NCBI RefSeq assembly: GCF_009834535.1
Contig: NC_045715.1
Span: 18,724,001 to 18,788,000, forward strand
Source: Camelus ferus
Lineage: Eukaryota
Reading direction: 5' to 3'
DNA: 64,000 nt
Part shown: positions 1 through 64,000 of the stretch, one piece after another
Layout: every line of letters begins with the position of its first letter
Numbering within the stretch: position 1 is the first letter of the stretch
Translations under genes and position numbers: made by a program
Notes under the pieces: model-generated
What the model was told of the DNA's origin: nothing
Seen by the model: the letters and a program-made list of their open reading frames with translations, nothing else
Database searches by the model: none

Positions 1-326
1 GCTAAATACACGTTCAGAAACGTGTTTTTTCCCTTGAAGATTTGAGTATTTTTGCACATTCATATTTATAATCTGAATTTATCTGTATCCTTGTTTTACT
101 GACAGCTACACAGCAACAGGCGTAGCAGAAGCCTTCTTTACCACTCTGTACTGAGAGGTGTAGAATAAGGGAGCAAAATTAAAATACACTTTGAATAATA
201 ATTCAAAAATTGCATTCCTCTCGTTAAATTCACATTTCTATACCAACAAAATAATAATAAAATAATACTGGGTGGCGCTAGTAAGGAAGACAATTTTGGG
301 ATGAACTTTGGCAGCTTTGACTTATA

Positions 327-797
327 CAGTTGGCCCTTCCTGTCTGTGTGTTCTGCATCCATAGATGGAAAGTATTTTTTTTTAAATTCCAGAAAGCTCC
401 AAAAAGCAAATCAATTTTGCCCTGCAACTATTTACATGGCATTTGCATTGTATTTACAACTGCTTATATAGCATTTACATTGTATTAGGTCTTTTTTTTT
501 TTTAACAGTTTTTATTGATTTATAATCATTCTACAATGTGTCAAATTCCAGTGTAGAGCACAATTTTTCAGTTATACATGAACATATATATATTCATTGT
601 CACATTTTTTTCTCTGTGAGCTACCATAATGTAGTAGGTCTTATAGGTAATCTAGAGATGATTTAAAGCATATGAGAGAATATGTGTAGGTTGTACGTAA
701 ATACTTTGCCATTTTATATAAGGGACTCAGCATCCTCAGAATTTGGCATCTACAGAGGTCCTGGAATCAGTCCCCTGTGGATATGGAAGAACAACTG
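327..797 (+). mobile_element. MER2-like TcMar-Tigger DNA transposon, interrupted by an L1 3' end
   Basis: Begins CAGTTGGCCC and ends CAACTG, with TA on both sides (325-326, 798-799). Internal ATTTACATTGTATTAGG...TAATCTAGAGATGATTTAAAG matches recalled MER2. Confidence 0.75.
494..629 (-). mobile_element. 5'-truncated young L1 3' end inserted in MER2
   Basis: Poly-T followed by the reverse complement of the L1 tail also seen at 18790-18975 and 33937-34122. Flanked by TGTATTAGGTCTT (481-493) and TGTAGTAGGTCTT (630-642). Confidence 0.8.
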
Positions 798-1906
798 TAT
801 TAATACCTCCAGCCAAACTAAGGACTCTGAATAGCCTCTGCTTTAAGCATCTCAGAGTTCTTGCATCACTATGATACTTTCATTCACATTGCTGTGTGGC
901 ACTATGCCAGGCAATTACATTAAAGATCACATTTATAATTTACATCAGGTAGTCACTACTACCTCTATTGTTGAGGTTGGTGGTTTTGGAGTTGTGGTGG
1001 AAATGGGAAGGTAAGTCTTCAACTCAAAGAGCCATTTTCCATTGTTGACCCTAGGACAATTAAGAATTCTAAGAATTATAAGCAATTTTCCTCTCTGAAC
1101 ATCTCAGAGACCTTGGTTCACTATAGTTCCTTTCATTTACATTAATGTCACCACACCAGAAAGGCAATATTATATTCACTTTATAGATGGGGAACCTGGA
1201 GTTCCTAGAATATAAGAAATAGTGCCAGTACTCTTGATTTACATAGTAGAAACTTGAACCCAGGCTTGTCTGGTTCCAAATTCCACGTTATTAGTATCTT
1301 TTTTTCCCCTCAGTGTCAGAATACTTTTTATTCATTTACATGCTCATTTTAAAAATCATTTTTGTTTCATATTAGTATCTTTTTATTTTCATTCTATGAG
1401 GTCCTAAAAGGCAAAAGACATGTTCGTTTGAAATCTGTCTGACAGCTTGCTCGAACCTATCTACAAACATAGTTTTGGGAGTGGTCTAAATACTTTTAAT
1501 TGTTTCAGATGCTAGAGTAATCTCCTTGGCACTGAGGAGAAATTAGAATGAAAAAGTAATGTACCAGGAATTGTAACCAAACTTCCTAATAATAGCTATC
1601 TAGGTGGAAAGTACTGCAAACAAAGATTAGCCAGATGACAAAAGAAAAAAAATCAAAGAACCAATTTTATTAAAGCTGTTTAAACCAGGTATTTATCTTA
1701 AATTTTTGGTTTTCATTTTTGAAGTGCTGATACAGATATAGAAAGACTGAATTTTAGAAATACTTAGATAACTAAGTATTTTTCTTGTTACAACAATATC
1801 AGTTCTGTAAATGTCTTCAAACAGAAAGGAAAGTGATTATAAATAATTGAAATAGTCAATAAATATGTTCATTGACTTCCTGAATTTTTGTTTCAGGAAA
1901 CCAAGA

Positions 1907-2863
1907 ATGGAAACACTGGTCACGAATCACATAAATGACAGTATCCCACTGGAGTTTATCCTCTTAGGCTTCTCAGATCAACCATGGCTGGAGTTTCTAC
2001 TCTTTGTGGTTTTCTTCATTTCTTATATCGTGACTATCTTTGGAAATCTGACCATTATTCTAGTGTCACGCCTGGACTCCAGACTCCATACACCCATGTA
2101 TTTCTTTCTTACCAATCTGTCACTCCTAGATGTTTGCTACACCACAAGCACAGTTCCACAACTGCTGGTGAATTTATACAGCACCAGGAAGGTAATTAGT
2201 TATGCTGGCTGTGTAGCCCAGCTTTTCGTGTTTCTGGCCTTGGGGGCCACTGAATGTGTTCTGCTGGCTGTCATGTCCTTTGATAGGTTTGTAGCTATTT
2301 GCTGGCCTCTCCATTACTCAGTCATCATGCACCAGAGGCTCTGCCTCCAGTTGGCGGCTGCGTCCTGGGTTACTGGTTTCAGCAACTCAGTGTGGTTATC
2401 TGCCCTGACTCTCCAACTGCCACTCTGTGGCCCTTATGTACTAGATCACTTTCTCTGTGAAGTCCCTGCTCTGCTCAAGTTGTCCTGTGTTGACACAACA
2501 GCAAATGAGGCTGAACTATTCCTTGTAAGTGTGTTATTCCATCTGGTACCCTTGACACTTATTCTTATATCGTATGCTTTTATTGCTCAAGCAGTGTTGA
2601 GAATCCAATCTGCTGAAGGTAGACAAAAAGCATTTGGAACATGTGGCTCCCATCTGATTGTGGTGTCCCTTTTTTATGGTACAGCTATCTCCATGTACCT
2701 GCAACCACCTTCAACCAACTCCAAGGACCGGGGAAAGTTGGTTTCCCTCTTCTATGGAATCATCGCACCCATGCTGAACCCCCTGATATATACACTTAGA
2801 AACAAAGAGGTAAAGGAGGCATTTAAAAGGTTAGTTGCAAGAGTTTTCTCAATCAAGAAATAA
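1907..2863 (+). CDS. OR2B6: Olfactory receptor, OR2B6 ortholog (318 aa from ATG 1907)
   Basis: OR motifs [46 protein letters not shown]. Segments [17 protein letters not shown] and C-terminal [11 protein letters not shown] match recalled human OR2B6. Splice acceptor TTTTTGTTTCAG ends at 1896, so the ORF-track ATG at 1865 is intronic. Confidence 0.92.
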
Positions 2864-2864
2864 G

Positions 2865-3257
2865 TGTTACAAAGAAGAAAAACAGGCCCCAAACGGAGTC
2901 ACTTGTACTAAGCCCATGAAACCAAACCAGGACTTGATACCTAATGCAATTGCAGTCTTAACCCTCCAGGAATGTTTGCTTAGACAACCTGGAATTTCCT
3001 GGTCAGCAGTAAGTGAGGTAATCTGCCTAATAGGTCCTTCCCTTCCCCTTGGGAGGGCAATCTTGCCTGAAACAATGCATTTTTTCCTAATAATTTCCCT
3101 TTTTGCCCCACCTTTCTGCCTTTAAAAACCTTTCCTTTCTACAGCTATGCAGAGCTCTTTTTTGTTTGCTAGATGGGATGTTGCTTAATTCATGAATTGT
3201 TCAATAAAGCTAATTAGATGTTTAAAATGTACTCAGTTGAATCTCTGTTATTTAACA
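2865..3257 (+). mobile_element. Solo ERV1-type LTR (MER34-like)
   Basis: TGTT...AACA termini; AGGCCCCAAACGGAGTCACTTG..CTAAGCCC resembles recalled MER34-group LTRs; AATAAA at 3203-3208. OR2B-type 3' flank resumes after 3257. No clear TSD. Confidence 0.65.
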
Positions 3258-4049
3258 CAATGAATATGCAAGTGATAAGCTCTGTAAACGATTAATGTTT
3301 ATGTTGCTTACTAACTTCCAGTTGCCCTATTTTCATCATTCCTACAGAGAACCTTTGTGTTTATCTCCCTCAAATAAAATTTCATTGACAGAAAGCTACA
3401 TTAGTCTTCTTTTGCCTGAACATATTTATTGAACAGATATCCACAACTAGCCTTCCAGTTCACCAGAAACTGTGTAATCTGAACCTCTTCAAACTTTACA
3501 TCAATGTTTGTATAATTTGGTGTAGCTTAGACCCTTCTAAGAATATGGTAAAGGCCAGAAATCATTTCTCTGGTAATATCATACGTACACACGCACTCAG
3601 AAACACACATTTTTTCACACAATTAGAGGAGGTTTACCAAAACCCTAAAAAAATAACAACTTTAAATGAGGTTATCAACTCATGTTTAAAATTTTCAATA
3701 TCACTTCCATGTCAGCATAATAATAAAAACCAGTGATTTTTCTTCTAGATTGTGCTTGGATTTTCCATTCTCTATACTCAGGTTTTCCTCTTCATTGGAA
3801 ACATCCCTTTTTACTTCCTTTATAGATCAAATCCTAGGCATTTATTAGGCCTCACTAATTTTCACTTCCTTGAAATTTTTTTCATAATTCTCCCAATTAT
3901 CAATATTTTCCCTATTTTCTTAACCCCTAAAACACTTACAGCCTAGATTTTAAAATAGCACATCATATAGTGAGTTCCAATGATTTCCTGTTTCATACAC
4001 GTTTCTTGCACAACAATAGTTTCATTACATTTTAATCTCCTTAAGAGAA

Positions 4050-4450
4050 CATAGCAGTGACTTAGTCCTGCCCCAAACCCTCCACTGCAATTATTGTAAA
4101 GTTTAATCTGTTAATATGGCTTATAACTCCTTACATGATCACTCCAACCAATGCAAAACTTTCTTCACTTTCATTTGATGCCATGTGAGATTCATCCATT
4201 TTGATTCATTTTTTATCCTGTGGTATACTCCTTAGTATGAATGGACCACAGTGTATTAAGCAGGTCTCCAAATGATACTCATCTAGGTGATTTCCAATTT
4301 TCTGCTACCACAAATAAAGCTGTTATCAACATTGCTATACCTACCTCTTGGGTATATGAGCTAGAATTTTTCTATAGATGTGGAATTTCTGGGGCATAGT
4401 TATATGTAAATCTTCAAATTTACTATATATTGCCTGTTTCCATTTATTTG
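4050..4450 (-). mobile_element. Old L1M fragment
   Basis: Decayed antisense L1 motifs (GAGATTCATCCATT...TAGGTGATTTCCAATTT...AATAAAGCTGTTAT). Boundaries approximate. Confidence 0.55.
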
Positions 4451-5039
4451 TATTATTTTTATTTATTATGGAACTACATCACATAATTGTCAATAAACTA
4501 AAATATTTATTTATGGTAAATGGAGATGCATGAAGAAGAAATAAGTTATAGTTACCATTTTATATCCTATAGAAAAGTCAATACTGCAAATCATTTGCCC
4601 TTAGAGTACTCCATCAAAAATTTCCTATGCCTTTTATTCAAAATGTTCATTGTAAAAGACAGCAAGTCTTCAACATGATACATTTACTATCTCCTTATAG
4701 ATGAACTGATAAAACTGACAATTATTAATTGAGAAAGAACTATATGTTAACACTTTGCTAGGCACTGGGGATACAGCAGTGAATGCAATGCTTAATGGGA
4801 AGTGAATATATAGTAGAGTGGAAAACTAATGAGCAATTAACAAATACAATAGAATCAAGAACTCAATGTTTATCTTTTTCTCTGTCTTGAATAAGGTGGT
4901 AATTTTTGACACAATCTTGTAAGTTCCTCTTTCTAATCTTCCTTACTTTTCTTATGAAATGCTAAGGACAGATACATAACACTTATTGATGTACCAATTG
5001 TCTTTCACAATGCCTGCAAATATGTTTGATGAATAAAAT

Positions 5040-5680
5040 TTATTGAATTCCCAGAGTAATTGGCATTAGGAGTTTTTTGGAAATTGCTGCTGAAGATTGA
5101 GTAGAGAACAACAAAAAAGTCACTGATAGAGAATAGCTCTCCTAGATACTCCCACTGAATCCCTGCTCAACAAAATGCCGTCCATAAGCGAGGGAATGAT
5201 TATTCTAGTTATGTCAGGAAAGTTGAGATTTGATGGTGCGCATGCCATTAACGCGTAAAGCCTCAGGGCTGCTGAGTAGCTCTCAGAGGCAACTGTAAAG
5301 CAAAGAGAACATAATGACAGGAGCTGAGTCACGCTAGCTCTCCACTGCAATCAGTCCTTTATTGACTGTTTCTCCTCTAAGACAGATAACCCTAGAGATT
5401 GCTCCATTTTGTGAGTTATAATGAAACTGGCTTGAAACTTTTTAATGGCTGCATGCAGCATGGGGAGAACATGTTAATCAGTTCTGCTCTTCCAAGAGCT
5501 GGATCTCTGTGGACACGGAGAAAACAAGATCGTGGTTATCAATAGTTCAACTCTAATAGCCATTATAATGAGATCTCTAGGGTCTTGTTTTTCCTTCCAA
5601 CTTGTATTAAAGAGCAGCAGAAGTTGAAAAATCACTCTTTCTCTTGCTCTAGTTTTAAATGTTACTGATGACCTCATTAT
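5040..5680. promoter_or_regulatory. Candidate OR enhancer or strong promoter (Lhx2 homeodomain + O/E/Ebf motif cluster)
   Basis: TAATGA at 5312, 5419, 5566 and 5674 (reverse); AACTTTTTAATGG at 5436-5448; O/E-like TCTCAGAGG 5281, CCCTAGAGA 5390, TCTCTAGGG 5574; TCCCAGAGTAATTG 5049-5062. Confidence 0.55.
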
Positions 5681-8600
5681 GTTCATATAAACACGAAACA
5701 ATTGCAAAATATTTAAAGGTGGAAACAATGTACTATTACATACAGTCTTCTTCCAAGCTTACTCACACCGTTACTTTGAAAATGGCAAGAAGAAAATCAA
5801 GCTATTTAGTTAAAAAAAAAAACTATTTTCTTATACCCTCAGATTTCAAATATTATGAAACTGAAAATTATTTGCAATACAGTAGGAGAAAAATATCTCA
5901 TTGTTTTGATTTGTATTTATTTAATTACAAGTGAGACTAAAAATTTTTATAAGTTTGGGGACCATCTGTGTTGCTATTTTATTAAATTTTATCTCATTGT
6001 TCTTTGCCCATTTGTATTACCCAGACAAGTGTAATCCTTACTTATTTTTAAAAATTTATTTGTTGGAAAAGGCCCTTTGATTACTAAAAATATTTGCTCT
6101 TTGTTCCATGTATGTGTTGTAAATATTTTTCTCTGTTTTACAAACTATTAGTAGGCTTTTTCTAAGAACTTATTGAACCAGTGCGATTTGTTCATTGGCC
6201 ATAAAACTTGACTCCTATATTGCTTTTTACTTTAGTCTTATTTCTATACCTATAAAATGATACAATTTTAAACCCAGATAACATACAAGTTTTGCTTCTG
6301 AGATGAGTTTTTTAAGGGTCAGTCATTAGTTTCAAATAACATTAGTTTGGGGAAAAATGTAAGCTTTAATGTGTCACATCAGTGAGTACGATTAATGTTT
6401 ATTCTTGTGCCCGTCTTAGAGGAATCTCTCTAGACCTTAATTCACTGGTTGCAGAGATCATGTTATCATTTTGGAGGTTTTTGGGGGGCAAATTTACCTT
6501 CTCCAAAAGGTAATCAGTGTGGTTTCCACTTTTTGTTTGAATATAATTTAAAGACCATGAATGAATCAAATGCAGTCTATTTATTTTATATTTACTATAT
6601 TCCAGTAACCTTACCAATATAAGTGAAAATAAAAGTTACAAATCAGGTGACAAAGAGAAACATAATATACTTTCGCATTATCATTTTGAAAAATTATATT
6701 AAAATAGAAGGAAATTAGACTTTAAGATTCTTCCCTCAGAAGACAGACTAAATCTCATTTCAATTCAAGGATAAAAGGTGTTCAAAAGCTGTTCATATTT
6801 GCACTATGCTGCCAAACTTTGGTGTTGCCCCACCAAACACCAGGAATATTTTCTCATAGAAATAAAAGTTCAGAGTTTTAGGATATGGATAACTGTGGCC
6901 CCAGACAGAAACCAAGAAAAGAGATTTGATTCCCAATCATCTGATGTTATTCCAAGATTTCCCCTAAGAGTATACTCCTCTATTCCCTTCTGCAGCCCAG
7001 CCAATTACCCAAAGGAGTATGCAGTCCCTATGATCTCAACAAGAAAACATGTTATGTCAACTTGGAGGCACCATTTTTGATGCTAAGAAGTTAGTCCTTC
7101 GTTTTTCAGTCCATCTGGGTCTATAAGAGCTTCCTAATCTGCACTGGTTATCTTCTGAGGGCTTTAGCTGAGAGCTCCTGAAGCCTCCTGAAGGCTGGGT
7201 ATTCGGCCAAAATGGCAGGTAGACAGGGGATGAATGCTAATGCTATTTTCTATTTCAATTGCCTCTTTTTTCCATAATTTAACTAACCTATGGCAATTAT
7301 TCCATTTTGTGTTTTCTCTGAGGTAGTGATACACCATTATTCCATCACTCTAGTCAAATTATAAGAAAAAGGGATTCACATGGCATTTACAACTCTTTTA
7401 TCTTCAGGAACAAACAAGACTCTAACACAAGAAAGACGGTTTGGGGCTTGATTGTCATCTCCCTTCTTAACTTAAGATCTCTGTAACCACTTTTATATAG
7501 TACCTGGTGCATTAGACTCATATCATTCTATTGTTACTTTACCTATAGTAACTGCACAATCTTCTGTAAAATCCCAAGTAACAAATGCCAACCAAAGGGA
7601 AAAACATCAGTGTGGGTTCTCCCTATTAATGTTTTCACTTGGGAATGTTGAAACCAGGTAAGCCTAAATGATTTGAGAAAATTAAGAATATTTTCTTTTC
7701 TTTTGGTATACTGTATTTGGCTTTGGAAAATAAATTTAGTATAAGAACTGAGAAGTTGAGACACTTTCACCAAAAAACAAGTTTTTTATTTGAAAATCAA
7801 AATATTTGTGACAATTTATGTCCTACTCTGCCTTTATTTTTTCCCAGCTTACTAATTGAATATATATTATTAATTGAAGCAGTCTTTGATTCTCTAAATC
7901 ACACAGCAGTCTACATATTTTATAAGATCCATTTAATAATTTTAGTCCTTTTATTTATGCTTAAGTTGTCAAAGAATCAACATGACTAAGGGTTTAAGGT
8001 ACATTTCCTTTGCACCTGCTACTCTGCTGTTTTCACGTCTGTCTCCCTTTCACAGAGATGCCCATGTGAAATCCCTCAGAAATCAACTGCCTAAAAAATT
8101 TTAAAAGAATTCAAAATTTTTGTTTTCTTAGGTAAGCATGTGTTTGATGTCACAGAATAATTAAATTCCTCATTTTACCCTTCTCTGCATACAGATTTTA
8201 TAGGAGCTCTTCAGATAGTATTTTTAAAGAATGCTGGCATACTTCCCTAATATAGGGCATAGTTTGCATGGCAATGACCCAAGTTGATGTTATTATAAAT
8301 TATGGTAGAAAAAACTATGGTAGATATAGGTTTTTGTTTTTCAGGTAGCTAATCAATTCTGGAATTTTAGTAACTATTAATTACACAAAATAAAATTATT
8401 TTTCTTCATAATCATAAAGAAGGAAATGCTGGCATTTTTAACAAGAAACCAGAAGAAAAAGGTGACTTTTTATACTCAAAAAGTAAATATAATTTTTACT
8501 TAAATTTTCTTATCAATTATAATTATATTTAATTTCATTATTATCCTACTATTCCTTATTCCAAATATAAGTCTGATTTTATGAACCCAGCTCTTTTTAT

Positions 8601-9576
8601 TCTTTTTAGCCATAGTAGGGTCAATTTTTTAAATTGCTTTATAAAGTTAATCTTTATTTGCTACATTCTCCTTTTTCTCTCCATTCATCCATACTGCCAT
8701 GCACCTCTCCTCTGCAAGCTAATCATGTTGTTTTGATGTTTCTAAAAGGCTACCAAAAACAAATTATATCCAAAGTTGCCATTTTATTACTGAACAGAGT
8801 ATCCTCCCTGACTCTGGCAATCTAGGCTGCAGAATTATTTTTCTTTCAAAGAAATGAATGATAGAGATCTGAGTTGACAGAATTTCATGAGAATAAGACC
8901 TAGGAGTATCTAGTAGATACAATTATAACTTAATTCAAAAAGTGTCATTGACATTATGAAGTAAATGCATACTTAATACCACATTAATAAGATTATAATA
9001 GTCCAGGTCATGGTAGGCAATAGTTTCCCTGAACCTTGTGATTTTCAAATCATATCTTGGATACTGAACTCGGCCCTGGTTGTCAGATTTCCAGAAGGTC
9101 ATTGTCAACATGAGGGTATTTGGAAGACATCTACTAGGGTGATAATATGCCTGATTACCTTGTTATATGAAGAATCATCAAAGAAAATTGAATGTCTTGT
9201 CCTAAAGAAAATTTATTTTAAATGTGGTAGCTGCCTTTAATGGCTGTCATATAAAGAGAGATTAGATATGATGTATATTCAATAAAGTTAAAATATTTTG
9301 TCTTGTGAATAAGGAGAAACACTTCTTCTTTAATAAAAAGATGATGATTATCAGTCAGAATCTTCTAACTCTGAAATAATCTGCCTTACATGTTTGAACA
9401 AATGATGTACAGCTTATATGGCCGGGCAGACGCTATTCCAGTATTGGTTGGGTTGCTAGACTTGATGTCTTATATGTGTCTTTAAAATCCTGATATTCAA
9501 TGGCTTTCAGAAAACATAGATTAAATTTTCTTTATTTTATTCTTACCAGCTGTTCAGATGATGTGAAAGGAAGGCA

Positions 9577-10506
9577 ATGGAAAAATCCAACGACAGCTCA
9601 GAGTATGGTTTTATCTTAGTGGGATTCTCTGATCGTCCCAAACTGGAGATGGTGCTTTTCATAGTAAATTTTACTCTGTATTCAGTGGCTGTGCTGGGAA
9701 ATTCAACCATAATCCTTGTATGTATATTAGACCCTCAATTTCATACCCCAATGTACTTCTTTCTGGCAAATCTTTCCTTTCTAGATCTCTGCTTCAGTAC
9801 TAGTTGTATCCCACAGATGCTGGTTAACCTCTGGGGCCCTGATAAGACTATCAGCTATGCAGGCTGTGTCGTCCAGCTTTTCTCTTTCCTTTCTGTTGGA
9901 GGAATCGAATGCATCCTTCTGGCTGTCATGGCATATGACCGCTACGCTGCAGTCTGCAAGCCCTTGCACTACATGGTCATTATGCATCCCCAGCTGTGTT
10001 TACGACTGGTGGCTGTGGCCTGGGGAAGTGGACTAGTCAATGCCATTGTCATGTCCCCACTAACAATGACTCTCTCCAGATGTGGCCAGCGACGAGTTAA
10101 CCATTTCCTCTGTGAAATGCCAGCACTGATCAAGATGGCTTGTGTGGATGCTCGTGCAGTGGAAATGCTGGCCTTTACCTTTGCCATTCTCATTGTCCTA
10201 CTGCCCCTCACTCTTATTCTTGTCTCCTATGGCTACATCGCAGCAGCAGTGCTGAGGATCAAGTCAGCTGCTGGGAGACGGAAGGCCTTCAATACCTGTA
10301 GCTCCCACCTTACTGTGGTCTCCTTGTTCTATGGGAGCATCATCTATATGTATATGCAGCCAGGAAACAGCTCTTCCCAAGACCAAGGCAAGTTTCTCAC
10401 CCTCTTCTACAACCTGGTAACTCCCATGTTGAATCCACTCATCTATACCTTAAGGAATAAGGAGGTGAAAGGAGCACTGAAGAAGGTTTTGGGGAGGCAA
10501 CAATGA
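9577..10506 (+). CDS. Olfactory receptor, OR2W subfamily (probable ortholog of human OR2W4P by synteny), intact 309 aa
   Basis: N-glycosylation site [71 protein letters not shown]. Acceptor AGs at 9548-9549 and 9556-9557. Confidence 0.92.
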   Translation: MEKSNDSSEYGFILVGFSDRPKLEMVLFIVNFTLYSVAVLGNSTIILVCILDPQFHTPMYFFLANLSFLDLCFSTSCIPQMLVNLWGPDKTISYAGCVVQLFSFLSVGGIECILLAVMAYDRYAAVCKPLHYMVIMHPQLCLRLVAVAWGSGLVNAIVMSPLTMTLSRCGQRRVNHFLCEMPALIKMACVDARAVEMLAFTFAILIVLLPLTLILVSYGYIAAAVLRIKSAAGRRKAFNTCSSHLTVVSLFYGSIIYMYMQPGNSSSQDQGKFLTLFYNLVTPMLNPLIYTLRNKEVKGALKKVLGRQQ

Positions 10507-13500
10507 GCAGCAGAGGTGTGCTAAGTTGTAAAGTCCTAGGCAAAATATTTTTTTCAAACACTACCATTTATTTTGTGCTTATAATAACTTAAGCCAATGT
10601 ATCAGATGCTCTTGGATCTTTTAAGATGTGGATAAATACACTGAAGTGTACCCAGAGTCAAAGTGAATCAGCTATACCTACACATATTGTTGTATCTTTG
10701 CAACATAATACTTAGTGAAAAGAATTAAGTCCCAGAAGAAAGGTGAAATGACTCTCATATAGATATAAAACAAATATGTGTTAAAGATTTTATTCAACAC
10801 AGTTAATGAGGGAACCAGGAAAAGTAATAACCAGTTCAAAAAAAAAAAAAAAAGACTCAAAAAGCAGAGATTTACAAGAAGTGAAGGAATGTTTGAAGTA
10901 AATGTACAAGTGGAGGCAAAAATTGCTTCTTCCACTGTGGGAAAGGTAAGTCAAATAGTTTCTACCTGACAGAACTCAATTTGCATGTCATACACAAGAA
11001 CTATTTTGCTTGGCTATCAGTTATCTATAATTTACAATGTTGTAAAATGCCTGCCACAGAATCAGAATCAGATAACCTGGAGAGGTGTCTAGACTCTAGA
11101 CAATGTATAATTTTCCACTGAAGTATAAATTTGTCCCTTAAAGCTCAACTATATATCTTACTCATGTTATAAAACTGAGTAGTCTCAAGTTTCTTACACA
11201 CTTGTAGGTATTTTCATCCTGATTTTTTAAATAGCGAAACTTTGGTTTATAGATTCTGTGTAAATGAACCTGAGTCACACAGTAGCTAACTGGAATTCAA
11301 AACCGGTGTGTACAAATCTGAGCCTCTGTTGATAGCCACCTTTGTTACAGAGTGTGTAGTGCATGTCAGGTGACCTTGTTTTCTTGTACAATCCTTTAAT
11401 CATGCTGAGTATGCTATAGATCCTATAAAACTCTCACCATTTAGAAGCTCACTAATTTTTCTTTAACTGTTAATACCACATCATCCCTTCCCACATTGTC
11501 CCATGAAAATCCCCTGTCCGAATCTTTCCCATGCTTCAGTGGTCAGCTCTAACACAATACATTTGTAAAATTATCTGGGACTCTGATTTTAAAATGTTCT
11601 GTCACTCCTTTTAAACTATCACATTTTTATACAATGAAATAACAGTTCTTCTAGTTAATATATTATATGTTTTATATATTCTTATTAGACTGTAAATTTC
11701 TTGATGGTAGAACTATTTTTTTTAATCCTTCTTAGCACCATTTCAGGTATTAAGTTGTTGTTAAGATGCCTTATAGACAGTAAGTGATCAATAATAACTC
11801 AAGATGATCATTAATTTTAATTGATTAATTATATCCAGAAATTATTCCTTCATTTTATTTGATGCACTGTCTAAATCTTTGTTCTTCAAGATTATGATTG
11901 AATCTATCACAATATTCTGTTTGAGTTTAAACTGCTATCAGATGTTTCATGCTTTTTTTAAATCAATTAAACATAAACTCCATAAAGAGAGAGAAAAAAA
12001 AGTCATTAAGGAATCTCCATGGGTATGAAAAATCAGCCCCAACTTTTGGGGAACAAACTTTTTTTTCCTAAATATCAATCTTAAACTCAAGGAGAATTGC
12101 TATGAATTCTGCCATGGTCTAGAGGCTGTTTTGACAGTGACAACAAATCAGAATTTTAAACCTCTTCTGTTGACATAAGAAAGGTATTCCTCCCCTCCTC
12201 ATTCAAATTATTTTCTTGGATACAATGCCCTCAGAGTCCCCATTTCATTATTCCTTATTTGTTACCCAATTCTCATTGTTAATCAATCATTAAAACAACT
12301 GAAAATATTTTTTAAAGCCTCTATAAATATGAGTGGAATAATATATGTTTGCAAATCATATAAATGCTGGAAAGTTAGAAAATGGCCTTTGTGGAAGGCA
12401 GTGGGAATGATTATGTAATACTGAATTTTACACTGAAAATGGAAATTACTCTTAATGAGTATATGGATGTTTAAGTAGAAAAAATGCTTTAAATGAACAT
12501 TACTGTTGTCTCTGGTACAGTTGCATGTACTTTCTCAAGGCACTGAGATTTCAGTTAGGTAACACCTAGAATTCTACTCTTGGGATTACATAGCCCCCCA
12601 TATCATGTGTTATATAGATCTGATGATTTCCAAAATAGCCTTTACTTCTATGCTTCTTTTTCTTTTGTATTTGTTTAAGAAAATGTCAATAGTAACTTAA
12701 TACCTTAGAAAGGCACATTTATTTTGCATATTCTGTATTTTACAGAATATTTGTCTTGAAATAATTTATTGGGTGTATTCTTATGACAGAATCAAAAAAA
12801 TGTTTATTTCAGTGTGAGAGGACTAACATCCAGTTAAAATAATTTAGAAAGGTATAACAGAACAAATTTAAACATAGAATGACTATCATACATCTATTGT
12901 AAAATAAGTTACATGGATTGTTGATCTTATATGATCTCCCTTTTACTCCTGGTGTACTCCCTATAGACATGTTCAGGATTTTTCACAGCAATTTATCTAC
13001 CCTGTCTCTACTGTGACAGAAAGAAATTCTCTTGGACATTAGAAGTTTTTACTACCTTTAGACGTGCTAAAAAAAAAATGATACACAAATTCAAACTTGT
13101 TTCCTCTGAAGTACTTTGTTGTATTAGGGGATCACTTTTTAAATGATCACTCAAAGGAATGAATCCATAATATGAAAATACCAGTCATCATTGAGGCTTA
13201 TTAAAAATAATATTTATCAATTTGAGGAGGGCTCACAAAACTCCACAAAGACATAGCTATTCACATCCATTCTATGTGAAATTAAATTAAATATCACAAT
13301 TATAATTGATAAGAAAATTTAAATTAAAAGTATATGTACTTCTTAAATATAAAAAGTAACTTCTTTCTTCTGGTTTCTTGTTTGAAACACCAACATTTCC
13401 TTCCTTATGATTATGAAGAAAAGTCAAAAAAATTTTTTTGTTTTGTGTAACTAACAGTTTCTAAAATTCCAGAATTGACTGGCTAAATGAAACACAAAAA

Positions 13501-13989
13501 TCTATATCTACCACTATTTTTTCTACCATAATTTGTAATGCCATCAACTAGTGTCATTGCCATGCAAACTATGCCTTGTATTAGGGAAGTATGGCAGCCT
13601 TCTTTAAAAATATTATGTAAGAGCTCCTGTAAAAGACCGTACTCTTTGAAAGAAGAGTAAAATGAGGAATTTAATTATTCTATGACATCAAACACATGTT
13701 TACCTAAGAAAACAAAAATGTTGAACTCTTTTTAAATTTTTTAGTCAGGTGATTTCTTAGGGACTTCACATGGGCATCTCTGTGAATGTTCTGGATGGTC
13801 ACCATCCACCAGAGAATGGGCCCACTGAGCTCTGCCATTTCTTTTGACTAATATTGTAGGAAAGGAAAGTGTCTAATTTGTAGGTTTGAAGGTGCTGAAA
13901 GACGGAGGCCCGTCTTAGTCCCCAAGACTGCTTCCTGCTGTAGCTTGCAGTGGCGAAAACAAACTATAGTTATCTTTTTGCGTCAATTT

Positions 13990-14190
13990 TCTGACAAAGG
14001 TGGCCTGTGAAGTCAGTATCAGTTAAGTCAGAGTGGCTGATAGTGTTGTTCAGAACATCTATGTCTTTACTGATTTCTTGCATATAGTTCTATCAATTGC
14101 TGAGAAAGCAACTCATATATATGTTAAAATATTCAACCATGACTGTGGAATTGTCTATGTCTCCCTTTAATTTTGCCAAATTTCGCTAAA
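13990..14190 (-). mobile_element. Old L1M ORF2 (endonuclease region) fragment
   Basis: TCAGTTAAGTC...GATAGTGTTGTTCAG...TTCTATCAATTGCTGAGA...ATTGTCTATGTCTCCCTTT resembles antisense L1 endonuclease sequence. Confidence 0.6.
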
Positions 14191-17169
14191 AAGAAAAAAT
14201 GACACAGGTGATGTTTATTCTTGTACATTTGAATAAAAATGTCACTTGACATATTTTGGCAAAATAACCTGTAAATTTATTGCATTCAAATGCCGATGAA
14301 TCTTGATCATGACTGTAAATTATATATGTTTAAAAATGTAGGATCCTAAATCTTATATAAAAAATTACCCCAACCCTAATTCTTTGAAGATTGATCAAAT
14401 TAATTGCATAATTACTCAAAGGAGTAATTATCTATCTATTCCTGGTCACAGTGGGGTAGAACGCCTTTAAGAATGTGAATAAGCAATATAAAGATTTCAT
14501 GTTTATAACATTTTTCTGACTTAGAGATCACATTAAGCCCAAAACTGACTTTCAAATCACTGTGAATGATCAGTCCAGATGGTGTAAACTTTATATTTGA
14601 TTCAAACTTATGATTAAACTGTCTAATCCTTAAACACCTCAATCCAGTTTCTCATTCGTATGCTCTGATATCTTTTTTATAGGGTGGGTGAAGGTTTTCA
14701 CGACATTATAAGACACCCCAGAAATTATGAAAACTTTTTTACTTATGGATAGACTCCTGTCATTAATTTTCTTATGGTGTATATAATAACTGTTAGCATC
14801 CAGATTTAGTCTTAGGCTTTAGAAAATATCCCTGTCTTTCCCATCTGGTCTTTAACATTTATTTTCCTTCAACAAAGAGTAATAAAAAGAGCATAGATAG
14901 TTTAGTTACTTAAAGATAGAGTTGAATCACAGCTCTGCCATATTTTAAATATTTTATTTAAGCTACTTAACTTCTTTGATTCCTAGGTCATTTAGCTGTA
15001 AAATATGAATTATATAAATCAAATGGGGTTGTTTTGATAGTTATTAATAATATGTTTGCATTAAAGTAATAGTTTGCTTTAACTACTGAAAGGCAAGAAC
15101 AATTGTGTAGGTATTTGAAAGCATATATGACTGAGAAGAGTGCCAGTGAGGCAGTCTTATGTGTGGTGGGCAGAGAGGAGGGCAGTGGACTCAGCCATAG
15201 ACAGGGAGGATGACTGCAGCCCCACTTATGTATCCTTAGGTTAAGGAAACATACAGCTTCCACCAACTAAACAGAAATAACTCTCAGATTTTGATCTTCC
15301 TCCTTAAGTTGTCACAACTCTAAATAAACAAATGGTTAAATTGCCCTAAAATGGTTTCAGAAAGATTCAAAAGCATTGTCAAATTACTTTTACTTTGAGC
15401 TTATATATTTTAAGTCTATATACTTAAGTCTGTGTATTTAAGTCTATAAATTTTGCTAATGTTATTTGCAATGACTTTAGCTAATTTAATTTTCCTATTT
15501 TAATTCTCAACATAAAAACTCTGTAAACTGAGCCATGATAAGTGCCTCTCATGATACTGACTGACAGCAAATATTCCAACCTGATTATATTATATTAGTT
15601 TTAGGGAAACTGCTTTTGGTAGGTAGAAGGAATATAGTCAGACTAAATTAATCATCAGAAGTCGTTGAGCCCTAAAAACTTTCTGAATTATCTGAGGAAT
15701 AATAAATATTACTTTTTTGAGGAACTGTACATTTTTGAGGAAAGTCTTCTTTCTGAAAGCTTATACCACACTATCTTTATTAGTGTAGTATCAGCTCTGT
15801 GAAAAAGAATAAAAATACCAGACCTCTGCAAGTCCTCTGGAAGAGACACTCTAGACCCTGCCTTAATTTTCCCTCAGGTTTAACAGAGAATATAGTAACA
15901 AATATGAAAGGTGATACCATTAATGATCCAGTAATAACCCACCCTAAATGCACCACCACCACAGAACAGCCCTGGGCCACAGACACTTGTCAGTTTGGGC
16001 TCAGGAGAGGAGTCCCAGGAACTTGGGTCCTGGGTGACATCTTCAAGAAAATAAAGGAAACATGACATGAACATTTGGTTACCTCCTGAGTTCTGGAGTA
16101 TTAATAAGACTCTAACCTACTCAGTTCCTCATTAATTGTTGTGATTACTGCAGAAATACCTCCATTATTTAAGATAGCCCAGTGCCTTTATTTGCTCCCT
16201 TCGATAGCCTTCTCTCTAGTTTATTGTGTCCTTGGTTGTTGAGTTATATATCTATTACCGGGCCCTCTTATTTTGACCACATGGTCCTATTATAATGAAA
16301 AATGAGGAATTATAGATGTTAAGCTTCCTTTTGTCCAACAAAAAAGGAAATATGTATTATACATGTGTGTGTGTGCATTTGTGTGTAGAATATCTTGAAA
16401 ATGGGCAGTTGGAGGCGACATGGAAAGAGGAGTTGTTTGAGTAAATAAGAGGTGGTGGCTCCCTGGGATGTCTTTTCTGCCAACATTGACAAACATACCT
16501 TGGGAGTGAGACAAACTATCCTTTTACTTCCAATAGTTTATAGACCTCCCTCTCCTCTTAAAGCCTCTAAGGAGTATATTGTGTATATTGTGTTAGTTCA
16601 TGGTTCCAGAGGGCCTCTCGACCAATCGCTACTCCCAGGAGTGGGAAACGATGGAAGGGTGGAAGAATGAACTTCAAGGACTTCTGGTTTTCCTTCTTAA
16701 ACTCAGAAGTGATACATAATTTTCATTCTTTTCATCACCCCTAGTTTTTCACCTCATTCATATAACTTCATAAATGTTATCTTCCAAGTTATTAACTGAC
16801 TTTGAAAAGCCCAAATTATTTCATGATTTTAATGTTAATTAAATAATTCAACAAATGTTAATTTATTAGATACTGCTAAAAACACAGTGGAATGCAATTA
16901 CCATGTTTTCTGCTGTCTTGGAACCACTAGACCAGTGTGGGAAAAGACAATAAACACAAACCCACACATAAATAATAATTATAATTTGCCATAACAGCAA
17001 TAGTAATAGTAGCTATGATGTATGATCATGAATATACTACATGCCAGGAACTGTTTTAAGCTCTTTATATATGAAACTAGTTAATTCTTACAAAAATATA
17101 TGATTTAGGTCTTGTTATTTTTGTTATTTTTACAGATGAGGAAACTGTGGCATAGAAAGGTTAATTAAT

Positions 17170-17580
17170 CTGATCAAGGGGAAAAGACACAAATTGCCAA
17201 TATCAGGTATGAGAGATGTGATGTCACTACAGATGCTACAGATTTTTTTAAGATAGTAAAAGAATCTTATTATAGAATAGGAAAATTTCTTGAATTACAC
17301 ATACTATCAAAAACTCATTCAAGAAGATTCTGAATAGTCCTTATCTGTTAAAGAAATTTATTTTAAAGCTAAACCACCTTAAAAAGCTTCTCACAAAGAA
17401 AATTCCAGGACTTTATGGTTTCACTGGTGAATTCTACCAAAGTTTAGGTAAGAAATAATACCAATTCTACACAAACTCTTCCAGAAAATTAAAACAGACT
17501 TATACTTCTGAATTCATTTTTTGAGGCCAGCACTACTCTAACAATAGAACCAGAAAAAGTCATTAGAGGAAAAAATAAAA
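17170..17580 (+). mobile_element. Old L1M ORF2 fragment
   Basis: AAGACACAAATTGCCAATATCAGG...GATGTCACTACAGATG...ATGGTTTCACTGGTGAATTCTACCAA...AAACTCTTCCAGAAAAT are L1 ORF2 motifs, heavily decayed. Confidence 0.75.
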
Positions 17581-17587
17581 TAATACT

Positions 17588-18552
17588 CAATGGTGAAAAG
17601 TTGAAAGCCTTCCCACTAAAATCTGGAACAAGACAAAGATGCCTACTCTTACCACTTCTGTTCAACATATTATTGAAAGTCCCAGCCATAGCAATCAGAC
17701 AAGAAGAAAAATAAAAATAAAAGTGATCCAAATTGGAAGGGAAGAGGTAAAATTGTCACTATATGCGGATGACATGATACTATATATGGAAAACCCTAAA
17801 GATGCCACACAAACACTAGTAGAGCTGATAAACAAGTCAACAAAGTAGCTGGTTACAAGATTAACATACAGAAATCTATTGTATTTCTTCATACTAACAA
17901 TGAAATAACAGAAAAGGAAAGTAAAAAACAATCCCTTTTAAAATTGCTTCAAAAAAATACTTACGAATAAAGTTGACCAATGAAGGGAAAGACNNNNNNN
18001 NNNNNNNNNNNNNNNNNNNNNNNNNNNNNNNNNNNNNNNNNNNNNNNNNNNNNNNNNNNNNNNNNNNNNNNNNNNNNNNNNNNNNNNNNNNNNNNNNNNN
18101 NNNNNNNNNNNNNNNNNNNNNNNNNNNNNNNNNNNNNNNNNNNNNNNNNNNNNNNNNNNNNNNNNNNNNNNNNNNNNNNNNNNNNNNNNNNNNNNNNNNN
18201 NNNNNNNNNNNNNNNNNNNNNNNNNNNNNNNNNNNNNNNNNNNNNNAGAACAAAGCTGAAGGAATAACCCTCCCAGACTTCAGACAATACTACAAAGCTA
18301 CTGTAAGCAAAACAGCGTGGTACTGGCACAAAAACAGACATATGGATGAATGGAACAGAATAGAGAGCCCAGAAATAAACCCACACACTTACGGTCAATT
18401 AATCTTCAATAAAGGAGGCAAGAATGTGCAATGGAGAAAAGACAGTCTCTTTAACAAGTAGTGTTGGGAAAGCTGGACAGCCACATGTAAATCAATGAAG
18501 TTAGAACACTCCCTCACACCATGCACAAAAATAAACTCAAAATGGCTTAAAG
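17588..18552 (+). mobile_element. Younger L1 ORF2 (RT and downstream) fragment with a 253-N gap, 3'-truncated
   Basis: Translates to EEVKLSLYADDMILYMENPKD (RT YADD motif) and [46 protein letters not shown]. Confidence 0.92.
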
Positions 18553-18562
18553 AAATATTGTT

Positions 18563-18985
18563 AACACCATTTGCAGCAACATGGATGCTCCTGGTGAATG
18601 TCATTCTAAGTGAAGTAAGCCAGAAAGAGAAAGAAAAATACCATATGAGATCGCTCATATGTGGAATCTAAAAACAAACAAACAAAGCATAAATACAAAC
18701 CAGAAACAGAATCATAGACATAGAATACAAACTTGTGGTTGCCAAGGGGGTGGAGGGTGGGAAGGGATAGACGGGATTTCAAAATTGTAGAATAGATAAA
18801 CAAGATTATACTGTATAGCACAGGGAAATATACACAAGATCTTATGGGAGCGCACAGAGAAAAAAATTTGACAATGACTACATATATGTTCATGTATAAC
18901 TGAAAAACCATGCTCTACACTGTAATTTGACACAACATTGTAAAATGATTATAAATCAATAAAAAAAGTTATATTGTTAAAAAAA
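18563..18985 (+). mobile_element. 5'-truncated young L1 3' end with 14-bp TSD
   Basis: L1 3' UTR with G-rich tract GGGGTGGAGGGTGGGAAGGG and A-tail. TSD AAAGAAATATTGTT at 18549-18562 and 18983-18996, preceded by TT (TT/AAAG endonuclease site). Confidence 0.85.
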
Positions 18986-18996
18986 GAAATATTGTT

Positions 18997-19500
18997 CATG
19001 TTAATCAAGGACTTCGCTGATTGATAAAGAGTTGAACAATTCTCTAATTTTTTAATAATCTTTATGTACCTTTTTTAAATTCTTTCAGTCTAATTTTCAT
19101 TCATTCTAGTTTATTCCTTTTTCAAGATCATATTAACCAACTGTCTATTTCATGCATGTTTTCAACAGAAAATATTAATTCTATGGATTATTTTTCACTT
19201 TTACTTTTACTTCATTAATTTTGCCATTCTTTCTTTCTTCTTTCATTAAATTTTTCTGTTCTTTTTCTGCCATTTTGAACTGAAACTTCAGTTCCTTTTT
19301 TTTTCCCTCTGGCTGGTTCTTGTCAAAAGGATTTAATGTATAAATTTTCCCCTGAAAGTCCCTTTGGCCCTAGGTAACAGATGTATGTTTATATGTAATA
19401 GTTTATCTTTCTACTTCACATAGATTGTAACTTCAATTTTTATTTTCATGCAAAATTTATTCTAAAGTGTTCTTCCAAATTTTTTAGGTTTAGTAGCTGC
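18997..19500 (-). mobile_element. Old L1M fragment
   Basis: T-rich antisense ORF2-like sequence. Boundaries approximate. Confidence 0.55.
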
Positions 19501-19519
19501 AATAACTAATTCAACCTTG

Positions 19520-20830
19520 GTGAGAGGCGGCCCCTATTGGGCCCATGCATACGTCCCCTCATCTGTAGTTTATGCTTTCCTGGGTGGTCATTAACATTTG
19601 ATACAAAGATGCATACACTGTGCGGCCATTCTTATAGATTCATTCACATATTTATTCTTCAGACCTCCTTGTCCTCAAATTTCCAATCTTACTCTTTTCA
19701 GGTTCTTGATAAACCAGCCAAATCAATTCAACCCTGCCCAGGAATATAGTAGATACTTACCTCAGACATATTTTCTTAATATGAAGTGTATGACTAGATG
19801 GGCTGCCTGAATCTCTGCCCGTTGGGAAGATCACCACTCACTAGCATCTTGCTGGGATACCCCTGAGTAGGGGTGTATAACAGCAGCAGCCCATTTTTGG
19901 CTCTCATCAACATACCAAGCTGACTTATCTGTTAACCAGATCTGGGTTTCCCTCTTGTTTTAGGTGGCCCTAGTGAACCCTCCATAAGTGTATTGGTATA
20001 AGCTGAGAGAAAGGCAATGGTGAAACAAAAGTAGATGATATAGGAATGTGGACTACCTATTTGCCCCAGACCACTAGACTCTTTAAAATGTTATTGATAT
20101 GCTAGAACTCTGAATCTTGCAGGTTTATCTCCCACCCTCTGGACTACATGTATCCTAAGGAGCAACTAGAGTAGTTGCCACTTCCTTCTCATCAGGCTGA
20201 TTAACATAATGTCATCAGCACGGTGAACAGCATATGCTTAAGAATGTCCAGATGACCACAGTCCTGTCAGGCTCTACCATCAATGAGAACAAAGAAGTTA
20301 ACATAGCCCTAAAGCAAACTGTGAGTGTATACTGTTATCTATACCAAATGAATGCAAACTGCCTCTGAGAGTCCTCATTTATGGGTATTGATAAGAATGC
20401 ATTTCTATCAATGAGATCAGTGCATAATAACTACCAGAGTGTGTGGATTTGTCCTATTAAAGATATCTGTCACAGCAGCTGCAATGGTGCTACCATTTGG
20501 TGAAGGTTTCAGTAAGCTATTGTCATCCACCACAATCCATCTGATTTTTGCAGGAGCCCTTCCGGTGAATGAACTGGGGATATGATGAAAACCACTATCT
20601 CTATACATTTAAGTGTTTGAGGGTGATACTAATCTGCCACTCCACCTGTGAAGTGCTCTTGATTCTGATACACTATTGTAGCTGAGGCAGTTTAATGGAC
20701 CTCCATTTAGCCTTTTGTACCACAATGTGCCTTAGTCAGCAAGCCAAGACACAATGGGAAAGCTTTGTCATCTTCTAAATATATACCTTCCAGATACTCT
20801 CACAGACTGGGAATATGAACACTGCATGGA
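19520..20830 (-). mobile_element. ERVL-type pol (RT/RNase H) internal fragment, decayed
   Basis: Minus strand gives IAAAVTD (ERVL RT consensus IAAAVPD) and W-L-T-D (RNase H WFTD-like), with many stops and frameshifts. Confidence 0.7.
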
Positions 20831-20850
20831 TCCACGGGCCCAGTGAACTC

Positions 20851-21364
20851 TGAGATCGATACAATAATGTCTCCCCAAAGATGTCAATAGAATCTGTGAA
20901 TATGTTACCTTATGTGACAAAAGGAACTCGGCAGAAGTGATTAGGGATGTGGAATTTGAGATAGGAAGATTATCCTGAATTATCCAGGCTGGCCCAATCT
21001 AATTACACTAGTATCAAAATCACCCTACTCTAGAGAATCTTTCCCAGTTGTGATCAGAGATAGCTGCAATGACAGGAGAAGAATCAGAAAGATACATGAG
21101 AGACACTCAGCCAGATGTTAGCTTTGGTGAAGAAAGGGGGCGATAAGCCAAAGAATACAGGCAGTCTCTAGAAGATGGAAAAGGCAAGGAAACAGATTCC
21201 CCCTAGAGCTCCAGAAGGAATGCAGTCCTTCTGATACTTTGATTTTAGCCCAATGAACCTATGCTGTACATCTAACCTATGAAACTCTAAGTTAATAAAT
21301 TTGTTGTGTTTTAAGCCACTAAGTTTGTAGTAATCTGTTATAGCCACAATGCAAAACTAGTACA
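20851..21364 (+). mobile_element. MaLR LTR (MLT1D-like)
   Basis: AATAATGTCTCCCCAAAGATGTC...TGTGAATATGTTACCTTA...GATTATCCTGAATTATCCAGG...TAAGCCACTAAGTTTG...AAACTAGTACA. Confidence 0.85.
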
Positions 21365-21769
21365 GATCCATTCTGAGATGAACTTAGGCCAGGACTTCAT
21401 TCATCAACTGGTTCATAGGTGGCTCCTTTCTGACAGAGGGTCCATGACGGTATTTGTGTTTGCTGGTATCAAAGTTATCTTGGCCCTCTCTACCCAAAAA
21501 TCCTTGAAAACTGAAAATTCCCACTTTCACAGTACATGGTCATTCTGGTACATAACTGCAGTGACATTCAGGGAGGAACCGGGGAAACTGTTACTGAAGA
21601 CCAATACAAAGCTTCAATTTATATGAATGCTGTGTCCTTCTTCAGTGGGAACTGGTCTCTTTTTAGTTCCATGGTCTCTTCTTATTCTGGGTACTAGCAT
21701 ATATCTGGAAGCTGGGCAAAGGATGCTGATTTTAAAAAATGAAGGCAATTGCTACTGATCGTTTTATGT

Positions 21770-22965
21770 CAGAACCCCTTGGAGAAATGGCTGAATCTAG
21801 AGCTGTGATAGGGAACTATAAGATAAACCTGGATATTTTGTGCTACAGAGCAAGGAAGTGTTCAAAGAATGATGGGGAAATAGCAAGAGGACACAGACAT
21901 GAGGCTATATAAAATGCTAATATTAGGGGAAGCTGGGTAAAGGGTACACAAGAATCTTCTCTGTGTATGTTACATCTCTACTATAAATATACATTTTTTT
22001 CAAAATAAAATCTTTCTTTAAAATGGACATAGAAGCTAGGCTGAGGGAGTTCTCACTGAACAAAACTGGAATTATTTGAACATCAAAATGAATAATGATA
22101 TTAATATATTACAACCCATTGAATAAATAGGAATCTACATAGGAAGGAAGGAAGAAGATTTTTCCTTGTAGTAGAATGTCAACTAGTAACTGTAGAAAGA
22201 ATGACAGAATTAGAAAATCATACTTATAATTAATTCAGCAAGGAAACATCAATAAGTGCTAAAGTAAGCGGGGGAAATTTACTGAGGAATGGGATATTTA
22301 CATTTTACCACCTCACAAAATACTTCTTAATTACAGTAAGAAAGAGTAGTAACTTTACAGTGCAGAAACCTGCAATACCCTACTTTAATCAAATGATCAA
22401 AGTTCTTATCATCTGTAATGGGCCAAACTGACATCATTTGCCTTCCTAATATGAGCAAATGAGAACACAGCATCAATTCTGTGATTTTTCTGCCAAAGAT
22501 GTGTAACCTATCTAATTATTAAGAAAATACCAGATAAACCCACATTGAGGAATTTGGGTTATTTTATAAAATAACTATTCTGTACTGTCTAAAGGTGTCA
22601 AAGTCATGGAAGTCAAGTAAAGACTGAGGAATTTTTCCAGATTGAAGAAGACTAAAGAGACATGAGAAATAATTACACAATACATGATCCTGGATCGGAT
22701 CTTTTTCTATAAGCAATATTATTGGTACAGCTTTTAAAATTTGAATGGAGTGTGTGAATTAGATGACACTAATATGTAAATGCAAAGTTCATCGTTTTGA
22801 TAGTCATTTGTGATTATATCGAAGAATGACCTTATTTGCCGGAAATTCATTAAGGTATTCGAGGGAGCAAACTGCTCTCAAATGATTCAGGAAATAGTTA
22901 TTTGTACTAGTCCTACAACTCTTCTACAAATTTGAAATCATGACAAAACTAATAAAGTTTAAAAA
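21770..22965 (+). mobile_element. L1MC-type 3' UTR
   Basis: AAATGGCTGAATCTAG...AGCAAGGAAG...ATCAAATGATCAAAGTT...TTCCAGATTGAAGAAGACTAAAGAGACATG...AACTGCTCTCAAATGATTCAG. Confidence 0.75.
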
Positions 22966-24959
22966 AACTTCTGGCATCTAAAAGAACACTAACTCTTTTA
23001 GAGTGGTCTCAGGCCTGCCTAAGTCTCCTCAGCCTTAAAGACGAGCTCAGGGAGAGCTCTTATCATTTCTCCTTATCCACAATCAAAGCAAGTGCCCCCA
23101 CCCCCTCCACCCCCAGACGCAAAGTCTAAAGGAAGCACAGATGTTAGTTTCCTTACACATGCCCCACTGCTCTTCCTTTTTGGACAGGACAGCAAACCTG
23201 TCTAATTGCTTCAGTGGAATATATATTCCCACAGGCTTCAGAGAAGATAATAAAATATTTTTAGTTCTCCAATCTGAGTTCAGTAACATTTTAAAGTATA
23301 AATGGTCTTTATTACTTCAGAATAGTTCTTTAAGAGTTTGAAGCTCTGATCTCAGACTCCCGGTGTAGGATATGCTGAAGCCTACCATGGGCCTCCGGAT
23401 GGAAAGCGAACCAATTTAACAGGAATCAAGTCAAGGGTCAAAGTGTAGGTGTAAACCATACACTTGCTTAGCGAGTGGTTGCCCTTTCACATCGGCCTCC
23501 TGGTAGGCTCTATCTGTGCAAGTTCGGAAGCAAGTTTCAGAGTAAAGTCACAAGCGGGCAAATATCCTCAGGAACAGAGACCACTAACCAGCTTCCAAGG
23601 ACTCAAACTGATGTTCAGAAGAAAGAAAAGTAGTGAGAGGAGAAGAATTAGAATAGAAGTAAGTCCTGACATTATTTCCTCATGGATACTTTAAGAGAAG
23701 GCAAGTTTTAATTTCAATTATTTAATTTTTTTCTGATAATAAATTTTTTTCTTACCCTGATCTACTTGTCTCTTAACCATAAAAACATGATTGGCAGTCA
23801 TACTTAATAGTATTATTAATGGCTATATTTTCCTTTGACATATCTAGGAAAAAAGAGGGCAGTAGGGACAACTGCATAAGGAAGCAAATACTGGACTAGA
23901 GTATAACTTTTAATGTAGTTGATAATAGATAATCATAGAAGTATAATTCATGTAGACTAATGAAGTACTAAAAATCCATGCTTATGAAATTCTAGATAAA
24001 TTTCAGATTCGTGGATTCCAACACAGAACTTCTACCCAAACTTCAGGAATTCTACACATTCACAATTAAGAACTATGAACATAATAACAACTATGAACTG
24101 CTTTTAATTATGATGTCAGAAATGTATACTTATACTAAAACTCATCAGTTTTCTATTTTTTCTGACTATTTAGATAATGCTAATATTCTATTTGTAGATG
24201 ATCCATGTGTATTGATACAACGTATGTGTATAAAACATGTTTCAAAATATTTTTTAGCTTGGAATACTTCAAGAAAACTTGATATATAAAGACAAAATCT
24301 TCCAGACATTTGAAAAATCTATCAATAATAACTGCTTTATCCCGTTGGATAAGTTTCTATCAGTTTAAGATTTCATTAATTCAAGCTAAAGTGGAATCAG
24401 GGTCTTACTTTGATATTGAGAGTCTACTGATTTTATTGTACGCCACTATTCTTATCTCCAAACAAGGACTAGTAACTGTATCTTCATATCAATCTGTTTT
24501 AAGAACAAATTGATGATCTTAAACTTCTTAAACAGATTTTAATTTATGTACCTCATGTGATCAGTGACTCTAATCATAAGCAAATGCAAAATAAAATAAA
24601 CCAATTAGTAAAATACTTTCCCAAATCTTTAAAACATTCTATGGGTCATATTGTCTTAATTTGTACCTAAATGGATATCATTTTAATTTAAAAAAAAAAA
24701 GATTGAAAATTTCCTAAAAGTTCTTTTTTTCCCCCAGGTAAGTAAATTTTTATATATTATATTCATCGGAATAATAGTGATTTGATAAGTTGGAAAGGAT
24801 GCAGATGTCCATCTGCCTAATGGACCTTTTCACTAAGAGGTTCTATAGAAACTTCATATTCACTTGTCCCCCAAATTAAATTGGTTATCACCACCAATTC
24901 AAAGGTACCCCCCTTTCCTTCTGTGTTTCTACTTTATTAAGCAACTGTGCAACCATACA

Positions 24960-25660
24960 GACATAAACTTGAAGACCCTGCTTCACCATCCTCCCATCTC
25001 TCCTCTGATAAATCTCCCAGTGCTGCAGATTCTCTCTAGCATCGCTCGTCCATCTATCTGTAGGCTTCTCTTTACTGCAGCTTTCACAGGGTAGCAGATC
25101 ACAAACATCTTTCATCTAGAGATCTGCGCCCATCTCATGGTTGCCTCCCACTTTCCAGTATTGCTCTTGTCTAATTCATAGCAGCCAGAGTAAGTTCTAA
25201 AATCCAAACTCAGTCATGTAACTCAATGCTACTCTCTTTTTTAACATAAAGACAGAACTCCTTAACATGAACTACTAGACCAAGCATACACTAGCCTTGA
25301 TTATATCTCCAGTCTGAGTGAATTTCGTTCCCTCATCACACTGCACAATACCAAGCTATTTCAACTTCTCCCGTGTGACACTCTTTTTCTTGACTCTAGT
25401 CCTCTCATGTTAAAGCTCTTACCCTGAGGTCCTACTTCTTCCAAGAACACATCCCTCATTCCCTGAGTTATAGGTTAGTACCCCATCTATGTCTATACAC
25501 CTTCCAATCACATTATATGTCACACTCTCTACTATAGTTGCCATATTATTCTCTGAATTCCACTTTGGACTATAATCTCCATGAGGGCAAGGATCATCTA
25601 TATATTGTCACATTATCCCCAGAATTTTGCATGGTGTCAGTTATATGATAGACACTCATG
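24960..25660 (-). mobile_element. L2 fragments
   Basis: CAGCCAGAGTAAGTTCTAAAATCCAAACTCAGTCATGT...CTCCATGAGGGCAAGGATC...TAGACACTCA are antisense L2 3' motifs. Confidence 0.65.
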
Positions 25661-26689
25661 TTTTATTTTTTCCTAGATATACCTCAAGCTTTCATTCTGT
25701 ACAAGTAGGACACCTACAGTTGACTAAACTGCCAAAAGCTTTTGAATAAAGACTAGACTGGAAACCATGAATGAATTATAAATAAGGAGAAGAGTATTAA
25801 TGAAAAAGAAATTTAAAAATTAGAAAGACAAGCAATATTAATTTTTACAGATAGTAACAGAAAAAATAAGACTATAAAAGTGCAAATAAGACAAAGGGGA
25901 CTTTGAAACAGACATTTTCTTCTCCCAAAAATTATAATAAGGCCACTCACTCACTAACTCTATTTAAATGACACAGTGGGCTTCACTGCTCTAGTTCCAG
26001 TATACCGCTTTGATGAAACTGGTGACTGGAGATGAAGAACCACAGATACTGCATGTAAACACAACAAAGCAACCCTCTAAAACCCAGCAGTTCTCGAGCC
26101 ACATGTGGCCAGGAGCACTTACAAGGAATATAACTTCTGTGATAATAATAAATCTTTGGGTATATGATATATTAGGCAGAATAATAAATATCTCACAAAT
26201 TAACTTCTTTATCTTTACCCCAGATAAGGGATATTGTTGCTGTTGTTGTCATCTCACTGGACAGTTAAGGATACTCATGTGAATATAACTTGCCTAAGGT
26301 TACATAGCTACAAACCAGGGCTGAGCCTTACTTCAAATGAAGATTGATCTACCCAAAATGGACTTACCTACTATTCTTTGCTGCCTTTGTAAAAGTGAGA
26401 ACATGGAGACAGATTAACGGTGGGAGAGCATCATCAAGGCAGAGTCATCCATCAGCACATTGCATCCCATGTTCCTAAATTTCAGAACCTATTTCATATC
26501 CAAATTTTCATAGTAGTTCTTTAAATTTGTCTGGTCTTCTGAGCCTAACAATTTCCCATAGCCTTAACAATCTACATGAGAACTGAAGCTTTGTTGTCCC
26601 TGGGTTTGGGATGTACCTGGGCATGTCCAGAGTCAGTTTGCCTGACAGACTGAGAAAGTCCTGGTATGTAATTCAACAAACAAATTTAA

Positions 26690-26920
26690 AGTATACATAT
26701 GTTTTGCTTGAAGTCTTTACCAAAATATAAGCATGTCGAAAGCTAATTTATTTAACCCCTTAAACAACCCTTTGAATTAGGAACTATTATTATGCCCATT
26801 TTACAGGTTATAAAATTGGGCACAGAGTGTTTAAGTAAATTGTCCAAGGTCTCTGAGCTACTCAATAGCATTGCTGGGATGTGAAACCATGCTTCAGGGT
26901 CTGGGCTGATTACCAGACTG
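26690..26920 (-). mobile_element. MIR SINE (further MIR fragments near 1160-1290, 17020-17170, 26100-26330, 27340-27520, 28740-28900, 44680-44760, 51960-52195, 56500-56660)
   Basis: ATTATTATGCCCATTTTACAGG...GTTTAAGTAAATTGTCCAAGGTC MIR core. Confidence 0.7.
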
Positions 26921-29900
26921 CTGCCTCCTTCTCAATTATCTGTTGGTCACTCAAGTAAAGATATTCAGAAAAAGTTGAATGTGCAGATCTATATTTCAGA
27001 ATAAAAATCTAAGAGCTATTTAATTGATAAGCATCAGCATATGAATGGTATTTGAGTCAAGTGTAAAGATGATATCAGAATAATATTTGAAGTAAGTTGG
27101 ATCTAAAATATGAGAAGTACTAACATTCAAGATTTGTGCTTGGTAATACGAGTTGTTCTTGATATTGTTATTTTCTTTGTGTGACATACTAGAAGCATTT
27201 AATACTTTTGTCCATATCAGTTTTGAAATGTTTTCTTGGATTCCATTTCACAATGGAATAGAAGAGACTTAATGGAATAAAAAAGAGAGAAAGAGATCAA
27301 GTTAATGAAAATCATTGTTACAATACAGTTCAATATGGTATCCAATATAATTACACATATAGTTTCATCCTTACAATAATTCTGTGAGATGTATACTTTA
27401 CCATTTCTATTTCACAGAAAAGGAAATTGAAAACAGAGCAGTTAAATATCTTGACCAAGGTCATAAGACTGGTAAGGGGAGAGCCATGATTTGGACGATT
27501 GTTCCAATATACTACTGTGAGCTGTATATTTTATGTTTATATTTTTCTAAGTAACTAAATTGTAAATTTTGTTTTAAATGTATTATGTATTTAAATGTAA
27601 TATGTATTTTAATCAAAATAATATTTGCAAAAGTTAAAGCAAGAATAAGTACAAAAAGATCTGCCAATAACAGCAAAAATAATTTTATATAGTGTCTTCC
27701 AACACCAGTTTGTACACTTCAAGGATGAAATTTTTAACTCTTTCTCTTTAAGTTCAATTTATTAATTCTAGGCGTGTACTTATATATTGATTCCTTGATC
27801 TACCAATTTTAGTGTCTGTTGTCGGTGCTTTACCGATACTATCAGTTTATTGTTATTGTCATCCTTCCGTTGATTGTGTAACTTTTACGATATACTCAAA
27901 CTTCTATACCTTGCTTCACCACATTTAGAACTACTTTTTGCTTTCCTTCCACTTCTCCTCCTATTGTATACCTCCTGGCTTTTGTCAGCAGTAAACTCAT
28001 GCTTTGTCAAAATTGACCTTAGGTTTCTAACAACTCTAAGCCCAATAACAGGTAAAGAAGAAGCAGATTAGCAAAATTGAGTAAGAGAAAAATCACAGTT
28101 CTCCCCATATGTCTGAGCACATTTCCACCCACCTAACACCTAATGAAAAGTAATGTTCAAGAAGTAAGAAATAAACAAACAAAATAGATTTAAAAAATTT
28201 TAAAAACAAGAGTGACCAATAGAAGAATGACTAATAGTATCCATGTGTGTATATACACATATGCCACATAATATATTTTCTGGTTGTAATTATTGATTTA
28301 AAATATTTAAAATGCATCTAGATTTTTTGCATATTTTATCTATTTTTACTCTGTGATTATAGAAAATAAATTATGTCAGATTGTCTAATAATTTCAATTA
28401 TAATCTTTTCAATCATTGTTTTAGGTTGTATTTACAATATCAATTTTTCCCAAAAAGGCTATTTTTAGCATAACTTTGTCAGTAACATTGTTATGTTTGA
28501 AGTTATTATTTTTTACTTAAAATCCAGCAAACTTTGAACTAATTAATAACTGTTTTTTTAATTTGTTTAAGAAAACTGAATTTTGGTGACATATTCTTAA
28601 CTTATCCTAAATAGAGTTCTTTGACATTCTCATTTGATTGGGAACAAATCAGTGATTAAAGGATTCAGAGCACTCAACTGCATCCAACTGGGGTCATAAA
28701 TAAATACATTATCTTTCTGTTTTAGCCCCGTGGTATTTAGAAACTTGATTTGAGAGTCAGACACGGATCTGAATTCCACACCTACATCTTCCCAGCTGTG
28801 TACCCTCAGTAAGTTACTAAATGCCTACCTTCAAATTCAGGTGTGAGTATTAAATAAGACAGTCCAAGAAAATACTTAGCACAATGCTAGGCAATAAGTA
28901 AGGGCTTAATATCATTGATAGTCATTATACATTAATTTGTGTGAGTTTTTGATGAATGTCTGTTTCTTCCCCTAGACTACAAATCAATAAAGTAAATTAC
29001 TATCTTAGAAATCTTTTATCTCTGACATACAATACAGAGCTTGGTAAGTAATAGGAGTTTGATAAATATTTGTTGAATATGCAATGATTTATTAATATAA
29101 ATATTTTCAGTAATCCTTATTCCTAAGGTCATATCTTGACTTCTCTGATCTAAGGTTGTATCAATATTGGGAGAGGCCTTTTAAAATCACTTAGAATATA
29201 ACTTCCAGTCAAGTTTTCTTCTCAGGCCACCTATGCAACTCTAATTAATTTAAACTGAGTAAAACAGTTTAGTCTTTAGTAATAACACTGCTAGTAATTA
29301 TACTCAAAATGCACTGTCTTTTTCAGTTCTCTTCTTGATCATGTATAACATAGACCTGTCTTTTCTGGTTTATAATCATAATAACTAACACCTAAAACAT
29401 AGTTTATGGTGTGCAGTTCACAAACGTGTAATGGTGTGTAAAGATATCAGTGTGTATGAAATACTGGTGTAGAGCTGGCAATGGAGATGTGATCCCTTCG
29501 CTCTCACCTGTCCCTCCTGGATCTCATATTACACTTATTTGGTGAGAAAAGCTCACTAGTTATAGTAGGAACTAGTTACAGTGACTATTTGAAGTGGTAA
29601 CTGGTAGAGTCACAAAGCCCTTTAAGCACCTGAGGGAGAGGTGGCACTGAAAACTGTAAATCACATCAGCCTTGGGAGGTAATGATTTAAAGGGACAATA
29701 CATAGAGTATTGAGCAAAAGTCTTTGAGTCAAGCACCATAGTCTGTAGATACAGCACAGGAAACATCTTCATTAATTTGAGGTGCTGAGAAATGTCCTGT
29801 TACTGTTACACATAAGGTCATAAAATCCTCTTAGAGTGTTTTAAACTGTCTGATTTTGGAAGTGCTTTTGACACATTTGAATGAAACTAAAACCTTTACT

Positions 29901-31433
29901 TCTTCAATTATATAATGCAGTCAAAGGGAATCTTTACTTCGAGGAATTACTGACAGGATTTTGAGATTTTTCCTCTACATATCAAAGTTTTTAAAAGCAT
30001 TCATTTATGACTTTTGAATGGATACATTGCTTTTAAATATGAAAAATTGATTTACCTGGATTTTTTTCTAATTTGACAATTAGTTCTTTCTTGGAGATTA
30101 AAACAGCATATTTTTAAGGCAACATAATAGTATTCTCTGTCAATGTATTAAAGTTTATAAATCGTATAAATTTATAAATGGTATAAATGGAATTATATCA
30201 TCTACATATTTATAATTTTATTATATCATTTTATATAAATATAAGTTTCTATTTATATCGACTATATTTATTTTATAATTTGTCATTTAAAAAGCTGTAA
30301 GTCTGCCTTAGTTATATCCAGTTAAAAATATAATTATGAACATCATTCATAAAATGAAGAAATTGTTAAAATACAATATTCATTGAAAACTCCATAATTG
30401 TGTCTTCATAAAATTTCAATTTATTGAACATAAAATTTCAGTTTTATGAACTATGTGAGAATATAGTTGGAGGTAGGGAAAATAAGAACTTCATATAAAG
30501 GATAAAGTAGAAACAAGGATCACATCACTTACAAAAGAATTCATATGTTGTTATGGATTCAATTGTTAAGTATAAATTGAAAGGTGGGGCCGTGAATTCC
30601 AATAAGTATAAATAAAATCAGCCTTTACCTTTATTTGCACTGGTATGCAAAGAGTCACTTTTGAGTTCTATTGATAGACTTTTCTATGATCTCAGTGACA
30701 AATGTTTTCACAAATGCAATAAATGAATAAACATCAAAAAATTAATTAACCTCATAGGTAATATCAAATTTAAACAATATGAGATTTGGGGGGAACCAAA
30801 CAATTGCCAAAGATTTAGGGGAAAATATACTTGGTTAGAATGCAGTAAAACAGGTACTTTTATAATCTTTCTAGCAAGACCTTTAAAATATTGGAAATAT
30901 CCTTAATAACTAACTACAGAGAAATGATTAGAAAAATGATGACACAGCTATAGCAATATTATGCAAATATTAATGATTATTTTTTGTAGAACTTTAAAAC
31001 CAAAGCAAATTTTCACAATGTACAATTGTGAAAGCAAATTTAGAATATAAAATGTATAAACACACCATTATTTAGGTTGTGTTAAATTACATATGCTCAT
31101 AAGAAAAGAGTGAAAAGAAATAAATCAATATTGCAGTAGTGATTGTTTCTGGGATGTGGGTAATCTTTTCCTATCCTTTACATATGTTTGTGTTTTCCAA
31201 ATATTGTACAATGATCTGTAATTTTTTGTATCCAAAAAAGAAGACAATAAAAAGAGATATTCTTCCTAAAGTATATAATCTGTATCTACACAGAATAGTG
31301 AAATTTTATGTATTATTTTGCATGATCACTTGGTATAAGCCTCCTGATTCTATGGATTCCTTAGCCTGCTTCATTAAGAACATGGTGCACTCCTATCTGC
31401 TTCCCTGCAGGTGTGTGCTGATTATCCACTGTC

Positions 31434-32353
31434 ATGACCAACCAGAGCTGCCAGGAACAGTTCATCTTGTTGGGTTTCTCAGACAGACCCAGGCTAGAGC
31501 AGATCCTCTTTGTGTTTGTCCTCATCTTCTACCTTGTGACTTTAGTGGGCAATATTGTCATTATCTTGGTTTCCTGCCTGGACCCCTGCCTCCACACACC
31601 CATGTACTTCTTCCTCACTAACCTGTCCTTCCTAGATCTCTGCTTTACCACCAGTTCGATCCCCCAGCTACTCTTCAACTTAGGCAGCCCAGACAAAACT
31701 ATCAGTTACACGGGTTGTGCCATCCGGCTCTTCATGTTCCTGGGACTGGGTGGCACAGAATGTGTTCTCTTGGCAGTCATGGCTTATGACCGCTTCACTG
31801 CAATCTGCAAGCCCCTCCACTTGTCTGTCCTCATGCACCCTCAGCTCTGCTGGAAGTTGGTGTCTGTGGCCTGGGGAGTTGGGCTTCTCAACTCCCTGGT
31901 TATGTCTCCAGTGACTATGAAGCTGCCATGATGGGGGAGATGTATGGTGAAACATTTTCTATGTGAGATGCCAGCTCTGATAAAAATTGCCTGTGTGAAC
32001 ACAGTGGCTGTGGAGAGCACTGTTTTCATCTTATCAGTAATAATTGTCCTGGTGCCCCGTCACTTATCCTCATTTCTTACAGCTACATTGCCCTAGCAGT
32101 GCTGAGGATTAAGTCGGCCACAGGAAGAAGGAAGGCTTTCAACATGTGTGGGTCCCATCTCACTGTAGTCTCCTTGTTTTATGGGAATATTATCTATATG
32201 TATATGCAACCAGGAAATAGTTCTTCTCAGGACCAAGGGAAATTCCTTACCCTCTTCTACAACCTGGTGACTCCCATGTTGAACCCTGTCATCTACACAC
32301 TGAGAAATAAGGATGTAATGGGTGCACTGAAGAGGTTTGTGTCCAGAAAGTAA
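31434..32353 (+). pseudogene. Olfactory receptor pseudogene, OR2W subfamily (probable OR2W2P ortholog)
   Basis: OR frame starts [22 protein letters not shown] at 31929-31931 where R is expected (KLP*). The frame continues [11 protein letters not shown]...VLVP, then a 1-bp deletion at ~32058 (CCC CG TCA) shifts into [19 protein letters not shown]...[13 protein letters not shown], stop at 32351-32353. Acceptor CCCTGCAG ends at 31410. Confidence 0.93.
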
Positions 32354-32699
32354 GGTGACAGTGACTTTTCCTAATGTTATTTCTTTTACTTAGTTAATAG
32401 AAATAAATCATTCTTGAAGTAAAATGTTTAAATTAATTTAAAAATTCCTACCTACCCAATAAAAACTGCCAGGGATGGAGTTTGAGAATATGTACTATTA
32501 AAGCCCCAAATATGATACTGATGATTAGCTGGATGATAGGTAAAATTTAATTTTCATAATAATTTGTTTGACATTTCAAATCATCTTTTCTCCTCCTTTT
32601 CAAGTTGACCACATCTAATTAAAATTCAACAAAACCATGAATCAATATATATAAAAATTTGGACTAGAATATATAATGAATGTGTACAAGTCAATAATA

Positions 32700-33410
32700 A
32701 AAAGGCAAGCAATCTAGTGAAGAGTGAGCACAAAGCTAAAACCAGACATTTCACAAAATAAGATGTATGCATAGCGAAAAACACATGAAAACGTGCTCAG
32801 TGTTTTCATCTTCATGTATATGCAAATTAACATCACAAAATACCACTTCATAATCACTAAAATGGCTAAATTAAAACAGAAACTCTGATAATACCAAATA
32901 TTAGTAAAGATGCAGAGCAACTGGTACCCTCACGTGTCGCTTGTGGAATATAGAGTGATACAATTACTCTGAAAAAGTGTTTGGCTATTTTTTAGAAAGT
33001 TAAACATACATCCTCTATGATAGAGTATTTACACTGCTGTATCTTTTCCTAAGAAAAATGAAAACAAATGTCCAGAAAAAAGGTTTGTGCAAGAGTAGTC
33101 TCACAGTGGTTTTGTTCATTGTAGCACAAAACTAACAACAATGCAAAAATCTACAATGGAAAAAATGTGATAAGTCACAAAATGTAGTTCCATTCATCAA
33201 TAAAAATGAACAATCTATTGATATATGCAACAGCATGGAAGAACCTCAAAACCTTTCTGTTGTATGAGAGGTCAAACACTAAAGGATGAATACCCTATGA
33301 TTCTAATTTTATGAATTTCTAAATCATCAAAAGACTAAGATTATAGAGAGCAGATCAGTGGTTTCATTCAGGGATTTTTACTGGGAAGGGACATGAAGGA
33401 ATTTTTTAGA
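32700..33410 (+). mobile_element. Old L1M 3' region, cut off at the duplication breakpoint
   Basis: AGACATTTCACAAAATAAGAT...GATGCAGAGCAACTGG...GAGCAGATCAGTGGTT...GGGAAGGGACATGAAGGAATTTTT, then an abrupt switch at 33411. Confidence 0.75.
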
Positions 33411-33936
33411 GTACTTATTTCAGAAAACATTGGAATTACATCATTTGTAAGCATGTAATTTCTAAGTAGTATAGAGCTAAAGGAAACATATATCCTTCAT
33501 TATTTATCTTCATAAAGAGTTAAAAAATTGACCTACAATAGACTGAATGTGGAGTGCATGCTTTGTAAATGTGTGTATATATGTTTATGTGTGTATAATA
33601 ATACATTAATATATAAGATTTAACAAAAACATAATGCATATGTTATTTAAATCTAAACGCAAGTCAAAGTGTAACATGCTATGAAGGAATATGAGAAGAA
33701 ATATTCTTTGGGAAGTATCAGATGATTTTTCCAAGACAGGTTGTAAATCCAGAGAGCAACTGATTTCATGCTAAAAATGACACATTGTTGGCCAAGATGC
33801 TCCCTTCAAATATACTAAAACAGAGTTCACATTCCTGTAGATAAATTAATATAGTAACTTTCCAAAGAGAATCTTGCAAGACTGGTTAACAAACAATTTC
33901 CAAATGCCTGAAATGTGGTCTTAAAAATACTTGGTA

Positions 33937-34122
33937 GAATAGGGAAACAAGATTATACTGTATAGCACAGGAAAATATACACAAGATCTTATGGTAGCTT
34001 ACTGAGAAAAAAAGTCTCAGTTAATATATATATGTTCATGTATGACTGAAAAATTGTGCTCTACACTGGAATTTGACACAACATTGTAAAATGATTATAA
34101 ATCAATAAAAAAATTAAAAAAT
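33937..34122 (+). mobile_element. Young L1 3' end insertion with TSD, present only in copy A
   Basis: TT/AAAAATACTTGGTA (33923-33936) and AAATACTTGGTA (34123-34134). Empty site AAAAATACTTGGTAAGCACT at 57191-57210. Confidence 0.9.
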
Positions 34123-37100
34123 AAATACTTGGTAAGCACTATTTGTAACCTACTAACACAGAATCAGGAGTGGGTTCCTGGGAAAGAGATTGACAACTGA
34201 TAGTAACATCCCATTGATCATTAGTATCTCAAATAGCCCAGTCATTAGGAATGTCCAGGGTGCTTCATTGAGACTGAAGCCACAGGTACAACAGCTGCAG
34301 GGCTCCACTCTCAAAAGGAGTTAAAACTGTCCTCAGAAATGGTCACCTCATCAGAAGAATCAGCAGTTTTTAAAGATCTCATAGGTTTCATTCAGTTCAG
34401 GATGGCTAAAATAAATACACCAAACAATGTAAATCAATAGAATAGATTGTTTAAAAAGGAGCAAAACTGTCCAGCCCTACAGTTACCTCCGGGATGCCAT
34501 CCCCTGATCCCTTTGATTCAGGAATCACTCATCTTCACATTTCTGCATTTACACAGATCCCACCTTCCCAGCAAACCACATTCCCAAGATATTTCCATAC
34601 ATGCTGGTTCTTGGAGTCTGCCAGATTAGGTTTTCAAATACACTACAATAATAAAAAGGCAGGGAAAAGTTGAACTATACTACACACAAGCATCAGATCA
34701 GAAGTCACCTGCAAAGGAAAGGGTTGTAGTTGTAAGATGTTCCTCCCTCCTCTGTGACCCTGGTCAGGAGAGAACCCTGGCAAAAAGTAACTGTTGACTA
34801 TGAGGGTCTTACAGGTATTGCTATAAACTGATTACTGATATAGCAATGTTTTTAGAGGACCTGAGCTGATGATGTTCCCACTGTGCTGTTCTGAGGACAA
34901 AAGGCCTGGAAGAATCTATGAAGTGCTCCAGGGCATAACTCCAGAGGCTAAACCCAAATGGGATAAAATAATCTATCCAAGCCCAGGGTACAATCACTGC
35001 AGCCATTCCACAATTGTTGGTGAGAATTGAGAAGGAAACAGTCCAAATAATTTTGGTGGCAATTTATACCATCTTGTGATCTGTTATAGACAAAAGCATG
35101 GACAGTTTGGGAAGGCAGAGTGTCTAGATACCATTTGAAAACTGTTCCAGAACAATATTGAACTTGTGGGTTTTGGTATCTTAAATGATTTTTTTAATTG
35201 TAGCTGGGGACCAGAGACCTTTATTACCTGTGATTTACTCTCCCAAAATATACACATCCAAATGCCATTCAAGTGTTTACTTAAAGGAAATAAATCTGTT
35301 TTGCAACAGTGCTTTTGTGTGTCCTTAAGAGCAGAAAAGCAGTTGCTCAGCCAGAACAATAGGCTCTGTGACTTCACGAGACCTTGAGGGTTTCTGCACC
35401 AAAGAACGTTCATTGGAGGGATTTTAAAGTGACCATTAAGGTATAACTATCAGGATGTTGTTGAACAATAATGGTGAGTGGGAAATTTGTCACCATTGAG
35501 GGTGAACAGCATTCCAAAATTTTTTATACTAGTATGTATTATTATCACTATGATGCCAAAATTTTCCAAGTGTTGGTTTCAAGTGTGAATACTGAGAAGC
35601 TATCAGGGACATAGAAAGACTCCTAACCATGTGTATAATTTGCCAAACCATCATTTCCAGTTGCCAAATGACCTCTCTGTTCTAAGATCACGTGTCATGA
35701 GCATTACCAGCTTAGGGGGCTCCAGGCACAGGAGGATGTAGGTTAGCTGTCAGGATAGGGAACTGGGTGGTAATTTACATCTCCACTCTGAAATACAAGT
35801 GTGATTACCTGCACTGGGGTATGTTTTGGGAAAACCTGCATTTACATAAACACTTCTGTGATTTGTGACATTGTCAAACCTCTAATCGCCGTGGAAATAT
35901 ACACTGTTCATGACATTAAATATATACAAAACCAGCATTCCTACCCCAAAATAAATGTACACCACAAACTGAGCTTGAGTGGGTATCTAAGGGACAGACT
36001 GTCAGATTAAATTTTTCTGGGATGTTTATATTTATTATTCACAATTCAGAATTGTATGATAGTTATTTCATAATGAGATGGCTATTTGAAAAGTTTAGGC
36101 ATATACAATTTTTTTAATTAATATGCACTATATTTATTCTTTAACTTTTTTCCCAGTGAATTTGAGTGAGCTTCTACAGAACATGGGGTTTCTTGGAAAT
36201 AAGGGGCTATTTTTCATAGTTTTAGAATATGTCACTGAATTCAAAGTATACAGGGCCTTTGCAAGATGTGAGATACAAAGGCCTAGACCAATGGATGCCT
36301 CAATCAAACAATTCATAAAATAGTAGGAGGAGAGTAATCTAAATACATTTTATCCTTTTTTGGGGAGGGACTTCAGTCTCTGCTGGCAGTGTCGTCTCCC
36401 TGTGGTTCCCCTTCCTAAGCCTGGGAATGCTCTGGGGAGGCAAGGCAGAATGTAGGGAAACTGTGCCCTGCCCTCTGGCCTGGGCAGTGCCAGCAGGGAG
36501 GAGGCACTTTGCTGCATTTCTGTAGGTAAAAGGTACAGAATATGCAACAAAACTTGGGTCATATACTATTCAGATTTCATAATGTCCTCAAAAGACACTT
36601 TTTAAAAGCAACTAGGTGGCTCACAAACTTAAAATAATTAACTTCTATACCTCACATCAGTGTTTCTGCTGCTCTGTACTATATAGCACATGAGCACTAT
36701 TTGCTGTTTCTTACCAGCTAAGGGCTACCAAGGTCCCTGGCAGCAGTGCATCAGACCCTTCGCTCAGTGAGTCCTACGTACAGCCTTCTCTGAAATGAAT
36801 GTTATATAATATGACTGCCACACTGGTGAGGGTACAGTTGGGCCTTAATATCTCAATGGCTTTATTAAAATTAATGTAGCAACTTTTTCTTTAAAGTTTA
36901 TTTTATCCACAGTTTCCATACCTACTTTGATTAAAAAAACTGATAACAGTCAACCTCAACCCATGTATGTTGTAATAGCGCCAAGATCAAATGCACAAAT
37001 CAATGATATCCCTCTAGCAACTCTTAGAAAATGATAAAATGTTAGTATTCCTTACAGTGTTCCTGTGGATTGATGGTATTATTTTGGCTGTGCCTTCATG

Positions 37101-37421
37101 TTATGGATTCACATCTCTTTTTTGTAAGTAGAAATAGAATACTGTTCTCAAATAGGATTGCAAATAAGAGAAAAATGTGGAGTTTTTAAAAATAATAAAT
37201 ATAATTAAGATGCTCTAGAAATACTGAATGACCATCTCTAGAAGTTGGAATGACTCCATTAACTTAGATTTGAACACTCACTTTTGTAAGAGAATGAAGT
37301 AAGAAAAAAATCCCAAGATAACTATCAGGAAAAATTTTGGATGACACATGGGGGACACACACATACATCTAAAGACCTCAGGCATTCAAAGTCCTTGCAT
37401 TACACTGTCTTCCACCCACCA

Positions 37422-38360
37422 TCATCTGGAGTCAGAGTCCTTCCAAAACACCTTCTTCATTGCTGCCTTCACATCCTTGTTCCGCAGTGTGTATATCAGG
37501 GGGTTGATCATGGGGGAAACGACAGTGTAGAAGAGAGCTATGACCTTGCCCTGATCCTGGGAGTAGTTGTTCCTGGGCTGGGCATAAGCATAGATGGCTG
37601 TGCCATAGAACAGGGAGACCACGGTCAGGTGGGATCCACATGTCCCAAATGCTTTTCTCTGCCCTGCAGCAGACTTCATTCTTAAGATTGCCCTGGCAAT
37701 CTGAACATAGGAGAACATGATTAATGCCACAGGTATGAAAAGAATGAAGACACTGAGAAAGAAGAGCTCAGACTCATTCCTAGTGGTGTCAACACAGGCA
37801 AGCTTGAGCAAAGGAGGGACCTCACAAAAGAAGTGGTCTAATTCATTTCTGCCACAAAGTGGTAAAAGGAAGATGAGCACTGTCTGCAATAAGGAGTTGG
37901 CAAAACCAACGAGCCATGAAGCAGAAGCCATCAGGGCACAGAGACGAGGGTGCATGATCACTGTGTAGTGAAGGGGCCTGCAAACAGCTGCATAGCGGTC
38001 AAATGCCATTACTGCTAACAGAATGCATTCTGTACATCCCAACCCCAGAGAGGTGAACAGCTGAACTACACACCCACCGAAGGAGATAGATTTGTCTGCT
38101 CCACTGAGATTAACCAGGAACTGGGGAACAATGCTGGTAGTGTAACACAGGTCCAGGAAGCTTAGGTTGGAAAGGAAAAAGTACATAGGGGTGTGAAGTT
38201 GTGGGTCCACATGGGACAATGCAATGATGGTTGAGTTTCCCAGCAAAGTGAAGGTGTAGAAAATCAGAAGAACCACAAAGAGGACTAGCTCCAGTTGAGG
38301 CCTGTCAGAGAAACCTAGCAGGATAAACCCGGTGAAAGAACTTCCATTTTTCTGTTCCAT
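37422..38360 (-). CDS. OR2B8: Olfactory receptor OR2B8-like, copy A (312 aa, intact)
   Basis: [27 protein letters not shown] and C-terminal WK..DSR match recalled human OR2B8P. All OR motifs present. Acceptor AG at 38381-38382 (minus strand). Confidence 0.92.
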
Positions 38361-40846
38361 CCTTTGTTAGCACGTGGGTCCTGTCAAGACAAAGCATCGA
38401 ACAATTTTTAAAAGGTATCTTTAAAAAGAAAGGGACAGTGGGAGAGGATGTGAATTTATCATGTTAAAAGGCAGGGCCATGGAATTTATATACTATTTGA
38501 ATAAATAATGTACTTTTTTTTTTTAAATTGACATGTGTCATAACAATTTAGGCAACATTATCAAAAATAGTAATAATGACACTTAATATAGGGAAATCAA
38601 ATAGTGGGCCTTGTGTCTGCATCAGTCAAACATTAAAAAGATCCCTCTCAGATTGGGTGTAATAGGATTTAAGGTGCTATGTGAATATATGTACATTTTA
38701 GAGAAAATGGGGATAGGAGAAAAAGGGAAGGGCAATCAGAAACAATGAAATATGAAAGAGACTCAGATAGGAGGAAAGGTTATTTTAAATATGAATCCCA
38801 TAATTCTACACACCTAAATTTGCACATATTCCACATGCAATAGAACACTAGATAATCTCTAAAATGCATTTAGTAATAGGAATTTATGACCTAGAATGGA
38901 CTTATACAAAGGACTAAATCATATTCAAAACATCACTAAGAGTGCTGCACATAAACATTTTGAGAGAATTGCCTCTCTACTCCTCTAATATATTATATTT
39001 GTCGATGCTACCTTCATCTTTTTGTATGGTAATAAAACAATTAAATACTCAGACAGAGCCTGAAAATACCACCAGTAAATTATACTGCTTAATTCTTGCC
39101 CTCAAGATGCCTCACCTTACTATACCAATTTAACAAGAACTCCAAAAATTCATCGGCTATATGTAGTCAGTTGAAGTCAGTAGTCCAAAATCCAGTGACC
39201 AGACTTACCTTTTCTTTCTGTTGATGTTATTTTCACATATTACCAACAACAAGACTGCGTGGTACCTTAAAGGAGGTGGATTATTCACTATCAACAAAAA
39301 CCACTAGGTATAATAAATAAGATACACGGATGTAATATACAGTGTATGGAAGACAGCCAATATTTTATAATAACTTTTTATATGAGTATAATCTCTAAAT
39401 ATATAAAATTACTATGTTGTATACCTGAAGTTATTATAATAACTCAATTTACCTCAATTAAAAAAAACTCTTACATGAGATGAAGTTGTACAATCCATTT
39501 ACTGCTTTACAGAATAACGTGTAAATTAACAAAAAAGAACGCTGAATATGATTGCAGGTTGAAAAGTAAACTACCAAGCAAAGTTACTTTGCCAACTAAA
39601 ACAGAATAAAGAAAGTAGTTGTCTCTGTACAATTATTTCCTACCCACATAGAGAGCACACTGGGACATAATGAGGACACTAATGCCATATTTTCTCTTCT
39701 TATTTTAATTTTTTTCTTTTATATTCATGAAGATTATTACTGTTTGTAACACTGGATATGGGAAATGTCTAGGTACAAGATGCATTATCCCACTGATTCT
39801 CAAGAGTACATTCTGCTGGCCTGGGTCACACTGCTCCCTTTCTACTTTTCTACTCAGCATCCATTTAACATAAAGTTGTCTACACAACCACCAAAGGCAA
39901 TCTGCCAAAACAACAAATATTTTTGGCTCAAGTTAATGAGAAATTTCCATTTCTTTCCCACCACATTTAAAGAATTGTGTAATTTCCCTGGAAGTCATCA
40001 TCTATGTCATCAATCATAAGCATCAGTTGACTAACTGTAGTAAGAAATATTGATCCATATCAGACAACTACATAAATAATAATGACTGGAAATATTAGAC
40101 ACATTCATCCTAGCATCAAGAACAAAGAATGGTGTCCTAGAGAACCAGCATGATATGACAGTGACATAGGAAGTCCTGTTATAATTATATACACATATAT
40201 ATAAATTAATACTTGGATACAAAAACAAATATTGAAAAAAGCTAAGTGAGTGTATGTAGAAAAAATTTTAAACAGCTAATATTTTTAAAATAGATTTTAT
40301 AAAACAAAGATGACATTCTGTATAACAATTATCAAAAAATAATGTCATGGAAAATGACATCTCACAAAAACACAATGCTACTATATTGATCAACAGAATG
40401 GGCATCAAATGAAAGAGGTTAAATGCTTAGTACTGACACATATCAGGTGGTAGAAGTGAATAGTTTACAATTACAATAATTGTATGATATTCACATATAA
40501 TTAAAATTTTAGTGGAAAAATAAGTATTTTAATAAAATTAATCAATATGTATACCATACATTTTTAACACAGGTGATCTCAACATAATGTCTGTTTTTGA
40601 GATATTTCAAATATACAACATTCACTGATATTTTTTACATACCAATTCTGCTCTATCCAGTTCCTCAATGAATCCTGAAAAAGTGCTGGCACTTATATTT
40701 GGGAAGTTTCTGTAGGAATTTCAGTTCCTTTTGCCAGCTGACATATACACAAACCAACTTAGCGTTTTGTTTCAAGAATAACTGCAATGGAAAAATAGTC
40801 TAATTTGCCAATTCCTAAAGCAACACAGAGACTAAGTTCCATTCTG

Positions 40847-40853
40847 CTCACCT
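40847..40853 (-). other. Candidate 5' splice donor of a non-coding exon of OR2B8 copy A (paralog at 63752-63759)
   Basis: Minus strand AAG|GTGAGC in copy A and AAG|GTGAGT in copy B, inside a ~95%-identical block. Confidence 0.4.
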
Positions 40854-41264
40854 TTATTCATCTTATCCGTGGGTCCTAAGCACTTTCCCTACCTCATTTC
40901 CAAGTTACTATCTCTAATATGGTACTGGGGATTAGAACTTGGAAATGTAGAATCAGAAAGCAGCTTGTGTGGAGTGAGTGCAAGCATTGCTTATTCTGAA
41001 ACTTCCCTTAAGCAAGAAGATGCTTTCTCATGATGACCTCAGATATCTCCAAATGATATTGAAGATCTGCATTCTGTGCAGGTTGTAAGATGAACAAAGG
41101 CAATTCCAAAGTCTCAGTATAAATCTCCTGAATACAATGACCTGGCCCTATGACACAGAGATCCCTGTGGGCAACAGGACAAGGTGGTATGAAACTGCTC
41201 TGTGATTGGGCTGGCACACAGAAACAATCAGCCCTGACTGAATTTCTGGAGAATGTTTGTCCTC

Positions 41265-41410
41265 TACTGTTAATTAGCTGATATCACCAAGCTGTCCAGA
41301 GATTCCAGTCCTCAGGGGAAAAGAATCTCAAGAAGAATACCAGAGGATACCTAATCTCCTCTTTGTTGTGATTCCATGTATTTGACAGAGGACAGAATAT
41401 TCCCTAGAAT
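41265..41410 (-). promoter_or_regulatory. Candidate OR2B8 copy A promoter (HD + O/E sites)
   Basis: TAATTA 41271-41276, CCTCAGGGG 41310-41318, TCCCTAGAA 41401-41409; about 3 kb upstream of the ATG. Confidence 0.4.
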
Positions 41411-42539
41411 TCACAGTCACCTTAGCTCTCATCTTTGAATGACTTAGATGTTTACCAACCACCTAAGATTTTTTTCTCACACTTGGAAAAACAATTTTTA
41501 CATATAAATATATAACAAATAAATAAGAATTCATTCAGCTACTTCATTTTAAATGTAAATATGCAAATGATTTTCAGTCACTGTAATTCATAACCAACTT
41601 CTACAGGATCATACAGCTAATAATTGGGCACATTCTAGTCTTTAAGGTGAATATAATGGGCGGCAACCACTACATTTACTACCAAACATCTACTGTGGCT
41701 AAGGAAAAAAAATCAAGTACTATATACATTGTTCAGTGTATACCCAAAAGTTTTAATTATTTTCTCAAACAATGAAAGGAGAAACTATTAATTTTTAACA
41801 AAACTCACATGGTTTGTTTAAATTCAACTAGTCTTTGCATTTAAGTTTCACATGATTTTGGCTTACCAAGATAGTTACCATGAACTATATAAATTGCTAA
41901 TGAAAAATGGAAGGAAGTCGATGGGTATTATATTTGTAGAAGTCAACTTTGAAAATCAGTTAATTACTTGTAAGCATATATCTTTAATTGACAATATAGG
42001 CAACAGCGTTGGAAAGCTTTGGCACTAAACAGCAAATGCAGCCTCAAAAAAAAAAAACAAAAGCCCCTTTTTCCAGGTGGGACCACATTTTGTTTCACAG
42101 AAAGAGGTGATTGCTAGTTAGCAGTATAAGCTAGCTCAGAGAAAGTCATTTAGCTTTGAAGCATCTTTTATTTCATATGTCATTAGTCAGACAAGCAGAG
42201 AAAGCTTCTGTGATTCATTTATATTCTATAGACAACTCTTCCCCATATATCCATGAATTCCAGGTTTATTTGTAATATTCAGCCTAGAGACATATCTCTT
42301 GAAAACATTCTTAGATTAGAATATTCTGTTATCTCCCTACTAGTTAAATCCCATCATAATATTTATAAGGAGGTTTAGTAAAGACAAACGCTGCTTACGT
42401 TGTCCAGAGGAGGCACAGAATCCAGACCGCTATTAATGTTTTTCTTTCCAGTTCACCCTTTGGATAGTAACTTGGCTGTTATCTAGTAATGCTGCCTGCA
42501 ATTTTCACATTCCTACCTACAGTGTCCTTCACTAAAGTA

Positions 42540-43030
42540 GTTCTTGGTCATGTGCCCCAAGAGACATGTACAAGAATGCTCATATCAGCATTGTTTGTAT
42601 TAATCAAAACCTGAAAACAATCCAAATGCCCATCCACACTAAAATTGGTAAACTGTGAACTATTCATACAACAGAAGACTGAACATCAACAAATATAGAG
42701 AAAATGCAGCTAAACACATCAAAACACTCTTTCTCAAAAAATGTTTAGCAAAAGACGCAACTCACAAAATAAGCAATCTCTCTACATATAGTTCTAAAAC
42801 GGGTAAAACAAACTGCTATTTATGAATGCAAACAGGCGTGGTAAAACCGTGGTTATAGGCAAAAATCATAACCAACACGAAAAACAACATGAAAAAGCTG
42901 AGTATAACAAAGTTAAGATCACAGGGGAGAAAAGGGGACGCGATTAGGTAGAGGCTGTCAGAGGCAGTGTCTAGGTTTGAGTTAAGGAGGGAGATATCAT
43001 GACTATTCACTTTTTAATTGCTCTTTAAAT
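42540..43030 (+). mobile_element. Old L1ME-type 3' fragment
   Basis: GACATGTACAAGAATGCTCAT..CAGCATTGTTTG...AAAACAATCCAAATGCCCATC. Confidence 0.65.
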
Positions 43031-43165
43031 TGAATATGTTTATACAAAGAGACAGAGAAGTCAGACCGAGAGAGGGACAGAGAGACAGAAAGAGAGAGGC
43101 AGACTGACAGACAGAAAGACAGACAGGGACAGAGACAGAGGCACAGAGAGACAGCCACAGGACAT
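43028..43165 (+). repeat. (GACA/GA)n purine-rich microsatellite
   Basis: AGAGACAGAGAAGTCAGACCGAGAGAGGGACAGAGAGACAGAAAGAGAG... Confidence 0.85.
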
Positions 43166-46100
43166 AAGGAACACACATAGGACAGTTACACCCACATTAC
43201 GGCCATGTTATAGGACAGCATAATAGGACAGGAACACCTCTCCACCAGGTTCCAGGACCCCATCCTCTCTGAACAGCTAGAATAGTGAGGACACACTTTT
43301 ATTTGAAATGTCTAAATTGCTATTATTCAGTAAATTAATGCACAGGCTACTTCTGGTCTGTGAGTTATTTTCAGCTGTCTGATTCTCTTCCTTAATACTA
43401 GTCCTCTATCTGAGATAAGTAGGAGTAAACGTGCAAACTTCCTAAGAAATGCAACCATCCCTGTATAGCTACCGTGCTTTTGGAAATCTGTAGGTACCAC
43501 TGATAAATGGATAAAGAGCCCAAATGGGGAATGTGGAAAAGAAAGGGCTCAGAAAAACAGAGAATTATCCAGAAGACAAATCTAGAAGGAGAAATAACAG
43601 GAACTGAGAGAGACTTTAGATATATACTGAGACTTGAGTTAAATGGAGAACAAAGACATACACTGAAAGTGAAACAGAAGGAAAATGATACGGAAAACAC
43701 TAAAATGATGGGAAAAGGGATTCTCAAAAATCAAAAACCTCAGAATGCATTGAAGTAATTACAAGAGAGATACAATATAGTGCCAGACTACAAAGCAAGC
43801 ATGTTGTTTACTCTATATTGAAAAATAATTCACTTCTTCAAGGGATTTTCACATACATGGTCATCTTACCCAAAAGATGGGACATATGGAATATACACAT
43901 TTATAGTTCCACCAAAAGTCAAGCAACAAATCTGCTCACTTTCTATTCCATGTAACAGCCAGTCACTTACCCCTCTCCTGTGCAAGATGTGACTCTGTAG
44001 GTTCCAATGTAAGCAGAGTTTCCATGGACTGGAGATGGACACTCCATTATCTTGTAAGGTTCTTGAAAAAGTCTCCCAATCTATTTCATCTTTGTGGGCA
44101 TTTTCTGGAACCTAAAGAAAATCAGGTATAGTCAGTCTTGTAGGGAAATGACTGGGAGCACTATAACCCCAAAACATGTGGAAAGAGCCCAGAGATCACA
44201 AGCTACATTTTCATCACCCACTCCCTCCCACTCCTGAAGTAGGCACTTGAATATACATGCACCCACCCATTTGCATAAAAAGCTTCCAGAACTTGGTTTA
44301 CTGTATCTTATTTCATTATTTCACCAAGGAATGATTAGTATTCCAGTTGATGTATATATATAGGAAAACAAAAAATAATATCAATTTCTTTTTGAACAGA
44401 AATGAAAATTCATTTTACTTTACTCATTTTGACACTAAATCTTTCATTCTTAACTAGTTAAACTATGTAAATTAATGACAGCTTAAATTTGACAATTATA
44501 AACACAAAGCTCACAATCACACTGAGGAAAACGTTGAATGTACAGCAAGTTGACTAAAACACTGAGAAAAGTTGATTCCCACCTTTTATAACCATTAGTC
44601 TCCACCTAGTGAGAGTGAGAGCTTATTAGAAGGAATGTTTTAAAGAGCTATTTCATAGTTCTTCTTTATAGAAAGAGCATAACTTTGGACTCTGAATATT
44701 TAGCTTCACTCTTAGCCCCATCACTTAGAAGCTGTGTCAGTTCAAGTAAGATTTTAATCTTCTTGTAATATCTAAAACAGCCAAACTCATAGAAACAGAA
44801 TAGAATGTAGGTTGACAGGGGCTGGGAGGTGAGAAAATGGGAGATTTTCATCAAAGAGTACAAAATTCTAGCTATGAATTGTTTAAGTTCTGGGGATGTA
44901 ATTTTTAAAAATGAATTGTTTTTTAAATATAAATAAAAATTTCTATTCAACAGTTTGAATTGTGAAGTGCTTTAGTTAAATTGTATTTAATTTTTGATAG
45001 TTGGTATTCTGTACCTGTTTCAATTTATTTTGTTAACAACCCATCTTCTGTTGGTGTTTGAGTTAGAGCTCCCTCTTCAGATATCTTTGCCATCTTCAAT
45101 TCCTCTGTCTCCTCTTCTTTCTACCCTCTTCCCTTGTTATATCTCAACTCCTTTCAACATGATTGTTCCTTGCATTTCACTTACCTTGTCACCGAGTCCA
45201 CCATGAAGAGAATGGTTTCTATGAATTTCCAAACAACATACTTCATATGTATAGGCAAATATTTACAAAACATTGTGCATGTATGCATAAATCTATGTGT
45301 TTGTATGGATAACAAGCCAATCTTCTATAATGAATACCATATAGTATTCTTTCTCTCCTAGTCACTTTACACCTCAGCCCTACAGAAATATTAAGTACAC
45401 AGTGAACCTAAAAGTTTTTAAAATGTTGAGGCATTTTAGACTTACTAAGTTGCTGAGGTTTCCAAGAACATTTATTTTTCAAAAATCAAAGTGAGTGTTT
45501 TCATTTGAATCCCTTCTGAGCTCCAATATCTGCTCTGAACTTTTGTCCAGACATCCCCACTTCATACCATCAAAGATTATAAGAGAAATACAAATACTGT
45601 CCCTTGAGAAACTGTAGGCCAAGTGGAAAAATCTCTGTTCTCTTACATGCATTAAGAGTATCCTTTATAAGTGAGAAAACATGGTGGCATTTATAATAAC
45701 CAAGATAATGAATTTATTAGGAAGCTGGAGGATGCAGATGATCATCTTATATAATTTCTATATATCAAAAATGCTATTCAAATTTCCTACTTGCTATTTT
45801 GTTTGTTAGTATTATAACTATGATCTTTATCATACTATATTTTCCAAAAGACTGTCCTTTCAATGTGTTAAAATTATTGATTTTGAAAAATAATTCCATA
45901 ATCCATAAGCTTCGTAAATAACTTCTTTGGGGGGAAACATTTATAGCTCTAATTTTTAAATTATATAACCATATTTGATGCAAATACAAATATGTTGTTC
46001 CTTCATTTCCAAGAAACTCTTACTTTTTTAAGTTCTTGGTTTTTTTCCTGTTTAATTTTACTGGCTAACACAACCAGAACAACGTTAATTAATGCAGAAA

Positions 46101-47929
46101 ATAACCACAACATTTTCATGTTCCCAACATATACGTGTTTGCTTCTACTAAGACTGACATGTTTACTTTTTAAATTGACATTTTAAGCTAGGGAATGTTC
46201 CTATATATGGGAACAACATGTATGTGCTTGTTTATAACATATGCATGTTTTTTCTATTTATGTAAGCAGGGAGTCATTTAAATTAGACAAATAACCACAG
46301 GATCAATAGTAACTAGATCAAAAAAAAGTAAGTGCTGATTGATCATCTTCAATGGGGAAACAAATAGAAAAGAGGTCCAAGAGCTGACTAATCCAAGGAG
46401 CCACATCAAGTGGCTAAACAGAATTGGGCTTTAATATTTCCAAAGTGGTGAATTTAAAAAAATGCCCTGAAGAAGAACATTAATTGCTCAGATTTGACTT
46501 CCTCTTTCTTGAGAGGAGAATCCTTTTTGTGTACCAACTACGAAGAAGCATTAATAAAGCACATGTATGTTGTCCATAATTCTCACAAATCACAGTGGTA
46601 TATAAAAATGACAAGTCAATGAGTTAAATAATATTGACCAAGAAAGCAAAATTAGAAAATAATTCAGATAGACATTCTAGATTTCAAGGGTGAAAAAACT
46701 AGTAAAAGGAACAAACTTAAAAGTCAGGTAATGTGACTCTAGACAGTACTCATAGCATTAGTAGTAGCCTGGCTTTAAAAGCCATACCACATCTATTTTC
46801 TAAACAAGAACAGTTCCAATCTTTTTTTAACTGAGTCTGATTTCTTTTAATCCTGCAGAAAACATATGTAGCTACCAAGCACCTCTCACTCCAAAAAGGA
46901 GAGAATCTTGAGGAGCTTCTTTAATCACTATAATTTTACTTTGTGAAATAATTGTTAAATTCTTGATGTCCTCAATTATGTTTTACATATCATCTTTTGC
47001 TAATTCTGTAAATGTGAAAACAATGCAATTATGATGCATTTCAAATGGCTTTAAACTGAGATCTCCAATTGATATCCAATAATTATAAATTGTCCCCATT
47101 TAAAAATTATGCAGTATATATGTATCACAACTAGACAAACTGTATAGATTAGTCTCTATTATTGTAATTTTAATATTTACTTTTTATTGATTTAAATCTT
47201 AAAGTTTCCAATCTTGAGACTTCTTAGGATAAATCTTAATAAAATACTAGAGTATTGCTTTGAAAACCTGTCAAGAAAATTGTAATTTTCCTTCAATATA
47301 TAGCATTTCTACCATCACATTAAAATTCATGGTAAATGTTAATGTAGAATCAGATAAGCAAAGAGAAGATAAAAATCAAATCTGTATATATTCAATGCCC
47401 AACAATAGTGATATTTTTCTTTATTAACATCTCTCTAACACTTTTATTTAATCTTATAGACAATGGTAGCCAAAACTATTTTTAAGAACGAAGGAATGTG
47501 ATAATGCAGTTTATGAAAAAGAATTCAGATAACACTACGAAATCTGACAGTTGGTTTGGTTGGTAGATATCGTATGAGATTAATTACATGATTCATGCAA
47601 GGGTAAAATGATCTTAGCTATTATAGTAATAACAAGTGGAAAATGTGTGAATGTAGTCTAAGTACATGCCAGAGACAATCAATAAAGCTTAGATTCAATG
47701 TTGGGGCCAAAAGGAAGGATCAAGTATAATTCAAGGGGTTCTCACTGAGCTTACTAAGTGTTTGGTATTGACATTCTGAAAATCTGACATGCAAACAAGA
47801 GCTGTTTTCAGAAGATGAAAGTTAGATTGTAAAAATCACTAAAATTTTAGAGTTCATAAATAATCCATGTGTAAATGGGCCAGATTCCATTTGCTTTAGT
47901 CTAGAACTAAAGAGGCGGTCTAGAGTTAT

Positions 47930-48066
47930 AATATTCAGTATCTTGCAGTAAACTATATTGAAAAAGAATATGAAAATGAATATATGTGTGTATATGTGTG
48001 ACTGAAACATTATGCTGTACACCAGAAATTGACACAACATTATAAACTGACTATACTTCAATTAAA
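47930..48066 (+). mobile_element. Short L1 3' end (older cetartiodactyl-type tail)
   Basis: GAAAAAGAATATG...ACTGAAACATTATGCTGTACACCAGAAATTGACACAACATTATAAACTGACTATACTTCAATTAAAAA. Confidence 0.75.
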
Positions 48067-48359
48067 AATATATATAGACAATAAAAACTTTAGGAAAACC
48101 AGTAGTTCTGAATTTCAAATAGACAAATAATATTCAAGAAAAACTATATCTTAAAAATAAATAAAAAGAAATGAATATATAAAGTGAAATATAACTATAT
48201 CTCAATTTTAGAAAAGAATTTAAGGACTAACAAAAAATTTGCAATCAATACTACTCGATTTGGGTTTTGGAAATAAAGTAGAGACAATAGGTTCACTCCT
48301 AACCAATTGGGCAGGAAAAGATTGACTATGCTGATATCACCTCTCCAGAGTCTCCCTCT

Positions 48360-48445
48360 TTGGTTGCTCCCTAGAGGCAGTCAAACTCTGGATACTTGAA
48401 CCGAAGCTAATGAGTTACATGGGGCAGGGCACTCTTGGGGCCAAT
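48360..48445 (+). promoter_or_regulatory. Candidate promoter of the OR at 52341 (O/E-HD-O/E)
   Basis: TCCCTAGAG 48368-48376, TAATGA 48408-48413, CTCTTGGGG 48432-48440 (reverse complement CCCCAAGAG). A GTAAGT donor lies downstream at 49297-49302. Confidence 0.45.
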
Positions 48446-49660
48446 AAAAACAAACACATCCTCAAGTCTTCAGTCTCTAAACCGTGTACTTTAACTTTGG
48501 TAGCTTATAAAAATATCCCTCGATAAAAAATTAGCCCTCTGATTCACAGGCAGATTCTGTAGAATTCACAGATACCAACATCTGTTTCGTTATAGAATTA
48601 ATTGTCTACTCTAATGTATACAACCACTTATGCACTGAAACATTCTATAAAATGAGTGCAGATTCTTCCTGGGAATACTGTGGGGATGACACAAGTTGTG
48701 CTAACAACAAGTTTTAAAAGAAATACTTCTACCTTTAACAGAGCCTGAGTGAGTAGCAATTTTAACTTTCCTTGCCTCTGATAACTAACCACTTCCAAGC
48801 CTGGCATATTTTAAATACATGGCTCTGTATTTGTTCTAAGGATTCTGCTCTGTCTACTTCATTCCTTCACACGTTTCTCCAATTCCAGGAACATATCTCA
48901 CTTGATAATCACTGAATGTACTAGCTTTCATAGGAGACCAGCAATCATGTGGTTTCATCTTCCTGATACTAACATTCCCATCAATATACCAATCTTCTAG
49001 TTTCAGAGAATTTCAGTGGTCTTTCAAGACCATCTAGGCTCTTCCAGAAGTAATTGCATATCTTTAACCTTTGTTATTTGCTCTTGAAGAAAACGCCATA
49101 TTCTTAGTCCAACACCAACTCAAGTGTCCCAAAGGCCAATGGACATTGTTCCTTTGCCCCAACATGTGGTGATGCAAACTGCAGATATGGTGTCTATGCA
49201 TGAGTTTGTTACTTTACTTATACTAAGTTCTAGACTGGAAGAGGAATCTGAGCTCCAAATTAGCTGAACACCACTTCACTAGAGAAATGAAAAGATGTAA
49301 GTATTTTCCAACTGAAACCAATTCAAATGTTAGGTCTTATTAGCATGCAATCTATACTGAGGTTTTAGGTCTATGAAGTGTAACAAAGGTGTGTATGGGA
49401 AAGTAACCTTCACCAGACATTCATGCCAAGTAAGGGGAGTCAATTTTTCCCTATTACTGTAAACTTCTGCCATCTACACACATTTCAGAGTAAGACAAAT
49501 AGCAACACTATCAATAATCACCTTAGCAATTTTCATGATCAAAATTTATGAACTTGGCATACGATAGAACTAATTCCTGCATCTTAGGCTTAGCTCTGCA
49601 TAGCAGGCATTTATAATTAAGAATTGTTATAATTTCTCAGGCTTGGTTACATTATACTAT

Positions 49661-50119
49661 TGCTATTCGTTGAATCGAGTCCTGCACCGATCCCCTCAAA
49701 TGATAGGTTGAAATCCTAAACCAGATTCCTGTTAATGTGACCTTATTTGAAAACAAGGTCTTTGCAGATGTAATGAAGTTAAGATGAAGTTATACACACT
49801 AATGTGGTCTCTATTCCAACATGACTGATATTCTTATAAAAGGAAAGGAAGAGACCGAAAGGCAGGGACACTGCCTAAGGACACCAAGGAAGTAACTGAA
49901 GGACTGCAGCCACAAGCCAAGGAACTCCGAAAATTGCCAGCAAACCACCAGAAGCTACGAAGTTGCAACGATGTGTTCTCCCATACAGGTTTCACAGGTC
50001 CAGGAATACCTTAATTTTGGACTTCCAGTCTCAAGAACTGTGTGGCCATAAATTTCTGTTGTCTTAAACCAGCTACTTTGCGGTACTCTGTGTTATACCA
50101 GACTAGAAAAAACAATACA
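49661..50119 (+). mobile_element. MaLR LTR (MLT1B-like)
   Basis: GTTGAAATCCTAA...AATGTGACCTTATTTG...GTCTTTGCAGATGTAAT...CCAGCAAACCACCAGAAGCTA...ATAAATTTCTGTTG...AATACA. Confidence 0.85.
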
Positions 50120-51312
50120 ATACATTGAAGTTTGCATTAAATGCCCATGTCAGTTTCGTTCTACTTTTGTAGGTACAAAGAATTTTACATATTCTTATCA
50201 GAATGGATGTTTTCTTACTTCAGATCACATTCTGTGCAACACTGAGAAAAAAAAATCATGTACCATCATGTTTAAGACTGAATCATGAGTTAGTTCAGTG
50301 ATCTCTGAGAAACAGCCTATTCAAAAACATTGTAAGAGACTTCAACTGGGCACCACAATGGACTAGAGAAGAAAAGCTCCTTCCCCGTGACCCTTAAATT
50401 ACAAGAATAGAAGGAAGACGCCAAGGTAAGCACCAAGAACACTTGATAAAACAAATTAGAGTGACTAATGCCAGTTTTATGATTCTGGGTATTTTGAAAC
50501 AAGGCCTGATCATCCGGAAGATTTAGAAATTAAGAACCGTGTTGTCACTGAAGAATGTGCAAGGACTGAGAAGAACTCAAACAAAATACAACAATAGATC
50601 TAATGGAACATAAAACCTACCAGATTTCAGTAGAGAAGGAAAACAGTTATCTCTTTTCTTTCTTATTAAAAGCTAGTAAGAACATTATCCTATTATTTGG
50701 AAGTAGAAAGGACCAGGACATAGGAATGGGAGGTCAGCCTTTAGAATCTCAAAATTTATTAGCGGAAAATTGATACTTAGAATCCAAGTATCTTGATCCC
50801 ACCTATTGCATTTTAGAACTTTTTATTCCAAATTAATTGTACTCCTTGGCCCCACACTAACAACAGCCACCAAACCACCAAAACAACTACTTTAAAAATT
50901 AAGAATGAAAGGAAAAATGGAACCAAGAATCCAAGAGAAAAGGCATAACTGAGAGGTGGCAGAATATCTTCTTCCCTGGTCATGGGTTATCCTAATAAAA
51001 AAGTGATGTTTACAAATCACAGAGTTTCCATAAAACCCAGCATTTAAAAAAATTCCAAAATTAGAATTGTCAAGACTGCTTAATAACTGTTCCACAAGAT
51101 TTCTTTTGTTTCCCACTTGTACATTTATAAATTACTATAATTCCCGAATTCACTTTCAATAGCCTCTTACAGTTTTTAAACTTTCTCCATATTTTCATTT
51201 ATTCAACGAAATGTTTTGTGAATCTATATATACTGGACTTTTTTCTAGGCTATGGTGCTATTATGAGGTATTTCTTTTCTTTAGGTATTGGTTATTATTA
51301 AATTTGCCTCAT

Positions 51313-51368
51313 GGTGTGTGTGTGTCTGTGTCTGTGTGTGTGCATGTGTGTATGTGTGTGAGAGAGAG
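51313..51368 (+). repeat. Imperfect (TG)n(AG)n microsatellite
   Basis: TGGTGTGTGTGTGTCTGTGTCTGTGTGTGTGCATGTGTGTATGTGTGTGAGAGAGAG. Confidence 0.9.
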
Positions 51369-52340
51369 GACTGATTGATTTCTAAGATGAGACCAGGCGA
51401 TTTTAATAGAAAACAGAATGATTAATGTGAGGTTTGTATTTATAGGAAGTGCACATGAAAAAGAGTATTTGTTCTATCACATTAAAGAATTTTAAAAGAA
51501 TTCTAAATTGAAATAAAAAGAGAAACTAATTGATGGTTTCCTGAGTTTTTACTGAAAGTGGTAAGAATGAAGACTGCTCAGGCTTAGTCCTCCTGGAACA
51601 TGAAGTTTGGATACAACATGAATTCTTAAATCATTTCCTATAGGAGATTTCCAATCACTAAACATGATTTCAGGCTCCACATCAAAGGGTCCCTTGCTTT
51701 ATGCATTAAATGTATTGTTTCCCTTTGGATAAAATTAATAGAAAATTTTATTACCAAAAAAATTTATTATATATGCATCTACAGAAAAAAATTCTTTTCT
51801 CTACACAAAATAGAAGCTAGATAACCAGTCCAAATAGTATAATTCTTGAGGGGAAAAAAATAGAAGGACTGGGCAGCATTATTTGCAATTATTTAGAACA
51901 ATTAGATTTAACTCTTGGAGAAACTTGAGTTGTATTTGTAGTTCATACGATCATAAAGATAGTACCCCTTGCAGTTAAAAACGCATAGTGTAGAGTCACT
52001 TTGAATCCTGCCTCTATGTTTGGTAGGTACATCACTCTGATAAAATTACTGCACCTCTTTAACTCTTATTTCCTTCATCATTTTAACAGAGATCATGATG
52101 ATACCAAGCCCATTGTGTTGTTGTGACACAATGGAGAGCGCGTGCTTAGGCCAGTGCCTGAAACGTGCAAGATGCTCACATATAGTAGCTATTTATCACC
52201 CTCTTTCTTGCCAACAAGAAAGTAACTGTCAAAATGCCTCAAGCTGCCAACCAAACTCTATTGACTTCAGGAAAAAAGAGGTGGATTAAACATGCAACAT
52301 AAAAGTCTGCAGTCCTCTTAATTTCAACAGGTAGAGTACA

Positions 52341-53285
52341 ATGGAAAGAGCTAATGACAGCACCTTCTCTGGATTCATTCTCCTGGGCTTCTCCAACCAG
52401 CCTCACCTGGAAACGGCTCTCTTTGTGATCATCCTGATTATCTACTGTTTGAGCTTTGTAGGCAATGGCACCATTATACTTTTGTCAATTGTGGATGCTC
52501 ACCTCCATACCCCTATGTATTTCTTCCTCTCCAACCTCTCTTTTATGGATCTTTGTTTGACTACTTGCACTGTCCCTCAGACACTGGCCAACTTTAAGGG
52601 GAAGGACAAGACCATCACCTATGGTGGTTGTGTGACCCAGCTCTTCATTGCCTTGGGACTTGGGGGAGTCGAGTGTGTCCTCCTGTCTGTCATGGCCTAT
52701 GACCGCTATGCAGCTGTGTGCCGCCCGCTCCACTACATGGTGAACATGCACCCTCAGCTTTGCTTGCAGCTGGTTGTAACCGCTTGGCTCCCAGGCTTTG
52801 GCAATTCTATAGTACAGACAGCATTGACCATGACTCTTCCCTTCTGNNNNNNNNNNNNNNNNNNNNNNNNNNNNNNNNNNNNNNNNNNNNNNNNNNNNNN
52901 NNNNNNNNNNNNNNNNNNNNNNNNNNNNNNNNNNNNNNNNNNNNNNNNNNNNNNNNNNNNNNNNNNNNNNNNNNNNNNNATCTTAGTATCCTACGGTCAC
53001 ATTACCCGTGCAGTCCTGAAAATAAAGTCCGCCCAGGGGAGGTGGAAGGCTTTTGGAACCTGTGGTTCTCACCTAATGGTAGTGATTATTTTCTTTGGGA
53101 CACTCATCTCCATGTACCTCCAGCCTCCCTCCAGTTATTCCCAGGATGTGAACAAAAGCATTGCACTGTTCTATACTCTGGTGACTCCCCTGCTGAATCC
53201 CCTGATTTACACTTTGAGGAACAAGGAAGTCAAAGGGGCACTAAGGAGACTAGTGAGAAGAAACAGAGACTTGAGACAGAGCTAA
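52341..53285 (+). CDS. Family 2 olfactory receptor (probable OR2B7P ortholog by position), 314 codons including a 133-N gap; intactness not provable
   Basis: [68 protein letters not shown] run 52847-52979 covers ECL2-TM5. Acceptor TTTCAACAG ends at 52330. Confidence 0.85.
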
Positions 53286-53499
53286 TGCAGGACTTGCAGG
53301 CCCAAGATCTTGTGCATTGGGAGACTTCTGAATGACTAAACACCAGTCCTAACTTAATTCAACACATCTTTATAAACCACTCGCTATGTATGAGGCACAG
53401 TTCTAGGTACTTGAGATGTATCAGTGAAACAGAGACCCCTGTCCCCATGGATTCAAACCTTCTAGTGGGGGGAATATAAGTTAAATAAGATAAGCTAAA

Positions 53500-53890
53500 A
53501 ATGAACTATGGTATATCATGTACTCTGCAATAATACACTATGCAAATAATAATACATACAACAATATGAACGATTTTTACAAACATAATGATGAGTGAAA
53601 AGGCTAGACACAAAACAAGTCCTACTGTGTGATTCCATTTGTATAAAATTCAAAACCAGGAAAAGTGAATCCGTGGCAACAGAAGTCAGAACAGCGGTTC
53701 CCTTGGGAGTAGTAGTTCCCCAGTGGAAGGAGAAAGCGGTGACAGGCACGCTGGTGTTCTGGTCATGTTGTGATTCTTCATCTCGATGCTGCTTGTATAA
53801 GGTATACAATTTGTGAGAATTCACCACACCTTACACTTAAGGTACTTGCACTTTCTGTATGTATGCTGTACTTCAAATCATTTACTTCTA
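53500..53890 (+). mobile_element. Old L1M 3' end (L2 fragment just upstream at ~53350-53500)
   Basis: GAGTGAAAAGGCTAGACACAAAA...TACTGTGTGATTCCATTTGTATAAAATTCAAAA...TTGTGAGAATTCACCA...TGTATGCTGTACTTCAA. Confidence 0.75.
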
Positions 53891-56800
53891 AAAAGTTTTA
53901 AATAAGCCGGAAATTAACGGAATACTTGGATACTAAATCATCAAACTCAGTTTTTCATCCCTTTTACACAAAATTTGGGTTTATATTCCAAATGATCTAA
54001 GTTTCTTGTATCCATTGAACCTAATTAATAGATTCAAAGTACTTTGATATTACTACTGTTTAGCCAACTGGAATGAACCTTATCTAACTTTCCTTTGAAA
54101 ACTTCAATCAAAGATAATCTGTACAGTGAGTCTCTGGGCTCTTCTCATTCCATGTACTTAGTGGCCAGGTCTTAAGGCAAAAATCATAGTGATAATTTTC
54201 AAAGGAAAATTTTACTACTGGGTATTATACTGCTTTAAATGAACTATATTTTGAAGATGATGTTTAGTATCTGTTTGTTTGTATATCTGTGTGTATTTGC
54301 ATATATGTAGTGTACAAAAAGTGTACCAAAAGATATTTTCATTCACCAGGGATTTCAAGATTTTTCAATATTTCATAGTGCATTAGTAAAAAGGCAGATA
54401 TTGAAAGGAATTTATAAAACAAAGTAAAAAACAGAAATAATTATCTGGTAAACTCAATGTGCAGTTATATAAATACTTTCTTCTTAAATATTCCTGATTT
54501 AATAATGGCAAGTTTGATGGTTTGTTCATGGATTATTCTGCTAATGAAATAATAGAAGAGCAAGGATTTTTCTTTCCTTACATGAAAATTTACTAGCAAA
54601 TGCTTGAGTTCCTTACTGTTCTTGCCTCTGCTTGTATTAAATAATTTTCAGTGATTTCTGATTATATTCTGAGTGTAACAGAGGAGATATGATTATTATA
54701 ATAACAATTCCTTGGATCCTTCAAATCATGACACCTTCATGATTACCATACCATGTTTATGACACAAAAGTTCCATACTCTACAACCATCTAAATGTTTA
54801 CTGTTTTCTTTTTCAGCAAATAAACAGTGCTTCCATTCCTAATTCACTATATTATTTCACTTAAGGTAGCCTTTTGTGACTTACACTTCCTAATAGGATG
54901 TATTAGGTTACAGCTGGGCAACGTTCCCATTGCAAGTATGGTAGGCCCTCAGTAGCCAGAGATTCAGCCAACCATGGATCCATTTGATCTGCCATTTTCT
55001 ATAAGGGATTTGATCATCTGCATACTGGGGTATAGGGGTGACACAGGTGGTGGGTGCTCCTGGAACTAATTCCTTACCAAGACTGAGGGGCAAATGTATG
55101 TGAAAAAGCCAAATTAATTTTAACAACTATATTTTTAAAGCCATTAGAAAGCTGTGGAAGTGATGAGGTTCATGTAGACAAAAATTATAGAGAGGAAAGA
55201 ACCCTACTGAGCTGAAGAGGGGCTACATTTTGTTTACCCCATGGAGCCATAGACAAGCCTGAGTGTGAGCTGAGGGTTGGGCTTGGCCCAGGTAGACTTT
55301 GCCAAGAAGAAAAGAAACATCGTAACAGTCATTTAAGGCTGGACTGACAAATTGAATACTTTTAAAAGACTTTAAATACACAACCAGATATTTCCAGTGT
55401 ACATTTCTGTTTTCAGTGGACCACTTGGGAAGCCAGAGACCTAGAATAAAATATCCTGCAGTTCCACTGTGCTTAGGAAACAAAAACCCACTAGCGAAAG
55501 GGATGCTGTCTCTACCACACAGTTCACTTCTTTAAGGCATTTGCCAAATTTTGAGGTAGCATAGAGCTAAGCTGAAAATCTTAAACTTCCAGAGCCTTTC
55601 AAGGCTGATAAAATAAGACTTCCCAGATTTTCTATCTAAATCCCAGCAGGACCCATGTCCGAGGGAAGCAAGGAAACAAGAGGTAGGCTGAATATAAGTC
55701 TGCAAGGCAGCCTGACCAACTCATACACAGGAAAATGTAGAACTCCCCCTGGAGGAAGATACATCACCTGGATCCTCTTTGGTCCTTTTATACACTACGT
55801 ATGGTATATAATTAAAAAGCAAAAGACATGAAAAGAATGAAGATCATATGAATGACAGTTGAGGGGGGAAATGACAATAGATCAAAGGAATAGAACATCT
55901 AGATAAGCAATTTCCAGCTGAAGACATTAAAATAGCTATGATTAAGACATTCAAGACAAACAGAAGAAAAGATGGGGGTGGGGATGAAAGGAAAGAGAAT
56001 TTCACAAGAAAATAGCAATATAGTGAAAGAATTAAACAGACATTATAGAAATTTAAAATACAACTTCTATTACTAGAAACTCTTCAAATGCAGTCCCATA
56101 ATGAGTATGAGTCTTACATGTGCCCTGGGAACACTTTCCTCATGATTAGACACACAGATCTTGAGGCCATGCTCAACAGGCAAGGGAACTGACTAGTTTT
56201 GTCATGTTTTCTGGTTTTTAATTACAGTAACAGTGAGCAGGATTTGAATTTTCCATATCTTTGAAGTAAGTATGTAGTGGGATACAGAGAAACAGAAAAT
56301 TGCTTTCCAATGACATGCAGCAAAAAAAGGGAGTGGAACTTAAAAATCAATAAAGAATCCTGTTAGAAAGCAAATGTCTATACAAAAATCATGGTTTCAT
56401 CGTACCAATTTAATCTGAACATGAGAGGTTTTATAGAAAAACTAGCACTGAAGACCAAGAACCTCATGCATTACTAAAGGGAAGCATCCAATTTTGAAAG
56501 TTCAGTGGTTAGGGTATAGGCATTTAAAGCTGGAGGACCTTGGATTGGAACCATGGTGCTAGCATGGAGGTTGTTGACTGTGCAGAATCTGTTATTCTCT
56601 CAGTGCCATGGTTCACTGATTTATAAACAGCAGTTGATATCACTCACTTAAAAAGAAACAAACAAAAGTTGCCACTTCTACTTATGTGTATATGTACTTA
56701 TTTCAGAAAACACTGGAATTACATCATTTATAAACGTATAACTTCTAAGTGGTATGAACTAAAGTAAACATATTTTCTTCTACTATTCATCCTCAGGAAA

Positions 56801-57463
56801 GAGTTAAGAGACTGACCGACAAGAGATTGCATGTGGAGTGCATGCTTTGTGCATGTGTATATTGCTCTCTGTATGTGATGATATATTATAACATATTAAT
56901 ATATACATTATTTCAACCCAAGTACAAACCAAAATATAACAGGTTGTGGAGGAATATGAGGAGAAATATTCTTTCAGAAATACAGGAGGCTTTTTCCAAG
57001 ATGGGGAATAAATCCAGAGAGAGGTTTATTTCATGCTAAAAATGACACATTCTTATGCCAAGATGTTCTCTTCACATGCATTAAAACAGAGTTCACATTC
57101 AGTGGATAGATTAATAAAGAAACTTTCCAAAGTCCAAAGTGAATCTTGCAAGACTACGTAATAATCCTCAAATGCTTGAAATACGGACTGAAAAATACTT
57201 GGTAAGCACTATTTGTGACCTGCTAACACAGAATCAGGGGTGGGCCCCTGAGAAAGGCTTTGACAACAAACCATGACATTCAATTGACCATGAGTGTCCC
57301 AATTAATCTATTCATTGGAAATGTCCAGGTACAACAACTGAAGAGCTTTACTCTCCAAAGAGGTTCTACTATCCTAGAAATGATGCCTGATCAGAAGCAC
57401 TTGCAGTTTTTAAAGACCTCAGAGACTTCATTCAGTACCGACTGCTTAATATAAATCCATCAA

Positions 57464-57531
57464 ATCGCTTGGCTGTACACCTGAAACTAAGGTTGTAAAT
57501 CAACTACACTTCAATAAAAATATAAATTTTT
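57464..57531 (+). mobile_element. Very short older L1 3' end, present only in copy B
   Basis: GCTGTACACCTGAAACTAA...GTAAATCAACTACACTTCAATAAAAA, with decayed TSD AATATAAATCCATCAAA / AAATTTAATCCACTAAA. Empty site at ~34408-34425. Confidence 0.65.
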
Positions 57532-58913
57532 AAATTTAATCCACTAAACAACATAAATCAATAGAATAGATTGTTTGGAAAGGAGTAAGTGTATCCAGTC
57601 CCTACAGATCACTCACGGAGAGCATCCCGTGATCCATCTGGTTCTCATTTCTGCATTTACACAGAGCCCCCTCTTCCCAGCAGATCTAGGATGTTTATAT
57701 TGTACTCATAACTTAGAATTGTATGACAGTTACTTCATAATTACATAGTGTAGTAAAGCTTAGGCATATATTTTTAAACTAATAGGCAGTTTTTTTATTC
57801 TTTCAATTTTTTTCTGCTGAATCTCAGCGAGTTTCCACAAAACTTGGAGTTTCCTGGGAATCAAGGGCCATTTCCCATATTTTTATATGTCAATGAATTC
57901 AAATTTCATGAGGCCTTTGCTAGATGTTAGATACAAAGGCCTTGACCAATTGATGCCTGAAACAAACTATAAACCACTGTGAAGAGAGTAATCTAAACAT
58001 AAATTACACTTTGAAAATTCACATTACAGTAAGTAAAATATGCAGAATATAAAACAGGACTTGGGTCATCTGCTATTCAGATACAATGTCCTCAAAAATC
58101 ATTTTTAAAAAGGAACTACGTGGCTCATAAACTTAAAATAACCAACCTTCATACCTTACATCAGTGTGTCCCCTGCTATGTACAATATTATACATAAGTA
58201 CTACCTGGTGTTATTACCAGCCAAGGGCTACCATCGCCACTTGCAACAATGCATCACAACCTTCACTCAGGGAGTCCTACGTACAGCCTTCTCCGAAATG
58301 CATATTATATAATATGACTGTCACATTGGTGAAGGTACACTTGGGCCTTAATATCTCAATGGCTTTATTAGAACTGATTTAGCAACTTTTTCTTTAAAGT
58401 TTATTTTCCCACACTTTCCATACTGACTTCTATGAAAAAAAACTGATACAGTCAACCCATGTACTTTGTAATAGCACCATGATCAAATGCATGAATGAAT
58501 GATATCTCTCGAGTAACTGTTAGAAAATGATAATATGTTAGTATTCCTTACACTGTCCCAGGGAGTCATGGTATTATTTTGGCTGTGCCTTCATATTATG
58601 TACTCACATGTCTTTTTGGAAGTAGAAATAGAACAATGTTCTCAAATAGGAGTAAAAATAAGAAAAAATTGTGGAGTTTTTAAAAATAATAAATATAATT
58701 AAGATGCTCTAGAAATACTGAATGACCATCTCTGGAAGTTGGAATGACTCCATTAACTTAGATTTGAACACTCACTTTTGTAAGAGAATGAAGTAAGAAA
58801 ATTCCCATGATAGCTCTCAGGAAAAGTTTTGGATGACACATGGGGGACACACACATACATCTTAAGACCTCAGGCATTCAAACTCCTTCCATTAAACTGT
58901 CTTCCACCCACCA

Positions 58914-59852
58914 TCATCTGGAGTCAGAGTCCTTCCAAAGCACCTTCTTCATTGCTGCCTTCACATCCTTGTTCCGCAGTGTGTATATCAGGGGGTTGAT
59001 CATGGGGGAAACGATGGTGTAGAAGAGAGATGTGACCTTGCCCTGATCCTGGGAGTAGTTGTTCCTGGGCTGGGCATAAGCATAGATGGCTGTGCCATAG
59101 AACAGGGAGACCACGGTCAGGTGGGATCCACATGTCCCAAATGCTTTTCTCTGCCCTGCAGCAGACTTTATTCTTAAGATTGCCCTGGCAATCTGAACAT
59201 AGGAGAATATGATTAATGCCACAGGTATGAAAAGAATGATGACACTGACAAAGAAGAGCTCAGACTCATTCACAGTAGTGTCAACACAGGCAAGCTTGAG
59301 CAAAGGAGGGACCTCACAAAAGAAGTGGTCTAATTTATTTCTGCCACAAAGTGGTAAAAGGAAGATGAGCACTGTCTGCAATAAGGAGTTGGCAAAACCA
59401 ACGAGCCATGAAGCAGAAGCCATCAGGGCACAGAGACGAGGGTGCATGATCACTGTGTAGTGAAGGGGCCTGCAAACAGCTGCATAGCGGTCAAATGCCA
59501 TTACTGCTAACAGAATGCATTCTGTAGATCCCAACCCCAGAGAGATGAACAGCTGAACTACACACCCACCAAAGGAGATAGATTTGTCTGCTCCACTGAG
59601 ATTAACCAGGAACTGGGGAACAATGCTGGTAGTGTAACACAGGTCCAGGAAGCTTAGGTTGGAAAGGAAAAAGTACATAGGGGTGTGAAGTTGTGGGTCC
59701 ACATGGGACAATGCAATGATGGTTGAGTTTCCCAGCAAAGTGAAGGTGTAGAAAATCAGAAGAACCACAAAGAGGACTAGCTCCAGTTGAGGCCTGTCAG
59801 AGAAACCTAGCAGGATAAACCCGGTGAAAGAACTTCCATTTTTCTGTTCCAT
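58914..59852 (-). CDS. OR2B8: Olfactory receptor OR2B8-like, copy B (312 aa, intact; closer to recalled human OR2B8P)
   Basis: All OR motifs present; 300/312 aa identical to copy A. Acceptor AG at 59873-59874 (minus strand). Confidence 0.93.
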
Positions 59853-62334
59853 CCTTTGTTAGCACATGGCTCCTGTCAAGACAAAGAACTGAACAAGTTT
59901 TAAAAGGTATCTTAAAAAAGAAATGGGGGGACAGTGGGAAGGGACATGAATTTACCATGTTAAAAGGCAGGGCCATGGAATTTATGTGTAACTATTTGAG
60001 TAAATAATGTACTTATTGAAATTGACATGTGTCATAACAATTTAGGCCACATTATCAAAAATAGTAATATTGACATTAAAAATAAGAAAATCAGATAATG
60101 GACCTTGTGTCTGCATCAATCATACATATAAAAAGGTCTCTCTCAGATAGGGTGTAATAGGATTTAAGGTGCTATGTGAATATAAGTACATTTTAGAGAA
60201 AATGGGGATAGAAGAAAAAGGGAACGGCAATCAGAAACAACGAAATATGAAAGAGACACAGATAGGAGGAAAGGTTATTTTAAACACGAATCTCATAATT
60301 CTACACACCTAAATTTGCACATACTTCTCATGCAATAGAATACAAGATAATCTCTAAAATGTATTCAGTAATAGGAATTTATGACCTAGAATGGACTTAT
60401 ACAAAGGACTAAATCATATTCAAAACATCACTAAGAGTGCTGCACATAAACATTTTGAGAGAATTGCCTCTCTACTCCTCTAATATATTATATTTGTTGA
60501 TGCTACCTTCGTCTTTTTGTTTGGTGATAAAACAATTAAATACTCAGACAGAGCCTGAAAATACCACCAGTAAATTACAGTGCTTAATTCTTGCCCTCAA
60601 GATGCCTCACCTTACTATGCTAATTTAACAAGAACACCAAAAATTCATTGGCTATACGTAGTCAGTTGAAGTCAGTAGTCCAAAATCCAGTGACCAGCAC
60701 TTACCTTTTCTTTCTGTTGATGTTATTTTCACATATTACCAACAACAAGACTCGTGGTACCTTAAAGGAGGTGGATTATTCACTATCAACAAAAACCACT
60801 AGGTATAAAATAAGTAAGATACACAGAAGTAATGTACAGTGTATGGAAGACAGCCAATATTTTATAATAACTTTTTATATGAGTATAATCCCTAAAAATA
60901 TAAAATTACTATGTTGTAACCTGAAGTTATTATAATAAGTCAATTTACCTCAATTAAAAAAAAACTCTTACATGATATGAAGTTGTACAACCCATTTACT
61001 GCTTTACACAATAACGTGTAAATTAACAAAAAAGAACGCTGAATATGATTGCAGGTTGAAAAGTAAACTACCAAGCAAAGTTACTTTGCCAACTAAAACA
61101 GAATAAAGAAAGTAGTTGTCTCTGTATAATTATTTCCAATCCACATAAAGAGCACACTGGGACATAACGAAGACACTAATGCCATATTCTCTCTTCTTAT
61201 TTTAATTTTTTTTCTTTTACATTCAAGAAAATTATTACCACTTGTAACATTAGATACGGGAAATGTCTAGGTGCAAGATGCATTATCCCACTGATTCTCA
61301 AGAGTACATTCTGCTGACCTGGGTCACACTGTTCCCTTTCTTCTTTTCTACTCAACATCCATCTATCTTAAAGTTGTCTCCACCAACACCAAAGGTAATC
61401 TACCAAAACAACAAATATTTTTTGGCTCAAGTTAATGAGAAATTTTCATTTCTTTCCTACCACATTTAAAGAATTGTGTAATTTCCCTAGAAATCATCAT
61501 CTATGTCATCATAAGCATCAATTGACTTACTGTAGTAAGAAATATTGATCCATTATCAGACATAAATCATAATGACTGCAAATATTAGACACTTTCATCC
61601 TAGCATCAAGAACAAAGAATGGTGTCCTAGAGAACCAGCATGATATGACATGACATAGTGAGGTCTTGTTATAAATGTAAATACATATATATATATAAAT
61701 TAATACTTGGATACAAAAATAAATATTGAAAAAAGCTAAGTGAATTCATGTAGAAAAAATTTTGAACAGGTAATATTTTAAAAATAGATTTCATAAAACA
61801 AAGATGACATTCTGTGTAACAATTACCAAAAAATAATATAATGGAAAATGACATCTCACAAGAACACAATGTTACTATATTAATCAAGAGAATAGGCATC
61901 AAATGAAACAGGTTAAATGCTTAGTACTGACACATACCAGGTGGTAGAAGTAAATTGTTTACAATTACAATAATTGTACAATATTCAGATATAATTAAAA
62001 TTTTAGTGGAAAATTAAGTATTTCAATAAAACTACTCGATATGTAAACCATACAGTTTCAAGACAGGTGATCTCAAGATAATGTCTGTTTTTAAGATATT
62101 TCAAATATACAACACTCACTGATATTTTCACACACCAATTCTGCTCTATCCAGTTCCTCAATGAATCCTGAAAAAGTGCTGGCAAAACTTCTGCAGCCTC
62201 AGTGCTATGACGGAATCACCACTGCCTTAATAACGCATCTCTCTCATATGTAAGTTCAGCTCAGACCTGTATTAAGACTGGCCCCTGATGGCAATGGAGG
62301 AGGAATAAACGAGGGGAAGATTGATCTATTGCTG

Positions 62335-62990
62335 TATTAGAAATGATCAGGTTTTATGGAAGAAGTGGTTAACGTAGGAATCCCACTGCATGTATTTTGA
62401 GGGAATGCTTTCAGGAAAAACGGCATGAGGGAATCAAAATAAATCAAAAAGGGTGCTAAGCAAGGATGTGATCTCAACCGTAATGATGTTAGCCTGATCC
62501 CATAGGAAGCTGGAATAGAGCTCTCCAATAGAACTATCTGTGATGATAAAAATATTGTCTTCACTGACCTAGTACAATAGCCACTATCCCCATGTTGCTA
62601 CCTAATCATTTGAAATGTGGTAGCTAAGGAATTGAATTTTAAATTGCATTTAATTGTAATTCACTTAAATTTACATAGCTACTTGTGGCTAGTTACCACA
62701 TTGAACAACACAGCTATCAAGCATGAGCTGTATCAGGTTTACTGCTACTTTGACACAAAGGCAGCCTTCTGTATATCCCAGATTTTTGCGTCTGTTCCTG
62801 GCTGTGGGCCGCCCCCACCAGGTTCAGGAGAATCCCTGACAGTGTGGCTCCCATTCAGCTGGGGACAATTCTCTGAAGAAAAGAATGACTGAGAACAGAG
62901 CAGCCAATACTCATAACAAGGACGGTCCTGGATGGTTGCATCAGCCAGTAAAAAAGATCTAAGTGGGACACCAAAAGCATTCATCCTACA
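62335..62990 (-). mobile_element. ERVL LTR (LTR16-like) interrupted by MER3
   Basis: AAGCAAGGATGTGATCTC...AGCCTGATCCCATAGGAAGC...GAGCAGCCAATACTC...CACCAAAAGCATTCATCCTACA resembles recalled LTR16C in reverse. Confidence 0.5.
62516..62713 (+). mobile_element. MER3 (hAT-Charlie) DNA transposon
   Basis: CTCTCCAATAGAACTATCTGTGATGAT...TTTGAAATGTGG..CTAAGGAATTGAATTTTAAATTGCATTTAATT...TGTGGCTAGT...TTGAACAACACAG. Confidence 0.85.
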
Positions 62991-64000
62991 GAGCCCAGTC
63001 ATAAGGGTGTGCAAGGATCGAAGAGTGGCCAGTAGCGTCCATTATATTGTCACCTCAGGGCAATCTCATGAAAAATTTTCATTTGCCTCCTTCGCAAATT
63101 AAACTAACGGGTTCTCTTTTCTCTTCCAAACTTTTTCCTGTTCAATTGATCTTTGCACTCAGTTGAAGAATCATTTCTCATTAATAAAAATGCAAAATAA
63201 CAATGCATTGACATAGTCATAAAATGAATAACCTCCTCGTAACAGTCAACCTAGCACTCTGAAGACTCCCTATTTATTTTAGGTTTATTTTTACCTCTTT
63301 GAGGAAATATTTTTGTACCTCATTTTGAAACTACAGATACTGACCATACATTTTAAGAAATATTCTTTATTTTCACAGAAAATAAGCTGCCAAGGGAAAA
63401 AGTGGAAGCTTAGAGTCTAAAACTTTTACATTCATATATACACTATTATTCTATTACTCAAGTACATGTTTTATTACAGCTAAATATTTTTTTAATTATT
63501 TTCCATATGTACTTACTGAGGTATAATGAATGAACTAAGCAGAATGAAATATCTAGGACAAAGTGTTGACCTCTAAAATGAACAATTCAGTTTACTTCTT
63601 ACATTTGGTAAATTCCTGTAAGAATTTCTGTTCCTTTTGCCAGCTGACATATACACAAACCAACTTAGCTTTCTGTTTCAAGAATAACTGCAATGGAAAA
63701 ATAGTCTAATTTGCCAATTCCTAAAGCAACACAGAGACCAAGTTCCATTCTACTCACCTTTATTCATCTTATCCATGGGTCCTAAGCTCTTTCCCTACCT
63801 CATTTCCAAGTTACTATCTCTAATACAGTATTGGGGATTGGAACTTGGATATGTAGAATCAGAAAGCAGCTTGTGTGGAGTGAGTGCAAGTAAGCATTGC
63901 TTATTCTGAAACTTTCCTTAAACAAGAAGATGCTTTCTCATGATGACCTCAGATATCTCCAAATGATATTGAAGATCTGCATTCTGTGCAGATAGTAAGA

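Follow-up and report, generated by a model that had tools for sequence, protein, structure and literature searches.

Positions 5040-5680 of the camel window (the whole 64-kb stretch of DNA that was analysed) are read here, with a probability of about 0.7, as a Greek-island-type cis-regulatory module that combines Lhx2-type homeodomain (HD) sites with weak Ebf-type O/E sites, and as the ortholog of the mouse element Iraklia, i.e. as a candidate enhancer of odorant receptor (OR) genes. Judged from the sequence, the segment appears to have the make-up of a Greek-island-type enhancer; the matching chromatin and binding evidence comes from the mouse ortholog only, and there depends on the broader criteria that Wu et al. 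applied. We infer binding of Lhx2 and Ebf in camel, enhancer activity and the mapping of the mouse coordinates onto the window.

The OR2B6-OR2W6 interval

The window is AT-rich (33-40% GC) and carries five intact OR open reading frames with Pfam 7tm_4 matches. The candidate is intergenic and lies inside this OR gene cluster, between the stop codon of an OR2B6-like gene (2863) and the ATG of OR2W6 (9577):

1865-2863, plus strand: OR2B6-like coding exon, 96% identical to the alpaca protein, with a conserved 3' UTR to about 4050
5040-5680, unstranded: conserved module of HD and O/E sites, candidate enhancer and ortholog of mouse Iraklia (mapped via an inferred offset), from the six-species alignment and the mouse Lhx2 and ATAC peaks
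9577-10506, plus strand: coding exon (309 aa) of the OR2W6/Olfr1362 (MOR256-8) ortholog, Pfam 7tm_4 E = 5.7e-50

The gene at 9577-10506 carries the name OR2W6 in the annotation of other mammals, MOR256-8 being an alias of mouse Olfr1362. Protein comparison agreed with the flanking gene names given in a preliminary description of this DNA, namely OR2B6 for the frame at 1865-2863 and OR2W for that at 9577-10506. The OR2W6 protein is 92% identical to mouse Olfr1362, 95% to the peccary protein and 92% to the koala protein, which is unusual conservation for an odorant receptor.

Three other identities were tried for the candidate and rejected. It is not part of the OR2B6 3' UTR, as conservation of this UTR stops near 4050 and the candidate lies anywhere from 2 to 25 kb away from OR2B6, depending on the species. 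A young repeat was dismissed after no second copy of 5040-5680 was found within the 64-kb window, and a known non-coding RNA after the segment gave no match in Rfam.

Some further features of the locus were recorded. The 3' flank of OR2B6 (2863-4053) is conserved out to elephant and armadillo over 3262-4053, while the roughly 400 bp right after the stop (2863-3262) have no counterpart in these two species, suggesting an insertion in the camel lineage. One of the five OR frames (52341-53285) contains a run of N at 52847-52979, so that its 314-aa "ORF" reads through masked bases, and its Pfam match is split in two pieces; a second N run lies at 17994-18246. In searches of public runs, several RNA-seq runs labeled "reproductive system metagenome" carried 57-100% of the intergenic and OR DNA at 5000-10600; most of the runs found were of this kind or unlabeled, with 83-100% of the locus. 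This looks like host genomic DNA carried over into low-biomass metatranscriptomes rather than expression.

Candidate binding sites in 5040-5680

A motif scan found all the motifs that the preliminary description had listed. TAATGA occurs at 5312, 5419 and 5566 on the plus strand and at 5674 on the minus strand, TAATGG at 5443 (plus) and at 5245 and 5560 (both minus), and TAATTG at 5057. The 13-mer AACTTTTTAATGG occupies 5436-5448. The inverted pair of O/E-like 9-mers was recovered as CCCTAGAGA at 5390 with its reverse complement at 5574, as was the HD-O/E juxtaposition in which TCCCAGAG at 5049 immediately precedes TAATTG. Altogether the segment holds 8 TAAT[TG][AG] cores and 5 O/E-like 10-mers, the latter counted at a threshold of at least 6/8 to TCCCNNGGGA. 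The camel O/E sites are all weak, none of them reaching 7/8. The individual sites, together with their state in other mammals, are the following:

5047-5062, plus strand: O/E-like half site adjoining an HD core, TTCCCAGAGTAATTG; kept in 6 of 7 species, degraded in mouse
5158-5170, plus strand: conserved block AATCCCTGCTCAA with no factor assigned; conservation 5.05/6
5260-5275, plus strand: O/E site weakened in camel, GCCTCAGGGC; TCCCCAGGGC or TCTCCAGGGC elsewhere in the alignment
5355-5368, plus strand: ancestral TAATTG HD site, lost in camel (TTTATTG); TTAATTG in bear, rabbit and guinea pig, TAATTG in mouse
5387-5400, plus strand: O/E-like site AACCCTAGAGATT; CCCTRGAGA invariant in 7 of 7 species
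5415-5427, plus strand: HD site TATAATGAAAC; TAATGA retained in carnivores and rabbit, absent from the three rodents
5433-5458, plus strand: extended HD site, 12/13 to the H/P/P3 13-mer AACTTTTTAATGA; top conserved non-coding 20-mer
5500-5515, plus strand: O/E-like site that the preliminary description did not list, TCTCTGTGGA in camel and TCCCTGTGGA (7/8) in mouse; from alignment and scan
5564-5583, plus strand: composite-like Lhx2+Ebf site TAATGAGATCTCTAGGGT; predicted binding, from register and conservation
5646-5668, plus strand: TTTTAAAT block at the right edge, conserved in 5 of 7 species; might serve an alternative start as a TATA-like element

In addition, a 13-nt direct repeat (TATAATGAAACTG / TATTATGAAACTG) has copies 434 bp apart at 5417-5429 and 5851-5863. 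The copy at 5851-5863 carries the ATTATGA variant, as mouse does at the first site; this may be chance.

Two of the earlier arguments from motif counts were only partly upheld. Four TAATGA sites are indeed present, but the statistic attached to them was too generous: with 62 occurrences in 64 kb (0.36 expected per 370 bp), the probability that some 370-bp window of the 64 kb contains at least four is 0.25, which is not significant alone. Likewise, the 13-mer described as near-perfect matches AACTTTTTAATGA at 12 of 13 positions, but is not significant by count, since 0.75 matches with at most one mismatch are expected per 64 kb and at least one was found in 58 of 100 shuffles. Support for this site comes from its conservation.

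It is the combined density of HD and O/E sites, rather than any single motif, that exceeds chance. A 640-bp window holds on average 2.2 cores and 1.7 O/E-like 10-mers, as against 8 and 5 here, and the fraction of windows with both at least 8 cores and at least 5 O/E-like sites is 0.0003, 5040-5680 being unique in the 64 kb. In GC-matched windows of the same cluster (n=370) the mean was 1.5 cores and the maximum 6, and none of 500 dinucleotide shuffles reached 8 cores.

The arrangement of the sites can also be compared with that of known OR enhancers. [quoted passage not shown] Like P, the camel element lies a few kb upstream of the gene that it most likely serves. H and P have undergone deletion and transgene tests, whereas the camel element is known from its sequence and from mouse peaks; P itself is unbound in the data of Monahan et al. 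(2017, PMC5608512). With the Greek Islands of that study (e.g. Sfaktiria and Lipsi, or Halki and Tils, which belong to the same cluster in mouse) the candidate shares an intergenic position in an OR cluster and multiple HD and O/E sites.

At 5566 the Ebf-like 10-mer occupies positions 9-18, counting from the T of TAAT. The Sfaktiria and Lipsi composites have this register too, and the camel site is the only in-register pair of an HD core and an Ebf-like 10-mer (at least 6/8) in the 64 kb. Compared with the Sfaktiria composite used in gel-shift assays (TAATTGATCTCCAAGGAA), the Ebf half of TAATGAGATCTCTAGGGT is in the same register, while the HD half is TAATGA and not TAATTR. A published degenerate composite pattern (PMC11643329) proved non-discriminating in such AT-rich DNA, with 312 matches per 64 kb; the region has five, as many as 24.5% of windows have. 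Although 5566-5583 fits 16 of 17 positions of this pattern in the composite register, the pattern is too permissive for the fit to be informative.

Conservation among mammals and the mouse ortholog

OR2W6 orthologs with 10 kb of flank were compared from mouse, polar bear, rabbit, guinea pig, hyena and marmot. Synteny is kept, and 5040-5680 could be aligned in all six of these placental mammals with a mean column identity of 71%, every pairwise alignment breaking at 5676-5680. Projected on the camel window, the candidate averages 4.19 of 6 identical species per base, with 22% of its columns invariant, compared with 3.32/6 and 1.7% in the left flank and 4.97/6 and 60% in the coding exon. When non-coding 20-mers over 4000-9560 were ranked, the H/P-like site came first (GAAACTTTTTAATGGCTGCA, 5.45/6), the O/E+HD block at 5041-5060 third and the block of CCCTAGAGA (CCCTRGAGA) eighth. 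The motifs are thus found in the orthologous DNA as well, and motif-level conservation extends across Boreoeutheria, a new point relative to the published mouse candidate. The elephant and armadillo loci, which were anchored on OR2B6, cover only the ortholog of its 3' UTR, the armadillo sequence stopping about 400 bp before the element.

Not every site is old. Among the TAATGA sites, two of the four (5419 and 5566) are conserved, those at 5312 and 5674 being lineage-specific. Changes of camel's own are the TAATGA gained at 5312, the TAATTG lost at 5359 and the weakened O/E site at 5263. The extended HD site ends in TAATGG in camel and TAATAG in the six other species, four of which match the 13-mer at 11/13, polar bear and guinea pig having one further change each. 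In camel, hyena, rabbit and guinea pig the composite-like site has both halves in register. Both are also present in polar bear, where the alignment shows one extra spacer base, and the TAAT core is lost in marmot (TGAT) and mouse (TAAC). Slow evolution is a feature of the whole 5.5 kb upstream of OR2W6, and 6000-7900 is nearly as conserved as the candidate (4.13/6), so that conservation alone is not specific to 5040-5680.

In mouse, the element has most likely been recorded in two published datasets. Monahan et al. (PMC5608512) reported 63 Greek Islands, the nearest of which to Olfr1362 is Halki at 267,036 bp, and consequently there is no Greek Island between Olfr1362 and Olfr11. The Figure 1 source data of that paper list chr13:21618522-21618988 as "Lhx2_only_OR". 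The OR clusters, 36 Mb in total, have only 51 peaks of this class, and by its signal (5.98) this one ranks about tenth; no Ebf peak was reported there, and single-factor peaks were described as barely above threshold. The missing Ebf call and the weak Lhx2 signal account for the absence of the element from the original 63. Wu et al. (2024, Nat Methods, PMC11166570) later added 27 candidate OR enhancers, defined as ATAC peaks of mature olfactory neurons (mOSN) within OR clusters that overlap Lhx2 and Ebf peaks. Among these is Iraklia, at chr13:21618597-21619098 in mm10 (ATAC Peak-214572; Supplementary Table 3). The Ebf status of the mouse element hence differs between the studies, being negative in Monahan et al. 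and co-bound in the more permissive reanalysis of Wu et al.

The published peaks are given in mm10, our mouse locus in GRCm39, where the ortholog of 5040-5680 is chr13:21,802,665-21,803,250; the shift between the two assemblies was deduced rather than measured. The distance to Halki puts the lower boundary of the Olfr1362 gene model at 21,610,980 in mm10, and for Olfr11 this reasoning recovers the model start that Wu et al. report. The offset then amounts to 184,231 minus U, with U standing for the 3' UTR length that the Olfr1362 model includes. Offsets from 184,231 to 183,976 place the Lhx2 peak and Iraklia at 4943-5680 of the window. With U = 0 Iraklia falls at 4943-5504. With U = 90 (the first AATAAA past the stop) it falls at 5051-5608 and the Lhx2 peak is centered at 5435, on the 13-mer, and with U = 255 (a model ending at the SINE/(TA)n block; offset 183,976) at 5229-5680, with the ATAC summit at about 5508 on the conserved O/E site. 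A U of 582-800 would move the mouse peaks to 5600-5830, abutting the candidate just 3'. The Iraklia interval would then contain no O/E-like site instead of 4-5, which is hard to square with the Ebf requirement of Wu et al. Very probably, then, the mouse peaks truly overlap the ortholog of 5040-5680 and do not simply adjoin it. Taken together, the peaks occupy about 0.13% of OR-cluster DNA, so that an overlap by chance would have a probability of about 0.003. The Lhx2 ChIP-seq peak from mature olfactory neurons and Iraklia, the latter called on ATAC data from such neurons, are taken as one and the same element and coincide with the mouse ortholog, given the inferred offset. Logan and JGI contigs with Olfr1362 turned out to be collinear genomic DNA, not cDNA. 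A SINE-like element, a (TA)n run and a B1 element break up the mouse 3' flank of the gene (L001:11035-11410), and all short-read contigs with the gene stop there.

Iraklia occupies the same position as the camel element, upstream of Olfr1362/OR2W6 and downstream of Olfr11/OR2B6, and the two share the extended HD site, the CCCTRGAGA site and the O/E site of TCCCTGTGGA type. They differ in that mouse has lost the TAAT core at both HD-O/E juxtapositions (CAAT at the 5057 site and TAAC at the 5566 site), a new point that fits the weak mouse signal, while mouse keeps the TAATTG whose camel counterpart at 5359 is gone. The distance to the ATG is 6.5-7.1 kb in mouse and 3.9-4.5 kb in camel, the greater mouse distance being due to insertions. 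The element is known as a kind, and as a locus its mouse ortholog has most likely been published already as a candidate.

Downstream of the candidate, OR2W6 probably has a separate proximal promoter near 7000-7150. In the part of the OR promoter list of Monahan et al. (PMC5608512) that was covered, the one Olfr1362 interval is chr13:21614022-21614322, which, depending on the offset, maps to 6710-7004 up to 6962-7240 of the window. The features of this region are:

6710-7240, plus strand: probable OR2W6 proximal promoter, with the conserved TATA box TATAAGAG at 7121-7128 and CAATTA and O/E-like blocks at 6927-7016
7649-7668, plus strand: conserved splice-donor-like CAG|GTAAGC at 7657/7658; conservation 5.2/6, presumed donor use
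9527-9550, plus strand: polypyrimidine tract and AG, a putative acceptor by its sequence, 27 nt before the OR2W6 ATG

The promoter-like block as a whole spans 6900-7668, with O/E-like sites at 6927-6968, CAATTA at 7002, TATAAGAG at 7121 and the donor-like site at 7657, whose GT is lost in mouse (L001 about 8535). Further on, about 490 bp of the presumed intron (8047-8538) are not collinear among species. In polar bear, hyena and marmot their match is on the opposite strand, 3-6 kb 3' of the OR2W6 exon, and an old dispersed repeat or an inverted transposition may be the cause.

Going upstream from the OR2W6 ATG, the candidate is reached after 3.9-4.5 kb, about 1.5-2 kb beyond the likely proximal promoter, and with promoter-like features at 6710-7240 and 7657 it is best read as a separate upstream module. 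Canonical OR proximal promoters contain the same two motif classes as the candidate. They are, however, depleted of juxtaposed sites and closed in bulk neurons, and here a separate TATA-bearing block exists at about 6900-7150.

Competing explanations and regulatory role

The preliminary description had proposed either the cluster enhancer or an unusually strong promoter of the OR2W gene. A candidate enhancer is supported, but not "the" cluster enhancer, since stronger islands, Tils and Halki, are found in mouse at a distance of 267 kb and the site of Monahan et al. is Lhx2-only and weak. That description had also named three findings that would speak against its proposal, namely a lack of motif conservation in orthologous DNA, a mouse ortholog neither bound by Lhx2/Ebf nor accessible, and a motif density no higher than in GC-matched windows of the cluster. 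All three were checked, the second by way of the inferred offset, and none went against the proposal. A strong promoter is less likely, as the mouse-annotated Olfr1362 promoter maps to about 6710-7240, with the conserved TATA box at 7121. A particular form of the promoter proposal is an alternative distal OR2W6 promoter, in which the TTTTAAAT block would set a start at about 5690 and splicing would join a first exon without coding sequence to the acceptor at 9550. The conserved TATA-like block at 5646-5668 does sit at the 3' edge of the module, conservation falls at 5680, Lhx2 and Ebf sites are enriched in OR promoters, the P3 promoter contains the same 13-mer, and a second Olfr1362 start may figure in the remainder of the Monahan et al. 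promoter list. Nevertheless, we consider a distal promoter improbable. The one Olfr1362 promoter in the covered part of that list maps 1.3-2.2 kb downstream, where a true TATA box is conserved. In bulk mature neurons, OR promoters as a rule are neither open nor bound, and yet this site gives a ChIP and an ATAC peak in mouse, and no conserved splice donor was found right after 5680. Nor would such a promoter fully exclude an enhancer, because OR promoters have HD and O/E sites as well, and for 10 of the 63 Greek Islands an OR start is found within 500 bp.

Somewhat less probable still is a conserved non-coding element with another role, be it regulation outside olfactory neurons or simply a slowly evolving block around a conserved OR gene. 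The whole of 4000-9560 is conserved (65% alignable to mouse at 73% identity) and the O/E-like sites are weak (6/8), both of which would suit this explanation, but the conservation peaks coincide with the HD and O/E words themselves and the mouse Lhx2 and ATAC signals originate from olfactory neurons. A functionless cluster of AT-rich motifs could account for the single-motif counts (P = 0.25 for four TAATGA per 370 bp; 0.75 near-13-mers expected), but the joint enrichment is absent from all shuffles and GC-matched windows, the motifs are conserved across Boreoeutheria and the mouse ortholog is bound, given the inferred offset. Chance is accordingly a very improbable explanation, which the conservation and the mouse data come near to refuting.

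For the preferred reading, a Greek-island-type enhancer, the mouse literature suggests how the element might work. In olfactory sensory neurons, Lhx2 would bind the extended HD site at 5436-5448 and other TAAT cores, and Ebf the O/E-like sites next to them, among these the in-register composite at 5566-5583. Thus occupied, the element would stay open within OR heterochromatin and, with Ldb1, would raise the choice probability of nearby ORs, OR2W6 first and possibly OR2B6. The element may also join the inter-chromosomal enhancer hub.

The analysis indicates that a Greek-island-type OR enhancer may be recognisable from the raw sequence of a non-model mammal. For one of the 27 added mouse candidates, conservation of single motifs across Boreoeutheria also gives independent support for its being functional. 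Mouse, without the HD half of the composite, shows weak Lhx2 signal, in contrast to camel, hyena, rabbit and guinea pig, where both halves stand in register. On a tentative and rather doubtful reading, most placental mammals would keep the intact spaced composite at 5566-5583 and the second juxtaposition at 5047-5062, mouse having lost both TAAT cores. The weak "Lhx2-only" state in mouse would then be derived and degraded, the element being elsewhere a full-strength Greek Island dedicated to the conserved OR2W6. If this is true, the locus would be a natural experiment on the contribution of the composite motif to enhancer strength.
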